Assembly: GCA_017441925.1 (NCBI GenBank)
Contig: JAFRUE010000016.1
Span: 5,269-69,268, forward strand
Direction of reading: 5' to 3'
Origin: Bacillota bacterium
GTDB taxonomy: Bacteria > Bacillota > Clostridia > Lachnospirales > Bianqueaceae
DNA: 64,000 nucleotides
Shown here: positions 1-64,000 of the stretch, in pieces
How the letters are laid out: each line of letters opens with the position of its first letter
Position numbering within the stretch: position 1 is the stretch's first letter
Program-made: the position numbers and the translations under genes
The notes under the pieces: model-generated
What the model was told of the DNA's origin: nothing
The model's input: the letters and a program-made list of their open reading frames with translations, nothing else
The model's database searches: none

Positions 1-431
1 AAAAGCTCGTCACGAAGCGTTTTCATGATGCCCTGGGAGATTCCGATCATCGTTCTCTGCTGTGTGTAGTTCGCCACAACGCCGATCAGATAGACCGCCG
101 CCATTTTGGCAAGTGACAGCGCCAGCGTATTCAGATCCGTATTCGCGATCAGGCCGTTGATGATCGGACGCAGCATGTAGGAACCGAGCAGATTCGCGCC
201 TGTCGAAACAAGCACGCACAGCAGTGCCAGCGCAAGCTGCGGCTTGTACTTACCGATGTAGCTGAACATCCGGATCATCGTACCCTTGCGGTTCTGCGGC
301 TTGCCGGTCATCATGGCGCCGCGGGGGCCTCCGCCCGGGCCGCCTCCGCGCCCGCCCGGAGCCTTACCGATGGACTGATACTTCTTGGACAGTTCTTCCA
401 GAGGTCTTACATATTGCTGTTTTTTACTCAT
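1..431 (-). CDS. ABC transporter permease/ATP-binding protein, N-terminal part only (runs off left edge)
   Basis: ATG at 431..429 lies 1 nt downstream of the stop of the 433..2172 ABC gene. It reads MSKKQQYVRPLEELSKKYQ..., then a Gly-rich stretch and hydrophobic TM segments, and stays open to position 1. Typical second half of a heterodimeric exporter pair. Absent from the ORF track because it is truncated. Confidence 0.75.
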   Translation of the reverse strand, partial: MSKKQQYVRPLEELSKKYQSIGKAPGGRGGGPGGGPRGAMMTGKPQNRKGTMIRMFSYIGKYKPQLALALLCVLVSTGANLLGSYMLRPIINGLIANTDLNTLALSLAKMAAVYLIGVVANYTQQRTMIGISQGIMKTLRDEL

Positions 432-432
432 A

Positions 433-2172
433 TCAGTCACCTGCCTCCTTATTTCTGTCCTGCTGCGAGTAATAGATCTCCTGGTATTCCTTGTTGGAAG
501 CCAGCAGATCTTCATGTGTACCGCGTCCGACGATCCTGCCTTCATCAATGACAAGGATCTGGTCCGCGTCTCTGACAGAACTGATACGCTGAGCGATAAT
601 GATCTTGGTCGTATCCTTGAGCGTTGTCCGGAAAGCCTCACGGATCCGCGCTTCGGTAGCGGTATCGACCGCACTCGTGGAATCGTCGAGGATCAGGATC
701 TTAGGATGCTTCAGCAAAGCTCTGGCAATACAGAGACGCTGCTTCTGACCGCCGGATACATTGGTTCCGCCCTGTCCGAGTTCGGTATCGTAGCCAGCCT
801 TGAATCCTTTGATGAATTCCTGTGCCTGCGCGGCATCGGCTGCCGCCGCGAGCTCTTCCTCTGTCGCGGTGCCGTCGCCCCAGAGGAGATTATCCTTGAT
901 CGTTCCGGAGAAAAGCAGATTGTTCTGCAGGACCATTCCGACGCCTTCACGCAGATTCTCCAGCGAATAATCGCGGACATCCACGCCGTCGACAAGGACC
1001 TGTCCCTCGTCGACGTCATACAGACGCGGGATTAGCTGGACCATGGTCGTCTTGCCGCTTCCGGTCGAGCCGATAATACCAAGCACCTGTCCCGGTTTCG
1101 CGTCAAAACTGATATGATCGAGGACCCATTCCTGATGATCCTTATAATAACGGAAGCAGACGTCTCTGAATTCGACCTCGCCGCGCGCGACCTCAAGATC
1201 CTTGCACGCCGCGTTCTCATCGGTCAGATCAAGCTTCTCTTCCATAACTTCTTTAATACGGTGAGAAGAAGCGGACGCTCTCGAGAACTGCATTACGATC
1301 ATCGAAAGCATCATCAGCGACATCAGGATCTGTACAACGTAAGTCGTGAAAGCCGTCAGATCGCCGACCTGCATGCTGCCGACGATGACCTGTTTGCCGC
1401 CGAACCATACGACCGCCAGAGTCGTGATGTTCATGGCAAGGGTCATGACCGGGAATGTGAAAATGATCAGGCGCAGTGCTTTCAGCGTATGATCCCGCAG
1501 ATCCGTCGTTTTCTGCTCAAAGCGTTCCCTCTCGTAATCTTCGCGGACAAAGGATTTGATGACCCTGACGTTGGTCAGATTCTCCTGGACGCCCGTATTC
1601 AGCGCGTCGATCTTGCCCTGCATCGCGATGAAACGCGGGAACGCATGGCTCGTAATGTAATAGATCGTGCCTCCGAGGATCGGGACCATCGCCGCGATGA
1701 TGAGTGAGAGTCTCGCGTTGATCCTGAGCGCCATAATGATCGCTCCGATCATCATTCCAGGCGCGCGGAGCATCATGATCATGCACATACGCGTAAAATT
1801 CTGCAGCTGGGTCACGTCATTGGTCAGCCTTGTGACAAGGGATCCGGTCTGAAAATGGTCCACGTTCGCGAAAGAATAGGACTGGACCTTTCTGTACAGA
1901 TCCGACCGCAGGTCCGACGAGAATCCGATCGTCGCCCTGCATGCAAAATAGTTGCCGCCGACACCGCCGATCATCATGATAAGCGCGATACCGGCCATGG
2001 CCAGGCCCATGCTTATAATGTAGGAAGTGTCCCCGTTCGGGATTCCGTTATTGATGATGTTCGCCATCATCTTGGGCATCAGGACCTCTCCGATGACTTC
2101 GGACAGCATCAGAATCGGTCCGAAGATGAAGAAGATTCTGTACGGCTTTATGTATTTTCCGTAAAATTTCAT
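433..2172 (-). CDS. ABC transporter ATP-binding/permease fusion (multidrug/lipid exporter type)
   Basis: 579 aa with an N-terminal 6-TM domain. Walker A GSTGSGKTT, signature VSGGQKQR, Walker B ILILDDSTSA. Confidence 0.92.
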   Translation of the reverse strand: MKFYGKYIKPYRIFFIFGPILMLSEVIGEVLMPKMMANIINNGIPNGDTSYIISMGLAMAGIALIMMIGGVGGNYFACRATIGFSSDLRSDLYRKVQSYSFANVDHFQTGSLVTRLTNDVTQLQNFTRMCMIMMLRAPGMMIGAIIMALRINARLSLIIAAMVPILGGTIYYITSHAFPRFIAMQGKIDALNTGVQENLTNVRVIKSFVREDYERERFEQKTTDLRDHTLKALRLIIFTFPVMTLAMNITTLAVVWFGGKQVIVGSMQVGDLTAFTTYVVQILMSLMMLSMIVMQFSRASASSHRIKEVMEEKLDLTDENAACKDLEVARGEVEFRDVCFRYYKDHQEWVLDHISFDAKPGQVLGIIGSTGSGKTTMVQLIPRLYDVDEGQVLVDGVDVRDYSLENLREGVGMVLQNNLLFSGTIKDNLLWGDGTATEEELAAAADAAQAQEFIKGFKAGYDTELGQGGTNVSGGQKQRLCIARALLKHPKILILDDSTSAVDTATEARIREAFRTTLKDTTKIIIAQRISSVRDADQILVIDEGRIVGRGTHEDLLASNKEYQEIYYSQQDRNKEAGD

Positions 2173-2678
2173 GCGTTTTCCTCTTCCTTTCCTTTATTCA
2201 GAACAGACTGGAGGTTGCTCCGGATCCTGGTGAGCATCCGGGCGGATTCTTCCAGCTCCGCGTCCGGGATACCGGCATACATACTGTCGATAAACTCCCC
2301 GAAGATCCTGTGGCTTTCCGTCACGACATCCCATCCCTTCGCGGTCAGAGTGACCTCGTAATATCGCGCGTCTGTCTCGTTGATCTTTTTCTCGACATAG
2401 CCGCCCTGTACCAGCTTCTTGACCGAAGCCGCCACAGACGCGGGAGAAATATGCAGTGTCTCCGCAATATCCTTCTGTGAAGAGTTTTCGTGATCCGACA
2501 GATACATCAGAATGTGATGCTGCGCCCGGAACACATCCGTTGTGCGCAGCGCCTGCTCAACCACCCGCAGTTCCAGAAAATGGATCTCCCGGCTGAGCGA
2601 ATGATACTGCTCTCTGCTGGTCAGCCGCCGTTCATCCGGATCTGTCCCGGATATGGCGGCCGGGGTTTTATTTCCCAT
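2169..2678 (-). CDS. MarR family transcriptional regulator
   Basis: Winged-helix MarR-like sequence (HHILMYLSDHENSSQKDIAETLHISPASVAASVKKLVQGGYVEK). ATGA overlap with the downstream ABC gene. I prefer the start at 2678 (MGNK...), which follows GGAAAGGAAGGA; the ORF is open to 2717. Confidence 0.85.
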   Translation of the reverse strand: MGNKTPAAISGTDPDERRLTSREQYHSLSREIHFLELRVVEQALRTTDVFRAQHHILMYLSDHENSSQKDIAETLHISPASVAASVKKLVQGGYVEKKINETDARYYEVTLTAKGWDVVTESHRIFGEFIDSMYAGIPDAELEESARMLTRIRSNLQSVLNKGKEEENA

Positions 2679-2875
2679 CCTATCCTTCCTTTCCTGATGG
2701 ATTCCGCCTGCATACACAGGCCGCTAACTGTTAAAACGTTGATAGTTCGGAAGCAAATAATAAACCAGTTAACTATTCATATGTTTATTATAAAACTACC
2801 GCAGGGCAGCTGTCAATATATATTTCAGAAAAGTAATATATTTTGGCCGCTCTGTTTTTTTCTTGCGGTCCATGA

Positions 2876-2904
2876 TTGAAAAACTCCGGCCGATGCCTTA
2901 TAAT
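2876..2904 (+). promoter_or_regulatory. sigma-A-like promoter for dfx
   Basis: TTGAAA (2876-2881), 17-nt spacer, TATAAT (2899-2904), about 40 nt upstream of the dfx start. Confidence 0.5.
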
Positions 2905-2947
2905 ATAAGAAGAAACATCCGTATTATCGAATTCAGGAGGTATGATT

Positions 2948-3325
2948 ATGGAAACAAGATTTTATATCTGCCGTAAATGCGGCAATCTGGCAGGAATGAT
3001 CAAAAAGGGCGCCTGCACGCCCCGCTGCTGTGGCGAAGAGATGGAACCGCTCGTTCCCAACACGGTAGAAGCCAGCCAGGAGAAGCATCTCCCTGTCGTT
3101 ACGGTCGAGAACGGCGTGGTCAGTGTCAACGTCGGATCCGCGGATCATCCGATGCTGCCCGAGCATTTCATCGAATGGGTCTATCTGCAGACCGATAAGG
3201 GCGGCCAGCGTAAGGTTCTGAATCCGGGAGACGCCCCGCATGTAACGTTCTGCCTCGGCGAAGACAAGCCGATCGCTGTATTCGCGTACTGCAATCTCCA
3301 CGGACTGTGGAAGACCGAGCTGTAA
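2948..3325 (+). CDS. dfx: desulfoferrodoxin (class I superoxide reductase)
   Basis: N-terminal desulforedoxin-like CxxC...CC motif (CRKCGN...PRCCGEEM). C-terminal SOR domain with His/Cys ligands (HPMLPEHFIEW, YCNLHGLW). AGGAGG at 2935-2940 favours the ATG at 2948 over 2942. Confidence 0.9.
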   Translation: METRFYICRKCGNLAGMIKKGACTPRCCGEEMEPLVPNTVEASQEKHLPVVTVENGVVSVNVGSADHPMLPEHFIEWVYLQTDKGGQRKVLNPGDAPHVTFCLGEDKPIAVFAYCNLHGLWKTEL

Positions 3326-3370
3326 GCTGGTCCGGCTCGCCGCCTGACATGGCGGGTATCTCATAACAGC

Positions 3371-3426
3371 AAAAGGCTGTGAGGCTCCGGGACTTATGAT
3401 CCCGGCTGCCTTCACAGCCTTTTTTG
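3371..3426. terminator. bidirectional intrinsic terminator between convergent dfx and oxidoreductase genes
   Basis: Long hairpin AAAAGGCTGTGAGG...CCTTCACAGCC with inner stem CCGGGA/TCCCGG, followed by TTTTTT. Confidence 0.7.
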
Positions 3427-3465
3427 CATTCATTTCCGCGCCCGCCGGCAGCGGGCTGCCTAATG

Positions 3466-4548
3466 TCAGATCTCCACAAAGCGCGGAAGCTTCTCCGCGT
3501 TCTGTTTATGTGCCTCGTCCATGACGATCATCTGCTTCATGATCTGCTCATGCGTGATCGGGAACGGCGTACCCTTGTCCATCATGTCGTAGAAGGCACG
3601 ATAGAACGCAAGGCCCTTGTACTGTCCATCGTTTGCCTCAAGGCCCTCCGCTGTCCACTCCTCTTCGTGGAAGGTCAGCTTCTCCGAGCAGTACATCGGC
3701 GCGCCGTCTTCTTTGCGGAGCGTCTCCAGCGTCAGCTTCTGCGGCTTCTGTTCAGCCTCCACATAATACTTCCACTCCAGATGCTTCGTGTTGCCGTGCA
3801 GCGTGCCGCGCGTTCCCTGGATCAGATACTGATCATGCGGGAAAGCATTGGTGGACGTGATTTCCACATCACCGACCGGAGCTCCGGGAGCGGTGAGAAG
3901 CATTTTAACATAATCCTCCGCATCGCCGTACGTATGCGCTCTGTCGAAAACAGCCCTGACTTCGATACCCTCCGGGAAACCCATCAGATCCAGCGTCTGA
4001 TCGACCGGATGCGGTCCCGTGTTGAAAAGACTGCCGCCCTGCATCGCCTGTACCGTCTGCCAGTCCCAGCGCCTGCCGAATCCGTCGTAATTCGCGGTGA
4101 TCTGTAGGATGCGTCCGAGCACGCCGGAGGCTATAACGTCTTTGATCTTAATAAACGACGGCGAGAAGCGGTACTGCTGGAAGACGTAATAGAACCTGCC
4201 TGTCTTCTCGCTGGCTTCCAGGATCTTCGCGAACTGCTCCGTCCCGTTCGCGGCCGGCTTCTCCGACAGCACATTGAATCCGTGTTCCATCAGATCGATG
4301 GAGATCGGCCCGTGATCTTTGCTGTATGACGCGTTGATCACGAAATCCAGATCCGTCCTGTCGAAAAGCTCCTTGTAATCCGCGCAGACTTCGGCATCCG
4401 TCTCTTTGCGGATCATCTCGCGGCGTCCGGCGTCTTCATCCACGATCGCCACGATCTCATACAGATCCGGCAGCTGCTTCAACAGTCCGACATGGATATC
4501 GCGGCCGCTCCGTCCGTACCCGATAATTGCCACCCGATACTTCTTCAT
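3466..4548 (-). CDS. Gfo/Idh/MocA family oxidoreductase
   Basis: 360 aa. N-terminal Rossmann motif VAIIGYGRSGRDIH, EKP motif (LSEKPAA), typical family length. Confidence 0.85.
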   Translation of the reverse strand: MKKYRVAIIGYGRSGRDIHVGLLKQLPDLYEIVAIVDEDAGRREMIRKETDAEVCADYKELFDRTDLDFVINASYSKDHGPISIDLMEHGFNVLSEKPAANGTEQFAKILEASEKTGRFYYVFQQYRFSPSFIKIKDVIASGVLGRILQITANYDGFGRRWDWQTVQAMQGGSLFNTGPHPVDQTLDLMGFPEGIEVRAVFDRAHTYGDAEDYVKMLLTAPGAPVGDVEITSTNAFPHDQYLIQGTRGTLHGNTKHLEWKYYVEAEQKPQKLTLETLRKEDGAPMYCSEKLTFHEEEWTAEGLEANDGQYKGLAFYRAFYDMMDKGTPFPITHEQIMKQMIVMDEAHKQNAEKLPRFVEI

Positions 4549-5705
4549 TCTGTTACCTTCTTTCTATTAATCCGGTTCCATTTCTCCCGGATCGAATTCA
4601 TGATTCTCTGCAGCGTCTCGTCATAGTTGTCCGCGATCGTATCCTTGCTCGCGGAGAAAGCCCGGCCGAGCGACCGCAGGGCTTCCTTGCGCTGCTCCGG
4701 ATCCATCTCCCGCACCGCGCGGAAGATGGCCATATAGGATTCCACCGGATTCGCGTTGAGCTCGGCGATCGTATCCGCTCCCGAGGCTTCGATCGACTCA
4801 AAGACGCTGTTTACCAGATTCCGGCGTTCTTCCAATGTCAGGCTGCCGAGCCACCGGTCCGTCATCTCATCCATAAAAACGCTTCTGCCCGACTGTTTGT
4901 CCGCCTTTACGAAACGCGTCCCCAGCACTTCCCAGGTATAGGGATTGTGCTGCTGAATGCCGGCGGCCGTACTGCGGATCACCTGGCGTTCTTTCGGATC
5001 CGACAGCAGGATTCCGATCATCGAGGACTCCGGTATAATGTCCTGAATGCGGTTCTCGATCCGCTTGAACGGCTCTGAATTCACGGTCTCTGCAGCAAAA
5101 CCCGGCCCGTCGTTGGAATAGACCGTCAGAATGCGCCTCTGGACCTCTTCATCGCAGAAAGCCGCCGCGTACACCGCAAGGTTGCCGCCTTTGGAATGAC
5201 CGCCCACGCGCAGTGAACAGTCACTGCCGGCCGCGCTGCTGTTCAGATAGCGGACCGCTTCATTCTGTCCCGGCGTTTCCGTCAGATAGGTCGTATTGAA
5301 ATCCTCCCGCCAGCCGACGATCGTCGCGTCCGTCCCGCGGAAAGCCACGTATTCGGTCCCGTCCTCCAGGAAAAACCGGCAGGCGCTGAACTGTATCTCC
5401 TGTCCCGGATCGATGATATTCATATACCCGCCGACTCTCACATCGCGGAAGCGTTCGCTGACCGCAGCCGCGGCAAGCATCTGAAAGGCATCATTTGCAT
5501 TGCCCTTTACCCCGTGGCCCAGACGTTCATATTCAGCGCAGAGTTTCTCGATACTGACCGTTTCACTGCTCTCCGGACCCGGCACGATATCCTCCATCCG
5601 GGCATAGGCGAGCTCCGCAAGGATCAGGTTGTCGATATCGTTAAACGGCGCTTTCCGGAAGCTGAGATCGCCTCTCCAGTCCAGATAGTCTATAATATTC
5701 GCCAT
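4545..5705 (-). CDS. DUF2974 (Mbeg1-like) alpha/beta-hydrolase family protein
   Basis: N-terminus MANIIDYLDWRGDLSF...DIDNLILAELAYARMEDIV is characteristic of DUF2974. Nucleophile-elbow-like GHSKGG. ATGA overlap with the downstream gene. Confidence 0.75.
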   Translation of the reverse strand: MANIIDYLDWRGDLSFRKAPFNDIDNLILAELAYARMEDIVPGPESSETVSIEKLCAEYERLGHGVKGNANDAFQMLAAAAVSERFRDVRVGGYMNIIDPGQEIQFSACRFFLEDGTEYVAFRGTDATIVGWREDFNTTYLTETPGQNEAVRYLNSSAAGSDCSLRVGGHSKGGNLAVYAAAFCDEEVQRRILTVYSNDGPGFAAETVNSEPFKRIENRIQDIIPESSMIGILLSDPKERQVIRSTAAGIQQHNPYTWEVLGTRFVKADKQSGRSVFMDEMTDRWLGSLTLEERRNLVNSVFESIEASGADTIAELNANPVESYMAIFRAVREMDPEQRKEALRSLGRAFSASKDTIADNYDETLQRIMNSIREKWNRINRKKVTE

Positions 5706-5725
5706 AACCTTGCCGTCCGGCTGCT

Positions 5726-6403
5726 TTAGCTGATCTGTAGGCTCTGCAGGACAGGGACCAGTCTGTCAAGGACGGTCTTATAGCCGTTCGCGTACATATG
5801 CATGCCTTCGATCGTATACTCGGCTTTCAGATTGCCTTTCTCATCATACAGACCGCCGTTCAGATCAATGTACTCCAGACCCATATCGGCCGCAAGCTTC
5901 TCTACGGCCTTATTGGCAGAGAGGATCCGGGCATTGGTTCTGTGCTCGAAGACCGCCTTCATCTGCGGAATCGCCGCTTCCGGATTGACCGGATAGTAGG
6001 CGAGCATAATGATCCGCGCCTCAGGCAGACGCGCTTTGATCGTCTCAAGGATCCCGCGGTAGCGGCTGATCAGGCCTGCTTCCTCATAATCCGGGCCGTT
6101 CAGGTCATTGGTCCCGATATTGATAAAGATCACCTTAGGCTCCAGCTGGAAAACGCACTCTTCCAGATGCGCCGCCATCTCCGTCGTCGTATAGCCGCCG
6201 ATACCGCGGTTATAGATCGTATACGGCAGATCATAGTCCAGCAGAAACTCATAGATCGGGAACTGCTCCATCAGGCTGGATCCCGCAAAAAGGATCTGTC
6301 CCTTTTTGACGAATCGATTCAGGCGGCGGAAGCGCTCGACCTTGTCGTTTTTCTGATATACCTGCCAATTCTGCATGAACTCCTGTCTTTCCTGGTCTGT
6401 CAT
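5726..6403 (-). CDS. SGNH/GDSL hydrolase family protein
   Basis: Block I FAGSS, block III GTNDL, about 225 aa. Confidence 0.8.
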   Translation of the reverse strand: MTDQERQEFMQNWQVYQKNDKVERFRRLNRFVKKGQILFAGSSLMEQFPIYEFLLDYDLPYTIYNRGIGGYTTTEMAAHLEECVFQLEPKVIFINIGTNDLNGPDYEEAGLISRYRGILETIKARLPEARIIMLAYYPVNPEAAIPQMKAVFEHRTNARILSANKAVEKLAADMGLEYIDLNGGLYDEKGNLKAEYTIEGMHMYANGYKTVLDRLVPVLQSLQIS

Positions 6404-6422
6404 CAGTATTCCTCCTTACTCG

Positions 6423-7517
6423 TTATACATTGAAACGGAACAGTACAACGTCTCCGTCTTTCATGATGTATTCCTTGCCCTCGGAACGGACAAGTCCCTT
6501 CTCCTTGGCGGCCGCGTTGCTCCCGCAGGCGACCAGATCGTCATAAGCCACGACCTCCGCGCGGATAAAGCCTCTCTCAAAATCCGAATGGATCTTGCCG
6601 GCTGCCTGCGGCGCTTTGGTGCCCTTGCGGATCGTCCACGCGCGGGTCTCATCATGGCCTGTCGTCAGATAACTGATCAGTCCGAGCAGATCGTAGCTTG
6701 CTGTAATCATGCGGTCGAGACCGGAAGAAGAGAGCCCCATTTCCTCCAGGTATTCCTGCTTCTCATCATCGTCGAGCATCGCGATCTCTTCCTCGATCTT
6801 GGCGCAGACGACGAAGACCTGCTCGCCGTGATCCGCCGCGAACTTGCGGACGGCCTGTACCTGCGGATTATTCGCGCCGTCATCCGCCAGATCGTCCTCC
6901 TCCACATTAGCAGCATAGATAACAGGTTTTGCCGTCAACAGATCAAAAGAATCCATGATCTTCTGCTCTTCTTCCGTCAGAACAGCCGTCTTGGCGCGCT
7001 GGCCGTTGTTCAGAACTTCGCGCACTTTATCGATCACTTCAAGTTCCGCCTCCAGTGATTTGTCCCCGCGTACAGCCTTGGCTGTCCGGGCCTTGCGGCG
7101 CTCGAGCGTCTCGATGTCCGCGAAGATCAGCTCCAGATTGATCGTATCAATATCGCGCATCGCGTCGACAGTCCCGTCGACATGGATCACGTCATCGTCC
7201 TCAAAACAGCGGACGACATGGACGATCGCGTCGACTTCCCGGATATGGGACAGGAACTGGTTGCCCAGACCCTCTCCTTTGCTCGCGCCCTTGACCAGTC
7301 CCGCGATATCGACGAATTCGATCACAGCCGGTGTAGTCTTTACAGAATCGGACATTTTAGTCAGTACGTCCAGCCGCGGATCCGGCACCGGAACGATGCC
7401 CACATTAGGCTCGATCGTGCAGAACGGATAGTTGGCCGCGGCCGCGCCCGCCTTGGTCATGCAGTTGAAAAGTGTACTTTTCCCGACATTTGGAAGTCCG
7501 ACGATTCCTAATTTCAT
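6423..7517 (-). CDS. ychF: redox-regulated ATPase YchF
   Basis: MKLGIVGLPNVGKSTLFN P-loop, 364 aa, conserved C-terminal TGS-like end (VVLFRFNV). Confidence 0.95.
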   Translation of the reverse strand: MKLGIVGLPNVGKSTLFNCMTKAGAAAANYPFCTIEPNVGIVPVPDPRLDVLTKMSDSVKTTPAVIEFVDIAGLVKGASKGEGLGNQFLSHIREVDAIVHVVRCFEDDDVIHVDGTVDAMRDIDTINLELIFADIETLERRKARTAKAVRGDKSLEAELEVIDKVREVLNNGQRAKTAVLTEEEQKIMDSFDLLTAKPVIYAANVEEDDLADDGANNPQVQAVRKFAADHGEQVFVVCAKIEEEIAMLDDDEKQEYLEEMGLSSSGLDRMITASYDLLGLISYLTTGHDETRAWTIRKGTKAPQAAGKIHSDFERGFIRAEVVAYDDLVACGSNAAAKEKGLVRSEGKEYIMKDGDVVLFRFNV

Positions 7518-7619
7518 ATCTGTATATTCTCCTTTGTTGTCTTATTCTTATCTGAACCGATTATACCATAACCTGCCGGTTCGCTCAATCTTTTTAAATC
7601 CAAAAATCACCTTTTCCTC

Positions 7620-7648
7620 TTGCCGTTTTCCGCAAAACCCGCTATACT
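7620..7648 (+). promoter_or_regulatory. candidate promoter for purC
   Basis: TTGCCG, 17-nt spacer, TATACT, about 95 nt upstream of purC. Confidence 0.4.
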
Positions 7649-7740
7649 GAATACGGTCGGGCCGGAGGCGAGAATATCTGCCGCTTTTCTGTTTCCGACG
7701 CTACTCTATCCACCCATTCCATATCCATAGTGAGGTATTT

Positions 7741-8619
7741 ATGAGTACAGATTTAAAACCCATTAAAGAAGGCAAGGTCCGTGAGATCTATGACAACGGC
7801 GACAGTCTGATCATGGTCGCGACTGACCGCATCAGCTGTTTTGACGTGATCCTCAAGAACACGATCCGCAAGAAAGGAACCGTTCTGACCCAGATGTCCC
7901 GTTTCTGGTTCAATATGACGTCCGACATCGTTCCGAACCATATGATCTCCACGGACGTGAACGATATGCCGGAATTCTTCCGCAAGCCTGAATACACCGG
8001 CAATTCCATGATGTGCCGCAAGCTGACGATGATCCCGATCGAGTGCATCGTGCGCGGCTACATCACCGGCAGCGGCTGGGCCAGCTATCAGAAGACCGGC
8101 AAGGTCTGCGGCATCACGCTTCCCGAGGGACTGCGCGAATCCGACAAACTGCCTGAGCCGATCTATACTCCGTCCACCAAGGCTGAGATCGGCGATCACG
8201 ACGAGAACATCTCCTTTGAACGCAGCATCGAAGTCCTGGAGAAAGCTTTCCCGGGACACGGTCAGGATTACGCCGAGAAGATCCGTGACTATACCATCGC
8301 GCTGTATAAGCGCTGCGCGGATTACGCGCTGACCCGCGGCATCATCATTGCCGACACCAAGTTCGAGTTCGGTCTCGACGAGGCCGGCAACATCGTACTC
8401 GGCGACGAAATGCTGACACCCGACAGTTCCCGCTTCTGGCCCGCCGAGGGCTACGAGCCCGGCCACAGCCAGCCCTCCTTCGACAAGCAGTTTGCCCGCG
8501 ACTGGCTGAAGAGCCACGAGGGCGAGCACGACTGGCAGCTACCCGAGGAGATCGCGCAGAAGACGATCGACAAATATCTGGAGGGTTACGAGCTGCTGAC
8601 CGGCAAGCCGCTGGAGTAA
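7741..8619 (+). CDS. purC: phosphoribosylaminoimidazole-succinocarboxamide (SAICAR) synthase
   Basis: 292 aa. EGKVREIYD...LIMVATDRISCFDV and ADTKFEFG motifs are typical of long-form PurC. Confidence 0.93.
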   Translation: MSTDLKPIKEGKVREIYDNGDSLIMVATDRISCFDVILKNTIRKKGTVLTQMSRFWFNMTSDIVPNHMISTDVNDMPEFFRKPEYTGNSMMCRKLTMIPIECIVRGYITGSGWASYQKTGKVCGITLPEGLRESDKLPEPIYTPSTKAEIGDHDENISFERSIEVLEKAFPGHGQDYAEKIRDYTIALYKRCADYALTRGIIIADTKFEFGLDEAGNIVLGDEMLTPDSSRFWPAEGYEPGHSQPSFDKQFARDWLKSHEGEHDWQLPEEIAQKTIDKYLEGYELLTGKPLE

Positions 8620-8704
8620 GCTCCTCACAGCATAAGCTTGTTTCGGTAAACACTAACCCTGGTGAAGCCACCCTGAGGCCGCATGTCTTGACAGACTGCA
8701 TAAC

Positions 8705-8755
8705 AAAAGCTTCCGGAAGCCCTGCGATTCAGCAGTGCACCGGAAGCTTTTTTCT
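8705..8755 (+). terminator. intrinsic terminator after purC
   Basis: AAGCTTCCGG (8707-8716) pairs with CCGGAAGCTT (8740-8749), followed by TTTTTT. Confidence 0.75.
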
Positions 8756-8817
8756 TTCTTGGTCCTGCAGGTTTTAAGAAACGCTGTAAAAATCTCTGTA
8801 TCGGCTTTATCTGATCT

Positions 8818-9171
8818 TTACAATCTTGGCATATACAGCCATGCGGCCTGTTCCGTCATCATCTGTACATAGTTCAGATAATCTTCATCTCCGCAAAACT
8901 CAAACCAGATATAATCATCATCGATCCGTCCAGCATCGAATGTCCGTAGATCACACAATTGCGGCTTACACCCCATACGCAGCCAGCCTTTTACATCCGG
9001 ATTGATCTCAAGCAGCTGTGTAAAATCATATTCCGGAATATCCTCTTCTATTGTATTGCTTAGCGGATATGCTTCCGGTTCAGTCCATTCATTGCTGTCC
9101 AGAGAATCATCTGCAGACTCATTTTCTGTCTTTTCCGGTGAAGATACGGCAGCGGGTACGGTTTCTTTCAC
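8818..9171 (-). CDS. hypothetical acidic protein; possible class B sortase remnant
   Basis: 117 aa in a locally lower-GC patch. The segment DFTQLLEINPDVKGWL resembles the conserved N-terminal NPD..GW motif of class B sortases, but the catalytic core is missing. Confidence 0.4.
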   Translation of the reverse strand: MKETVPAAVSSPEKTENESADDSLDSNEWTEPEAYPLSNTIEEDIPEYDFTQLLEINPDVKGWLRMGCKPQLCDLRTFDAGRIDDDYIWFEFCGDEDYLNYVQMMTEQAAWLYMPRL

Positions 9172-9197
9172 CCTCCTTTGCTATATTTCATCCGGCT

Positions 9198-10079
9198 TCA
9201 GCCGAGCCGCCGCTGTGCTTCCGCGAAAATCTCCGGTGCGAGCGGTCCTCTCTCCGCGACGCGGATATTTGCCACGATATGCGCAGGGTTCTCGGAGCCG
9301 ATGATCGCGGTCCCGACGCCCGGTTGGGTCAGTGCATAGCGCACCAGGAAACCGTTCACATCCTCGCCCTCGTCAAAAAGCTCTTCCAGCCGTGCCTCGT
9401 GGATCCTGTCCTCATAGCTCGCATAGTAGCGCTTCAGTACGCCGCGGACGATCACGCCCAGGCCTTGTTCATTGTACCGCACGATATCCGGCGCTGTCTG
9501 CGGTGTCAGTCCGCCAAAAACAACCTGGATCGTGTCAAATACTCCCCAGGACGCGATCTCCGGGCCATACAGCAGAGCATGATGGTTCGGATAAGCCGGA
9601 TCCGTATCTTTGCCGTTTTTGAAACTGATGCCGATCGCGCCGACCTTGCCGGATTTTTTCGCGTCCAGCATGAACCGGATCGTCGGATCCAGCGCTTTTC
9701 CCGGCAGATCCGGAGGTGTCGCGCAGTGCAGCTGCCACAGATCGATGTGATCGGTACGGAGTTTGCGCAGGCTGTCTTCCAGATTGACCGCAAGCTGCTC
9801 CGGTGTAAAAATATGGTCCAGACCGCTGCCGCTCAGGTTGCAGGCGCATTTTGTCGCCAGCACATATTCATTCCGCCGGTGTGAGAGGAACTGCCCGATC
9901 ATTGTTTCGCTGAGTTTATAGTCCTGCGACGTATCGATAAAACGGATCCCGTTGTCAAGCACTGTGTTCAGGATCGTTTCCGCCCGCTTCGGGTCGTTAA
10001 AATTGCGGAGCTCCATGGCGCCATAGCCGAGAGCCGTCACTTTCAGCCCGCTCCGGCCGAGAATTCTTTCTTCCAGCAT
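9198..10079 (-). CDS. aldo/keto reductase
   Basis: 293 aa. RILGRSGLKVTALGYGAMEL and IRFIDTSQDY are typical AKR N-terminal motifs. Confidence 0.88.
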   Translation of the reverse strand: MLEERILGRSGLKVTALGYGAMELRNFNDPKRAETILNTVLDNGIRFIDTSQDYKLSETMIGQFLSHRRNEYVLATKCACNLSGSGLDHIFTPEQLAVNLEDSLRKLRTDHIDLWQLHCATPPDLPGKALDPTIRFMLDAKKSGKVGAIGISFKNGKDTDPAYPNHHALLYGPEIASWGVFDTIQVVFGGLTPQTAPDIVRYNEQGLGVIVRGVLKRYYASYEDRIHEARLEELFDEGEDVNGFLVRYALTQPGVGTAIIGSENPAHIVANIRVAERGPLAPEIFAEAQRRLG

Positions 10080-10109
10080 GATCGGTGTCCCCCTTCGGTC
10101 CTATATCTG

Positions 10110-11453
10110 TTATTTCTGTGTCTTCTTATTTGTATCTTTACGGGATCTGTCCCCGGAAGCCCGGATCGTCCTGTCCAGTTCGGCGATCACTTCCTCCTGC
10201 GTCCTGCGCGGAGCTTTCAGCAGATCATAGAAAAGAACGCTGAGTACCGCGACGACCAGCACCGCCGCGATATGGACGGAGTCCTCTCCCCACGGCTGTA
10301 TGAAATAATTGCCGCTGATATAGTGATAATAGGCTATTCCTGATGAAAGCTGCATCATCGGGATCAGGAACCAGCGCCGTCCTTTCACGATCGCGTACAC
10401 GACGACCAGCACGTCAAGCAGATAGAAATATCGCTCGTGCATATGCGGGAGGAAGAAGACCGTGATCCCGATCAGGAACGCCGCTGCGTTCAGCAGACTG
10501 TCTCCGAGCGGCTGTATACGGCTAAGCCACAGGATCGCGAAGAATCCGCCGATCATGAACAGCGCGAACAGAGTCGCGCCGCGGTTGATGATCATCTGTC
10601 CGTATTCCCGGAACGCATAGAGCTGCCAGAAATTCGCGCAGCCGAGCGTCAGCTTCGTATAGCCCTGCATCTGTTTCTGATAGAACAGGAACGGCTCAGT
10701 AAATCCCGCTCCGCAGATATACGCGGGCAGGAACGACGCGAGCACCGAAAGCGGCACATATACCGCCGCGGTCAGCCGCAGTCTGCGCTGCAGGATCAGA
10801 TAGACCAGGAACGGCGCGAGGAAAAACGCCTGCAGCTTGTTCGCGAGCGCGAACCCGAACATGATGAAGACCGGGCAGCTTTTTCCGCGCAGTGCAAAAT
10901 ACAGTGAATACAGCAGGAAGCAGACGTAGATGCAGTCAGAATTGCCCCAGATGGCCGAGTTGATGAACTGTACCGGCAGCATCAGAACGGCAATATAGCC
11001 GATCGACGCTTTGTGGCGCGAATCCGTCAGATACCGGATGATCAGATAGACTGCCGCCGCATTCAGGATATCGGTGCAGAAATAAAAACCTTTTAACAGC
11101 GTCATCCAGTTCGCAAAGTACGTATGCGGGCCGACCGTGATCTCCGCCCCTGTCGGAAAGAGCGAGAGCACACCGACCGCAAAAAGATACAGCGGCGAAT
11201 AGTCCGCGTCGACCGTATAGAACCGCTGCAGCCCGACCTCCCGGATCTGCTGCATCCATTTGAAAATATAACCGGTCACGTCCTTGGTCGGAAACGGGGA
11301 CATCGCGAATTTGGCCATCATCGCGACTGCCGTCACAATCAATATCAGCAGGACATTGCTGTTCTTATGAAGAAACCGCAGTACAACTGCACTGCATCGA
11401 TCATACTCTCTTCGGAAAGATGCTGCAAAGCTTTTCTTTTTCTGATTCTTCAT
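10110..11453 (-). CDS. polytopic membrane protein, GT-C-like glycosyltransferase (Gpi18/PIG-V-like mannosyltransferase family, tentative)
   Basis: 447 aa with about 11 hydrophobic segments. The N-terminal loop motif (PTKDVTGYIFKWMQQI...DADYSPLYLF) resembles COG5542-type proteins. Confidence 0.55.
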   Translation of the reverse strand: MKNQKKKSFAASFRREYDRCSAVVLRFLHKNSNVLLILIVTAVAMMAKFAMSPFPTKDVTGYIFKWMQQIREVGLQRFYTVDADYSPLYLFAVGVLSLFPTGAEITVGPHTYFANWMTLLKGFYFCTDILNAAAVYLIIRYLTDSRHKASIGYIAVLMLPVQFINSAIWGNSDCIYVCFLLYSLYFALRGKSCPVFIMFGFALANKLQAFFLAPFLVYLILQRRLRLTAAVYVPLSVLASFLPAYICGAGFTEPFLFYQKQMQGYTKLTLGCANFWQLYAFREYGQMIINRGATLFALFMIGGFFAILWLSRIQPLGDSLLNAAAFLIGITVFFLPHMHERYFYLLDVLVVVYAIVKGRRWFLIPMMQLSSGIAYYHYISGNYFIQPWGEDSVHIAAVLVVAVLSVLFYDLLKAPRRTQEEVIAELDRTIRASGDRSRKDTNKKTQK

Positions 11454-11507
11454 TTTATAATCTCTTTTCGGATCAAGCTATTTTCGATTTGTATACTATA
11501 ATCTTTA

Positions 11508-12701
11508 TTAATGGCACCTCTTGCAAGGTTCATATCCTCTCTCAACTGCTTCATCATAAGAAATCGGAATACAACTGTTCTTAAGGCTAGAACACCATGC
11601 TTCATGATATTTAGAGCCTGTGTTCGTTATATATACGATTCTGCCTTCCAATGGTTCCTGTGCCGGTCCTTTCTCCGGAGCGCCTGTGTCTTCTGAACCA
11701 GTTTCATACACTATAAGGGTTTCCCCTTCCTCCTTCACAGGATCAGGCTCTGAAGCAGGAGTCGGTTCTTCTGTTACTACTTCTTTAGTTTCTTCAATTG
11801 GTTCTTCTATCGGTTCCTCCATCACTTCTTTTGTCGGTTCTTCTATTACTTCTTCAGATGCTTCTTCCGCCTGCTTTTCTGTCGTCTCCAGTTCATATAC
11901 AGATTCCACAGATGATTCCGAAACAGCTGCAATCTCTGCAGTCGATTCTTCTGTAATAATTACTGCCTGTTCTGGTTGATAAGATGCTTCCTGAGAACTT
12001 TCTATCAAGATAGAATTCTCGTTTGAAATTACATCTTCTGTTTGAATGGATCTCTCTATATTTTCACTGTTTTCAACTACAATAAGCTCAAAGGATTCTT
12101 CTTTTGATTCTTTTGCAGAGCTATTTTCCAACAAAACAGCTGGAGTTATTCCTCTCATCATAGAATCCTCTGTATTCTCTCCGGAAGATTCCGAAACTGC
12201 TGTACTATCGACAGATTGAGTTGTCGATTTATCCTGACTCGGATAAAAAGCGATAGCTGCTACTAATAATATAACGCATATAATAATTATTGATGATCTG
12301 TTATTTATACTGTCTGGCAAATAACCCATGATACGATTTCTGAGAGGTGACACCAATAAAGCCAGCAATGCAAAAGCTAGAATAGGTATTATTGCACCAG
12401 ATGATAGTATAGATAAAGCGGAAACAGCAAAAAAGCCACAACCAATCCAACTCCAGATTTTTTTAGCTTTCAACCTATCTCTTTGAGATCGTTCAGTTTT
12501 TACCGGCCGGTCCTCAGGAACGGTTGTACTTACATACGACAATCCTGTACCCGGAATTCCTGCTGATTTTGTTTTCTTGCCGCTTGAATGCATTGTGTAA
12601 TGCAAGCCTTTAGTTCCAATTGTAGTACTGATACCTTTTTTACCGATATTCAGCTTCGCTTCTTTACCAATCTTTATATTTCTCTTAAATCGCAGTCCCA
12701 T
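11508..12701 (-). CDS. DUF4236 domain membrane protein with acidic low-complexity region and C-terminal Cys/His motif
   Basis: N-terminus MGLRFKRNIKIGKEAKLNIGKKGISTTIGTKGLHY...GIPGTGLSY matches the DUF4236 signature. Two TM segments follow, then a Glu/Pro/Thr-rich repeat region. C-terminus is GSKYHEAWCSSL...GYEPCKRCH. About 35% GC. Confidence 0.75.
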   Translation of the reverse strand: MGLRFKRNIKIGKEAKLNIGKKGISTTIGTKGLHYTMHSSGKKTKSAGIPGTGLSYVSTTVPEDRPVKTERSQRDRLKAKKIWSWIGCGFFAVSALSILSSGAIIPILAFALLALLVSPLRNRIMGYLPDSINNRSSIIIICVILLVAAIAFYPSQDKSTTQSVDSTAVSESSGENTEDSMMRGITPAVLLENSSAKESKEESFELIVVENSENIERSIQTEDVISNENSILIESSQEASYQPEQAVIITEESTAEIAAVSESSVESVYELETTEKQAEEASEEVIEEPTKEVMEEPIEEPIEETKEVVTEEPTPASEPDPVKEEGETLIVYETGSEDTGAPEKGPAQEPLEGRIVYITNTGSKYHEAWCSSLKNSCIPISYDEAVERGYEPCKRCH

Positions 12702-12769
12702 GTCAACGTCTCCTAATACTATGCCTTAATACTTTACGTTTCCCAAAGCTTTACTGTTTATCAGTTCTT

Positions 12770-13501
12770 TTAAACATTATCTGGACTCTCTTTTTTCTCC
12801 AGTTCATTCATATATCCGGCAGTTATTATACCTGCCGGCAAAGCAACTATTGCAATTCCAAACACTGACGACACCATGGTTACAATTCTGCCGAGTACAG
12901 AAACTGGATAAATATCTCCATAACCTACCGTAGTCAACGAAACCGTCGCCCAGTAAACAGCATCAAAGAAAGTATCAAAAGAGTCTGGCTCAACATTAAA
13001 AATCAAAAGTGCCGAAACAAGTATATACCCACCGGCCAACACGCAGACAGCAATCAAGGAATTCTTCGATGATCGGAGTACATTTCCTATTATTGCAAAG
13101 CTTTTCGAATACCTCATGGTTTTGAAAGCCCGAACAACGCGTAATGCACGAATCATTCGTAATACACGAAGCAGTTTAAAACTGCTGCTAACAATAGTTA
13201 AAGACGGCAATATAGATAGCAGATCTATGATCGCCATCAGTGAAAAAGGATATCTTATAAATGAAAAAACACTGTTATTTTCAAATTTATAATCTGCTGT
13301 AATCCACCGCAGCAAATAATCAATTATAAATACTACTACAGCAGCTTTATCTATAATTAGGAAGAAGTTATTCTCTATTTTAAAAGCCAGCGGAATCAGA
13401 CTTAAAACGATCATAACTATCATGAAAACATCATATACTTTACTCAACCGATCATTTCCGGCTGACTTTTCAATGATCTCAAAAATACGTTTTCGGCTCA
13501 T
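12770..13501 (-). CDS. voltage-gated-type potassium channel (6-TM ion transport protein)
   Basis: S4-like LLRVLRMIRALRVVRAFKTMR and selectivity filter TTVGYGD. 243 aa, low GC. Confidence 0.88.
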   Translation of the reverse strand: MSRKRIFEIIEKSAGNDRLSKVYDVFMIVMIVLSLIPLAFKIENNFFLIIDKAAVVVFIIDYLLRWITADYKFENNSVFSFIRYPFSLMAIIDLLSILPSLTIVSSSFKLLRVLRMIRALRVVRAFKTMRYSKSFAIIGNVLRSSKNSLIAVCVLAGGYILVSALLIFNVEPDSFDTFFDAVYWATVSLTTVGYGDIYPVSVLGRIVTMVSSVFGIAIVALPAGIITAGYMNELEKKESPDNV

Positions 13502-14029
13502 CTTATCATAGCTCCTTCGTTTGTGTCAAAAAAGGCTTTTCTGATACATTTATAATATGAAAATGGAGAAAGGTTTTTCTCTCTTTATTCGGTTCAAATA
13601 TATATTTCTACTGAACTCAAGCTCTTCCAACTCACCTATGCAAGAATTTATATCTGAATACTATTCTGATACTTCTCACAGTCATCCTTTTGTCATTACT
13701 ATATTTTGTAATTATAGTATACCACAATTATACAATAAAATACGCAGTAATTCTGAATCGACTTCACTATTTTTTAGGAAAAATCAAGTAATGGTAAATA
13801 CACTACTATGAGATTTTCTATACAGATATACTTTCTATCAATAGAAAGTCCAGTGAAAAGCAGTTTTTTGAGACTTGACGAAAAACCTGATTTATAATTA
13901 TAATAACTAGAAGATATGATAATGTCTATCATGCTACCAAAGATAATCTTTTACGTAATAACTGGTATGAACTGTATAGCACGACAGGGAAACACCTGTC
14001 ATAAATCATTTCAATAGGAGGTCATCATT

Positions 14030-14548
14030 ATGAATGAAGTACTGAAAAACCTGAAAGAACGCCGCAGCTGCCGCAGCTACAAGCCGGATATGATCCCGGA
14101 CGAGATCCTGGACCAGATCCTCGAAGCAGGCACATATGCCGCTACCGGTATGGGCAAACAGTCCCCGATCATCATCGCGGTAACAGATAAAGAGACCCGC
14201 AATAAGCTGTCCCGTCTGAACGCGGCAGTCATGGGATCCTCGAACGATCCGTTCTACGGTGCTCCTGTCGTTCTGGTGGTGCTTGCCAACACAGCTATCG
14301 GGACATACAAATATGACGGCAGCCTGGTCATGGGCAATCTTCTGAACGCCGCGCACGCGCTCGGGATCGGCAGCTGCTGGATCCACAGGGCCAAAGAAGT
14401 TTTCGAGTCCGAAGAGGGCAAAGAGATCCTGAAATCCCTTGGCATCGAGGGCGAATACGAGGGTATCGGCAACTGCATCCTCGGATATCCCGCAGCGGAC
14501 CCGAATCCCGCCGCACCGAGAAAAGCCGGTTATATCTACAAAATCTGA
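14030..14548 (+). CDS. nitroreductase family protein
   Basis: 172 aa. ERRSCRSYKPD and SCWIHRA motifs are typical of the NADH oxidase/nitroreductase fold. Confidence 0.88.
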   Translation: MNEVLKNLKERRSCRSYKPDMIPDEILDQILEAGTYAATGMGKQSPIIIAVTDKETRNKLSRLNAAVMGSSNDPFYGAPVVLVVLANTAIGTYKYDGSLVMGNLLNAAHALGIGSCWIHRAKEVFESEEGKEILKSLGIEGEYEGIGNCILGYPAADPNPAAPRKAGYIYKI

Positions 14549-14614
14549 TCAGGCAGCGTCTGTTCACCGTTAAGAGAGGAGAAGGCCGGCCCAAGCAGCC
14601 GGCCATAAATATCT

Positions 14615-15520
14615 ATGCATGACTTGCTTTTGCTGCAGATCACGCTGTTCTCCATGGTCGCCGTCGGATTTCTGGTCAAAAGGCTACATATCGTCGGCGT
14701 GGAAGGTCAGAAGAACATTACCGATCTTGTGCTGATGGTCATCCTGCCCGCCAATATTCTGACCAGCTTTACCGCGACGATCAGCCCGGAAACAATGCGT
14801 GAGTGCCTGTGGATGCTGTTCATTTCCCTCGGCATCCAGATTCTTGTCGTTATTCTCGGCAAATTCATTTTTCCCCGGCAGGCGGAGGACCGCAAACGTA
14901 ATCTCCGCTATGCCCTGATCTGCTCCAACGCGGGCTTTCTAGGCAATCCTGTGGCGGAAGGCGTATTCGGCGCGACAGGGCTCATGTATGCCAGCATTTA
15001 TCTGATCCCGCAGCGCATAATGATGTGGTCGGAAGGCCTGGCCGTTTTCTCCGGCGATAAAGATATCAAAGGCACCATCAAGAGGGTGCTCCTGCATCCT
15101 TGCGTAATTTCCTGTAATATCGGCATCATACTTATGCTTCTCGGCGTCAAGCTGCCGGATTTCATCGATCAGCCGGTAAAGACCCTGGGTCGCTGCACCA
15201 CCCCGCTCTCTATGCTTGTCGTTGGAATGATCCTGGCAGACATCGATCTGAAGCATCTGATCGACCGGACCGTGATCGAATTTACGATCGTCCGTCTCGT
15301 GCTGATCCCGCTTGCCGTCTATCTGATCTGCCTGCTCCTGCCGATCAGCCGCGCCGCCATCGGCGTGTCGGTACTGCTCGCAGCCATGCCCGCAGGTACC
15401 ACGACGACCATGCTCGCGGTCAAATACGACCGGGATCCGGCATTTGCCACCAAGCTGGTCATTTTCTCCACGCTTTGTTCCATTCCGGCGATCATGCTCT
15501 GGAGCCTGATCCTTGTCTGA
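14615..15520 (+). CDS. AEC (auxin efflux carrier) family transporter
   Basis: 301 aa with about 10 TM segments and family-typical N- and C-terminal repeats. Confidence 0.8.
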   Translation: MHDLLLLQITLFSMVAVGFLVKRLHIVGVEGQKNITDLVLMVILPANILTSFTATISPETMRECLWMLFISLGIQILVVILGKFIFPRQAEDRKRNLRYALICSNAGFLGNPVAEGVFGATGLMYASIYLIPQRIMMWSEGLAVFSGDKDIKGTIKRVLLHPCVISCNIGIILMLLGVKLPDFIDQPVKTLGRCTTPLSMLVVGMILADIDLKHLIDRTVIEFTIVRLVLIPLAVYLICLLLPISRAAIGVSVLLAAMPAGTTTTMLAVKYDRDPAFATKLVIFSTLCSIPAIMLWSLILV

Positions 15521-15543
15521 GTTTTTACATCTGAGATCTACTG

Positions 15544-15584
15544 CACCCCGATCCGCGCCGCAGACCGGTCCGGGGTGTTTTTTT
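15544..15584 (+). terminator. intrinsic terminator after the AEC transporter gene
   Basis: CACCCCG...CGGGGTG stem followed by TTTTTTT. Confidence 0.75.
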
Positions 15585-15603
15585 GCGTCTATTACACATA
15601 TTG

Positions 15604-15636
15604 CCTATTGACTTAATAGGTATTATAGGCTATACT
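15604..15636 (+). promoter_or_regulatory. suf operon promoter with overlapping palindrome (candidate Rrf2 operator)
   Basis: TTGACT (15608-15613), 17-nt spacer, TATACT (15631-15636). The palindrome CCTATT-gactt-AATAGG (15604-15620) spans the -35 box. Confidence 0.55.
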
Positions 15637-15723
15637 GGATTCCGGATCCGGCAACAGGTTCAGACGGCTTCCGTTCCTGTCCTTCCGGACCACATAAAAC
15701 TGTATCTAAAAGGAGATCATCAT

Positions 15724-16476
15724 ATGGGAAACGAATTGCTCGCCGTCCGCTCACTGCGGGCTGCTGCTGAAGATAAAGAGATCCTGAAAGGCCTCGATCT
15801 TACGATCGCTCCCGGGGAGATCCACGTCATCATGGGCCCGAACGGAGCCGGCAAATCCACACTCGCCGCCGTACTGATGGGCAGCCCGAAATATACCGTC
15901 ACCGACGGCACGATCCTTTTCCGCGGCAAAGACCTGCTGGAGCAGCCGGTCAGTCAGCGCGCCAAGAACGGACTGTTCCTGTCCTTCCAGAACCCTGTCG
16001 AAGTGCCCGGCATCTCGATGGAGAATTTCATCCGCTCTGCTCTTGACCAGCGGTCAGAAGACAAAGTCCGTCCCTGGGTCTTCCATAAGGAAGTCCAGCG
16101 TGTGCTGAAAGCGCTCGACATGGATGAGAGCTATGCAGAACGCGATCTGAACGTCGGTTTCTCCGGCGGCGAGAAGAAGAAGGCTGAGATCCTGCAGCTT
16201 CTGCTCCTGAAGCCGACCCTCGCGATCCTCGATGAAACAGATTCCGGTCTCGACGTCGACGCGGTGCAGACCGTTTCCCGCGGTATCGAGGAGTTCCGCA
16301 AAGACAAAGACGCGGCGCTTCTGATCATCACGCACAACGCGGCGATCCTCTCCGCTCTGCATGTGGACCGCGTCCATGTACTCGTAGACGGCCACATCGC
16401 GGCTGAAGGCGGCCCGGAGCTGATCGGTGAGATCGAGCGCAGCGGTTTTGCGGCCTACGAAGGAGATCAGGCATGA
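15724..16476 (+). CDS. sufC: Fe-S cluster assembly ATPase SufC
   Basis: GPNGAGKST, FSGGEKKK, LAILDETDSGLD. The start at 15724 follows AAAGGAG; the upstream part of the track ORF is non-coding leader. Confidence 0.93.
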   Translation: MGNELLAVRSLRAAAEDKEILKGLDLTIAPGEIHVIMGPNGAGKSTLAAVLMGSPKYTVTDGTILFRGKDLLEQPVSQRAKNGLFLSFQNPVEVPGISMENFIRSALDQRSEDKVRPWVFHKEVQRVLKALDMDESYAERDLNVGFSGGEKKKAEILQLLLLKPTLAILDETDSGLDVDAVQTVSRGIEEFRKDKDAALLIITHNAAILSALHVDRVHVLVDGHIAAEGGPELIGEIERSGFAAYEGDQA

Positions 16477-17882
16477 ATAAAGAGAAAACAAATGTCGCGG
16501 ACGTCGACCGTTCGTTCTATGACTTCCGGTATGCGGACGATTCCTGGAAAGTCAAGAGCGGCCTGACTCCAGAAATCGTCGCGCAGATCTCGGAGGAAAA
16601 GCACGATCCGGACTGGATGCGCGAATTCCGCCTCAAGTCTCTCGAGATCTTTGAACGGACCGAGATGCCGGACTGGGGACCGTCCATCGAAGGTCTGGAT
16701 ATGGACAATATCGTCACCTATGTGCGTCCCAATGCGGAACGCATGAATACACGCTGGGAAGACGTCCCGACCGATATCAAGGATACCTTCCGGCGGCTCG
16801 GGATCCCGCAGGCGGAGCGCGAGGGGCTCGCGGGCGTCGGCGCGCAGTACGATTCCGAGCTCGTCTATCACAACATCCGCAAAGAAGTCGCGGAGCTCGG
16901 CGTCGTCTATACCGATATCGAAAGCGCCCTGCACGGTGAATACGGTGATATGATCCGTGAGCACTTCATGAAGCTCGTCCCTCCGACTGACCACAAATTC
17001 GCGGCGCTGCACGGCGCGGTCTGGTCCGGTGGATCCTTTGTATATGTTCCACCGCATGTCAAGGTCGAGATCCCGCTGCAGTCCTATTTCCGGCTCAACG
17101 CACCGGGAGCGGGACAGTTCGAACACACCCTGATCATCGTGGATGAGGGCGCCGACCTGCATTTCATAGAAGGCTGCAGCGCGCCCAAATACAATGTCGC
17201 GAATCTGCACGCCGGCTGCGTGGAGCTTTTTGTCGGCCGGAACGCAAGGCTGCGTTACTCCACTATTGAGAACTGGTCCAAGAACATGTATAACCTGAAC
17301 ACCAAGCGCGCCAAAGTCGAAGAAGGCGGCCGGATCGAATGGGTCAGCGGTTCTTTCGGCTCTCACGTCAGCTATCTCTACCCCATGAGCGTGCTGGACG
17401 GCGAAGGCGCCCGCAGCGAATTCACCGGCGTCACGTTTGCCGGCGCGGGACAGAATCTCGATACGGGATGCAAAGTCCTGCACAACGCGCCGAACACTTC
17501 CAGCTACGTAAACACCCGCTCGATCTCCAAAGACGGCGGCGCAAGCACTTTCCGCAGCGCTGTGGTCATCACGCCCAGGGCAAAAGGCAGCAAAGCCGCT
17601 GTCTCCTGCCAATCGCTGATGATCGATGACATCTCCCGTTCCGATACGATCCCGGCAATGGACGTCCGGACGAGCGAAGCAAATGTCGGGCATGAGGCGC
17701 GGATCGGACGGATCTCCGATGACGCGGTCTTCTATCTGATGAGCCGCGGGATCTCCGAAGAAGAAGCCCGGGCGCTGATCGTGAGCGGCTTTGCGGAGAA
17801 TGTTTCCAAAGAGCTGCCTCTGGAATACGCTGTCGAAATGAACAATCTGATCCGAATCGAAATGAAGGGAGCGATCGGCTGA
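16473..17882 (+). CDS. sufB: Fe-S cluster assembly protein SufB
   Basis: 469 aa with conserved SufB blocks. ATGA overlap with sufC. Confidence 0.93.
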   Translation: MNKEKTNVADVDRSFYDFRYADDSWKVKSGLTPEIVAQISEEKHDPDWMREFRLKSLEIFERTEMPDWGPSIEGLDMDNIVTYVRPNAERMNTRWEDVPTDIKDTFRRLGIPQAEREGLAGVGAQYDSELVYHNIRKEVAELGVVYTDIESALHGEYGDMIREHFMKLVPPTDHKFAALHGAVWSGGSFVYVPPHVKVEIPLQSYFRLNAPGAGQFEHTLIIVDEGADLHFIEGCSAPKYNVANLHAGCVELFVGRNARLRYSTIENWSKNMYNLNTKRAKVEEGGRIEWVSGSFGSHVSYLYPMSVLDGEGARSEFTGVTFAGAGQNLDTGCKVLHNAPNTSSYVNTRSISKDGGASTFRSAVVITPRAKGSKAAVSCQSLMIDDISRSDTIPAMDVRTSEANVGHEARIGRISDDAVFYLMSRGISEEEARALIVSGFAENVSKELPLEYAVEMNNLIRIEMKGAIG

Positions 17883-18691
17883 TGAAACAGATGATCAATA
17901 CTCCGCCGGCCAGGACCTTCCGATGGCTCGGCGTCAACGGGACAGCAGCAGAACTCCCGCAGGAAGCCGGAAATTACACCTGTTCTGTCCCTGAAGGGGC
18001 TGAACAGACCTTTGTTCTGCAGGAGAACTCTTCTCTGCAGAAAGTGACCATAGAAGTCGGACCGCACGCGGTCTTCCGCCTGATCCAGATCCACCGGAAC
18101 ACGGATGATACCGAACGTTTCTCGGAAATCCGGGTCAACTGTCAGGAATCCGCCCGTTTCGAATGGTACCGGATCGTTCTGGGCGGGAACTGTTATGACA
18201 ACTGCTCCGTCGCCCTCTCCGGCGCGGACAGCAGCTTCACGGCTGAGATCGGTTATCGTCTCGACGGCAGCGACAGACTTGATGTAAATTGTGAAGCTAT
18301 CCATACCGGCCGGCGCACCCGGAGCACGATCCATGCCTCCGGTGTCATGACCGGTGCCTCCGCCAAGATCCTGCGCAGCACGATCGATCTGCAGAAAGGC
18401 TGCAAAGGCGCGGTCGGCAACGAGCAGGAAGACGTGCTGCTGCTTGATGAGACCGTCGAGAACCGCAGCGTCCCGGTCATCCTCTGCACAGAGGAAGATG
18501 TCGAAGGTAACCACGGCACCACGATCGGGCAGCTTGATGAGGATCTGGTCTTCTATCTGTCCACCCGCGGCATCCCGCAGGAAGCGATCTATGACATGAT
18601 GGCGCGCGCGCGTATCGACGCCGTGATCCGCAGGATCCCGGATCCCGCTCTTCAGACGGCCCTTCTGGACGAAAAGGAGGCCGCCATCTGA
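17882..18691 (+). CDS. sufD: Fe-S cluster assembly protein SufD (short form)
   Basis: 269 aa. SufB/SufD beta-helix C-terminal block (EEDVEGNHGTTIGQLDEDLVFYLSTRGI). Translationally coupled on both sides. Confidence 0.85.
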   Translation: MKQMINTPPARTFRWLGVNGTAAELPQEAGNYTCSVPEGAEQTFVLQENSSLQKVTIEVGPHAVFRLIQIHRNTDDTERFSEIRVNCQESARFEWYRIVLGGNCYDNCSVALSGADSSFTAEIGYRLDGSDRLDVNCEAIHTGRRTRSTIHASGVMTGASAKILRSTIDLQKGCKGAVGNEQEDVLLLDETVENRSVPVILCTEEDVEGNHGTTIGQLDEDLVFYLSTRGIPQEAIYDMMARARIDAVIRRIPDPALQTALLDEKEAAI

Positions 18692-19905
18692 TGAACATGG
18701 ATTTCAGAAAAGACTATCCGCTGCTTGCGGCCCGTCCGGATCTCTGTTATCTGGACAGCGCTGCCACCGCCCAGAAACCGGCCTGCGTCATCGAAGCGGA
18801 GGCACGTTTCTACCGCAAAATCAACGCCAATCCGCTGCGCGGGCTCTACTCGCTCGCACAGGACGCTACCGAAGCGTACGAATCCGCGAGGGAGACGGTC
18901 AGGCGCTTCCTGAACGCGCCAAGTTCTGCCGAGATCATTTTTACACGCAATGCTTCCGAGAGTCTGAATCTCGTTGCCTATTCCTACGGGAGTTTCCTGT
19001 CCCCGGGCGATGAGATCGTTGTGACGGTCATGGAGCATCACAGCAATCTTCTGCCCTGGCAGCAGGCTGCAAAGCGCAGCGGCGCGATACTTAAGTATAT
19101 CGAATGCGACGAAAAGGGACGGATCTCCGAAGCCGCCTTCCGCGCCGCGGTGACCGACCGTACACGGATCGTCGCGATGACGCAGATCTCAAACGTTCTC
19201 GGCGTACGGAACGACATCCGGACTTTCGCCGCGATCGCGCACGAATCCGGCGCTGTCTTTGTATGCGACGGAGCCCAGAGCGTACCGCATATTCCCGTCG
19301 ACGTACAGGCGCTCGGCGTGGACTTTCTGGCTTTTTCCGGGCATAAGATGGGCGGCCCGATGGGAATCGGCGTCCTCTACGGCCGCAGAAAGCTGCTCGA
19401 AGCCATGCCGCCGTTTCTTACGGGCGGTGAGATGATCGAGTTCGTGACGCGGGAAGGTGCCACTTATGCCGAACTTCCGCACAAATTCGAAGCCGGGACC
19501 GTGAATGCCGCCGGTGCCGTCGGCCTTGCCGAAGCGATCCGTTATTATGAACAGCTTGGTTTTGACGTGCTCACAGCCCGTGAGGAAGAACTCGGAACCC
19601 TGCTCTATGAAGAACTGACCCGTATCCCGCACCTGCGTCTGTATGGTGCGGACAACGCGAAAGATCACAACGGGATCTTCACTTTCAGCATCGAAGGTGT
19701 GCATCCGCATGATATCGCCGAGATCCTGAATGCTGACAATGTCTGCGTCAGGGCCGGCCATCACTGCGCTCAGGTCCTGATGCAGCATCTGCATACGCCC
19801 GCGACCGTACGGGCCAGTCTGATGTTCTACAACACGGAGGAAGAGATCGCGCGCCTCGCGGATTCTCTGCGTTCCGTCAGAAGGAGGATGGGATATGCCG
19901 AATAG
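18691..19905 (+). CDS. sufS: cysteine desulfurase SufS
   Basis: 404 aa. PLP lysine in FSGHKMGGP, active-site RAGHHCAQ. Confidence 0.93.
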   Translation: MNMDFRKDYPLLAARPDLCYLDSAATAQKPACVIEAEARFYRKINANPLRGLYSLAQDATEAYESARETVRRFLNAPSSAEIIFTRNASESLNLVAYSYGSFLSPGDEIVVTVMEHHSNLLPWQQAAKRSGAILKYIECDEKGRISEAAFRAAVTDRTRIVAMTQISNVLGVRNDIRTFAAIAHESGAVFVCDGAQSVPHIPVDVQALGVDFLAFSGHKMGGPMGIGVLYGRRKLLEAMPPFLTGGEMIEFVTREGATYAELPHKFEAGTVNAAGAVGLAEAIRYYEQLGFDVLTAREEELGTLLYEELTRIPHLRLYGADNAKDHNGIFTFSIEGVHPHDIAEILNADNVCVRAGHHCAQVLMQHLHTPATVRASLMFYNTEEEIARLADSLRSVRRRMGYAE

Positions 19906-20332
19906 TTTCTACCGGGAGATCATCAACGATCACAACCTGCGCCCTTCCCATAAACGTCCCCTTGCGGACGCGGATCTGGAGCTGCGCGGCGTGAATCCGA
20001 GCTGCGGCGATGACATTACGCTGCGGCTTAAAGTATCCGACGGGATCATTACCGACGGAGCGTACACCGGGGATGGATGTGCGATCTCCCAGGCCTCTGC
20101 CGATATCATGCTCGATCTGATCATCGGCAAAGACGTCGGGACAGCCAAACGGCTGTATGATATTTTCTCCCGGATGATCACCGGATCGATCACGGAAGAA
20201 GAGCTCGATGAACTCGAAGAAGCAGGCGCTCTGATCGATGTGTCCCATATGCCGGCACGTGTCAAATGTGCAGTACTCGGATGGCGCACGATGAACATGC
20301 TGCTTGACGATGTTTCTCCGTCAAATACTTGA
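19895..20332 (+). CDS. sufU: SUF system scaffold/sulfur-transfer protein SufU
   Basis: NPSCGDDI, GDGCAIS and RVKCAVL motifs (three Cys ligands). 145 aa. Confidence 0.9.
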   Translation: MPNSFYREIINDHNLRPSHKRPLADADLELRGVNPSCGDDITLRLKVSDGIITDGAYTGDGCAISQASADIMLDLIIGKDVGTAKRLYDIFSRMITGSITEEELDELEEAGALIDVSHMPARVKCAVLGWRTMNMLLDDVSPSNT

Positions 20333-20388
20333 CAAAATACACGGTTTCCCTTATTATCTGTGTAGTCTTTGATTATTCCTGCACAGAT
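20329..20388 (+). promoter_or_regulatory. promoter plus inverted repeat upstream of the Rrf2 regulator gene
   Basis: TTGACA (20329-20334, overlapping the sufU stop), 17-nt spacer, TATTAT (20352-20357). Inverted repeat ATCTGTGTAG (20356-20365) / CTGCACAGAT (20379-20388). Confidence 0.45.
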
Positions 20389-20410
20389 TAACATTTAGGA
20401 AGGATTCATT

Positions 20411-20842
20411 ATGATGATTTCGACACGCGGACGTTATGCCATTCGGATGATGATGGATCTCGCGGAGAACCAGGGGGATTGTTATGTATCCCTTAAGGAT
20501 ATCGCCGCGCGGCAGGATATTTCAAAAAAGTACCTCGAACAGATCATTCCTCTGCTGAACCAGGCTGATCTGACCAGAACCTGCCGCGGTTCGCAGGGAG
20601 GCTACAGGCTCTCCCGTCCCGCCAAGGAATATACTCTCCTCGAGATCCTGCAGGCAACAGAGACCAGTATAGCTCCTGTTACCTGCCTGGAATATGAGGA
20701 GAATACATGCCCGCGCAGTGCGGACTGCCCGACCCTGCCCGTATGGCAGGGGCTCAACCAGGTCGTGCGGGAATATCTCGCCGGCATCACACTTCAGGAT
20801 GTAATCGACGATAACGTTCCGGATCCGCCCAAGCCTCTTTAA
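20411..20842 (+). CDS. Rrf2 family transcriptional regulator (IscR/SufR-like, Cys-containing)
   Basis: MMISTRGRYAIRMMMDLA, a wHTH, and a CLEYEENTCPRSADCP three-Cys cluster motif. Confidence 0.9.
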   Translation: MMISTRGRYAIRMMMDLAENQGDCYVSLKDIAARQDISKKYLEQIIPLLNQADLTRTCRGSQGGYRLSRPAKEYTLLEILQATETSIAPVTCLEYEENTCPRSADCPTLPVWQGLNQVVREYLAGITLQDVIDDNVPDPPKPL

Positions 20843-20964
20843 CCGATCCGGAGACGACGCCTGCGGCAACGGAACTCCAGCCGCATGGCGGAACGGTACG
20901 TTTTCGCCGTTTTCCGGCTGCAGGCCGGAGGACAACACTGTGCCCGAAAGGAGTTCATCCAGTC

Positions 20965-22896
20965 ATGAAAAAGAAAACAACGAAGACCCTGTCACTCATG
21001 CTTTGCATCTGCCTGCTTCTGGTCTGCTGCTCCTGCATCAGTCCGGATAAAGAGGCCGATGCCGGCAGCTCCGTTCCCAAGGAGGAATCCGCTCCAGGCG
21101 AATCTTCCTCTGAGGCTTCCGCCAAGCCGGAAGAATCCTCTGAGGCCAGCTCCGGGAGTGATACTGTTCCCGCCGAACCGGACGCGGATACGGCTATGAG
21201 CAATTTCGTCGCAAAGCTTGACGCCGGCAATTATGTGATCGATCATGAGGATTCCGTCAAAACGACGGTCTTCTCTCCTGAAAGGATCTTCTTTACTGAG
21301 GATAACGATTCATCTTCTTCCATCAATCTCGGATATGTAACGCTTGATAACGAGACATTCCTGGTAGAACTGAACGACATCAGCGACGTCGAATTCGTCG
21401 CGCCCGGCAATGCGATCGAAGCGCTGGGATCCATTCTTCCCAACGACTGGTACGCATACAGCGGCGAGAATATGTTCAACCTGTTCTACAACAACGTCGA
21501 TAATCCGCTTGAATTCACCTCCAATGACGAGGCTGTAAAGCTGACCCTGCTCCGGCTCGGCGGGTACAGTGAACAGGCGGTTTCCGTTATGGAAGAAGTC
21601 CATATGCTGCTTGACGCGGAGGATCCCTCATCTGTACGTTTCACCGCGGTCATGGGCCAGTACGGCATGATCAAGTACGACGATCTTGATGTAACGCTGC
21701 AGTTCGGCGTAGGTGAGAACGATCCGCGTATCGATAAATGGTTCGCGAATCCGATCTATCCTCCGACAAGGACCGCCTGGACTTGGAACGATGTTGCCGA
21801 CCTGGATCTCGTGTTCGAGAGAGGATACGGTGAAGACGCTGTCCCGTTCCCCGAATTTGCAAGCTATGCTCTGATTTTTGATCCTCATGCGTACGAACAG
21901 CAGACGATCGTCCGGATCATGGACGCTCACGGGACCGAGGCGGACCTGGAAGCATACAAAGCCGCGCTTCTCGCCAAAGGCTATGAAGCTGTAGAGGCAA
22001 CCTTCTCCGACGGCAGCACCGACACTGTTTACCGTCTCCTCTTAAGAGAAGCTTATCACAGCTATGCCGAGCTCTATCCGTACTATGACAACGGCTTTGT
22101 TCTGGAAGGCGGACTGTATTACGACAATCCTGTTTATGAAGGCCTGCCCGCGATCAGCGATGCTGTTGCAAAGAACGGATTCCCGGAGCTTGCGGAAACG
22201 GATCTCTTCAAAGAATGGAAAGCGACAGATACTGCCGCATCGAGAAGCGAAGGCTGGGCGTACTTCTTCGATTATGACCTTCTCATCTCGATGACGCTCG
22301 AATATGATGAGGAGAATGAAGCGGACGCCGTCGCGTATTTTGAAGAGTATTCTGACAGACTTGCGGAAGCCGGTTTCCATTCCGAGTATGTCCCGGAAGA
22401 GATCGGCGGCAAATATGAATCATCGAATGACTTTACATCTTTCAGATACGCGTTCAATGAAGACGGTACCGTATCCGTAGAGTTCAAGAAAGAAAAGAGT
22501 CTTACTCCTGATGAAGTCAAGGCGCTCCTTGCCGAACACGGCATCCCGGTCGCAGACATCCACGGAGATATCGCATGCAGGGATCAGACCCGCTACCGCT
22601 ACATCATCGGAGAATTCAAAGGGATCTTCCTCTTCGTCTACCAGCCGTTTGACACCAGAGAAGAAGCCGAGAGCTTCCTCGACGACTATACCGCTGTTCT
22701 GGATGAAGAAGGATATCTGCCCATGGATCCTCAGAAGCTCGGTTCTCAGAGAACATTCCTTTTCTTCAACGAAGATCTTGGAAAGTATGTCGCATTTGAT
22801 CTGTTCGATGACGGCGACGGCGCGACCGCGGCATTTGAGTTTGTTTCGATCGAACCGGATGAGGAGACCACTCTGCAGAGCGTACTTCGTCATTAA
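20965..22896 (+). CDS. acidic lipoprotein of unknown function
   Basis: Signal peptide with lipobox (LLLVCCSC), Ser/Glu-rich linker, 643 aa, good RBS. I recognise no family. Confidence 0.7.
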   Translation: MKKKTTKTLSLMLCICLLLVCCSCISPDKEADAGSSVPKEESAPGESSSEASAKPEESSEASSGSDTVPAEPDADTAMSNFVAKLDAGNYVIDHEDSVKTTVFSPERIFFTEDNDSSSSINLGYVTLDNETFLVELNDISDVEFVAPGNAIEALGSILPNDWYAYSGENMFNLFYNNVDNPLEFTSNDEAVKLTLLRLGGYSEQAVSVMEEVHMLLDAEDPSSVRFTAVMGQYGMIKYDDLDVTLQFGVGENDPRIDKWFANPIYPPTRTAWTWNDVADLDLVFERGYGEDAVPFPEFASYALIFDPHAYEQQTIVRIMDAHGTEADLEAYKAALLAKGYEAVEATFSDGSTDTVYRLLLREAYHSYAELYPYYDNGFVLEGGLYYDNPVYEGLPAISDAVAKNGFPELAETDLFKEWKATDTAASRSEGWAYFFDYDLLISMTLEYDEENEADAVAYFEEYSDRLAEAGFHSEYVPEEIGGKYESSNDFTSFRYAFNEDGTVSVEFKKEKSLTPDEVKALLAEHGIPVADIHGDIACRDQTRYRYIIGEFKGIFLFVYQPFDTREEAESFLDDYTAVLDEEGYLPMDPQKLGSQRTFLFFNEDLGKYVAFDLFDDGDGATAAFEFVSIEPDEETTLQSVLRH

Positions 22897-22904
22897 GTCA
22901 TACA

Positions 22905-22941
22905 GAGAGCAGGAGCCGGACCATCTCCCCCTGCTCTTTTC
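22905..22941 (+). terminator. intrinsic terminator after the lipoprotein gene
   Basis: GAGCAGG...CCTGCTC stem followed by TTTT. Confidence 0.6.
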
Positions 22942-22977
22942 TTCCTGATTGCAGCATGAAGCCGGAGGTATAATGAA

Positions 22978-24558
22978 ATGAGTAATGTTATGAACAGTAT
23001 AGCCGTAAGCATCACGCTGTCCGGCAGGATCGATTCCAACAACGCAGCCGAGACCGAAAAAGGCATACTGGCGCAGCTGGAGGGACATAAGAATGCAGCC
23101 GTCATCCTGGACGCTTCTGCGCTCGAGTATATCTCAAGCGCCGGTCTGCGTGTGATCCTGCGTGTGAAGAAGTCTTATCCGGATCTTACGATCAAGGGTG
23201 TCAGCCCGGAGGTCTATGAGATTCTTGATATGACCGGCTTTACCGAAATGATGACAGTGGAAAAAGCCTACCGCGTCGTTTCAGTGGAAGGCTGCGAGGA
23301 GATCGGACGCGGCGCCAACGGTACGATCTACCGGATCGACCAGGACAACGTTGTAAAGGTCTACAACAATGCTGACGCTCTCGAGGATATCCAGCATGAG
23401 CGTGAAGTCGCGAAACTGGCGCTGATTCTGGGTATTCCCACAGCAATCTCTTATGACGTCGTACGCGTCGGCGAGAGCTATGGTTCCGTATTTGAGCTCC
23501 TCAATGCCAAAGCTTTCTCCAACATCCTGGCAAAAGAGCCGGAGAAGATGGACTGGTGCGTGCAGGAATACGTTGAATTGCTCAAGAAGATCCATTCCAC
23601 GCTGGTCCCGGCCGGGAAACTGCCCGACATGAAGGAGACAGCGCTTTCCTGGGCCGCTTTCATGCAGGATTATCTGCCGGAAGAAGCCAGCCGCAAGCTG
23701 CTTGCCCTCGTGCAGGCGGTACCGCATGACGATCACATGATCCACGGTGATTACCATACAAAGAACGTAATGCTGCAGAATGACGAAGTCCTGCTGATCG
23801 ATATGGACACGCTGGCTGTCGGACATCCGGTCTTTGAACTGGCTTCCATGTACAATTCCTTTGTCGGCTACTCTGAAGTGTATCATGATACGATTCTTGG
23901 ATTCCAGGGCTTTGACTATGAGACCGGCCGCGCTTTCTGGCGCAAATCCCTCTCCGCCTATCTCGGCACATCCAATGAGAAGAAAATCCAGGAGGTCGCG
24001 GATAAGGCCCGTGTCATCGGCTATACGCGTATGATCCGCCGATCCATCCGCCGTAAGGGACTGGAGACCGCGGAAGGCCGCGCCGAGATCGAGTACTGGA
24101 AGAGCGAGCTGCTCGCGCTGCTCGAGCATGTCGATACGCTTCTCTTCTCCCGCAATGAGATCGAGGTCGAAGCAGACATCCAGAATCTCCCGGAGGTACA
24201 GGCTTTTGTTGAGACGCATCTGGAAAATGTCGAATGCCCTCCGAAAGCACAGATGCAGATCGGCCTCGCTGTTGAAGAGATCTTCGTAAATATCGCGAAT
24301 TATGCTTACACTCCGGGCAGGGGGAACGCCATTATCCGCGTGGAAGTTTCGGAAGAGCCCGTTGCCGTTACGATCACGTTCCTGGATCACGGCATCCCCT
24401 ATGATCCGCTTGCCAAAACGGATCCCGACGTATCCCTCTCCGCACAGGAACGCGATATCGGCGGTCTTGGCATCTTCCTCGCGAAAAAGACCATGGACGA
24501 CATCAGCTACGAGTATAAAAACGGTCAGAACATTCTGACGCTTAAAAAACAGCTCTGA
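22978..24558 (+). CDS. three-domain protein: STAS (anti-sigma antagonist-like) + APH/protein-kinase-like phosphotransferase + SpoIIAB-like GHKL ATPase
   Basis: aa 1-97 STAS (LEYISSAGLRVIL). The middle domain has a Gly-rich loop GRGANGTIY, VVKVY, HGDYHTKNVML and LIDMDT. The C-terminal domain has N-box EEIFVNIANYA, DHGIPYDP and GGLGIFLAKK. Confidence 0.8.
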   Translation: MSNVMNSIAVSITLSGRIDSNNAAETEKGILAQLEGHKNAAVILDASALEYISSAGLRVILRVKKSYPDLTIKGVSPEVYEILDMTGFTEMMTVEKAYRVVSVEGCEEIGRGANGTIYRIDQDNVVKVYNNADALEDIQHEREVAKLALILGIPTAISYDVVRVGESYGSVFELLNAKAFSNILAKEPEKMDWCVQEYVELLKKIHSTLVPAGKLPDMKETALSWAAFMQDYLPEEASRKLLALVQAVPHDDHMIHGDYHTKNVMLQNDEVLLIDMDTLAVGHPVFELASMYNSFVGYSEVYHDTILGFQGFDYETGRAFWRKSLSAYLGTSNEKKIQEVADKARVIGYTRMIRRSIRRKGLETAEGRAEIEYWKSELLALLEHVDTLLFSRNEIEVEADIQNLPEVQAFVETHLENVECPPKAQMQIGLAVEEIFVNIANYAYTPGRGNAIIRVEVSEEPVAVTITFLDHGIPYDPLAKTDPDVSLSAQERDIGGLGIFLAKKTMDDISYEYKNGQNILTLKKQL

Positions 24559-24581
24559 TCGAGACAAGAAGGAGAATTGCA

Positions 24582-24878
24582 ATGAACATTGAACGTGTCG
24601 TAAACGGTACAGCGCTGACTGTAGCGGTATCCGGAAGACTGGATACCGTTACCGCTCCCGAACTGGAAACATCTCTCGGAGATTCTCTGAAAGGCATTAC
24701 GGACCTGACCTTTGATTTTGCCGAACTGGAGTATATCTCTTCGGCGGGTCTGCGCGTGCTGCTCTCCACCCAGAAGATCATGAACAGCCAGGGAAGCATG
24801 AAGATCATTCACGCAAACGAGGCCATTAAGGATATTTTCGAAGTAACCGGCTTTGTCGACATCATGACGATCGAGTAA
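24582..24878 (+). CDS. STAS domain protein (anti-sigma factor antagonist, SpoIIAA/RsbV-like)
   Basis: 98 aa. LEYISSAGLRVLL carries the conserved phosphorylatable Ser context. RBS GAAGGAG. Confidence 0.88.
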   Translation: MNIERVVNGTALTVAVSGRLDTVTAPELETSLGDSLKGITDLTFDFAELEYISSAGLRVLLSTQKIMNSQGSMKIIHANEAIKDIFEVTGFVDIMTIE

Positions 24879-24902
24879 GGCCGTGCGGTCCTGATGCATG
24901 CG

Positions 24903-24940
24903 AAAAGGGCTTTCAGCAGATGCTGAAAGCCCTTCTTTAT
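24903..24940. terminator. bidirectional intrinsic terminator
   Basis: AAGGGCTTTCAGC (24905-24917) pairs with GCTGAAAGCCCTT (24922-24934). Flanked by an A-run and a T-rich run, between convergent genes. Confidence 0.75.
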
Positions 24941-24960
24941 TGCCCCTTTACGCACCGGGC

Positions 24961-26163
24961 TCAGTTCCCGCGGCGTTTTCTCATCGACAGGATCAGCAGT
25001 CCCGCAAGCATCAGGACCGGGAAAACAAGTGCCGCTCCGATCCCGCTCCGCAGATTGCCGGATGCGCGCGCCGCCACTTCGCCGGCGAGCGTCGGTCCGC
25101 CGGAACAGCCGACATCTCCCGCAAGCGCGTAGAGCGCGAACATCAGCGTCCCTCCGTTCCGGATCCCGGCAGAACCGAGCGAAAACGTCCCCGGCCAGAA
25201 GATCCCGACCGAGAATCCGGCAAAACCGCATCCAAGCAGAGCGATCACCGGATCCGGCACCAGAACGATCAGAAGATAGGAAGCAATACAGAGCACCGCG
25301 CTCAGCCACATGAAACGGATCAGGTTCATCTTCTGCCCGAATTTGCCGTACAGCACGCGGGAGAGTCCCATCATGACCGAGAAGAACATCGGTCCGAACA
25401 GATCGCCGAGTGTTTTCGTAATGCGCAGGCCTGACTCCGCGAAGGCGGAAGCCCACTGGCTGACAGCCTGTTCGCTGGCGCCTGCGCAGACCATCATCAT
25501 CATGAAAAGCCAGAACGTGCTGCTGCGGAACAGTTCTCCGAGCGTCGCGCCCTTCTCGCCCTCCCCGATCAGCGATGCGATCGGGACTTTTGTGAATGAA
25601 ACAAGATTCACGAGCGGCACGACAGCCCACAGAATCGCCAGGATCCGCCAATTCCGGATCCCTGCAAAATGGAAGAAGACCGTCGAGATCAGAACGACGC
25701 CCACACTGCCCCAACAGTAGAAGGAATGCAGCATGCTCATAGCTTTTTCTTTGTTGTCCGCAGGGCAGGCTTCAACGATCGGGCTGACCAGAACTTCCAG
25801 CAGTCCGCCGCCGACCGCGTAAACGGTTACCGCGATCAGGAGTCCCGTGTAGGGATCCGGCAGGATTGCCGGCAGCACTGCGAGCAGGATCAGGCCCAGC
25901 GCACAGCATGCGTCCGCGAGGATCATCGCCGCCCGATATCCGATCCGGTCCACAAAAAGGCCCGACACCAGATCGACCACAAGCTGCACGCCAAAATTGA
26001 ACGTGATCAGGAAGGTGATCCGGCTGAGCGGAATCCCGAATTCGCTCTGGAACGTCAGAAAAAGCAGCGGCACAAAGTTATTGATGACCGCCTGTACGAT
26101 ATAGCCGACGAAGCATGCATAAACCGTGCTCCGGTAATTCACTTTCTGTACGGATGTGTCCAC
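24961..26163 (-). CDS. MFS transporter
   Basis: 400 aa, 12 predicted TM segments, DRIGYR-type loop motif. Confidence 0.85.
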   Translation of the reverse strand: MDTSVQKVNYRSTVYACFVGYIVQAVINNFVPLLFLTFQSEFGIPLSRITFLITFNFGVQLVVDLVSGLFVDRIGYRAAMILADACCALGLILLAVLPAILPDPYTGLLIAVTVYAVGGGLLEVLVSPIVEACPADNKEKAMSMLHSFYCWGSVGVVLISTVFFHFAGIRNWRILAILWAVVPLVNLVSFTKVPIASLIGEGEKGATLGELFRSSTFWLFMMMMVCAGASEQAVSQWASAFAESGLRITKTLGDLFGPMFFSVMMGLSRVLYGKFGQKMNLIRFMWLSAVLCIASYLLIVLVPDPVIALLGCGFAGFSVGIFWPGTFSLGSAGIRNGGTLMFALYALAGDVGCSGGPTLAGEVAARASGNLRSGIGAALVFPVLMLAGLLILSMRKRRGN

Positions 26164-26230
26164 AAAATCTCCTCCGGTTCTGTCCGGTTCACCGCGGACC
26201 AGCGCGTCTGCCGGGCCATCGCAGCTCTCG

Positions 26231-26950
26231 TCAGCGCAGTTTCCTCGTCAGTGCGGCAAGAACCGCCCGCGGTGTATTCTCTTCTGCCTCGATCGTGTAT
26301 ACGGCTTCATGAATATGCGGCAGATAGTGCGCGTCCGAATCAAAGATCACGTTGCAGTTCTCCAGATACGGATTCTGCTCCCGGACCTTGTGCAATGTCG
26401 AGGGCGAAGCCAGCTCAAAACACTTGAATTTGCTGTCCGGCGGCACGAATCCGAGGTTGCTCATGACGCTTGTCGTGGATTTATCGATATGCGCGGGGAT
26501 CATCACGCCGTTATACTGCTCTGCCAGATCATAGACCTCATCAAAGCTGATATCCGTCGCATTGATCAGCAGATATGGTTCTGTCCCCGCCGGCTCGTCA
26601 TTAAGATCCCGCAGGACCTGCTCGCCGAAGAATTCCGGTCTGTTCGGCACTTTGATCAGGTGTTCATACACATACGCGTCAAAACGAAGCGCGTCTGCAA
26701 GCTCGGCAAAAAGACACAGGACATGGACCTCTTCCTGTGTCGTCAGTTCCATCCCGGGAATCGCCGTGATCCCGTACTGCGCGGCCTGGTGAAGCAGCGC
26801 AGGACAGTTGCGAGACGTATTGTGATCCGTCAGCGCGATCACATTCAGGCCTTTGATATAGGCCATTCCCGCGATATTTGCCGGTGTCATGTCGTCATCT
26901 CCGCAGGGAGACAGGCATGAATGCAGATGCAGATCGTAATACAGTTCCAT
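26231..26950 (-). CDS. PHP domain protein (polymerase/histidinol-phosphatase-like metal hydrolase)
   Basis: YDLHLHSCLSPCG...ALTDHN N-terminal PHP motifs. 239 aa. Confidence 0.85.
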   Translation of the reverse strand: MELYYDLHLHSCLSPCGDDDMTPANIAGMAYIKGLNVIALTDHNTSRNCPALLHQAAQYGITAIPGMELTTQEEVHVLCLFAELADALRFDAYVYEHLIKVPNRPEFFGEQVLRDLNDEPAGTEPYLLINATDISFDEVYDLAEQYNGVMIPAHIDKSTTSVMSNLGFVPPDSKFKCFELASPSTLHKVREQNPYLENCNVIFDSDAHYLPHIHEAVYTIEAEENTPRAVLAALTRKLR

Positions 26951-26973
26951 CTTACAGTGCCGGAATACCTCTC

Positions 26974-27309
26974 TTATGCATCCAGGAGCGCCTGGATCTG
27001 CATGGCAGTCTCAAAGATCGGCTGATCCGTCGCAAAGATCGTAAAGCCCTGCGTCTCAGCCCTCGCGATACCGACCGCGTCCATCTGCGCGCCTTCCGCG
27101 AGCACGATACAGGCCATATCCGTCAGACTCAGAACCGCTAGCGAATTGATATTGCCCATGACCGTGACCCAGGCCGCGTCGGCCTTGCCCCGGCCCATGA
27201 CGACACTCAGAAGATCGCAGCAGAATACGCCGCTGATCTCTCTGTCCGTATCGTCTCCGGCACACACGACCTTAAAGATCCCCTTGTCCGCCAGTTCCCT
27301 GATCGTCAT
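26974..27309 (-). CDS. DRTGG domain protein
   Basis: The start MTIRE... parallels the paralog at 29399. The CDLLSVVMGRGK...VMGNINSLAV pattern is typical of DRTGG. The ATG at 27309 overlaps the end of the upstream gene by 38 nt. Confidence 0.75.
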   Translation of the reverse strand: MTIRELADKGIFKVVCAGDDTDREISGVFCCDLLSVVMGRGKADAAWVTVMGNINSLAVLSLTDMACIVLAEGAQMDAVGIARAETQGFTIFATDQPIFETAMQIQALLDA

Positions 27310-28609
27310 TCTTGTTTTCCTTCCTGTTCTTACGCACATCCAGGAACGACATCTCGTCCGATATGTGCTGGATATACTCTTTCAGAATGTAAATACAGTC
27401 GCTCTCCTTCGCGATGCCCCTGACGATATCCTCTGCCAGCGCACGGCAGCTCGGTGCTCCGCAGCTTCCGCAGTCCATGCCGGGGAAACGCTCCGTCAGC
27501 TCATCGACCTTGCGCATCATGGCGATGCTTTCCTTCAGTGTGCTGCCCAGCTTAAAGACCGGCTCATATTCGATCTCTCGGTTCCAGAAGCCGAGATCCT
27601 CAGGGACCTCGTGGTTCTTGGCGACCGGCAGATACTTGTTCAGCCGTTTCAGCTTGACCCGCGCGACATACGGATTCTCAACAGCCAGGACGCCGCCCAC
27701 GCATCCGCCCATGCAGGCGTTCAGCTCAATGAACTTAAGATTCGTGAATTTCTGGTCTTCCAGATCCTCCAGGACCTTGATCACGTTCTCAATACCGTCA
27801 GCCGCCAGATAATCATCCGTCAGCAGGCCTCCGGCTTCTCCGCCGCTGTTGCCCCAGCCGATGCCGATCCGGCCGGCTTCCGCAAGTTCTTCAGGCTGTT
27901 CCGCTGATTCCGGCATATACGGCAGAAGCAGCGGATACACGTCCTTCATCGCAAGAATCTCATCTACGTCGCAGTGATCAACGGTCAGCGGATACTTGCA
28001 GGAAGACACTTTGGCGGGACAGGGCGAGATGAAGAAGATGCCGATCTTCTCGGACGGCAGGCCTGTATCCTCCATGGCTTTGCGCCGCGCCATGGTCGCC
28101 GCAAGCTCGACCGGAGCTTCCAGCGGCAGCAGCTGGGGGATCAGGTTAGGGAACCGTACGCGGATCAGCTTAACGACTGAAGGGCAGGCTGTGCTGATCA
28201 GCGGCCACTGTTCCGGATGCGCGTCCACATAATCACGCGAAATATGAGAGATGATCTCTGCCGCCGCTCCGACCTCGTGTACAGCGTCAAATCCCATCTT
28301 CCTGAGCGCAGTCAGTACGATATTGGTATCGTCCAGATTGTTGAACTGTCCGTATAAGGACGGAGCCGGCAGCGCGACCGTGTACTCATAGTTCTTCATA
28401 TGCTCGACCGGATCATAGGTCGCGATCTTTGCATGATGCGGGCAGACACGGATACACTGACCGCAGTCAATGCAGTATTCTTTGGTGATCACGGCTTTAC
28501 CGTCCCGTACGCGGATCGCTCCCGTCGGACAACGTTTGATACAGTTCGTGCAGCCTTTGCACGCGTCCCTGTCCAGACGCACTGAGTTTTCGAATTTACC
28601 GTTGCTCAT
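27272..28609 (-). CDS. [FeFe]-hydrogenase-like Fe-S protein (putative sensory HydS-type, no PAS domain)
   Basis: Two ferredoxin-type CxxCxxCxxxCP motifs. H-domain-like motifs STACPS (L1 variant), SPCPAK (L2) and ELNACMGGCVGG (L3). C-terminal CGSCGAPSC cluster motif. Confidence 0.8.
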   Translation of the reverse strand: MSNGKFENSVRLDRDACKGCTNCIKRCPTGAIRVRDGKAVITKEYCIDCGQCIRVCPHHAKIATYDPVEHMKNYEYTVALPAPSLYGQFNNLDDTNIVLTALRKMGFDAVHEVGAAAEIISHISRDYVDAHPEQWPLISTACPSVVKLIRVRFPNLIPQLLPLEAPVELAATMARRKAMEDTGLPSEKIGIFFISPCPAKVSSCKYPLTVDHCDVDEILAMKDVYPLLLPYMPESAEQPEELAEAGRIGIGWGNSGGEAGGLLTDDYLAADGIENVIKVLEDLEDQKFTNLKFIELNACMGGCVGGVLAVENPYVARVKLKRLNKYLPVAKNHEVPEDLGFWNREIEYEPVFKLGSTLKESIAMMRKVDELTERFPGMDCGSCGAPSCRALAEDIVRGIAKESDCIYILKEYIQHISDEMSFLDVRKNRKENKNDDQGTGGQGDL

Positions 28610-28629
28610 AATGCCTCCGTATTAAACGG

Positions 28630-29052
28630 TCAGAAACGGACTTTCATATGTACTGTCGTTCCGACCCCTACTTCCGATTCAATGGAAAACTCATCGGAGT
28701 ATTTCTTCATGTTGGGCAGACCCATGCCCGCTCCGAATCCGAGTCCGCGCACATCTTCCGGCGCGGTGGAGAAACCTGCCTGCATCGCCTGCTCGATGTC
28801 CGCGATGCCGGGGCCGTGATCCTCCAGCAGCATATCCACATCTTCCGGGGTAATCTCTACCGTAATCTGTCCCCCGTGTGCATGGATCACCATATTGATC
28901 TCGCCTTCATACATGCTGATCGCGACTTTGCGGATCGCTTCCGGCGGGATCCCCATCTTTCTCAGCTTTTGCTTGATATCGCTCGAAGCCTCGCCGGCCC
29001 TGGTAAAATCATCGCCGGGAACGTCATATTTCAGTACGATCGCGTCGCTCAT
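28630..29052 (-). CDS. stand-alone GHKL ATPase (anti-sigma regulatory factor/Ser kinase-like)
   Basis: 140 aa. N-box EGEINMVIHA, DHGPGI, GFGAGMGLPNM. Confidence 0.8.
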   Translation of the reverse strand: MSDAIVLKYDVPGDDFTRAGEASSDIKQKLRKMGIPPEAIRKVAISMYEGEINMVIHAHGGQITVEITPEDVDMLLEDHGPGIADIEQAMQAGFSTAPEDVRGLGFGAGMGLPNMKKYSDEFSIESEVGVGTTVHMKVRF

Positions 29053-29399
29053 ATCCGGCTTCCTCCCCGCAGGCCGTTCTCATACAGCAGGCCGCAGGAG
29101 GGGAACATCGCGAGCTTTGTGCTCAGGATGACGAGATCGTTCTCCCTGGCAAGCTCTATCATCGTGTCGGTGGGAACTTTGCTGCGTACAAAAACAAGGC
29201 ATACGATATCCATCATCTCCGCGGTACGGATCGCCTGCGGATTGCATAGTCCTGTCAGAAGGACCGCCTGATCCTTAACAAACGCGAGCACGTCGCTCAT
29301 CAGGTCGCTGCCGCAGGCCGTATGGACTTCGCGGTCCAGCAGCTCTTCTCCGCAGCAGACCTCGGCGTCCAGGATTTTCTGTATTTCTCTGATTGTCAT
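29049..29399 (-). CDS. DRTGG domain protein
   Basis: 116 aa. GSDLMSDVLAF...LLTGLCNPQAIRTA. ATGA overlap with the downstream ATPase gene. Confidence 0.78.
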   Translation of the reverse strand: MTIREIQKILDAEVCCGEELLDREVHTACGSDLMSDVLAFVKDQAVLLTGLCNPQAIRTAEMMDIVCLVFVRSKVPTDTMIELARENDLVILSTKLAMFPSCGLLYENGLRGGSRI

Positions 29400-29418
29400 A
29401 TTGGATGTCTCCTTAGTG

Positions 29419-29452
29419 AAAAAGCACAGGTCGGTTACGGCCTGTGCTTTTT
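29419..29452 (-). terminator. intrinsic terminator/attenuator between hydA and the downstream regulatory genes
   Basis: AAAAA-GCACAGG-tcggttacgg-CCTGTGC-TTTTT, 27 nt after the hydA stop and 20 nt before the DRTGG start. Confidence 0.7.
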
Positions 29453-29478
29453 GGATCCGGATCGCAGCACAGAATGCG

Positions 29479-31248
29479 TCAATCCGAGGTATAGTTGTTG
29501 ATCTTGCGGGCTACGTAGGAAGTATGCAGCAGATGATGTGCCTTCTCACTGCCCGGAGTTCCGTAGAAGTTCTCGTAGATCTCCTTGATCGCGGGATTCT
29601 CATGGGACTTACGCAGAGTGGTCTTATCATCCATGTCATACAGAACCTTGGCGCGAAGCGCGCGGATGTCCACATTGTTGCGGACATAACCCGGCTGACG
29701 GGGCTGTCCGCCGCCGTTTACGCAGCCACCCGGGCAAGCCATGATCTCGATGAACTGATAATCGTTCATCTCGCCTGCGCGAACCTTTTCCATAACCTTG
29801 CGGGCATTCTCCAGACCGGAAGCGACGCAGACCTTAACGGTCATGCCGCCGACGTTGTAAGAAGCCGTCTTGATTCCCTTGGTTCCGCGAACGTCGTTGA
29901 ACTCGATTCTCGGAAGGGTTTCGCCGGTGATGGTCTCAACAGCGGTACGAAGCGCTGCTTCCATAACACCGCCGGTCGCTCCGAAGATTGTGCCGGCTCC
30001 GGAACCCAGACCAAACGGATTGTCATACTCTTCGTTCGGCAGGGACTGGAAGTCCAGACCGAATCTCTTGATCAGGCGGGCAAGCTCGCGGGTCGTGATG
30101 GAGATGTCAACGTCGGGCATACCGTTCGCGTCCTGATCGTCACGTCCGATCTCGAACTTCTTGGCGGTACACGGCATTACGTCTACCATTACGATATCCT
30201 TGGGATCGTATCCCATCTTCTGTGCCCAGTAGGACTTGGCCGTCGCGCCGAACATCTGCGCGGGGGACTTGCAGCTGGACAGATGCGGAATCAGATCCGG
30301 GAAGAAATTCTCGCAGAACTTAACCCAACCGGGTGAGCAGGAGGTGAACAGCGGCAGTGTGCCCTTGTTCTGAATTCTCTCGATGAGCTCATGAGCCTCT
30401 TCCATAATAGTCAGGTCGGCCGCGAAATCGGTATTGAATACCTTCTCGAAGCCCATGCGGCGCAGAGCAGCAACCATCTGTCCGTCTACGTTGGTTCCGA
30501 TCGGATAACCGAACTCTTCGCCAAGAGCCGCGCGGATGGAAGGAGCGGTCTGTACGATCACGTGCTTGGTCGGATCCTGCAGCGCGACGATGACCTTACC
30601 GGTGTCGTCCGTCTCGGACAGAGCTCCGGTCGGGCATACAGCGATACACTGTCCGCAGTGGATGCACTCGGTCTCATCCAGAGGCATCTCATACGCGGAT
30701 CCGATATTGGTGTTGAAACCACGGTGGTTCTTGCCGATGACGCCGATTCCCTGCGTCTTCTCGCAGACTGCGGTACAGCGCATGCAAAGGATGCACTTGC
30801 TGTTGTCGCGGTACATATGGACCGCGCTGTCATCGATCTCGGACGGTGTCTGTTCGCCGTCGAAATATGTTTCGTCCGTTACGCCCAGTTCATGGGCCAG
30901 GGTCTGAAGCTCGCAGGCTCCGGATCTGACGCAGGACAGGCAGGAACGGTTATGGTTTGAAAGAAGCAGCTGCAGTGTGCGGCGGCGGGAATCCATTACC
31001 TTGGGGGTATTGGTGAATACTTCCATGCCTTCCGCTACCGGGTATACGCAGGCGGTGACCAGCGATCTTGCACGCGCGACCTCGACAACACACATACGGC
31101 AGGCGCCGACTTCGTTGATGTCCTTAAGGAAGCAAAGCGTGGGGATGCGGACTCCGGCGGCCCTGGCAGCGTCCAGAATAGTGGAGCCGGCAGGAACAGC
31201 TGTTTCGATTCCGTTTATTTTCAGATGAACGAGATTCTCGTTAGCCAT
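29479..31248 (-). CDS. hydA: [FeFe]-hydrogenase catalytic subunit HydA (group A3, bifurcating type)
   Basis: 589 aa. N-terminal 2Fe-2S, His-ligated 4Fe-4S and two 4Fe-4S motifs. H-cluster L2 MPCTAKKFE and L3 EIMACPGGCVNGGGQP. L1 reads TSCSPGW. Confidence 0.92.
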   Translation of the reverse strand: MANENLVHLKINGIETAVPAGSTILDAARAAGVRIPTLCFLKDINEVGACRMCVVEVARARSLVTACVYPVAEGMEVFTNTPKVMDSRRRTLQLLLSNHNRSCLSCVRSGACELQTLAHELGVTDETYFDGEQTPSEIDDSAVHMYRDNSKCILCMRCTAVCEKTQGIGVIGKNHRGFNTNIGSAYEMPLDETECIHCGQCIAVCPTGALSETDDTGKVIVALQDPTKHVIVQTAPSIRAALGEEFGYPIGTNVDGQMVAALRRMGFEKVFNTDFAADLTIMEEAHELIERIQNKGTLPLFTSCSPGWVKFCENFFPDLIPHLSSCKSPAQMFGATAKSYWAQKMGYDPKDIVMVDVMPCTAKKFEIGRDDQDANGMPDVDISITTRELARLIKRFGLDFQSLPNEEYDNPFGLGSGAGTIFGATGGVMEAALRTAVETITGETLPRIEFNDVRGTKGIKTASYNVGGMTVKVCVASGLENARKVMEKVRAGEMNDYQFIEIMACPGGCVNGGGQPRQPGYVRNNVDIRALRAKVLYDMDDKTTLRKSHENPAIKEIYENFYGTPGSEKAHHLLHTSYVARKINNYTSD

Positions 31249-31261
31249 TTGCTTTCCCTCC

Positions 31262-33055
31262 TTACTTCTTATAAACCGCGCCGAACTTGCAGACCGTCAT
31301 ACAGGTTCCGCACTTGACGCACTTGGACTGATCGATGACATGAGGCTGCTTGACGGTACCGGTGATGGCCTTGGTCGGGCAGTTGCGGGCGCACATGGTG
31401 CAGCCGCGGCACTTGTCAGGATCGATGTTGTAGGAAAGAAGCGACTTGCAGACGCCGGCCGGGCATCTCTTTTCCTGGATATGAGCGATATACTCATCAC
31501 GGAAATACTTCAGCGTGGAAAGAACCGGGTTAGGCGCGGTCTGTCCAAGTCCGCAGAGAGCGTTGTCCTTGATGTAGTACGCAAGCTCTTCCAGCTTGTC
31601 AAGATCTTCCATGGTTGCCTGACCTTCGGTGATCTTGGTCAGGATCTCCAGCATACGCTTGGTACCGACACGGCACGGTGTGCACTTACCGCAGGATTCC
31701 TCCACGATGAATTCCATGAAGTACTTGGCGATATCGACCATGCAGTTGTCTTCGTCCATAACGATCATTCCGCCGGATCCCATGATGGAGCCGATCTCGG
31801 CCAGATGCTCGTAGTCGATCGCGACGTCCAGATATTCCGCAGGAATACATCCGCCGGAAGGTCCGCCGGTCTGAACTGCCTTGAACTTCTTGCCGTTCGG
31901 GCAGCCGCCGCCGATCTCCTCGACGATCTCACGCAGCGGAGTTCCCATCGGGATCTCTACAAGACCTGTATTGTTGATCTTGCCGCCAAGCGCGAAGACC
32001 TTGGTTCCCTTGGACTTCTCGGAACCGATGGAAGAGAACCATTCCGGTCCGTTCAGGATGATCTGCGCTACGTTGGCATAAGTCTCAACGTTGTTAAGAA
32101 TGGTGGGCTTCTGGAAAAGTCCCTTCAGAGCCGGGAACGGAGGACGCGGACGAGGCTCGCCGCGGTTGCCTTCGATAGAGGTCATCAGAGCTGTCTCCTC
32201 GCCGCAGACGAAAGCGCCGGCGCCGAGACGCAGCTTGATGTCAAAGGAGAAATCCGTTCCGAAGATGTTCTTGCCGAGAAGGCCCATTTCCTCAGCCTGC
32301 GCGATAGCGACTTCCAGACGGTGTACGGCCAGAGGATACTCGGCACGTACGTAAATATAGCCGTGAGCGGAACCGATCGCATAGCCGGCGATGGCCATTG
32401 CTTCCAGAACGGCATGCGGATCGCCTTCCAGAATGGAACGGTCCATGAACGCGCCGGGGTCGCCCTCGTCAGCGTTGCAGCAGACATACTTGTCTTCCGG
32501 GTCAGCTTTATTGACCGCGCAGAATTTCCACTTCTGGCCGGTCGGGAAACCGGCGCCGCCGCGGCCGCGCAGACCGGACGCAAGGATTGTCTCGATGACT
32601 TCGTCGGGAGTCATGGTAGTCAGGACTTTGCCAAGCGCCTGATAACCGTCTCTCGCGATGTACTCCTCGATTCTCTCGGGGTTGATGACTCCGCAGTTGC
32701 GGAGCGCGATACGATGCTGTTTCTTATAGAAAGCGGTGTCGTTCAGTGTCTTGACTTCTGCCTGAGGAGTGGTCTCCTTATAGATCAGTCTCTCGACCGG
32801 ACGGCCCTTCAGCAGATGCTCGGCAACGATCTCGTGTACGTCCTCGGGCTGAACATGGCTGTAATAAACAGCGTCCGGATAGACGATAACGATCGGGCCG
32901 ACGGCGCACAGACCGTGACAACCGGTCTGGACGACTTCGACTTCATCCTGCAGACCCGCTGCCGCGATCTCTGCCTTGAAGTTATCCTGGATCTTGGGAC
33001 TACCGGAAGAAGTACATCCGGTTCCGCCGCACACCAGTACAGATGAGCGATACAT
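31262..33055 (-). CDS. hydB: NADH-binding flavoprotein subunit HydB (NuoF-like)
   Basis: 597 aa. N-terminal thioredoxin-like 2Fe-2S, FMN/NADH motifs (GRGGAGFPTGQKW, ESCGKCTPCR), two C-terminal 4Fe-4S motifs. Confidence 0.93.
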   Translation of the reverse strand: MYRSSVLVCGGTGCTSSGSPKIQDNFKAEIAAAGLQDEVEVVQTGCHGLCAVGPIVIVYPDAVYYSHVQPEDVHEIVAEHLLKGRPVERLIYKETTPQAEVKTLNDTAFYKKQHRIALRNCGVINPERIEEYIARDGYQALGKVLTTMTPDEVIETILASGLRGRGGAGFPTGQKWKFCAVNKADPEDKYVCCNADEGDPGAFMDRSILEGDPHAVLEAMAIAGYAIGSAHGYIYVRAEYPLAVHRLEVAIAQAEEMGLLGKNIFGTDFSFDIKLRLGAGAFVCGEETALMTSIEGNRGEPRPRPPFPALKGLFQKPTILNNVETYANVAQIILNGPEWFSSIGSEKSKGTKVFALGGKINNTGLVEIPMGTPLREIVEEIGGGCPNGKKFKAVQTGGPSGGCIPAEYLDVAIDYEHLAEIGSIMGSGGMIVMDEDNCMVDIAKYFMEFIVEESCGKCTPCRVGTKRMLEILTKITEGQATMEDLDKLEELAYYIKDNALCGLGQTAPNPVLSTLKYFRDEYIAHIQEKRCPAGVCKSLLSYNIDPDKCRGCTMCARNCPTKAITGTVKQPHVIDQSKCVKCGTCMTVCKFGAVYKK

Positions 33056-33070
33056 AGATGTAAGTCCTCC

Positions 33071-33451
33071 TTATTTGAGATTTGAAGATTCCAGAGTATA
33101 CTCACGCACTACGTGTCCGCCGACCAGATGACGGGTGAACACTTCCTGCGCCTTGTCCGGATTCATGTAAATATACGTTACCTTGGGCTTGCCCTGCTCT
33201 ACGACCTCAACGATCGGCTCATACTGACACAGTCCGATGCATCCGGTCTGCGTCACCATGATCTTGTCGGTCATGTTCTTTTCCTGTACGACGTCCGAAA
33301 GCGTTCTAAGTACAGGACGGGCTCCGCTCGCGATTCCGCAGGTAGCCATACCTACGAGAACACGGATCTTGCCCTCTCCGCCGTCACGCTGATTCAGGTC
33401 TCCCTGCATCTTCTCGCGGATCTCTTTCAGTTTGTCCAGTGTCATTGCCAT
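33071..33451 (-). CDS. (2Fe-2S) thioredoxin-like ferredoxin
   Basis: 126 aa. MATCGIASGA and TGCIGLCQYEP motifs. Confidence 0.85.
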   Translation of the reverse strand: MAMTLDKLKEIREKMQGDLNQRDGGEGKIRVLVGMATCGIASGARPVLRTLSDVVQEKNMTDKIMVTQTGCIGLCQYEPIVEVVEQGKPKVTYIYMNPDKAQEVFTRHLVGGHVVREYTLESSNLK

Positions 33452-33487
33452 TAGATAATACCCTCCCTAATCCGACTCGGGCTTATT

Positions 33488-34045
33488 TCAGTAAACAGCT
33501 CCGCCGTCGGTATCTGCACGATTTTCTTTCAGATACTGTCTGATAAATCCCATCACATCCTGGGTGTTTAAGGGAACACCCCCGAGGATCTCGCGCATCT
33601 CGCGCGTGTCCAGTTCAAAGGACTTCTCGTTGTACCGGTAGATATACCGGAAATCCACCTCTGTGTGACACTCGATCAGCGTCAGGATCGTCCCGTCCAT
33701 GTCTCCGAGCGGCTGTCTGTCGATATTGGAATAGCCGAATACCGCAGTCACCGTCGTACCCACGCCCGGTTCCGACTCGATCAGGAAACTCCCGCCGGTC
33801 ATCTCCGCGGCCTGTTTCAGGAAAGGAACACCCAGTCCGACTTTACGGGTCGTCCTTGTCGTAAAGAACGGATCCGTTACCGACGCGACCTGTTCCTTGG
33901 TCATCCCGCAGCCGTCATCCGCGATCACGACCGTCATCGTGTCCGCGGCCGTATCGACCGCAACCTCGATCGTCACAAGACTCGCTCCCGCTCTCGTCGA
34001 ATTCTCGGCGATATCCAGGATGTTCAGTGAAATCTCAGGCATCAT
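33488..34045 (-). CDS. stand-alone GHKL/histidine-kinase-like ATPase
   Basis: 185 aa. NILDIAENSTRAG (N-box), DDGCGM (G1), GLGVPFL (G2). No HisKA/dimerisation domain. Confidence 0.82.
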   Translation of the reverse strand: MMPEISLNILDIAENSTRAGASLVTIEVAVDTAADTMTVVIADDGCGMTKEQVASVTDPFFTTRTTRKVGLGVPFLKQAAEMTGGSFLIESEPGVGTTVTAVFGYSNIDRQPLGDMDGTILTLIECHTEVDFRYIYRYNEKSFELDTREMREILGGVPLNTQDVMGFIRQYLKENRADTDGGAVY

Positions 34046-34056
34046 AGCCGTTTACC

Positions 34057-34548
34057 TTAATACTTATCAAGAATCCCCTTGACCATATCCGGTGTCAGAC
34101 GTCCGTAAACGGTGCCGTCGATCATCATGACCGGAGCCAGTCCGCATGCGCCGACGCAGCGGCAGGACGAAAGCGAGAACTTGCCGTCCTGAGTGCATTC
34201 ACCGGGTTTGATCCCCAGAAGCTCCTGCGCTTTCTCAAGGACCAGACCGGATCCTTTGACATAGCAGGCAGTCCCAAGGCAGATGCTGATCTCATGCTCG
34301 CCCTTGGGCATCAGTGCAAACTGAGCATAGAAGGTGGCTACGCCGTAGATCTTCTCCAGCGGCACGCCGGTCTCTGTCGCGATGATCTGCATGACCTCGA
34401 TCGGCAGATAACCGTAGATATCCTGTGCCTTCTGCATGATCGGCATCAGGAAACCTTTCTCACCTTTAAGCTCAGCAATCATGGAGCGAAGCTGTGCCTC
34501 CTGCTCCGCCGTTCCCTTGAAGGGAACGTTCTTCATCTTTTGAGCCAT
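34057..34548 (-). CDS. hydC: NuoE-like 2Fe-2S subunit HydC
   Basis: CLGTACYVKG...SCRCVGACGLAP motif. The start at 34548 (MAQKMKN) is preceded by AGGGAGG; the ORF is open to 34605. Confidence 0.9.
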   Translation of the reverse strand: MAQKMKNVPFKGTAEQEAQLRSMIAELKGEKGFLMPIMQKAQDIYGYLPIEVMQIIATETGVPLEKIYGVATFYAQFALMPKGEHEISICLGTACYVKGSGLVLEKAQELLGIKPGECTQDGKFSLSSCRCVGACGLAPVMMIDGTVYGRLTPDMVKGILDKY

Positions 34549-34628
34549 ACTTACCTCCCTAATCTGTGGGCACCCGCGCTTATCCTGCGTAAATCTCTCC
34601 GGCACGGCGCTCCTTTTCAGTAAAATAA

Positions 34629-34657
34629 ATTATAACATGCAGGATTTTAAAAGTCAA
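34629..34657 (-). promoter_or_regulatory. promoter of the hydrogenase operon
   Basis: On the minus strand: TTGACT, 17-nt spacer, TATAAT, about 80 nt upstream of hydC. Confidence 0.6.
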
Positions 34658-34690
34658 CAAAACCGGGCAATTACAGGGGCTTAATCTGCG

Positions 34691-35269
34691 TCAGACAAGC
34701 CTGTATTCCTTCGCGAAAGGAAGGTCCCGGAATTCATGTACCGTCAGGATCCACGGCCTGTCTTGCTGCCGGCTGCGGATATAATCCGTAACGATTGTTT
34801 TCGTCCCGTCGTCAAGTCCTGAGAGCGGCTCGTCCATGATCAGGATCCGCGCGTCCGACAGGACCGCTCTGACGACCGCGACTCTGCGCTGCATCCCGCC
34901 GGAAAGCTTCACAGCGGGGATCGCGAGCGCGTCTTCCGGAAGCAGCATCTTAAGCTCCTGCACGGCTTTATCCCTGCTGATCCCGCGGGTCGCCATACGG
35001 ACGTTTTCGACCGCGTCTACCGTCTCAACAAGACGGTTTTCCTGAAAAACCGCTCCCGCCTTCATCCGGCCGGCCGGCTTCCCGTCAATGAGGATCCGGC
35101 CCGTATCGGGCTGCTCCAATCCCAACAGGATCCTCAGCAGAGTCGTCTTGCCGATGCCGGATGCTCCGGTAACAGCAAGGCATTCCCCCGGGCCGACCGT
35201 AAAGCTGACGTCTGTCAGAATTCTGTGCGAATCGTACGTCTTACTGATGTGCTCCGCCTTAAATTCCAT
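34691..35269 (-). CDS. ABC transporter ATP-binding protein (NitT/TauT-type importer)
   Basis: GASGIGKTT, LSGGMQRR, ILIMDEP. The start at 35269 (MEFKAEH) overlaps the end of the permease gene. Confidence 0.88.
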   Translation of the reverse strand: MEFKAEHISKTYDSHRILTDVSFTVGPGECLAVTGASGIGKTTLLRILLGLEQPDTGRILIDGKPAGRMKAGAVFQENRLVETVDAVENVRMATRGISRDKAVQELKMLLPEDALAIPAVKLSGGMQRRVAVVRAVLSDARILIMDEPLSGLDDGTKTIVTDYIRSRQQDRPWILTVHEFRDLPFAKEYRLV

Positions 35270-36008
35270 ATTTCCTCCCCGGCCGCAGCAGGCCGAAGAC
35301 TCCCAGCAGGAGCTTCTCTGAAAGCCACGCGAACAGAATGATGCTGATCGTCCAGGCAAAGACCGCGTCCGTCTCCAGAAAGATCTTAGATCTGTACAGA
35401 CCGTTCCCGATCGATGCAAGCGGCTGCCCGATCACCTCGGCCGCGACACCGCTTTTCCACGCCATGCCGACCGCGGTCTGCAGAGCGCTTTTCAGAAAAG
35501 GATACAGCGTCGGAAAATAGATGTACCTTGCCCGGGATACGGCAGGCATGTGAAATGTCCCTGCCATCTCGAGCATCCTGCGGTCCGTCGTCTTCCATCC
35601 CGCAAGCGTGCTGAAATACAGATACGGCATGACGACGAGCAGGCTGATCCAGAAAGCCAGATCCCGGTTGCCGGCCCAGATGATGACCATGATGATGAAA
35701 CTCACCACAGGCACCGCCTTGACCACGGTCACCGGCAGGCTCAGGAACTCTTCAGTCTTAGGATATCTGCCGGATAGAAGTCCTCCGAGCACACCGAGCA
35801 TGATCCCGGCAAAAAGTCCCAGGAAGATCCGCAGCATCGTAAATCCTACGGACCGCCAGTACTCACCGGTCCTTATCATCCCGAACAGGGCCGTAAGAGT
35901 TTCCCACGGCCCTGCCAGAACAATGCTGTTATGCGTCAGTATGGATACGAGCTGCCAGGCTGCAAGCCAGAACAGCAGTATCAGGACTTTGCGGACTGTC
36001 TTATCCAC
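35259..36008 (-). CDS. ABC transporter permease (NitT/TauT family)
   Basis: 249 aa, 6 TM segments, EAA-like loop (MLEMAGTFHMPAVSRARYIYFP). Confidence 0.85.
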   Translation of the reverse strand: MDKTVRKVLILLFWLAAWQLVSILTHNSIVLAGPWETLTALFGMIRTGEYWRSVGFTMLRIFLGLFAGIMLGVLGGLLSGRYPKTEEFLSLPVTVVKAVPVVSFIIMVIIWAGNRDLAFWISLLVVMPYLYFSTLAGWKTTDRRMLEMAGTFHMPAVSRARYIYFPTLYPFLKSALQTAVGMAWKSGVAAEVIGQPLASIGNGLYRSKIFLETDAVFAWTISIILFAWLSEKLLLGVFGLLRPGRKYGI

Positions 36009-36969
36009 CGATGTAATAGAAATCGTCAGCCGGAAGCGCTCCGCCTACCGCCTTGGCATCACTGTCGAAAAGGACCTGCAGATAGCCGGACAGAGCCGTC
36101 TTCATCTCGCTGCCGGTCAGGCAGACGATATTGCAGTACGGCAGCGCTTTCTGCGCGACAGGCGCCTTCTCGATGATGCCGTACTCGGCGACCAGAGCGG
36201 CCGTTCCCTCAACGTCGTCAACAGCTGCCTTCGCGCTCTCCGCGTGATCCTTAAGGAACTGCTTGACCAGGCCCTCGTGATCCTTCAGGAAATCCGCGCG
36301 TACGATCGTTACACCGGTCAGGAGCTTGGACTCTCCGCCTGCCGCCGCGTCCCACTCATCACTCAGCGAGAACGCCGTGTGCAGCTTGTCGTTCTGGATC
36401 TGCGCAACAGTCGCGAAAGGCTGCGGCAGTACCGCGATCTGTGTGCTGTCCTCTGCAAGCACTGCGGCGACCTCGGTCGCTTCGGACTTGAAGTTCAGTG
36501 TGCAGTCGGCGATACCGTTCTTGTCCAGCAGATAACGCAGAGAATACTCCGGAGTTGTGCCCTGTCCGGTCAGAACGACTTCCTTGCCGGCAAGGTCCTT
36601 AACGGACTTGATCGACTCGTCTCCGGTCACACAGTACAGAACGCCCAGCGTATTCACGTTGATCACGCGGATGCCGCCTTCGGTCTTCTTATACAGTGCG
36701 GATGCCAGATTCGCGGGAACCAGCGCGATGTCCAGATCGCCGGAAACGATCTTGGCCGCGATCGCGTCAGCCTGCGTCTCCATCGTGAACTCGTAGTTCG
36801 AGGTCGTTTCCTTGTTGTCGGCCTTCTTCATCAGATTGACCAGGCCCATGGTGGTGGGTCCCTTCAGGGAACCGATCCTGACTGCGGTATCATCGGCCTT
36901 GGTGCCGGAGCATGCGCATGCGGCAACGGCAAGGATGAGCGCAAGGACTGCAGAAATCAACTTCTTCAT
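36001..36969 (-). CDS. ABC substrate-binding lipoprotein (NMT1/THI5-like / aliphatic sulfonate-type)
   Basis: Lipobox LAVAACACSG. 322 aa. 8-nt overlap with the permease gene. Confidence 0.8.
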   Translation of the reverse strand: MKKLISAVLALILAVAACACSGTKADDTAVRIGSLKGPTTMGLVNLMKKADNKETTSNYEFTMETQADAIAAKIVSGDLDIALVPANLASALYKKTEGGIRVINVNTLGVLYCVTGDESIKSVKDLAGKEVVLTGQGTTPEYSLRYLLDKNGIADCTLNFKSEATEVAAVLAEDSTQIAVLPQPFATVAQIQNDKLHTAFSLSDEWDAAAGGESKLLTGVTIVRADFLKDHEGLVKQFLKDHAESAKAAVDDVEGTAALVAEYGIIEKAPVAQKALPYCNIVCLTGSEMKTALSGYLQVLFDSDAKAVGGALPADDFYYIGG

Positions 36970-37054
36970 TTACTACTCCCCCTCTCTGTAAAAAGCGCTG
37001 CCGGCTCTTTCTATACGATCGGAAGATCTGTGCAGTCACTTATTACAAGAGAAA

Positions 37055-37083
37055 ACTATACATTATATAGCGGGTTTCGTCAA
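37055..37083 (-). promoter_or_regulatory. candidate promoter of the ABC importer operon
   Basis: On the minus strand: TTGACG, 17-nt spacer, TATAGT. Confidence 0.45.
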
Positions 37084-37131
37084 GGGATATTGTCGAAATT
37101 TTAACAAGATTTGCAGAGTTTCTGCGAGGCA

Positions 37132-39357
37132 TTAAATCCGGTACTTCTCGTTGCGGCTGTCGTGGATCTCACCGCTCCAGTTCAGGCCGTATCCGAAGTC
37201 GTACACGTGTCCGCAGCTGTCCGTATAAGCCTCATAATCCGAAGGCAGATCTTCGCAGTGCGCGTCAAGCGTCTCCATCGACGCTGGCATTCTGCCGGGA
37301 AGCAGGCCGCTCGGTTCAACCTTGCCGGTCAGGATATAGCACCAGGCTTCGTCGCTGACGCCCCAGTCCAGAACGATGGCATCCGCATACGGTTCAAGCT
37401 CAGCCATGACCATCGGATTCTTCGCGTGGATGACCGCAATGACAGGCTTGCCGCCCATCGCTTCACGGGCCGCGATCAGCGCGTCGAGGTCTTTCTCGTT
37501 ATAGGCGCGTCCTGCGTGGCCGAGGATCGTCCGGTCACAGTCATTCTCCAGTTTATCGCCTCGCGCAATCGAATGCGCTCGTGATGTCGTGGAAACATAG
37601 GGACGGTACTGCAGCGAGATCGGGACGTATTCGTGCTTTGCGGTATCGTAGCCGAAGGACTGCGGAGACCGCATGACGACGATAGCCGCATCCGCTTCTT
37701 CCGGCGTATCGCACAGTTCGAAATACTTCTCCAGAATGCGGCGGTTAGCCGGGAAGAAATCGACCGCAGGCGTCCTGCTGCCAAAGAAATTGACCTTTTC
37801 ATCGTCGTGCAGCATCGGGACATAGATCTTGACCTTGCCCTCAAACGGCAGCACATTGTCCTTATTCTTCAGAAGCGCGATCGAACGGAGCTGCGCCTCA
37901 AAGCCCTCTTTGGTATACTGCGGGCAGCCGACGACCGATCTCGTGACGTCAAGGTCCAGATACGGATCCTCGTACAGTCCTGTGCGGAAAACATTCACGA
38001 GCAGCCGTCTCGCGCTCTCACGGATCCGCTTCTCTGTCCACTCCTCACCGTACTGCGCGTCAAGCAGGCGGAACGCTTCGAGCACCGGTACCGGGTCATT
38101 GTTGCCGCCGAACTGATCGCAGCCCGCATAGAGGATCTTCGCGTGACGCTCGGCGATGGTCTTATCCTCCATACCCCAGCACTTACCGGAGAAAGAATAG
38201 ATCTCCGGACCGTCGTTATTCGTGATACCCCAGTCCGTGCAGACTACACCGTCGAAACCGTACTGTCCCCGCAGTACGTCCGTGATCAGATGATGGCTGT
38301 AGGAATTACCGACCTGCTCGCCTTCATCGCCCAGATTCCAGGATACCGTATAGTACGGCATGACCGCCGCGGCCATCCCGGTCTTGCCTTCCAGCCGGAA
38401 CGCGCCGTCCGTAAATACTTTCTTATGGTCATCCGCGTTCCCGCCCGGGAAGACGCTGTATTTTCCGTAGGAGAAATGCGCGTCTCGGCCGCCTTCTCCT
38501 GTCCCGCCGCCCGGCCAGTGCTTGACCATCGCGTTGACGGAATCCTTGCCCCAGCCATCCGGGCTGCCCTCAGTCTCCTGCTCACCGTCACAGTACGCGC
38601 GGGCCATATCCTCGGAAAGCGCTTCACAGGCGCCGAAAGTCCCGCCGAAGCGGTTCCAGCGCGGATCCGTCGCGAGATCGATCTGGGGAGACAGGGACGT
38701 TGTAATGCCCATGCGCCTGTATTCGTCGCTCATGACCTCGCCGAAGCGCCTGACAAGTTCCGGATCAAAAGTCGCGGCCAGTCCGATCGGTTCCGGCCAT
38801 TCGCTGATATCGCTTCCGGCTCCCATGTTGAATTCAGCGTCCGCGCGGACTCCATGGCGGGGATCCGAGCTCACATTGACCGGAATGCCGTAAGGAAGCT
38901 CCTCGCAGAGCGCCTGCGCGTGATTGACCCAGGCCGCACAGATCCCGGAATTGTCCACTCGGGCTATCAGCACGTGCCGCACGCCTTCCGCCAGGAACTG
39001 TTTCTGCTGATCCGACAGATCCGCAGGCGTCTTACCGGCTTCCTCAGCTGATTTGCCGTCATAGGTCGGCTTCGCGAAATGCGCTGCCATGCCCGTCTGA
39101 TTCCTAACAAGATTCTGGTGGCTCGAATACAGCATCAGCCCGGCGATCTGCTCTCTCGTCAGGCGGCCGGCCAGATCCGCGGCGCGCTCAGACGCGGGAA
39201 GACGCCAGTCTTCATACGGTTTCAGCACTCCGTCCCGTTCAAAATTCTTATAGACCTTGCCGTCCTGTTCCAGCAGGATCGAAGTGTCCCTGACCGACAG
39301 TTCCGGGCCGTTCTCCATCTTTATTCTCGTGATTCCGTCTTTAACAGTACGTTTCAT
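37132..39357 (-). CDS. glycoside hydrolase family 3 (beta-glucosidase/beta-xylosidase type)
   Basis: 741 aa with GH3 N- and C-terminal domains. Nucleophile context GFDGVVCTDW. Confidence 0.9.
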   Translation of the reverse strand: MKRTVKDGITRIKMENGPELSVRDTSILLEQDGKVYKNFERDGVLKPYEDWRLPASERAADLAGRLTREQIAGLMLYSSHQNLVRNQTGMAAHFAKPTYDGKSAEEAGKTPADLSDQQKQFLAEGVRHVLIARVDNSGICAAWVNHAQALCEELPYGIPVNVSSDPRHGVRADAEFNMGAGSDISEWPEPIGLAATFDPELVRRFGEVMSDEYRRMGITTSLSPQIDLATDPRWNRFGGTFGACEALSEDMARAYCDGEQETEGSPDGWGKDSVNAMVKHWPGGGTGEGGRDAHFSYGKYSVFPGGNADDHKKVFTDGAFRLEGKTGMAAAVMPYYTVSWNLGDEGEQVGNSYSHHLITDVLRGQYGFDGVVCTDWGITNNDGPEIYSFSGKCWGMEDKTIAERHAKILYAGCDQFGGNNDPVPVLEAFRLLDAQYGEEWTEKRIRESARRLLVNVFRTGLYEDPYLDLDVTRSVVGCPQYTKEGFEAQLRSIALLKNKDNVLPFEGKVKIYVPMLHDDEKVNFFGSRTPAVDFFPANRRILEKYFELCDTPEEADAAIVVMRSPQSFGYDTAKHEYVPISLQYRPYVSTTSRAHSIARGDKLENDCDRTILGHAGRAYNEKDLDALIAAREAMGGKPVIAVIHAKNPMVMAELEPYADAIVLDWGVSDEAWCYILTGKVEPSGLLPGRMPASMETLDAHCEDLPSDYEAYTDSCGHVYDFGYGLNWSGEIHDSRNEKYRI

Positions 39358-39391
39358 CTGTTTCCTCCTGTTCGTTTTTATTATACTGTCC

Positions 39392-39405
39392 TGTAAACGT
39401 TAGCT
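39392..39405. promoter_or_regulatory. candidate cre (CcpA) site in the GH3 promoter region
   Basis: TGTAAACGTTAGCT matches about 11 of 14 positions of TGWAANCGNTNWCA. It lies just upstream of a minus-strand TATAAT (39380-39385). Confidence 0.35.
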
Positions 39406-39473
39406 TTGTTTATCATTCTATCATCCGGCCTGTGCTCCGTCAATAGTTCTGGGCTGCGGGCCGGCTCTGCTGG

Positions 39474-39502
39474 TTGCTTTTTAAGCGGATCTGCGGTATG
39501 AT
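39474..39502 (+). promoter_or_regulatory. candidate promoter of the MATE gene
   Basis: TTGCTT, 17-nt spacer, TATGAT, followed by the palindrome GGATCaGATCC. Confidence 0.4.
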
Positions 39503-39534
39503 AGGATCAGATCCATACAAAGAGAGGTCACAAC

Positions 39535-40887
39535 ATGATCCGGGATAAATCTTTCTATACCGCGTTCTTCAAAATGGCGCTCGTGCTGATCCTCCAGCAG
39601 GTGATCACGCTCAGCGTCAATCTGGCGGACAACATCATGATCGGCGCGTACAGTGAAGCCGCGCTCGCCGGAATCGCCGCCGTCAATCAGGTCCACTTCC
39701 TGTTCCAGCAGTCCACGATCTGCTTCGGCAGCGGCATCGTGATCCTTGGCTCCCAGTATTACGGCAAAAACAATCTGGCGCCTGTTAAGCAGCTCGTCTC
39801 GCTCGGCATGTGGTGCGGCGTGGCGGTCTCTTTCCTTTTTCTCATCGCAACAACGCTCTTCCCGGAACCGATCGTGCGCATTTACGTTGAAGATCCTGCG
39901 ATCATCGAAGAAGGGCTCGCTTACCTGCGGATCGTCCGCTTCACCTATCTGCCCTTCATCATTACGCAGATCCTGATAGCGACCCTGCGCGGCACCGGCG
40001 ACGTCAAGATCGTCGTCCCGCTCTCGCTCTCCGCGCTCGGTATCAACGTCCTGGCAAACTATGCACTGATCTATGGCCGGCTCGGCTTCCCGGAGATGGG
40101 TTCAGCTGGCGCGGCTCTCGCGACGCTAATCTCGCGTCTTGCGGAGCTTGCGATCCTCGCCGTCTATGTCGCCCGCCGCAACCGTCTCAGCCTGCGTCTT
40201 GCGCATTTCTTCGAAAAGATCACGGATATGCGTCTTGTAAAAGACTATTTCCGCGTCATTCTCCCGATCTTCGTGAACGGTTTCCTGTGGGGGCTCAACA
40301 TGTCCTGCCAAAATTCGATCCTCGGCCATATGTCGGCCGCCGCGATCGCGGCAAACAGTGTATCCACCTCGCTGTATATGGTCCTTAAATCCGTCCCGAA
40401 AGGCACACAGCTCGCCGCTGAGTTCTTCATCGGCAAAGCGATCGGCGAGGGCGACGACGGCAAAGTCACCCAGACCAGCCGTACGCTGCAGGTTCTCTTC
40501 GTCGCGATCGGCGCGGCTTCCGCTCTGATTCTGCTCGTTCTCATCAGGCCGTTCCTGGCACAATACAACCTCAGTCCGGAGACGATGAAACTGTCGAGCC
40601 AGTTCCTGATCGTTCTCGTCCTGATCATGACGCCGATGTCCTATCAGATGGCTACAAACGGCGGCATCATCAGCGGCGGCGGAGATACGAAGTTCCTGAT
40701 GGTGCTGGATATCGTGAGCATCTGGGCGATCGTGATCCCGCTCTCCTACATCATGGCATTCGTCGTCAAAGCCTCTCCGCTCGTTGTTCTCATCTGCCTC
40801 AATTCCGACCAGGTCTTCAAGGCCATTCCGGCCTTTATTAAGGCGAATTTCGGCCACTGGGCCAAAAAGCTCACGCACGAGGGCTGA
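39535..40887 (+). CDS. MATE family efflux transporter
   Basis: 450 aa, 12 TM segments, typical MATE N-terminus (FFKMALVLILQQVITLSVNLADNIMIG). Confidence 0.9.
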   Translation: MIRDKSFYTAFFKMALVLILQQVITLSVNLADNIMIGAYSEAALAGIAAVNQVHFLFQQSTICFGSGIVILGSQYYGKNNLAPVKQLVSLGMWCGVAVSFLFLIATTLFPEPIVRIYVEDPAIIEEGLAYLRIVRFTYLPFIITQILIATLRGTGDVKIVVPLSLSALGINVLANYALIYGRLGFPEMGSAGAALATLISRLAELAILAVYVARRNRLSLRLAHFFEKITDMRLVKDYFRVILPIFVNGFLWGLNMSCQNSILGHMSAAAIAANSVSTSLYMVLKSVPKGTQLAAEFFIGKAIGEGDDGKVTQTSRTLQVLFVAIGAASALILLVLIRPFLAQYNLSPETMKLSSQFLIVLVLIMTPMSYQMATNGGIISGGGDTKFLMVLDIVSIWAIVIPLSYIMAFVVKASPLVVLICLNSDQVFKAIPAFIKANFGHWAKKLTHEG

Positions 40888-40913
40888 ACCGCAGCACAAA
40901 GGAGGTGTCTGTC

Positions 40914-41243
40914 ATGATTGAATACAGTCCATTAGATTTTAACAAAAACGGTGACGTTTCACAGATGGAACTGGCTGCCGCCCACAAGCAGGCAGAGGAT
41001 TCCAGAAAGAAGAAGAAAACCTATTCCCCGGCCATGATAACCTTAGCACTCGGATTTCTGGTTATCATTTTCGCAAGCGCCGGGATTTACGGCGGGATCT
41101 CGGGCGGGCGCTACAAGATTATTGACCAGGACTATTATTGGAGTCCTGATTATCCGATGATCATAATCAGCAGCATCGTAATCGTCATAACCGTTTTTTT
41201 CATCATCCGCGCGTTTGTCAGACAGCATAAAAAAGCCTCGTAA
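40914..41243 (+). CDS. small membrane protein with an N-terminal EF-hand-like loop
   Basis: DFNKNGDVSQME fits the 12-residue EF-hand loop pattern (D-x-N-x-N-G-x-V-x-x-x-E). Two TM segments. The ATG at 40914 is 9 nt after AAAGGAGG; the track start at 40905 is a GTG. Confidence 0.6.
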   Translation: MIEYSPLDFNKNGDVSQMELAAAHKQAEDSRKKKKTYSPAMITLALGFLVIIFASAGIYGGISGGRYKIIDQDYYWSPDYPMIIISSIVIVITVFFIIRAFVRQHKKAS

Positions 41244-41258
41244 ACAAGGAGAAACAAC

Positions 41259-42821
41259 ATGGCAGACATTTACACCAATCCCATTCTGAAGGGTGATTAT
41301 TCCGATCCTGACGTGATCCGTGTCGGGAACGATTTCTACATGACGAGTTCGTCGTTCACGTATTTCCCGGGCATGCCCATCCTGCATTCAACGGATCTGG
41401 TCCACTGGGAGCATATCGGGTACGCCGCGCAGTCGCTCCCCTTCCCCGCGTACGAGAACACCAACCACAAAAAAGGCACCTGGGCGCCTTGCATCCGGTA
41501 CCATAACGGGACGTTCTATGTATATGTATGCGCACCAGACGAAGGACTGCTGGCCTTTACGGCCTCTGACCCGGCCGGCCCGTGGCGGATGACACACGCG
41601 GCGAACGAGACCGGCTGGATCGATCCGACGGTGCTTTTTGACGATGACGGTTCCGTCTGGCTGGTCCACGCCTGGGCGAGAAGCCGGGCTGCCATCGATT
41701 CACGTCTGTATCTGCACCGGATGAACGCGAACGGCACCAAGGTCATTGACGGAGGTGTCGAGATCTTCCACGAAGAGAAAAGGCACCCCACGACGGAAGG
41801 TCCCAAGATCTACAAGCGAAACGACTATTACTATATCATGAGTCCTGCCGGCGGCGTCAAAACCGGCTGGCAGCTAATCCTGCGCTCCCGGAATATCGAG
41901 GGGCCCTACGATGAAAAAATCGTGCTGCACCAGGGGACCACGGACGTGAACGGTCCGCATCAGGGCGGATGGGTGGATACACCTTACGGCGAAGACTATT
42001 TCATCCATTTCCAGGATGTGTATCCGTACGGCCGCATCCCGCATCTGCAGCCGGTGAAGTGGGTCGATGACTGGCCGCTGATGGGCACTAATCAGGACGC
42101 GGACGGCTGCGGTGAACCCGTGAAGGAGGCTCCGATGCCCAAAGGTCTTCCCGTCACGGAGCCGAAGATCTATACTTCGGACGATTTTACTGGGGACAGA
42201 CTCGGTCTGCAGTGGCAATGGCAGGCAAATCCCCGTACGGAATGGTACAGCCTGACCGAGAATCCTGGCGCCCTGCGGCTCAATACCTGCCGGATCCCCC
42301 GGACAGGGACACTTTTCCACGCGGGAAACTTCCTGTCGCAGCTGATGCAGTCCTTTGATTTTACATGGACAGTCAAGGTCGATCTGCATGCGAAAGAGCC
42401 CGGCGATCGGGCCGGTATCGCCGTGATGGGCTACCGGTATCATTATCTGGCGGTCGAAGCAGGCCGGGACGGATATGTTCTGAAATTGGTCGACGGCGAA
42501 GCGCAGGATATGCCGCGCGGTTATGTCGAGCAGGTGACGGAAAGCGCGGCCGAAGAAGCGCCGCTTGCATCCGGCACTGTGACGCTGCGGATGACCGTCC
42601 GGAGCGATTTTGCCGGCGAGCATCCGCGGATGTTTGTTCAGTATTCTTACAATGAAGACGGCATCACCTTCCGGAATATCGGATCCGAGCGCGAAGGCTT
42701 CGCCGGCGGTTGGACCGGCGCGCGGCCCGGCATCTTCGCGGCGAATTTCCGCGGCAAGGTCAGCCCGGGTTACGCAGACTTTTATCATCTGACTGTAGAG
42801 CCGCTGCTCTCGTTGTGCTGA
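41259..42821 (+). CDS. glycoside hydrolase family 43 (beta-xylosidase/alpha-L-arabinofuranosidase) with C-terminal beta-sandwich domain
   Basis: NPILKGDYSDPDVIRVGNDFYMTSSSF, TWAPCIRYHNGTFYVY, TEGPKIYKRNDYYYI. Confidence 0.9.
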   Translation: MADIYTNPILKGDYSDPDVIRVGNDFYMTSSSFTYFPGMPILHSTDLVHWEHIGYAAQSLPFPAYENTNHKKGTWAPCIRYHNGTFYVYVCAPDEGLLAFTASDPAGPWRMTHAANETGWIDPTVLFDDDGSVWLVHAWARSRAAIDSRLYLHRMNANGTKVIDGGVEIFHEEKRHPTTEGPKIYKRNDYYYIMSPAGGVKTGWQLILRSRNIEGPYDEKIVLHQGTTDVNGPHQGGWVDTPYGEDYFIHFQDVYPYGRIPHLQPVKWVDDWPLMGTNQDADGCGEPVKEAPMPKGLPVTEPKIYTSDDFTGDRLGLQWQWQANPRTEWYSLTENPGALRLNTCRIPRTGTLFHAGNFLSQLMQSFDFTWTVKVDLHAKEPGDRAGIAVMGYRYHYLAVEAGRDGYVLKLVDGEAQDMPRGYVEQVTESAAEEAPLASGTVTLRMTVRSDFAGEHPRMFVQYSYNEDGITFRNIGSEREGFAGGWTGARPGIFAANFRGKVSPGYADFYHLTVEPLLSLC

Positions 42822-42823
42822 TT

Positions 42824-43042
42824 GCGGCGGTAAAAATTTCATAAATGCTGTTTTTTACCGCCGGTTTTGGGCTCTGATGGCTGAACAGATTCGAAAAAAT
42901 GGCTTATTTTCAGCCAGTTCTGCTTGGGTCGGCAGAATAATTCAATAAATTCACTGATTTTTCTGCCAGGGGGCCCCATTTTGAGTCTTAATGACCTAAA
43001 TCTGGCGGTAAAATAAAGAAAAATAGGCGTTTTTACCGCCAC
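42824..43042 (+). repeat. multi-hairpin intergenic repeat element, copy A
   Basis: Four inverted repeats: GGCGGTAAAAA 42826-36 / TTTTTACCGCC 42852-62; GGCTGAA 42879-85 / TTCAGCC 42909-15; GGCAGAA 42931-37 / TTCTGCC 42961-67; GGCGGTAAAA 43004-13 / TTTTACCGCC 43031-40. The same architecture recurs at 60874-61082. Confidence 0.8.
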
Positions 43043-43124
43043 AGTCCGGCAAAAGTGTCCCCGGACACATCCGGCGCTATCACACCATCAACCACAATCA
43101 TTCATCACCCATAATCACTGCACC

Positions 43125-43181
43125 AAAAAAGGGCTTTGCAAGAGGATGATCCAAGAAGATAACCTCTGCAAAGTCCTTTTT
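43125..43181. terminator. bidirectional intrinsic terminator downstream of the RidA gene
   Basis: AAAAAA-GGGCTTTGCAAGAGG...CCTCTGCAAAGTCC-TTTTT. Confidence 0.65.
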
Positions 43182-43262
43182 ATATGCCGCGCCGAGAGTC
43201 ATTTGCCGCACCATTCACCGGCGGCTGTGCAATTCATCGGCTTCCGTTTGCCTGACTTCCGC

Positions 43263-43637
43263 TTACCCGATTTCCGCTACGGCTTCGATCTCAACGAGAG
43301 CGCCCTTAGGAAGCGCGCCGACTTCGAAGCAGCTGCGTGCCGGTTTGCCGGTAAAATATCCGGCATATACACTGTTGAATGCCGCAAAATCCTTGATGTC
43401 CGCAAGGAAGCATGTGGTCTTGACGACCTTCTCCAGACTGCTGCCGGCTTCTTCCAGCACGGCTTTCAGATTCGTGATGGCCTGGACGGTCTGCTCCTCG
43501 ATCGTCGTTCCTTTGAGATCGCCGGTCGCGGGATCCAGCGGGATCTGTCCGGACGTGAACACGATGCCGTTTGTGATGATCGCCTGTGAATAAGGTCCGA
43601 TCGCCGCCGGAGCCTTGGGGCTTTCTACGTATTTCAT
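43263..43637 (-). CDS. ridA: RidA family protein (reactive intermediate/imine deaminase)
   Basis: 124 aa. [12 protein letters not shown]...SGQIPLDP and [19 protein letters not shown] motifs. Confidence 0.9.
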
Positions 43638-43659
43638 CTTCGTATCTCCTGTCTTCTGC

Positions 43660-44046
43660 TTACGGAGTATAGTTGACTTCCATTACAATGTCTTCGAACG
43701 TGACCGCACGGACCTCTCCGCCGCCGGTCGGGTTCTTGGGCTCATACTGGATCTTGAATCCGTCCTTCTTGAAACGGGCAATGATGTCATCAAGCTGCTC
43801 TCTGGTGTCCACATGAATGCAGATATGCGCAAGTCCGCTGCGGTTCGGATCCTTCGGCTGATCCACGATCGCGGGCTTATTCATCAGCTCCAGCTTGGCC
43901 TGTCCGTCCAGATCCATGATATAGGAATAATAATTCGATTCCGGCTCATTGTAGGTCTTGAAGAGCTTTGCGCCGAAATAGGACTCAAAGAAAGCCTTTG
44001 CGCCTTCCAGATCCTTGACGAAAATCCCGACGTTGTGAATATACAT
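43660..44046 (-). CDS. VOC family protein (glyoxalase/bleomycin-resistance fold)
   Basis: 128 aa. N-terminal [11 protein letters not shown] and HICIHVD metal-ligand contexts. Confidence 0.8.
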
Positions 44047-44128
44047 GCTTATACCTCCTTAAACTTATGGCCCGGGGATGCCGGGCCTGGTGTACAAATA
44101 ACCGATTTGCAGATCGCTGATATGCAGA

Positions 44129-44947
44129 TTACGGCTTCTCCTCTATCCCGGCAGGTGCATTGTCCGCAACCGTGCCATCGGAAGTGCCGTCGGACGCATC
44201 ATCAGCGCCGCGCCAGCTCAGCGATCTCTGGACAAACTCGCGGGTCCTGGCTTCCTTGGGATTGTTGAAGAATTCCTCAGCGGTATTCTCCTCTACGATC
44301 ACGCTGCCCTCCATGAAAACGACACGGTTCGCGACGCTTCTCGCAAACTCCATCTCATGGGTGACGACGATCATCGTCATGCCCTCTTCTGCAAGCTGCC
44401 GCATGACATTCAGGACCTCGCCGGTCAGCTCGGGATCAAGCGCGGAAGTCGGCTCGTCAAAGAAAACGACCTCCGGGTTTGACGCAAGCGCGCGGGCGAT
44501 CGCCACACGCTGCTGCTGTCCGCCCGACAACTTGGACGGATAATAATCTTCTCTGTCGGAAAGGCCGACCTTAGCCAGCAGCTTACGGCCGATCTCCTCA
44601 GCCTCTTCTTTTTTCATCTTCTGTGCGACCGTCAGGCCGAGCGTAACATTGCCGAGCGCGGTCTTGTTGCCGTACAGATTGAAATTCTGGAAAACGAACC
44701 CGACCCGGTTCCTGTATCTGCGGAGCTCCTTGCCGGAGATGCGGTTCATATCGTGCTCTTCGCCGTCGATGACAAGTGTCCCGCTGTCAGCCCGCGTCAG
44801 ATAGCTCGCACAGCGCAGCAGCGTTGTCTTGCCGGATCCGCTGGGCCCGAGGATCGCGATAACGTCTCCGTCATTGACCTTGATGCTGACGTTGTCCAGG
44901 ACGACAGTCTTGCCGAATTTCTTGCATACATTCCGTAATTCAAGCAT
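44129..44947 (-). CDS. amino acid ABC transporter ATP-binding protein with acidic C-terminal tail
   Basis: [36 protein letters not shown]. An extra Asp/Gly/Ser-rich tail of about 30 aa follows. Confidence 0.9.
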
Positions 44948-44948
44948 T

Positions 44949-45611
44949 TTACCGTCTCCTTTCCAGTGCGGCTTCCGCTTTACGCTGTACGACGGTCAGG
45001 ATCGAGCAGAAGATCAGATAGATCAGACCGGCTTCCAAATAGAGCCAGAAATAGTCGTACGTGCGGGAAGCGATACGCTGCGCGGTCGCAAGGATCTCGA
45101 CCAGAGCAACGTTGTAGGCCAGCGAAGTGTCCTTAACAAGTCCGATCAGAGAATTGGACAGCGGCGGGAAAGCCGTGCGGAGCGCCTGCGGGATGATGAC
45201 GTGCACCATCGCCTGCCAGAATGTCAGTCCGTCGCAGTAGCTCGCCTCGAGCTGCCCGACCGGCACCGACTCGATCGCCGCACGCACGGTCTCGGAGCAG
45301 TATGCACCGATACTCAGAGAAAGAACGATCCATGCGCTGACAAACGGTGTGAACTTGATCCCGATATTCGGCAGACCGAAATAGACAACAAAAAGCTGAA
45401 CGATCATCGGTGTACAGCGGATGATCCACACGTAAACCCTGACGAGCTTCCTCATGACAGGGACTTTCGCGATCTGCATCAATGCCACAAACAGCGCGAT
45501 CAGAATGCCTGTCGAGAAAGCGGCAGCCGTCAGAGGAAGCGTTACCTTCAGCCCTGCCATCAGCAGTTTGCCAAAGGAATCGATCAGTTCCTGGATTATT
45601 CTTTCAGTCAT
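44949..45611 (-). CDS. amino acid ABC transporter permease (His/Glu/Gln/Arg/opine family)
   Basis: 220 aa, 5 TM segments, EAA loop ([22 protein letters not shown]). Confidence 0.9.
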
Positions 45612-45641
45612 AAATCAGAATTGTCTCCGTAATAGTCTGTG

Positions 45642-46445
45642 TTAGCCCTGGGTCGTGTCGACGTCGAAATACTTCATGGAGATCGCGGTCAGAGTGCCGT
45701 CTTTCCTCGCCTTGTCAAGAGCCTCGTCGATGACTTTCACAAAGTCTTCGTTGCCCTTTACGACCGGAATGTACTCTGTCGGCTCCGGATCGCTGACGGT
45801 GATGATCTTGAACTGATCCTTCTGCTCCGGATGCTGCTTCAGATAATCCGCCAGAGATACAAGCGTATTGAACGTCACGTCCGCGCGGCCGTTCAGGACT
45901 TCGCTGATCGCCTGGGCGGCTTCCTCAACGTCGTCAAATACGCATCCGGCCTGCTCCGCGAAAACACCGATCGTGCTGGTCGGATTGTTGGAAGCGGTCT
46001 TGCCCTTAACATCCGCAAGCGTATTGATCTCGTCGTTGTCCGCGCGCACCAGCATCGCGTACTGAGAATAGTTATAGGCAGTGGAGAAATCGTATTTTTC
46101 CTTGCGATCGTCTGTCGCTGTAACGGCATTGACGATGATATCGACCTGTCCCGCGTCGAGCGCCGCGAAAATAGAGCTCCAGACGGTCTCGGTATAGCGG
46201 ACCTCTACTCCGATATAATCGGCGATGACCTTGGCGACTTCGACCTCGAAGCCGACCAGATTGTCGTTCTCGTCATGATAGGTGTACGGGCTCCATGTAC
46301 CCTCGGTTCCGACCATAAGATATCCGCGCTCTTTGATCTGTTCAAGCAGGGTCTTCTCAGCAGCTTCTTTCTTGCCGGAGCAGCCGGAAACGGCCATCGC
46401 GAGTGTCAGCAGGCTCAGCAGAATCGCAAGCATCCTCTTTTTCAT
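45642..46445 (-). CDS. amino acid ABC transporter substrate-binding lipoprotein
   Basis: Start MKKRMLAILLSLLTLAMAVSGCSG (lipobox), preceded by GAAAGGGGA. Family-3 SBP motifs (GTEGTWSPYTY). Confidence 0.88.
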   Translation of the reverse strand: MKKRMLAILLSLLTLAMAVSGCSGKKEAAEKTLLEQIKERGYLMVGTEGTWSPYTYHDENDNLVGFEVEVAKVIADYIGVEVRYTETVWSSIFAALDAGQVDIIVNAVTATDDRKEKYDFSTAYNYSQYAMLVRADNDEINTLADVKGKTASNNPTSTIGVFAEQAGCVFDDVEEAAQAISEVLNGRADVTFNTLVSLADYLKQHPEQKDQFKIITVSDPEPTEYIPVVKGNEDFVKVIDEALDKARKDGTLTAISMKYFDVDTTQG

Positions 46446-46552
46446 AATCAGTGTTCCCCTTTCAAAATAAAATAAGAATAAGTATGACGTCACCGGCTGT
46501 TTTCTATTACCTGAGTCAGGCAGCCGATATACCTAGCGACCCAGTATGTTAT

Positions 46553-46581
46553 ATTCTAAAGCCCGCACGGTGTTTTGTCAA
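46553..46581 (-). promoter_or_regulatory. promoter of the amino-acid ABC operon
   Basis: On the minus strand: TTGACA, 17-nt spacer, TAGAAT. Confidence 0.55.
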
Positions 46582-46605
46582 TACATCCCTGATAATATCC
46601 TGTAT

Positions 46606-47955
46606 TTATTCCGTTTTTTCGGGTTTTTCCCGCTTCACGAAGGCAAAATACAGTCCGATCGCAAATCCGGCGCTCACAATATCCGCGATGAGCTGCGACG
46701 CGATGACTCCGTTATAGCCTGCAGCCTTTGCCGCGATCAGCAGTACAACGGCAAAAATCACGCCTTGCCGGGAGAGCGACAGCATCAGCGCGGGGAGCGC
46801 TTTGCCGGATGCCTGGAAAACGCAGGTCAGCAACATAACAAGAGCAGCGAATACGGCTCCTGAAGTCAGATAGCGCAGCATAACGGTACCGTCTGCGATA
46901 ATCCCTTCATCCTGGATGAACAGTCGTATCAGGCCGGGGGCACAGATAAAGAGCACAGCCGTCAATGTGAGCGAGAGGCCTGCCAGGAACAGGAGGCAGA
47001 ACCGGAGCAGCTCGTTCCGTTTCTTTTTGTCGCCTGCTCCGCTCAGGTATCCGAAGAGCGGCACACCGCCGAAGGAGAATCCGACCAGCATCATCAGCGC
47101 GATCATATTCACACGCATTACAATGCCCATAGCCGCGATTTTTTCATCACCGTAGGCAACAAGCTGACGGTTCAGCAGGATATTGCAGACGCTGCTTGCG
47201 ATATTCGTGATGGCTGCCGTAATGCCGATGCTGAAGATACTGCCGGCCTGGCTGCCGGTGACGCGTGCCTCCTGCGGACGGACCGAGAAATACCGGCTCT
47301 TCCTGAGAACCACTGCCAGCAAGAAGAGGTCGCTCAGGACATATCCTATCACCGTCGCGGCAGCGGCGCCGGCGGCACCCCATCCGAGTCCTGTAATCAT
47401 GATCGGATCCAGGATCACATTCACGACGGATCCGATCAGCGTTCCGATCATGGACTGAAGCGCCATGCCTTCGCAGCGGAGCAGATTCAGATGAATGAAA
47501 TTCGCGATGATCACAGGAGCGCCGAAAGCCAGGATCGTATAATACTGCTCACTGTGGACAAACGTATCCGGACTTGCGCCGAGCAGATGCAGGATCGGCC
47601 GCTTCAGCAGGAGCATCGGAACTGCGATCACGACACCTGTCAGGATCGCGATCCAGAAGCAAAACGAACTCACCCGGCGGACCGCGCTGTGGTCGTCCGC
47701 TCCGATCAGCCGTGAAATCAGGGAGCTCCCGCCTTGCCCGAAAATATTGCCGAACGCCATCAGCACGGTAAAGACCGGTCCGCACAGCGACACTCCGGCT
47801 ACCAGTATCGGATCCCCGGTATCGGCAATAAAGTATGTATCGGCCAGATTATACAGAATCGTTACGACCGAGCTCAGTACGACCGGCAGTGCCAGCCGGA
47901 AATAAGTCCGGACGATATGATCCGTGTCGAATGGTCTGCTGTTCTTATCTTCCAT
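46606..47955 (-). CDS. MATE family efflux transporter
   Basis: 12 TM segments. I chose the start at 47955 (MEDKNSRPFD...); the upstream part of the track ORF overlaps the ansA 3' region and looks non-coding. Confidence 0.85.
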   Translation of the reverse strand: MEDKNSRPFDTDHIVRTYFRLALPVVLSSVVTILYNLADTYFIADTGDPILVAGVSLCGPVFTVLMAFGNIFGQGGSSLISRLIGADDHSAVRRVSSFCFWIAILTGVVIAVPMLLLKRPILHLLGASPDTFVHSEQYYTILAFGAPVIIANFIHLNLLRCEGMALQSMIGTLIGSVVNVILDPIMITGLGWGAAGAAAATVIGYVLSDLFLLAVVLRKSRYFSVRPQEARVTGSQAGSIFSIGITAAITNIASSVCNILLNRQLVAYGDEKIAAMGIVMRVNMIALMMLVGFSFGGVPLFGYLSGAGDKKKRNELLRFCLLFLAGLSLTLTAVLFICAPGLIRLFIQDEGIIADGTVMLRYLTSGAVFAALVMLLTCVFQASGKALPALMLSLSRQGVIFAVVLLIAAKAAGYNGVIASQLIADIVSAGFAIGLYFAFVKREKPEKTE

Positions 47956-48002
47956 GCTGCTGCTCCTGTTTATAGGTTTCTTTACTGTCCCTGCTGACCG
48001 GT

Positions 48003-49004
48003 TTACAACGGCCCGAAAAGGATGTCGTGTCCAACCGGTGTATAGAATAATCTGCGGAACTGCGCAGGATCGCGCGTCTCGGCGAGCGCCCACATCGTCT
48101 TGGTGATGCAGGCTTCAAGCGTCATGTCATAAGACTCCATCAGGTCAAAATCTGTCTTCATGACCTTACCGACTTCGTAGACAGCCATATCGCTGCCCTC
48201 ATGCACGACCTGTGTCGCCATGATGACCTGCCGTCCCTCCTCGATATAACACCGTATCGCATCATAATAGCTGGAATCGGCAGGAATGCCGCCGACACCG
48301 AAGGATTCGATCACGAGTGCGTCCGTACTGGCGCGCATCCGGTCCAGGACTGTTCCGTCCCCGCCCGGGATCAGCTTATGCAGGAAGACATTCGTGTCCA
48401 GTTCACTGTACACACGGAAATCGCCTGGGATCCGGCTTTTGTCATCGACATAGAACGCCGTCCGGTCGTCCTGCAGTGTCGCGATCGGAGGGAAATTAAT
48501 GCTGGAAAAAGCATTATAGCTCTTGGAATATTCTTTTTTAGCGCGGGTTCCTGCGATCGCCTGTCCGCCGAAGACGACGGTGACGCCCCAGGCTCTGTCG
48601 TCGCACGCAAAACGGCAGCTGTCCACGAGATTGGTCCGCGCGTCCGTTACCGGCAAGTCGATCGGTTTCTGCGAACCCGTCAGAACAACGGGCTTTTTGT
48701 TGTTCTGGATCAGATAGGAAAGCGCCGCGGCCGTATAGGCCAGCGTATCCGTCCCGTGACAGATCACGAAACCGTCGTACTGATAATATTTCTCACCGAT
48801 GATCCGCGCGATCGTGAGCCACTGCTTCGGCCCGACATTCGTCGAATCCAGCGAAAACGGCTCACAGGTGTCGATCGTGCAGAATTCCGATGTTTCCGGG
48901 ACGTAACGGATAATCTCCTGCGCAGGGATCGCGGGACTCAGGCCCTGATCCGTGTAACGGGAGGCGATCGTGCCGCCCGTCGCGATCAACAGTATCTTTT
49001 TCAT
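48003..49004 (-). CDS. ansA: type I L-asparaginase
   Basis: MKKILLIATGGTIAS and ICHGTDTLAYTA signatures. ATGA overlap with the lpdA stop (49001-49004). Confidence 0.88.
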   Translation of the reverse strand: MKKILLIATGGTIASRYTDQGLSPAIPAQEIIRYVPETSEFCTIDTCEPFSLDSTNVGPKQWLTIARIIGEKYYQYDGFVICHGTDTLAYTAAALSYLIQNNKKPVVLTGSQKPIDLPVTDARTNLVDSCRFACDDRAWGVTVVFGGQAIAGTRAKKEYSKSYNAFSSINFPPIATLQDDRTAFYVDDKSRIPGDFRVYSELDTNVFLHKLIPGGDGTVLDRMRASTDALVIESFGVGGIPADSSYYDAIRCYIEEGRQVIMATQVVHEGSDMAVYEVGKVMKTDFDLMESYDMTLEACITKTMWALAETRDPAQFRRLFYTPVGHDILFGPL

Positions 49005-50398
49005 AACGGCAGGATCTCGCTGACGGTCGGATGCGGGAAGACCGTACGGTCCAGATCCGCGAGAGTGCCGCGCGCTCCGATCAGGACCCCGAGCGGTCCG
49101 ATCATCTCGGACGCGTGGGGACACAGAAGATGCGCACCGAGGAGACGTTCTGTCCCCTCTTCATACACAAGCAGGGAGAAACCGCGTCCGGCGCCTTCGA
49201 TCACGGCCTTGGCGTTCGCGGATGTCAGCTGCTTGCGGGTCTTGACCGCGAAGCCGGCTTCTTTGGCCTGTTCCGCCGTCATTCCGACAGACGCGATCTC
49301 CGGCTGCGTAAAGACACAGGACGGGATCAGGGACAGATCTTTGCCCTCTCCGGAACCGAACATGTGCCAAACCGCCCGGGCGGCCTCTGCCTCCGCTGCA
49401 TGCGCAAGCTGCAGCCCGCCGGCAACGATATCGCCGACCGCAAAGATTCCGGGGATCTGTGTCTCATACGTGACAGGATCGGCCGGAATATAGCCCCGCA
49501 CCATTGCGAGTTTCTCTGCGATCTCTTCCGCGAAAAGACCGTCCGTCACCGGGCGTCTGCCCGTGCAGATCAGGACGAGATCCGCCGGGACCTGTCCCTG
49601 ATTACCCTTTTTATCCGTAAAAACGACCTCGAGCGGCTCACCCTTCCGGATCTCGGACACCATCGCGTTCACCTGCACGTCCGCTCCGGCTTTCTTAAGA
49701 GAAGACGCAAGGCTCTGCCCAAAATCCTTATCCATATTGGCAAGGAGCCTCGGAAGTGCCTCAAGGACCGTCACTTTCGAACCGAGATTGGTGAAAAACG
49801 CTGAAAATTCCGCTCCGATGACGCCGCCGCCGATGATGACGACACGCTCGGGGAGCTTTTCGATTCCGGCAAGCAGCACGTCCGAATTGCAGACACCGTG
49901 AAGATCGCTTCCGGGGATCGGAGGCGCAGCCGGTTTGGAACCGGTACAGACAAGCAGATGAGAAGCCTTATAGACTGCGGTTTCCGCTTTACTGTCCCCG
50001 GCCGGGTCATCAGCCGTCACACTGACGGTATCCGGAGCAAGGACTTTCGCTGTGCCGCGCACGACCTGAATCTTCAGTCTCTTCAGACGGTCCTCGAGAG
50101 CTGTCCGCAGGGACAGGATCGTTTCTGCCGCGTTCGCGTACATTGCCGACAGATCATACGCTGCCTGTACAGGGACGCCGAGCTCTGTTCCGTGATCCGC
50201 AAGCTCCCGGTACAGCCCGGAAGAACGCAGCAAAGCTTTTGTCGGAATACATCCGCGGTTCAGGCAGGTCCCGCCAAGCAGATCTTTCTCGATAAGCAGG
50301 ACCGACTTGCCGGCGGACGCGGCTTCCACAGCGGCTTTAGTCCCGGCGGGCCCTCCGCCGGCGATAACAAGATCATAGATCTGATCACAAGTATTCAT
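49001..50398 (-). CDS. lpdA: dihydrolipoyl dehydrogenase (glycine cleavage L protein)
   Basis: GGGPAG FAD motif, redox-active GGTCLNRGCIPTK, C-terminal HAHPT-like HPHPT. 465 aa. Confidence 0.92.
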   Translation of the reverse strand: MNTCDQIYDLVIAGGGPAGTKAAVEAASAGKSVLLIEKDLLGGTCLNRGCIPTKALLRSSGLYRELADHGTELGVPVQAAYDLSAMYANAAETILSLRTALEDRLKRLKIQVVRGTAKVLAPDTVSVTADDPAGDSKAETAVYKASHLLVCTGSKPAAPPIPGSDLHGVCNSDVLLAGIEKLPERVVIIGGGVIGAEFSAFFTNLGSKVTVLEALPRLLANMDKDFGQSLASSLKKAGADVQVNAMVSEIRKGEPLEVVFTDKKGNQGQVPADLVLICTGRRPVTDGLFAEEIAEKLAMVRGYIPADPVTYETQIPGIFAVGDIVAGGLQLAHAAEAEAARAVWHMFGSGEGKDLSLIPSCVFTQPEIASVGMTAEQAKEAGFAVKTRKQLTSANAKAVIEGAGRGFSLLVYEEGTERLLGAHLLCPHASEMIGPLGVLIGARGTLADLDRTVFPHPTVSEILPL

Positions 50399-51524
50399 GA
50401 ACGATGTCCTCCCATAAGATATTCAGGTCGTGTATCAGGGTCTCCGGCTGCAATATGCCGGCATTACTCAGCCTGTCAGGCTTCAGGTCCGTAAAAATGT
50501 CCCGCAGTGCTTCGCCCGTAAAAGGTCTCCCGGCCGTAAACCGCGTCATGATCTCCGAAACGGCCGGCGCGATGCCGGTATCCAGTGCGTCCGTATAAAG
50601 CCGGACCCTGCGGCATCTCCCGCGCGCCGCTGAAATCTCCAGACTCGCGGTGCCCCAGGAGAAACGCATCTCCCGGCTGCGCGCCGAGGCCGGAGGTTCG
50701 CTCCCGTAAAGCCATTCCGGTGAGGCCAGCCGCTCAGCGAACGCCTGTATCTCTGCCTCTTTCGGATAAAACGGGATATCTGCGGGGTCGGAAGCGCCGG
50801 CCAGAACAGAACTGTCCCCTTCTGCGCCATATTCCCGGCAAAAAGCCGCTGCCAGCGCTGCTTCAAGTTTCTCCAGCGTCAGCTTCGGCTCGAGCTCTTT
50901 CAGATTGACCACACGGGACCGGACCGAAGCGACTCCGCTGCCTGCGAGCTTCGCGGATCCGGGGGTCAGATAGCGGGACAGATCCTGCATCGAAAGCGAC
51001 AGGAGCAATGTCCCGTGATGGCAGTGCCGCGGTCCGTCCTGATAGAACGCGTTCCCGGAGACTTTGCGTCGGGATCCGTCCGGCAGCAGCGTTTCCAGAT
51101 CGTTCCGCCCGGATACTTCCGCCCGGATTCCCAGCGACTCCAATGCCGCGCGGATCACGGACATCTGACGCGGAATGTTATACAGCGGCTCGGCCGCGAT
51201 AAACGAGAAGTTCAGGTTCCCCGGATCGTGATAGACCGCTCCGCCGCCCGAAAATCTCCTCACCGCAAGGATCCCGTCCGCCTGCATGGCCTGCAGACTG
51301 CATTCGCGCTGCAGATTCTGGTTGCGGCCGATGATCACGGACCGGCCGTTTTGCCACAGATACAGCAGAACTGTCCCCGCCGGAACGTTTTCCGTGAGAA
51401 GATGCTCCACCGCCAGGTTGCGGTATGGGTCCAGCCCGTCCGTTATAAGCAGGAAAGGCCGGCAGTCCTCTCCCCGCGCAAGAGCGGAGCCGGGGCGGCC
51501 AGCCTTCATAAGATCAGAAGTCAT
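50385..51524 (-). CDS. lplA: lipoate--protein ligase
   Basis: 379 aa. DPYRNLAVEHLL, RRFSGGGAVYHDPGNLNFS, GNAFY..HHGTLL motifs. Confidence 0.88.
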   Translation of the reverse strand: MTSDLMKAGRPGSALARGEDCRPFLLITDGLDPYRNLAVEHLLTENVPAGTVLLYLWQNGRSVIIGRNQNLQRECSLQAMQADGILAVRRFSGGGAVYHDPGNLNFSFIAAEPLYNIPRQMSVIRAALESLGIRAEVSGRNDLETLLPDGSRRKVSGNAFYQDGPRHCHHGTLLLSLSMQDLSRYLTPGSAKLAGSGVASVRSRVVNLKELEPKLTLEKLEAALAAAFCREYGAEGDSSVLAGASDPADIPFYPKEAEIQAFAERLASPEWLYGSEPPASARSREMRFSWGTASLEISAARGRCRRVRLYTDALDTGIAPAVSEIMTRFTAGRPFTGEALRDIFTDLKPDRLSNAGILQPETLIHDLNILWEDIVHEYL

Positions 51525-51566
51525 AGTTCAGGTCCCAAAAACAATATGATATGTCCTAAACGGTAC

Positions 51567-53003
51567 TTATGCACGTTTCCAGGTCAGGACCGGCGTACGC
51601 GCGGCTTTGACCTCGTCCGGACGGCTGATCGGCGTATGGCAAGGCGCACTGTGCAGTGCTTCCGGATCCGTGTCCGCCATTTTCAGCAATTCGATAATGA
51701 TCGCCGCGGCCTCGTCAAGCGTCTCCTTGGACTCGGTCTCGGTCGGCTCGAACATCAGCGCTTCGTGCACGATCAGCGGGAAATACATGGTCGGAGCGTG
51801 CATGCCGTGGTCCAGCATCGACTTCGCGATATCCATCGCGCTGATGCCTGTCCGCTCCTTGATCTCGGCCAGATCCAGCACGAATTCATGCATGCAGATG
51901 CCTTCCGCCGCGACTTTGCAGTACGGAGCGAGGAGCACGCGCAGATAATTCGCGTTCAGGACAGCGTTCTGAGATGCGTCTCTCAGTCCGTCCCCGCCGA
52001 GCATCAGGATATAGGCAAGGGCCTTGACCTGTACCAGGAAATTGCCGTAGTAAGAACGGATCCGTCCGATGGACTGCTCTTTCTTCTCGAAAGCAAGCGT
52101 TCCGTCGGCTTTCTCCACAACGTGCTCGCCCGGCAGGTATTTCGCCATATCGCCCTTCGCCCCGACCGCGCCGGCACCCGGGCCGCCGCCGCCGTGCGGT
52201 GTGGAGAATGTCTTATGCATGTTCAGATGCACAACGTCAAATCCCATGTCGCCCGGGCGCGCATTTCCGACGACCGCGTTCAGGTTCGCGCCGTCATAGT
52301 AGCACAGCCCGCCCGCTTCATGGACGATCCGTGTGATCTCCAGAATGTTGCGGTCGAAAATGCCCAGCGTGTTGGGATTCGTCAGCATCAGTCCCGCGGT
52401 ATCCGGGCCGGCGGCTTCTGCAAGCGCTGTAAGATCGACGCCTCCGTCCGGTGCGGACGGGATGTTCACGACCTCAAAGCCGGCCATCGTTGCGGAGGCC
52501 GGATTCGTGCCGTGGGCAGAGTCCGGGACCAGAATCTTGGTCCTGGCGGCATCGCCGCGCAGCTCGTGGTATTTCTTGATCAGAAGAAGGCCTGTGAACT
52601 CGCCATGTGCTCCGGCAGCCGGCTCGAACGTCATCTCGTCCATGCCGGTCAGCTCGCAGAGATACTGCTCGGACAGGCGGAGGACACGAAGCGCGCCCTG
52701 CGCCGTCTCAACCGGCTGCAGCGGATGCAGTCCGGCAAAACCGGGCAGCGCCGCGGCTTCTTCGTTGACGGACGGGTTGTATTTCATCGTGCAGGATCCC
52801 AGCGGATAGAAACCGTCGCACACGCCATAGACCTGCTTGGAGAGTTCCTGATAGTGACGGGACAGATCCGTCTCGGAGACCTCCGGCAGATCCGGCTTCT
52901 CCGCGCGCAGGAAGCTCTCGGGAAGAGTGGTCTCCGGCACATCGCATTCCGGGAAAATCGTCGTGGAACGGCCCGGTACACTGCGTTCAAAAATCAGTTT
53001 CAT
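51567..53003 (-). CDS. gcvPB: glycine dehydrogenase (aminomethyl-transferring) subunit 2
   Basis: 478 aa. PLP-lysine context HLNMHKTFSTPHGGGGPG. Confidence 0.94.
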   Translation of the reverse strand: MKLIFERSVPGRSTTIFPECDVPETTLPESFLRAEKPDLPEVSETDLSRHYQELSKQVYGVCDGFYPLGSCTMKYNPSVNEEAAALPGFAGLHPLQPVETAQGALRVLRLSEQYLCELTGMDEMTFEPAAGAHGEFTGLLLIKKYHELRGDAARTKILVPDSAHGTNPASATMAGFEVVNIPSAPDGGVDLTALAEAAGPDTAGLMLTNPNTLGIFDRNILEITRIVHEAGGLCYYDGANLNAVVGNARPGDMGFDVVHLNMHKTFSTPHGGGGPGAGAVGAKGDMAKYLPGEHVVEKADGTLAFEKKEQSIGRIRSYYGNFLVQVKALAYILMLGGDGLRDASQNAVLNANYLRVLLAPYCKVAAEGICMHEFVLDLAEIKERTGISAMDIAKSMLDHGMHAPTMYFPLIVHEALMFEPTETESKETLDEAAAIIIELLKMADTDPEALHSAPCHTPISRPDEVKAARTPVLTWKRA

Positions 53004-54319
53004 GCCTGCGCCTCCTCTCTCAGGATCCTGACTGCCTCATCGATCTGGGCTTTTGTCACTTTCTCGGTACAGCACCAGAGGATGCCGCGCTCGGTCGACA
53101 GACCGCCGAGGATCCCGTGCTCCGCGAGCTTTGCAAGCGCTTTATCCGCGTCCACAGGACATGTGGTCACGAATTCATGGAAGAACGGCCCCTGATAGAC
53201 CGGCGTATAACCGATCTTCGCAAGCTCGGCCGCCAGATAATGCGCCTTGTTCAGGCAAAGCTCCGCGGCCTTGCGGATCCCGTCCGGTCCGACAGCCGCC
53301 AGATACGCGGCCGCCGTCATCGCGCACAGCGCTTCGTTGGAACAGATATTGGAAGAAGCCTTCTCGCGGCGGATATGCTGCTCGCGAGCCTGCAGTGTCA
53401 GAACGTACGCGCGGCGTCCCGCGTCATCCGTAGTCTCGCCGACGATACGTCCGGGAAGCTTGCGGAACATCTGCTGCTTCGCCGCCATGAATCCAAGATA
53501 CGGTCCGCCGAATCCCATCGGCATTCCGAGAGGCTGTCCTTCTCCGACCGCGATATCCGCACCGAGCTCGCCCGGCGTCTTCAGGAGGCCCAGCGAGATC
53601 GGGTTCACGCTCATCACAGCCTTGGCTCCCGCCTTGTGTACGGCTTCGATGATCGCTTCGGCATCCTCCAGGAGTCCCCAGCGGTTCGGCTGCTCAAAGA
53701 TCACCGCACCGACGTCCTTGCCGAGCATCCCGGCAAGCGCATCCACGTCGATCCTTCCGTCTTTCTCCGGAGCGATGTCAAGAGACGCGCCGGCTCCCCA
53801 CAGATATGTCCTGACAGTCTCCAGATTGTCCGGCTTGACTGTCGCGGCAACGATCGTGCGCGGATGATGACGGTCACGGCACATGGCCGCGGCTTCCGCC
53901 ATCGCAGAAGCTCCATCGTATACGGACGCGTTCGCGACATCCATGCCTGTCAGCGCGCAGATCTCGGTCTGATATTCAAAAATCGACTGCAGTACGCCCT
54001 GGCTGATCTCCGCCTGATACGGCGTATAAGCCGTCAGGAACTGCTCTTTGCTCGTTACGCGGCGTACGATCGCGGGAATGTAATGGTCATAGCTGCCGGC
54101 TCCGCGCAGAATCGTGCGGAAAACCGTATTCTCTGCGGCCATCTCTTCCATCCGGGCAGCCGTCTCCATCTCGGAGATCCCGTCCGGAACGTTAAGATCT
54201 TCCCTCTTAAGCAGGATCTCCTCCGGAACAGCTTCATAGAGCCCTTTATAGGAAGAAACTCCGACCTTGGCGAGCATTTCCTCCCGCTGGCTTGTGGTTG
54301 AAGGAATGAAAGTTCCCAT
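53000..54319 (-). CDS. gcvPA: glycine dehydrogenase (aminomethyl-transferring) subunit 1
   Basis: The start MGTFIPSTT at 54319 follows GAGG and lies 4 nt after the gcvH stop. ATGA overlap with gcvPB. Confidence 0.93.
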   Translation of the reverse strand: MGTFIPSTTSQREEMLAKVGVSSYKGLYEAVPEEILLKREDLNVPDGISEMETAARMEEMAAENTVFRTILRGAGSYDHYIPAIVRRVTSKEQFLTAYTPYQAEISQGVLQSIFEYQTEICALTGMDVANASVYDGASAMAEAAAMCRDRHHPRTIVAATVKPDNLETVRTYLWGAGASLDIAPEKDGRIDVDALAGMLGKDVGAVIFEQPNRWGLLEDAEAIIEAVHKAGAKAVMSVNPISLGLLKTPGELGADIAVGEGQPLGMPMGFGGPYLGFMAAKQQMFRKLPGRIVGETTDDAGRRAYVLTLQAREQHIRREKASSNICSNEALCAMTAAAYLAAVGPDGIRKAAELCLNKAHYLAAELAKIGYTPVYQGPFFHEFVTTCPVDADKALAKLAEHGILGGLSTERGILWCCTEKVTKAQIDEAVRILREEAQA

Positions 54320-54323
54320 CCGC

Positions 54324-54704
54324 TTACGCCTCAGCCTCGACAAAATCCTGATATTCGTCAGCGTCCATCAGGTTGTCGGGCATCTCCACGTCGGAGAGCT
54401 CCACGAACCAGGCTTCATACGGTGTGTCGTTGATCGCTTCTGGTGTCTCGGCAAGCTCTTCATTAACGACGGCGATCGTTCCGGTAACCGGGCTGTTGAC
54501 CTCGGAAACCGCCTTAACGGACTCTACTTCTGCAAAAGACTGTCCCTCCGTAACCTCATCGCCTTCTTCCGGCATGGTTACGTAGACAAGGTCTCCCAGC
54601 TGATCCTGTGCGTAATCGGTAATGCCGACGCGAACGCGGCCGTCGCCGATCTCCTCTACCCATTCATGTGTCTCGGTGTACTTCAGATTCTTAGGAAATG
54701 TCAT
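54324..54704 (-). CDS. gcvH: glycine cleavage system H protein
   Basis: 126 aa. Lipoyl-lysine context EVESVKAVSEV. Confidence 0.95.
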   Translation of the reverse strand: MTFPKNLKYTETHEWVEEIGDGRVRVGITDYAQDQLGDLVYVTMPEEGDEVTEGQSFAEVESVKAVSEVNSPVTGTIAVVNEELAETPEAINDTPYEAWFVELSDVEMPDNLMDADEYQDFVEAEA

Positions 54705-54743
54705 GACTTTAGTCCTCCTCTAATGTTTTCTTTATAATGATCT

Positions 54744-55820
54744 TCAGGCTTTTGCCCGGTTGTAGAACGGCAGAGCGGTTACTTCACAGGCCACGCGGCG
54801 TCCGCGCACCTCAACCTCTACGGGCGTGCCCGGGACGGCTTTGTCTTTCTCAACATACGCCATCGCGCAGGCGACCTTGAGGAACGGGCAGAACGTACCG
54901 GACGTGGTATTGCCGACCTTCACGTCTCCCTGATAGATATCCTGATGCTCACGGATAATGCCTCTGCCCGTTACGCGCAGTCCGACGCGCGTCATCGTGG
55001 GCTCACCCTTTGCCAGCAGCGCTTCGCGGCCGATAAAAGGCTTATCCATCTTGATGGCGAAACCGAGCCCGGCCGTTACCGGATCGATCGTCTCGCTGAT
55101 CTCGTGGCCGTAAAGCGGCATTCCCGCTTCCAGACGCAGCGTATCGCGTGCGCCGAGTCCGCACGGCATCGCGCCTTTTTCAAGCAGCGCGTTCCAGACC
55201 GTCTCGGCGTTCTCCTTAGCGGTATAGATCTCATATCCGAACTCGCCGGTATAACCCGTACGGGATACCAGGCAGTCGCAGCCTGCGACAGTCACATGCT
55301 CCTTGAAGGAATAGTACTTCCTGGGCAGTGCTTCAAGGTCCGCAAGGCCCGCCATCACCGCCTTGGTCTCCGGTCCCTGGACCGCGATCTGCGCGACCTT
55401 ATCGGAGATATTCTCAAAGGTGACATCGCCTGTCAGATGCTCGCGGATCCAGGCAACGTCCTTATCGGTATTGGAAGCGTTCAGCACCAGCAGGAAACTG
55501 TCCTCTCCTCTGCGGTAAACGATCAGATCGTCCACGCATCCGCCGTCCGGGTAAAGCATGATCGTATACCGGCAGGCTCCGGTCTTCATCGAATCAAAAC
55601 TGTTGGTCAGGATCGCGTTCAGATTGGCCAGCGCGTCCGGTCCCGACAGAAGCGCTTCTCCCATGTGCGAAACATCAAAGATCCCGACATGCTCGCGCAC
55701 GGTATTGTGCTCCATCAGAACTCCCGTCTTGTACTGTACCGGCAGCAGGAATCCGCCGAACGGAACGATCGTCCCGCCAAGCGCCACATGCCGGTCATAG
55801 AGCGGTGTTTTTTTGTCCAT
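54744..55820 (-). CDS. gcvT: aminomethyltransferase (glycine cleavage T protein)
   Basis: 358 aa. TPLYDRH...GGFLLPVQY, FDVSHMGE, SRTGYTGE motifs. Confidence 0.95.
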   Translation of the reverse strand: MDKKTPLYDRHVALGGTIVPFGGFLLPVQYKTGVLMEHNTVREHVGIFDVSHMGEALLSGPDALANLNAILTNSFDSMKTGACRYTIMLYPDGGCVDDLIVYRRGEDSFLLVLNASNTDKDVAWIREHLTGDVTFENISDKVAQIAVQGPETKAVMAGLADLEALPRKYYSFKEHVTVAGCDCLVSRTGYTGEFGYEIYTAKENAETVWNALLEKGAMPCGLGARDTLRLEAGMPLYGHEISETIDPVTAGLGFAIKMDKPFIGREALLAKGEPTMTRVGLRVTGRGIIREHQDIYQGDVKVGNTTSGTFCPFLKVACAMAYVEKDKAVPGTPVEVEVRGRRVACEVTALPFYNRAKA

Positions 55821-55889
55821 AATATCTGCCCCTTTCCGATATTGTCAGGTCCCGGCCGCGCCTGACGGCGCCTGTCCGGACCTCTGCAG

Positions 55890-55931
55890 AAAAAAAGAGT
55901 ACAGGAATAAGCTTACGCTCTTCTGCACTCT
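55890..55931 (-). terminator. riboswitch expression-platform terminator upstream of gcvT
   Basis: On the minus strand: AGAGUGCAG...CUGUACUCU hairpin (one G-U pair) followed by UUUUUUU. Confidence 0.75.
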
Positions 55932-56085
55932 GTATATGACCTGAAAGATTCTCCCGGATCTCTCCGGAATTGCTTCTTCGGTACCGCGGTAATCGCGAAT
56001 CTCCTGAGTGTCGTCAGCAATCCGGTCCTTTTGCCTGAGAGTTTTTGCCCCTTCGGCGCCTAAGCTGGCCTCTCCCGGCTGCCTC
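55932..56085 (-). promoter_or_regulatory. tandem glycine riboswitch
   Basis: Minus strand, aptamer 1: GGGAGAGGCC...GCGCCGAAGGGGCAAAAACUCUCAGGCAAAAGGAC. Aptamer 2: CUCAGGAGA...GUACCGAAGAAGCAAUUCCGGAGAG. Both are canonical glycine-aptamer cores. Confidence 0.88.
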
Positions 56086-56120
56086 ATCCGACTGACTGTA
56101 TTCAGTTTTTCCACAGAAGC

Positions 56121-56150
56121 ATTGTATCACGCACAAGATGGAAAAAGCAA
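56121..56150 (-). promoter_or_regulatory. candidate promoter of the gcv operon
   Basis: On the minus strand: TTGCTT, 18-nt spacer, TACAAT, just upstream of the riboswitch. Confidence 0.4.
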
Positions 56151-56194
56151 TACAAATCTGCTTGTTTTTGCCTGTTTTATTTTTGCTTACAGGC

Positions 56195-56223
56195 TTGACA
56201 AGCGGTCCGGGCTCCTGTATAAT
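56195..56223 (+). promoter_or_regulatory. promoter of tyrS
   Basis: Consensus TTGACA (56195-56200), 17-nt spacer, TATAAT (56218-56223). Confidence 0.7.
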
Positions 56224-56240
56224 CGATTCAATTCCATACT

Positions 56241-56518
56241 AAAAGGCTATGAAGAGAAGAGTAGTCTGCACAGGGCCTTACAGAGAGCACCCGGCCGGTG
56301 AGAGGGGCAAGGAGCATGCAGATGAAATACGTCTCGGAGCTACGTCCCGAACGCGTCCTTACAGGCGTCAGTAGGCGGCGACGGGAGGGCAGCCGTTATC
56401 TGTGCCAGGGTATTTATCAGACAGTACCTGCAGAGGCGTCCGGTGTGAGCCGGGCGTGAACTAAGGTGGTTTCACGGGAATCATACTCCCGTCCTTAACG
56501 GACGGGAGTTTTATTTTT
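56241..56518 (+). promoter_or_regulatory. T-box leader (tyrosine specifier) with terminator
   Basis: Stem I AGAGAAGAGUAG region. Specifier-loop GAAAUACG with UAC at 56328-56330. T-box sequence AAGGUGGUUUCACGGG (56463-56478). Terminator ACTCCCGTCC-ttaac-GGACGGGAGT followed by TTTTATTTTT (56485-56518). Confidence 0.88.
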
Positions 56519-56569
56519 CGCCGCAGATCCATCGCGGAACGCAGGATTATTCACAGGGAGGATATCGGA

Positions 56570-57793
56570 ATGACAACGTACGAGGAACTGAAACGCCGCG
56601 GGCTGATCGCTCAGGTAACGGACGAGAAGCTGATCCAGGAGATGATCGACAGCGGCAAAGCTACTTTCTACATCGGATTCGACTGCACGGCGGACAGCCT
56701 GACAGCCGGACACTTTATGGCGCTGACGCTGATGAAGCGTCTGCAGATGGCCGGCAACAAACCGATCGCGCTGATCGGCGGCGGCACCACCATGATCGGC
56801 GACCCCTCCGGACGCACTGACATGCGCAAAATGCTGACACGCGAGGACATCGACCATAATGCCGAGTGCTTCCGCAAGCAGATGGAGCGCTTCATCGAGT
56901 TCGGACCCGGCAAGGCGCAGATGGTCAACAACGCCGACTGGCTGCTCAGCCTGAATTACGTCGAGCTGCTGCGCGAAGTCGGAGCCTGCTTCTCTGTTAA
57001 CAACATGCTGCGCGCGGAATGCTACAAGCAGCGCATGGAGAAAGGCCTCAGCTTCTTTGAATTCAACTACATGATCATGCAGAGCTATGACTTCTACTAC
57101 CTGTTCCAGCATTACGGCTGCAATATGCAGTTCGGCGGCGACGACCAGTGGAGCAACATGCTGGGTGGCACCGAGCTGATCCGCAAGAAGCTGGGCAAGG
57201 ACGCGCATGCGATGACCATCACGCTGCTCACCGATTCACAGGGCAAGAAGATGGGCAAGACCGCTGGTAACGCCGTATGGCTGGATGCCAACAAGACCAC
57301 ACCGTTTGAGTTCTACCAGTACTGGCGCAATGTCGGCGATGCGGACGTCGTCAAGTGCCTCAAGATGCTCACTTTCCTGCCGATCGAGGAGATCGAGGCG
57401 ATGGAGGCCTGGGAAGGCAGCCAGCTGAATCGCGCCAAGGAGATCCTGGCGTATGAGCTGACCACGATGGTGCACGGCAAGGAAGAAGCCGACAAGGCAC
57501 AGGAGAGCGCCCGCGCACTGTTCTCTGCCGGTGCCGCGTCCGACATGCCGACGACTGAACTTGCTGCCGACGACTTCACAGACGGCGCGCTCGACATCAT
57601 CAGCCTTGTCGTAAAGGCCGGGCTTGCCCCGACCCGTTCTGAGGCACGCCGTAATGTACAGCAGGGCGGCGTCACAGTCGACGACGAGAAGGTCACTGAC
57701 TACACCACCACGTTCCCGCAGGACCGTTTTGCCGGCGACGGCGTCGTCGTCCGCCGCGGCAAAAAGAACTTCCGCAAGGTCGTTGTGAAATAA
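56570..57793 (+). CDS. tyrS: tyrosine--tRNA ligase
   Basis: 407 aa. HIGH-type motif (SLTAGHF), KMSKS-type KMGKT, C-terminal S4 domain. Confidence 0.95.
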   Translation: MTTYEELKRRGLIAQVTDEKLIQEMIDSGKATFYIGFDCTADSLTAGHFMALTLMKRLQMAGNKPIALIGGGTTMIGDPSGRTDMRKMLTREDIDHNAECFRKQMERFIEFGPGKAQMVNNADWLLSLNYVELLREVGACFSVNNMLRAECYKQRMEKGLSFFEFNYMIMQSYDFYYLFQHYGCNMQFGGDDQWSNMLGGTELIRKKLGKDAHAMTITLLTDSQGKKMGKTAGNAVWLDANKTTPFEFYQYWRNVGDADVVKCLKMLTFLPIEEIEAMEAWEGSQLNRAKEILAYELTTMVHGKEEADKAQESARALFSAGAASDMPTTELAADDFTDGALDIISLVVKAGLAPTRSEARRNVQQGGVTVDDEKVTDYTTTFPQDRFAGDGVVVRRGKKNFRKVVVK

Positions 57794-57850
57794 TCAAAGC
57801 CGGGGAGACATCCGGCCGGCAAGAAGAATTCGCCTGACGCAAGAGACTTT

Positions 57851-57902
57851 CCCTCATTTTGAGTGAAAGAACAGCTCCACTGGCTGAACAATCCGGTAAA
57901 AA
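57851..57902 (+). repeat. partial/degenerate copy of the multi-hairpin repeat family (copy C)
   Basis: CCCTCATTTTGAGT-N15-CTGGCTGAACA...CCGGTAAAAA. It shares CATTTTGAGT-N15-CTGGC at identical spacing with copy A (42977-43006). It also shares the 9-mer GGCTGAACA with 42879-42887. Confidence 0.55.
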
Positions 57903-57910
57903 CGCGAAAA

Positions 57911-57947
57911 GTTCCGTACGGAGGGACACTTCTGTACGGAACTTTTT
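57911..57947. terminator. bidirectional intrinsic terminator between tyrS and glnN
   Basis: AAAA-GTTCCGTACGGA...TGTACGGAAC-TTTTT. Confidence 0.8.
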
Positions 57948-57983
57948 CATATTTTATCTAAAAATTCAGCCGTTAAGATCGTT

Positions 57984-60065
57984 TTATACTCTGAACAGCA
58001 GATCGCTGTAGACCGGGAACGGCCAGAATTTCCTGTCGACGATGGTCTCAAGCGTGTCGGCAGTCTTGCGGACTTCTGCCATAGCCGGGATCACGTTGTC
58101 GCGGTAGTACTCCGCTTCTTTCTGATGATCCTCGCAGTGCGCAGCCTCCGCAGCCGCTTCCAGATGCGCGTTCTGCCCGGCGAGCTGTACGGCGAGCTCC
58201 GTCAGGCGGCTGATCTTGGCTGTTTCATACGCAGTCGGAAGGCCCAGCGTCTTTTTGCCCACCGCGATCTCCGTCAGTTCCTTCATATAGGCCTCGACTG
58301 CCGGAATGATCTGGCGGCGGACCATATCGGCCATGACGCTGGCTTCGATATTCTGCACCTTGCTGTAGTTTGTCAGATAGATATCATTGCGCGCGATGAG
58401 CTCCTGCTCGGAAAAGATCCTGTGGCGGCGGAACAGGTCGATACTCTTCTGCGACACGTAATACGGCGAAGCATCAGGCAGCGTCGGCAGATTCATCAGA
58501 CCGCGGCGCGCGGCTTCCTTCTTCCACTCGTCGCCGTAGCCGTTGCCGTTGAAAATGATCCTCTGATGAGCCGTCAGCTCTTCTTTGATCAGGCGGTTCA
58601 GCTCTTCGTTGAAATCCTCTGCCTGCTCCAGCCTGTCCGCATAGCGGCGCAGGATCTCGGCAACAGACGTGTTCAGCACGATATTGGGCTCGGAGATCGA
58701 CTGCGGAGCTCCCGGCATACGGAATTCGAATTTATTACCGGTGAAAGCGACCGGCGAGGTGCGGTTCCGGTCCGTCGTGTCCTTCGCAAAGCGCGGCAGG
58801 ATATGCACGCCGACCTTCATCTCTTCTTTGGTCCTCGGATCGTAGACCGCGCCGGTGATGATCGAGGTCACGATCTCTTCCAGTTCTGTCCCCAGATAGA
58901 TGCTGATGATCGCCGGAGGCGCTTCGCTGACGCCCAGACGGTGATCGTTGCCGGCGCTCGCGACCGACATGCGCAGCAGCTCCTGGTACTCGTCGACCGC
59001 TGCGACCACCGCTGTCATGAACAGCAGGAACTGCGCGTTCTCGATGGGCGAATCGCCGGGATCGAACAGGTTGAGTCCCGTATCCGTGGAAATCGACCAG
59101 TTGTCGTGCTTGCCGCTTCCGTTGACGTAGGCAAAAGGCTTCTCCGCAAGCAGGCATACCAGGCCGTGCCGAAGCGCGACTTTCTGCATCGTCTCCATCG
59201 TCAGCTGGTTCTGATCCGTCGCCGCGATAACGTTCGTATAGACCGGTGCGAGCTCATGCTGCGCCGGCGCCGCTTCGTTATGCTCTGTCTTTGCCAGCAC
59301 GCCGAGCTTCCACAGCTCTTCGTTCAGCTCGGTCATGAAAGCGGTGATCTTAGGCGCGATCGCTCCGTAATAATGATCGTCGAGCTCCTGTCCCTTGGGC
59401 GGCTTCGCGCCGAAAAGCGTACGGCCGCAGAAACGCAGGTCTTCTCTCTGATCATAGAGTTCTTTATCCACCAGGAAATACTCCTGCTCAGGGCCGACCA
59501 TCGCGTCCGCATGGCTCGCCTGAGTGTTGAAAAGCTTCAGGATCCGCATTGTCTGGTGGTTCAGCGTCTCGGAAGACGCAAGCAGCGGGCCTTTTTTGTC
59601 GAGCGCTTCGCCGTTATAGGAGTAGAAAACGGTCGGGATGCACAGGACTCCGTCCTTGATAAACGCGTAAGAGCTCGGATCCCACGCCGTATAACCACGG
59701 GCCTCGAACGTCGCGCGCAGGCCGCCTGACGGGAAACTCGATGCGTCGGACTCGCCCTTGATCAGCTCTTTGCCGGAGAATTCCATCAGGACCTGACCCT
59801 GGCCGGCAGGCGAAATAAAGCTGTCATGCTTCTCCGCGGTCACGCCGGTCATCGGCTGGAACCAATGCGTATAGTGTGTCACGCCCTTCTCTACCGCCCA
59901 GTCTTTCATCGCGGCAGCAACGATATCCGCGATCGACGGATCCAGGCCTTTGCCCAGCTCCATCGTTCTCTTCAGGGCATGGTACACATTCTTGGGAAGA
60001 CGGTTCTGCATGACGGCATCGTTAAAGACCATCGATCCGAATGTTTCTTCCATGCTTTTGCGCAT
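57984..60065 (-). CDS. glnN: type III glutamine synthetase
   Basis: 693 aa. N-terminus [18 protein letters not shown]...[12 protein letters not shown] and the length are typical of GSIII. RBS AAGGAGGAG. Confidence 0.92.
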
Positions 60066-60145
60066 ATGGGTCTCCTCCTTGGCTGATTCATATGGTCACG
60101 CGGCTCATCGGTGCCGCGCCGCGGCGTTTTGCACCGCGTTGCCGT

Positions 60146-60175
60146 ATTATAACACGCTTTCCCCGCGTCTGTCCA
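60146..60175 (-). promoter_or_regulatory. candidate promoter of glnN
   Basis: On the minus strand: TGGACA, 18-nt spacer, TATAAT. The -35 box sits in the loop of a CCCCGCG/CGCGGGG inverted repeat (60161-60188). Confidence 0.4.
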
Positions 60176-60231
60176 TAGATGCGCGGGGAATCCTGGCGAA
60201 AAATCGCGGCGATCCACGGCAAAATTCATTT

Positions 60232-60260
60232 TGACAAACAGCGCCGCATCGGGTACAATA
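60232..60260 (+). promoter_or_regulatory. promoter of the HIT gene
   Basis: TTGACA, 17-nt spacer, TACAAT. Confidence 0.6.
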
Positions 60261-60301
60261 AGGCTATCTTAACCGCGCAGCGGAGAAAGGACATATTGAA
60301 T

Positions 60302-60721
60302 ATGAAAGATCCGAATTGTGCTTATTGTATGGAAGGCGAGCTGCTCGCCCAGTTTGGCATCAAGATCTGCGAACTGGAAGCAGGTATCCTCTATCTTTTT
60401 AAGGAACAGAGCCATCCCGGCCGCGTCATCGTCGCGACCAAGCGCCATCTGAACGACATCGTCGATATGACCGATGAAGAGCGCACCGCGTTCTTCGGAG
60501 ACGTCGCGCATGTATCCGCGGCTCTGCAGAAGGTCTTCCATCCCGACAAAGTCAACTACGGCATGTACAACGACAAGGGCGGCCATTTCCACGTCCATAT
60601 GGTCCCCAAATACAAAGATCAGTATGAATGGGGTACCGTTTTTGAGATGAACCCCGGCAAAACGCTCCTCTCCGACGCGGAGTACGACGAGCTGATCGCC
60701 AAGATCAAAGCCGCTCTGTAA
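60302..60721 (+). CDS. HIT (histidine triad) family protein
   Basis: 139 aa from the ATG at 60302 (RBS GGAGAAAGG). Histidine triad GGHFHVHMVPK. Confidence 0.88.
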   Translation: MKDPNCAYCMEGELLAQFGIKICELEAGILYLFKEQSHPGRVIVATKRHLNDIVDMTDEERTAFFGDVAHVSAALQKVFHPDKVNYGMYNDKGGHFHVHMVPKYKDQYEWGTVFEMNPGKTLLSDAEYDELIAKIKAAL

Positions 60722-60873
60722 GGCAGCGCAGCTTTGATGCCGGCGCAGATCGAAGGAATGCAGGCAGTTTCGGCCCTGCAAGTCGGCATGGATCAGACCA
60801 TTGCCGACAGTTTCGCATCACCGCCGGGCCATTTCGCATCGAAACTGCAGAACTGTCCCTGGCAGGCCGGGCT

Positions 60874-61082
60874 GTGGCGGTAAAAGCGCCTTCTTTTTCA
60901 ATTTTTACCGCCATTCGGGCTGAAAAAAGCATCAAGAAACCGCTGATTTCACTATTTTTGATGCCGATTCGTGTCACTGCGGCAGAACAAATGGCGAAAT
61001 CAGCGGTTTTTTCTGCCGACAAGGCCAAAATCCAGTGAAAACTGGCAGTAAAAATCGAGCTTTTCCTGTTTTTTACCGCCGC
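60874..61082 (+). repeat. multi-hairpin intergenic repeat element, copy B
   Basis: GGCGGTAAAA 60876-85 / TTTTTACCGCC 60902-12; GGCTGAAAAAA 60918-28 with GCATCAA 60929-35 / TTGATGC 60958-64; GGCAGAA 60981-87 / TTCTGCC 61011-17; GGCAGTAAAAA 61044-54 / TTTTTACCGCC 61070-80. Confidence 0.8.
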
Positions 61083-61172
61083 AACCAACACAAGGCAACC
61101 TTATAAGACAACGAGAGCTTGCGAAAAACGGCCGATCCGTTTCCGCAAGCTCATTTTCTGTCCGCAAGCTGT

Positions 61173-61478
61173 TCAGCGCCCCGCAGCCGGCCAGTCGGCT
61201 GCCTCGAGAAATGCATTAATCCGGTCCAGGCACTCCCGCCGCTGGTCATCCACCGCGATCCGGAAGAAATCATTGCCCTCAATTCCTTTGATCGAGTATT
61301 CGGCCGTATCGATCTTGAAGAAAGGTCTGCGCAGCATTCCGAGATAGGTCATGCTGCCCAGCGGCCGCAGAAGGTCGACAAGTGCTTTGTCCACCGGAGC
61401 CGCCAACAGATAATCATAGGCATACCACCCCGCTTCCACGCAGTTCTCGCGCGACGGAATGATCTCAAGTATCTTCAC
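61173..61478 (-). CDS. hypothetical protein (101 aa), translationally coupled to the upstream aminotransferase
   Basis: 4-nt ATGA-type overlap with the 61475..62716 gene. Composition is consistent with the neighbouring genes. I recognise no family. Confidence 0.6.
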   Translation of the reverse strand: MKILEIIPSRENCVEAGWYAYDYLLAAPVDKALVDLLRPLGSMTYLGMLRRPFFKIDTAEYSIKGIEGNDFFRIAVDDQRRECLDRINAFLEAADWPAAGR

Positions 61479-62716
61479 AGGCGGCCTCCTTTCGCGGCAG
61501 CGCCGGCGGCAGATCTGTCATCAGAACCGGCAGCCGGTCCGGCGTCTGGATTCGGGACAGATTCCGCGATCTCCCGGACCGCCCGGACAAGCGCTTCGAT
61601 CTCGGACATCACATTCATGTCCGATACGCTGACCCGTACTGTCCCGTCCGCATACGTCCCCATCTCCTGATGGATCAGCGGTGCGCACTGCAGGCCGGCC
61701 CGGACAATGATCCCGTACGCGTTCTGCAGAATATAAGCCACGTCTCCGGCTTTCATCCCGCCGATATTAAAGCTCAGGACAGGCCCGTAATCTGACTCCT
61801 TGCCTTCCGGCCATCCATAGACCTTCACTCCCGGGATTTTCCGGAGCTCCCGGCTGCAGACGGTCATCAGCCCGCGTTCATGCTCCGCGATCGCATCTAC
61901 TCCACGCTCCAGGCAGTACCGGACCCCGGCGCCAAGGGCTGCGATTCCCGGACCGTTCTGCGTCCCGACTTCGTATTCATAAGCATCCGGCTGATCGTCA
62001 CGGTAGTACAGTTTCCGGCTGTCCCTTCCTGTCCCTCCGTACCGGTACGGCCGGAAAGGTATCCCATCCCGGACATAATAAGCTCCCGTCCCCTGCATGC
62101 CGTACAGGCTCTTATGGCCGGTCAGGATCAGCACATCGATGCCCCATTCGTCCGCACAGACCGGGACACACCCTGCACTCTGCGCGGCATCCACGATCAG
62201 AATCGCACCGGCTTCATGCACAGCGCGTGAGATCGCGGCAAGATCCTGGATCCGTCCCGTCACATTAGACATATGATTCACAAAAACCACAGACGGTTCA
62301 GCTATAACGTCAAGAGCCCTGGCAACCGCTTCCGGCGCGACATATCCGGTTTCATCACACGGAATGATCCGTACGTCCCCTGTTTGCGGTCCGTAGACAG
62401 GCTCCAGCAGATTAACAAGCGGCCGCAGCACGCTGTTGTGTTCGGTCTCCGTCGCAAAGATCCGGTGCCCTTCAAACGGCAGCCCGTAAATGATCGCGTT
62501 GGCCGAATCCGTCGCGCCGGACGAAAAGAAGATCCGTCCCGTGTCCCGGATCCCGAGCAGCTGTCCGAGAGCCTGCCGCGTTTTGCCGGCAGCATCGTCA
62601 TCCCCCGCCGAACTCCGGAACTGTGAAGAAGGCAGCGCACGAACCGCCTGTTCATACGCTGCCAGCACGCTTTCAGGTTTAGGCCACGACGTCGCCGCCT
62701 GATTCAGATATATCAT
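61475..62716 (-). CDS. class V aminotransferase-fold PLP enzyme (cysteine desulfurase/selenocysteine lyase-like)
   Basis: 413 aa. PLP-lysine context LTGHKSLYGMQGTG, active-site-like RAGLQCAP. Short N-terminus starting MIYLNQAATSWPKP. Confidence 0.85.
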   Translation of the reverse strand: MIYLNQAATSWPKPESVLAAYEQAVRALPSSQFRSSAGDDDAAGKTRQALGQLLGIRDTGRIFFSSGATDSANAIIYGLPFEGHRIFATETEHNSVLRPLVNLLEPVYGPQTGDVRIIPCDETGYVAPEAVARALDVIAEPSVVFVNHMSNVTGRIQDLAAISRAVHEAGAILIVDAAQSAGCVPVCADEWGIDVLILTGHKSLYGMQGTGAYYVRDGIPFRPYRYGGTGRDSRKLYYRDDQPDAYEYEVGTQNGPGIAALGAGVRYCLERGVDAIAEHERGLMTVCSRELRKIPGVKVYGWPEGKESDYGPVLSFNIGGMKAGDVAYILQNAYGIIVRAGLQCAPLIHQEMGTYADGTVRVSVSDMNVMSEIEALVRAVREIAESVPNPDAGPAAGSDDRSAAGAAAKGGRL

Positions 62717-62717
62717 T

Positions 62718-63977
62718 TTATCCTTCCAGCACGTTAAAGTGCATGATCTTCGCGAGTTCTTTAAGCTGCTTCATGTAATTGCCGAAGACAAGCACCTGAT
62801 GATGACCGAATCCGGCCAGATTATGCATGAAAGTCCGCGCGTCGTCCATCTGGATGTAATAGAACGGGCTGCAGTAGATCTCCTGGAACTCGCTGCGGAT
62901 GACCTTGCCGACCTTGACGCAGAGTGTATCACCCATGGGATTCACCCGGCCGAGCGTGATTTCGTCCTGGTCATTCTCGGTGAAATCAACCTGCAGCTTG
63001 CCGCCGAAGCCCTGTCCGGTAAACGCCCAGAGCTTGTACTCCAGCGGTTTTGTCCCGAATCCGTTCATCTGCAGGGCCGGGACAGCGTGATGGATCTTAA
63101 GGATCTCATCGGATACATATTCCGGATTGCCCATGAAGGCCGGACGGTTCCCGAGATACATCATCATCGTCATTGCTGTCAGCGCGTTCAGATCCTCTTC
63201 GCAGGCACTCGGAATCCCCTGATCCTTGAGCAGCGAATGGCAGACGCACGGCGTGAACTTACGATTCTGCGGGATTTCCGACGTGCAGAGCTCGTGGCAC
63301 GCGGTCGAGAACGCGTTGCAGTCATAGATGTCCATCATCTTGCGCGCGGCCAGATAGTATTTGATATCATTCAGGAACCACTCCGTATTGACGCGTGTGT
63401 CCGCGGAACCGGCAAGCATCTTCTCCGCGATCGGGCGTGCCTCCTCGTCCGTGATGGCGTCCATATAAGGCACGATGCTGTCAAAAGGCAGCTTGACGAC
63501 CTCCAGACCGTACTTCTGGCGGATGATCTCCGGATCGCGGATCAGGCTCTGCATGCCGAATGTTGGCTGCGCCCCGGCTGTCAGCACGAGCGCGCGGGTA
63601 TTCGCGACGGCTTTGCGGACCCAGAGCAGATGTGCCAGTTCGTTCAGATCCTGCAGATCCATGCAGACATAGGCTTCGATCCCGAGTGAACGGCAGTACG
63701 CAGCAAAATCGATGCCTTCGTTTCCGTTCTGCATGATGACGACCGGCTTATGATAGCGCTCAAGCTTGGGAATCCGCCAGTTCATGCACAGGAAGAAATC
63801 GACCTTGTCCATATCTTCCTCGATCTGCGCGTAGACCTCCTGCGGGACGACGAATTTCTCGTCATACCGCGCGTCGACCGCGGGCAGCAACGTCATTTCG
63901 TCGGAAGCGCCTTCCAGCACCTTGCAGGCGTGGGCGAAACCACGGTCAGCAGCAGCCGCCTCGGCCTCCTGTGTCAT
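62718..63977 (-). CDS. FucI/AraA-like sugar isomerase superfamily protein (tentative); the start may lie beyond the window
   Basis: 419 aa. The PSACEEDLNALTAMTMM segment resembles the conserved CE.D motif of L-fucose/L-arabinose isomerase-like proteins. The frame stays open upstream to position 64000, although AAGGAAAA precedes the ATG at 63977. Confidence 0.55.
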   Translation of the reverse strand: MTQEAEAAAADRGFAHACKVLEGASDEMTLLPAVDARYDEKFVVPQEVYAQIEEDMDKVDFFLCMNWRIPKLERYHKPVVIMQNGNEGIDFAAYCRSLGIEAYVCMDLQDLNELAHLLWVRKAVANTRALVLTAGAQPTFGMQSLIRDPEIIRQKYGLEVVKLPFDSIVPYMDAITDEEARPIAEKMLAGSADTRVNTEWFLNDIKYYLAARKMMDIYDCNAFSTACHELCTSEIPQNRKFTPCVCHSLLKDQGIPSACEEDLNALTAMTMMMYLGNRPAFMGNPEYVSDEILKIHHAVPALQMNGFGTKPLEYKLWAFTGQGFGGKLQVDFTENDQDEITLGRVNPMGDTLCVKVGKVIRSEFQEIYCSPFYYIQMDDARTFMHNLAGFGHHQVLVFGNYMKQLKELAKIMHFNVLEG

Positions 63978-64000
63978 ATTTTCCTTACGGCCGGCACGGC

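Follow-up and report, generated by a model that had tools for sequence, protein, structure and literature searches.

The palindromic sequence at 60874-61082 of the window (the whole 64-kb stretch of DNA analysed here) raises the question of whether its hairpins act in RNA or mark a structure of the double helix. Dispersed palindromic repeats such as REP, BIME and MITE elements are usually read as RNA or single-stranded DNA hairpins. A preliminary description of the locus had called it the second copy (copy B) of a multi-hairpin element and had taken a perfect 14-nt complementarity between two of its loops as the mark of an alternative or pseudoknot-like RNA fold. Our analysis establishes copy B as a member of a real repeat family, in which palindromes and A/T runs follow the 10.5-bp turn of the helix and therefore most likely denote bent or protein-wrapped DNA. 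Our main reading, to which we assign a probability of roughly 0.6, is that copy B represents a non-coding repeat of ~250 bp, dispersed between genes and specific to its lineage, whose selected properties lie in duplex DNA and not in RNA. Its phased units would be bound or wrapped by protein, synapsis of its L and R ends would serve gain and loss, and a ~265-aa protein family is a candidate partner.

Copy B extends past the positions given above and spans ~60850-61095 (Table 1). Most family members have a left flank of the copy B type before the L unit, and the GAACTGTCCC(TTG) within this flank forms the left arm of a terminal inverted repeat (TIR) at the outer ends, GAACTGTCCC(TTG)/(CAA)GGGACAGTTC, which is complete in two loci (L060 and L117) and truncated elsewhere. 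The right flank follows the R unit in nearly all copies and also occurs in reverse complement beside a divergent element at L118. As described previously, hairpin 2 combines the GGCTGAAAAAA arm (60918-60928) with pairing of GCATCAA (60929-60935) to TTGATGC (60958-60964), and the fourth stem contains one mismatch. The latter is a single A.C and reflects a recent G>A change, since the orthologue in a sister strain (L074) reads GGCGG. In L093, an insertion sequence (IS) with an rve integrase is inserted in the loop of this R unit. Copy B sits between the HIT stop codon and an intrinsic terminator on the + strand (61115-61159) and thus probably lies within the HIT 3' UTR.

Copy A (42826-43040) is inverted with respect to copy B: its minus strand aligns to the plus strand of copy B with a score of 105, its plus strand reaches 40, and shuffled sequences stay at or below 18. 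Hairpin 1 of copy B therefore corresponds to hairpin 4 of copy A, and hairpin 4 of copy B to hairpin 1 of copy A. On the plus strand, a GH43 gene ends within the right flank of copy A, which provides its final codons and its TGA stop (42819-42821).

Table 1 Parts of copies B and A in the window, with unit offsets counted from the start of the L unit.
Feature	Position	Strand	Offset (helical turns)	Sequence or remark
Copy B, left flank module (form I)	60850-60875	+		GAACTGTCCC + TGGCAG + GCCGGGCTGT
Copy B, L unit (hairpin 1)	60876-60912	+		37-bp dyad-symmetric; GGCGGTAAAA-GCGCCTTCTTTTTCAAT-TTTTACCGCC (arms and N17 centre)
Copy B, degenerate inner unit (hairpin 2)	60918-60966	+	42 bp (4.0)	inverted paralogue of 60981-61017 with 11-nt insertion
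Copy B, 5' half of the 14-nt perfect complementarity	60937-60950	+		AAACCGCTGATTTC
Copy B, inner unit 3 (hairpin 3)	60981-61017	+	105 bp (10.0)	GGCAGAACAAATGGCGAAATCAGCGGTTTTTTCTGCC; arms GGCAGAACAAA.../...TTTTTTCTGCC
Copy B, 3' half of the 14-nt complementarity	60996-61009	+		GAAATCAGCGGTTT
Copy B, R unit (hairpin 4)	61044-61080	+	168 bp (16.0)	GGCAGTAAAA-ATCGAGCTTTTCCTGTT-TTTTACCGCC; single A.C mismatch (GGCAG vs CCGCC)
Copy B, right flank module	61081-61095	+		GCAACCAACACAAGG
Copy A, left flank (form II)	43041-43068	-		GTGTCCGGGGACACTTTT + GCCGGACTGT
Copy A, L unit	43004-43040	-		
Copy A, inner unit	42931-42967	-	73 bp (7)	GGCAGAAAAATCAGTG...
Copy A, inner unit	42879-42915	-	125 bp (12)	GGCTGAAAATAAGCC...
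Copy A, R unit	42826-42862	-	178 bp (17)	
Copy A, right flank	42811-42825	-		GCAATCAGCACAACG

The 14-nt complementarity itself is exact, AAACCGCTGATTTC being the reverse complement of GAAATCAGCGGTTT, and it is not a chance match: none of 2000 shuffles of the 131-nt centre of copy B contained a perfect inverted repeat longer than 12 nt. It forms the core of a larger inverted repeat with 33-nt arms (60934-60966 and 60980-61012) that are 82% complementary. The RNA fold it was thought to indicate is not borne out by other copies. We compared 15 elements, namely 14 non-orthologous family members and a sequence-divergent orthologue of copy B (L092), and none of them shows a comparable complementarity between the loops of inner units. 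The match is confined to copy B and its orthologues and is broken, without compensation, in one of the three orthologous lineages (L074: GAATTCAGCGGTTT). Its origin can be read at the DNA level. Reverse-complementing the unit at 60981-61017 and aligning it to 60918-60966 gives 30 matches over 37 positions and a single 11-nt gap; the degenerate inner unit is thus an inverted paralogue of its neighbour that has received an 11-nt insertion. Two copies of one unit in opposite orientation have complementary loops by construction. The 14-nt match is thus a side effect of the duplication, in inverted orientation, of one inner unit inside copy B.

Scanning metagenomes with a single-unit pattern yielded 34 loci; full elements, in which the L and R units lie 168-199 bp apart, stand at ~15 distinct loci. 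The family is thus dispersed over ~15 or more loci in ruminant-gut metagenomes; the host of the element is an uncultured rumen Firmicute. Elements measure 205-236 bp from L to R, or ~250 bp with flanks, and each is a polar array of two to four dyad-symmetric units, always 37 bp long. L and R units have the arms GGCGGTAAAA/TTTTACCGCC in common, separated by N17; these identical 10-11-mers are terminal inverted repeats, as in MITEs. Their conserved 17-bp centres differ from each other, and the L-type loop consensus GCGCCTATTTTT is kept in all 15 elements. Both modules are strongly conserved together with their flanks, and between them lie zero to two inner units with co-varying arms, e.g. GGCTGAA/TTCAGCC. 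A CRISPR array was considered and rejected, as only the 10-nt arms repeat, the centres differ, the linkers are 5-36 nt long and each locus holds two to four units.

Outside the metagenomes, an exact-hairpin scan of reference genomes (185,579 species representatives) gave 46 single matches in unrelated phyla, mostly fully paired, terminator-like hairpins and none with a second unit nearby; the family is therefore absent from these genomes in the sequence variant, or dialect, of the window. Neither IMG/VR and INPHARED phages nor PLSDB plasmids contained a match to the family.

The property that sets these elements apart is their helical phasing, which we judged by parameter-free Fourier and tract-phase statistics. 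Spacings between adjacent units (n = 27) fit a period of 10.4-10.5 bp with a Rayleigh R of 0.92-0.94, a value reached by none of 5000 random spacing sets, and R falls to 0.22 or less at periods of 10 bp and 11 bp. Correspondingly, the linkers between units are quantised at 5, 15, 26 and 36 nt. Averaged over 16 elements, the A/T power spectrum shows one sharp peak at 10.5 bp (22.8, compared to ≤2.2 in shuffles). This signal is significant in the variable centre alone in every element, in phase with the L unit, and persists in centres that can no longer be aligned. Copies B and A give the two highest 10.5-bp peaks of the window (23.2 and 20.5; the third peak is 9.9 and the 99th percentile 7.7), and in 654 kb of other loci strong peaks fall almost only on elements. 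Moreover, each element carries ~10 A4+/T4+ tracts compared to 1.3 in the background, with coherent tract centres (R ~0.8). From the phased A/T tracts, an intrinsically curved stretch of ~20 turns is predicted for each element. Units and A/T tracts share one helical phase, so that dimer-type sites would face one side of the DNA. Taken together, the phasing is a clean and statistically strong signature of the double helix in a dispersed palindromic repeat family.

Every copy is intergenic. Convergent gene pairs flank 6 of the 13 loci for which both flanking genes are called, compared to ~11% of window junctions, and divergent pairs flank none of them; the elements occur in both orientations relative to their neighbouring genes. 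The junction between ridA and GH43 is filled in lineages 87-100% identical to the window and empty in a sister lineage at 83-86% identity with synteny kept (L103-L105), where it measures 109 bp and holds no unit. Thus, presence and absence differ between lineages, as in MITEs. The filled (L099-L102, L110 and L113-L114, L113 being a scaffold with an N-run) and empty junctions that we compared for a target-site duplication (TSD) have diverged too far to be aligned; no TSD is readable, and the empty site could equally have arisen by deletion. No insertion polymorphism was found among strains at 91-100% identity at the three loci compared. As non-orthologous copies never exceed ~80% pairwise identity, the family shows no sign of recent mobility.

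Two lineages beyond the dialect of the window carry different sequence variants with unchanged phasing. In L092, the orthologous site of copy B is occupied by GGCGGTATAT units with offsets of 0, 53 and 179. L118 has GGCGGTATAAAA units at 0, 63, 189 and 241. GGCTGAA units are spaced 52, 63, 53 and 63 in L117. All three arrays show significant 10.5-bp A/T power, and L092 shows that the architecture at one orthologous site has outlasted turnover of the sequence between species. Architecture is conserved across lineages whose presumed recognition sequence has changed.

With the family at hand, the coding and RNA readings can be weighed. On the minus strand, copy B is covered by an ORF of 128 aa (60705-61091) and copy A by one of 67 aa (42839-43042), and the dismissal of both as palindrome artefacts proved justified: they share AVK...FTA because GCG GTA AAA / TTT ACC GCC are palindrome arms, and no frame stays open across family members. 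We rejected protein coding for these two ORFs and for a 54-aa ORF on the plus strand of copy B, as the ORFs are unconserved and the start is missing in most copies. Each frame is open in at most one of 15 copies, leaving a small, non-coding element as in MITEs, and a codon-usage score calls no gene over the elements. Amphipathic-helix coding is likewise rejected as the source of a ~10.5-nt periodicity, given that the elements are non-coding. An RNA element, whose hairpins would act in the transcript as a small RNA, a 3'-UTR exonuclease block or a terminator and whose 14-nt pairing in copy B would form the alternative or pseudoknot fold, fits the folding of copy B, which on both strands is much better than that of shuffled sequence (z = -6.2 and -5.4), its probable place in the HIT 3' UTR, and the retention of inner-unit pairing despite two-sided changes (pairs 4-34 and 6-32). 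A preprint (bioRxiv 10.64898/2026.03.23.713779) reports that REP elements, the nearest known analogue, act as regulators in 3' UTRs. However, Rfam returned no match at gathering or E-value level but only sub-threshold miRNA-hairpin noise, and the RNAalifold consensus consists of 20 pairs in the two invariant end hairpins alone, none with a compensatory change; a known structured RNA family is rejected for want of both match and covariation. The invariance of the L and R stems is itself uninformative, because the search pattern fixed them. There is no promoter-like site in the element, and a terminator scan found no terminator within it; none is conserved after the R unit. The units are poorly described as intrinsic terminators: their A/T lies toward the loop, the loops measure 15-17 nt and the stems are not followed by a T-run. 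Relative to neighbouring genes, sense and antisense placements are about equally common, and stem mismatches lack strand bias (three A.C and three G.T), so that A.C is as frequent as G.U would be in a transcript. Finally, only copy B has the loop-loop complementarity, for which the inverted duplication accounts, and neither the A/T phasing nor the linker lengths have an RNA rationale. We thus regard an RNA element as quite unlikely. The elements are probably transcribed within 3' UTRs, where effects at the RNA level may still arise.

At the DNA level, two further explanations compete with our reading. That the palindromes are trivial, i.e. ordinary bidirectional terminators or A/T-rich low-complexity look-alikes of intergenic DNA, would agree with the 46 exact GGCGGTAAAA...TTTTACCGCC matches in reference genomes, most of which are lone hairpins of this sort. 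In the family, by contrast, the 17-nt centres are unpaired yet conserved, L differs from R, units are always 37 bp with conserved flanks and without a T-run behind the stems, and the full architecture with its phasing is common to ~15 or more loci; family alignment and periodicity statistics have already refuted the idea, and we give it next to no weight. A host site of chromosome structure without mobility deserves more attention. Here, gyrase or a nucleoid protein would bind or wrap the DNA between convergent genes, where positive supercoils accumulate, at sites comparable to BIME-2 or strong gyrase sites, spread by ordinary duplication and kept by selection. The enrichment between convergent and absence between divergent genes, the periodicity over ~20 turns and the ~37-bp dyad-symmetric units all agree with such a site, as does the L092 orthologue, which keeps its architecture though its sequence is replaced; the E. 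coli gyrase motif is likewise symmetric with periodic flanks (PMC6379681). Left unexplained are the sequence-specific, polar ends with their outer TIR, the orphan protein gene beside the elements and the lineage dialects, and a classical BIME-2 (E. coli sucB-sucC) lacks the 10.5-bp A/T signal (power 0.1). A pure chromosome-structure site therefore seems to us rather improbable.

Our preferred reading, a DNA repeat with protein-bound, phased units, can be put as a sequence of steps, in which we infer protein binding, wrapping, the mechanism of mobility and the identity of the partner. A sequence-specific and probably dimeric protein would bind the 37-bp units. The phased, pre-bent DNA would then wrap or loop and bring the L and R ends together, and elements would be gained or lost via a transpososome-like synapsis for which only integral-turn lengths work. 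Resident copies at gene 3' ends would then be fixed protein-wrapped or topological sites. If so, the elements are ready-made modules of curved, protein-wrapping DNA at gene ends and would offer a new model for end-synapsis in short mobile DNA and for its co-option in chromosome topology.

The candidate for the binding partner is an uncharacterised, orphan family of ~265-aa proteins adjoining the elements, with >4000 database relatives. All three full-length genes inspected lie within 300 bp of an element-type array, so the association rests on three loci. At one of them (L080), the gene at 1565-2374 has elements on both sides and is the sole gene found so flanked; none of 11 loci with distant relatives of the C-terminal domain has such an element. 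The L080 protein matches neither Y1_Tnp nor any other Pfam entry, and sequence and profile searches of Pfam, NCBIfam and the PDB with ORF269 of this family returned nothing significant. A Foldseek search of the PDB with the AlphaFold model of ORF269 gave a best E-value >0.1 and no recognisable transposase or DNA-binding fold, with weak similarity to restriction-endonuclease-like folds (probability ≤0.57). At its N terminus the protein has a long-helix domain, its C-terminal domain is common to the tails of SF1 helicases, and invariant E, D, E and H residues suggest a nuclease. Tentatively, and with the odds against it, repeat and protein may work together in Clostridia of the gut and rumen as a cis/trans pair not described before, similar to REP-RAYT but with another enzyme and another DNA logic: a dimer would read both arms of a 37-bp unit, three turns apart, and arrays on one face of the curved DNA would form a wrapped complex that mobilises the element and organises gene 3' ends. 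The orphan family would thereby gain a testable function.

Among known systems, the family is a DNA-level repeat that resembles REP/BIME or MITE elements but has a new architecture. REP, BIME and REPIN elements with their RAYT transposases are known from Enterobacteria and Pseudomonas (PMC2817692, PMC3116915, PMC3733652). The elements described here share with them palindromic units of 20-40 bp (here 37 bp) in mosaic intergenic elements, many dispersed copies that often lie between convergent genes, species-specific dialects, a particular gene flanked by repeats, regular unit spacing (here in integer helical turns) and their use as IS insertion targets (L093; cf. PMC1525189). REP palindromes carry a conserved GTAG or CGTC at one end (PMC3733652), whereas our units begin with GGCGG, GGCTG or GGCAG and the bases preceding them vary (TGT, TGC, TAC, GCT and others). 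Stems of 10-11 bp surround conserved 15-17-nt centres here, and the ends are polar and unlike each other. In BIMEs the REP orientation alternates; here L and R have the same polarity, with an inverted inner pair in copy B only. The 10.5-bp phasing of units and A-tracts is also absent from the E. coli sucB-sucC BIME-2. Furthermore, the RAYT gene encodes a cognate Y1 (HUH) enzyme and is flanked by REP repeats (PMC2817692), while the flanked gene here belongs to the ~265-aa family and gave no match to a Y1/HUH transposase.

Bacterial MITEs and modular repeats such as Correia, RUP and pneumococcal BOX A-B(n)-C (reviewed in PMC3184786) are likewise non-coding, intergenic and below 300-450 bp, possess terminal inverted repeats and a variable number of inner modules, and differ in presence between related lineages. 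In the sequences examined here, no TSD is readable and no autonomous IS with matching ends was seen. The element centres, unlike those of MITEs, have diverged beyond alignment with the architecture kept; in the literature searched, we found no description of helical phasing for the MITE, Correia, RUP or BOX families. In E. coli, the gyrase motif is symmetric and spans 130 bp, of which 36 bp form the centre and the flanks show a G/C periodicity of ~10.75 bp; gyrase sites are overrepresented both behind highly transcribed operons and within BIME-2 (PMC6379681). A symmetric ~36-bp core, periodic flanks and a position downstream of transcription units recur in our elements. The gyrase motif is degenerate, however, while the element ends are specific sequences, and A/T tracts here recur with a period of 10.5 bp across >200 bp.

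The closest parallels for the phasing come from transposition. IS50 and IS1 transposition depends on length according to helical phase. Paramecium IESs show a ~10-bp periodicity of size (PMC3464196), and ISY100 has phased AT-tracts (PMC4132750). As in IS50, IS1 and the IESs, element length is quantised in helical turns here, and as in ISY100, the prediction is that phased A/T tracts bend the DNA in advance, which would allow its ends to be synapsed on one face. These precedents come from series of experiments or from the size distribution, across populations, of elements that are eukaryotic or encode a transposase. In the present family, the phasing lies within each copy of a bacterial non-autonomous element and governs its internal palindromic units as well, making the family in effect an evolutionary helical-twist experiment within a bacterial genome.

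Copy B carries the hairpins 1, 3 and 4 that the preliminary description had placed within 60874-61082, with one A.C mismatch in hairpin 4, and its second hairpin, beginning with GGCTGAAAAAA (60918), is indeed remodelled. The perfect 14-nt complementarity between 60937-60950 and 60996-61009 was likewise confirmed. It forms the core of an inverted repeat whose 33-nt arms are 82% complementary, and perfect inverted repeats longer than 12 nt arose in none of 2000 shuffles of the copy B centre. The ORFs over copies A and B exist as well, and have AVK...FTA in common only through translated palindrome arms; no reading frame stays open throughout the family, and with codon usage modelled on the window, no gene was called in the region of either copy.

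Coordinates of the repeat elements, their units and the neighbouring genes of the ORF269 family (window positions unless a fetched locus is named)
Feature	Position	Remarks
Copy A	42826-43040	inverted relative to copy B
Copy A, full extent	~43068-42811	minus strand; flanks included
Copy B, full extent	~60850-61095	flanks included
Palindromic unit, 37 nt	60876-60912	clean
Remodelled second hairpin of copy B	from 60918	starts with GGCTGAAAAAA
Palindromic unit, 37 nt	60981-61017	clean
Palindromic unit, 37 nt	61044-61080	one A.C mismatch
Dialect element	L092 3576-3855	GGCGGTATAT arms
Dialect element	L117 2526-2955	GGCTGAA arms
Dialect element	L118 3954-4231	GGCGGTATAAAA arms
ORF269-family gene	L080 1565-2374	beside phased palindrome array
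ORF269-family gene	L117 3001-3786	beside phased palindrome array
ORF269-family gene	L118 3001-3819	beside phased palindrome array

The reverse complement of unit 60981-61017 matches 60918-60966 at 30 of 37 positions, with one 11-nt gap that equals one helical turn. The latter stretch thus aligns as a reversed inner unit, and the centre of copy B is therefore a 100-nt imperfect palindrome that arose when an inner unit was duplicated in reverse orientation. Unit centres being asymmetric, the loops of two units in opposite orientation necessarily complement each other. The pairing does not recur, as no other family member has such complementarity; among orthologues of copy B, an uncompensated change disrupts it in L074, and L093 has it intact.

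Alignment of copy A (minus strand) with copy B (plus strand) scored 105, compared with 40 for the two plus strands and at most 18 for shuffles. Conservation extends past the hairpins, into a left flank of GCCGGRCTGT, with GAACTGTCCC in either orientation ahead of it, and a right flank of GCAAYCARCACAAGG, and we therefore set the wider limits listed in the table. Convergent genes surround both copies, GH43 and ridA in the case of copy A and a HIT-family gene and a 101-aa ORF in that of copy B. The element's conserved right flank supplies the end of GH43 (…L S L C) together with its TGA stop (window 42807-42825). In the relatives L099, L100 and L101, ~90-137 bp of extra DNA separate the GH43 stop from the element (L099 4046-4200) and the protein has 515-517 aa versus 520 aa in the window; a deletion therefore fused the window GH43 to the repeat. 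L099 also repeats part of the right-flank motif (CACAAAGG with GGCCGNC) three times in tandem (4100-4200), beside the R end of its copy A orthologue, and an 8-bp insertion, GCCGGCGT, beside copy B in L074 matches the point of these tandem copies. The right junction appears unstable. On the other side, the 128 bp from the HIT stop to copy B (60722-60849) hold the inverted repeats GCAGTTTCG/CGAAACTGC and GACAGTTTCGCA/TGCAGAACTGTC and two copies of TTTCGCATC; sister strains keep this stretch and L092, a related species, lacks it, and it may extend the element at its left end. As an exact 10-mer, GAACTGTCCC or its complement is present at four sites in the 64 kb (17111, 50809, 51368, 60850; ~0.12 expected), two of them inside one gene (50385-51524, minus strand).

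The two copies belong to a family. Reference genomes gave 46 matches, all unrelated single hairpins, and viral contigs, phages and plasmids gave none. A single 37-nt unit retrieved 34 loci from metagenome contigs, nearly all from assembly set JAEEG*, and at ~15 distinct loci two units lie 168-199 bp apart. Protein look-ups assign the window to ruminant gastrointestinal metagenomes (ENA XIEF21 samples); contig k141_1206465 is 99.98% identical to it, and the nearest named relative of its GH43 is from Christensenellales (56% identity). The family alignment reveals a polar element with GCGCCTATTTTT in the L-unit loop, AACAGCATTTATGAA in the R-unit loop, conserved flanks and an often unalignable centre that may contain zero to two additional 37-nt units. 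In the arms of these inner units, both members of a pair have changed relative to the end units: pair 4-34 is G-C, T-A or A-T and pair 6-32 is T-A or A-T. Where both flanking genes were called, the context was convergent at 6, tandem at 7 and divergent at none of 13 loci, compared with 6 convergent junctions among 55 in the window.

Orthologous copies are kept in strains at 91-100% identity (L062, L074, L081-L091, L093, L099-L102), and a third copy lies ~1.7 kb past the window end (L066, L074). All lineages of at least 87% nucleotide identity have the element at the ridA/GH43 junction. At 83-86% identity and with identical synteny, L103-L105 show a 109-bp junction with one terminator and no unit, so that the site was either never filled or has cleanly lost its element; filled and empty junctions are not alignable, hence a target duplication is unreadable there. 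In the ~88% identical species L092, the orthologous site of copy B holds an array in another arm dialect (GGCGGTATAT.../...GTACCGCC), with units at 0, 53 and 179 bp and a fourth at about 243 bp; blastn found no similarity to copy B except the common AAAAATCGAG in the third unit. The dialects of L092, L117 and L118 all preserve the 37-bp unit size and integer-turn spacing. In L093 (1420-2115, orthologous to window ~61060), an IS with an rve integrase interrupts the R-unit loop of copy B; REPs, too, are known to attract IS insertions (PMC1525189).

The strongest regularity of the family is its helical phasing. Units are always 37 bp long and start at 0, 42/43, 52/53, 63, 73, 105, 125/126, 137, 145/146, 168, 178/179, 188-190 and 199 bp. 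A Rayleigh scan of the 27 spacings between adjacent units over periods of 7-16 bp peaked at 10.4-10.5 bp (R = 0.92-0.94), a value matched by none of 5000 random sets, with R ≤ 0.22 at 10 or 11 bp. The search pattern left spacing free, so the phasing is not a product of how copies were collected. The A/T indicator spectrum of 16 elements has one sharp peak, at 10.5 bp, with a mean normalised power of 22.8 (shuffles ≤ 2.2). After removal of the L and R units, the signal of the centre remained significant in every element (≤ 3/1000 shuffles) and kept the phase of the L unit, also in elements without a recognisable inner unit. A sliding scan of the whole window for 10.5-bp peaks ranked copy B (23.2) and copy A (20.5) first, followed by 9.9 (99th percentile 7.7), and high peaks in 654 kb of fetched loci fall almost exclusively on elements. 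A4+/T4+ tracts number ~10 per element versus 1.3 per 215 bp of background, and their centres are coherent at 10.5 bp (R ~0.8) in a single phase for A- and T-tracts. The only non-family sequence of comparable signal in these 654 kb is an unrelated stretch of an uncultured Eubacteriales MAG (L027 3191-3390; power 17.7), with CAAAA-type tracts around a fully paired terminator hairpin, GGCGGTAAAAAA...TTTTTTACCGCC.

Does the element act primarily as RNA or as DNA? An RNA function would draw on the folding of copy B, with z of about -5 to -6 on either strand, and on the alternative or pseudoknot-like fold proposed for copy B. This fold was not supported. The RNA consensus of 10 members comprises the two end hairpins only, without covariation. 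The element matched no Rfam family, no promoter-like site was found at it, its orientation relative to adjacent genes is mixed, and A.C and G.T stem mismatches are equally frequent. Moreover, 10.5 bp is the period of B-DNA and not of A-form RNA, and RNA structure offers no reason for linkers quantised at ~5, 15, 26 and 36 nt. We thus regard a primary function in RNA as improbable, and a DNA-level role as best supported, at a probability of about 0.6. Elsewhere in the window, a glycine riboswitch aptamer (56012-56087, minus strand) and a T-box leader upstream of the tyrosyl-tRNA synthetase gene (56240-56499, plus strand) score above the Rfam gathering thresholds. A 12-nt period (GTCGGTTCTTCT-like; 11761-11889) is repeated at least seven times in tandem within a 2.6-kb stretch (11454-14029) in which the codon model called no gene; this is probably minus-strand coding sequence, repetitive and of unusual composition.

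A candidate partner protein is encoded beside some elements. In L080/L078, two elements in direct orientation flank a 269-aa ORF, and the L flank of the second begins at the stop codon of the ORF. The family of this ORF has 4130 database matches of ~264 aa, annotated 'hypothetical protein', in Lachnospiraceae, Eubacterium and others, and the ORF matched nothing in Pfam, NCBIfam or PDB sequences. The confident AlphaFold model (pLDDT 91.8) has long helices at the N-terminus, followed by an alpha/beta domain; structure comparison with the PDB returned nothing significant, with only weak similarity to restriction-endonuclease-like folds. Invariant residues of this C-terminal domain (C-domain) are E154, SKSE158-161, E178, PDF196-198 and EH212-213, and the domain is 34-43% identical to Pfam-unannotated tails of RecD/UvrD-like SF1 helicases. 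The L118 homologue (53% identity) has beside it four GGCGGTATAAAA-type units, offset by 0, 63, 189 and 241 (A/T power 16.8), which adjoin the family right-flank motif. The array of the L117 homologue (46% identity) spans ~430 bp, has GGCTGAA/TTCAGCC units spaced 52, 63, 53 and 63, and has GAACTGTCCC and GGGACAGTTC at its two borders, the nearer border being ~40 bp upstream of the ATG. An array thus adjoins the gene at all three loci with full-length family genes examined, a small sample that is suggestive of an association (roughly p ~1e-3 at the window's density of elements). No such array was seen at 11 viral loci that carry distant relatives of the C-domain, and the remaining window and fetched sequence held no further homologues. 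Possibly, the repeat is part of a new cis/trans system.

On the DNA-level reading, the units would act as dyad sites of specific sequence, lined up along one face of DNA that is intrinsically curved, and be bound by a dimeric protein; phasing and curvature could promote synapsis of the L and R ends. Precedents are IS50 and IS1, whose transposition depends on length in helical turns, Paramecium IES, whose sizes recur every ~10 bp (PMC3464196), and ISY100, whose phased AT-tracts were proposed to help transpososome formation (PMC4132750). The architecture is kept at orthologous sites despite sequence turnover; this and the convergent-end bias suggest an additional role of resident copies for the host, as wrapped or topological sites. 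Within the DNA-level reading, we weight mobility-driven and host-function mechanisms about equally.

Our literature search found no description of a phased or curved bacterial intergenic repeat family of this kind. The E. coli BIME-2 at sucB-sucC lacks the 10.5-bp A/T signal of the family (power 0.1). The element also departs from the REP definition in the GTAG/CGTC tag and probably in RAYT association. It shares most features of MITEs, with no autonomous partner seen in the loci fetched and no target duplication readable at the ridA/GH43 junction. Taken together, it is comparable to REP/BIME and MITEs as a DNA-level repeat, and the closest parallel to a host-site role is offered by gyrase at BIME-2, along with the periodic motif of gyrase (PMC6379681).
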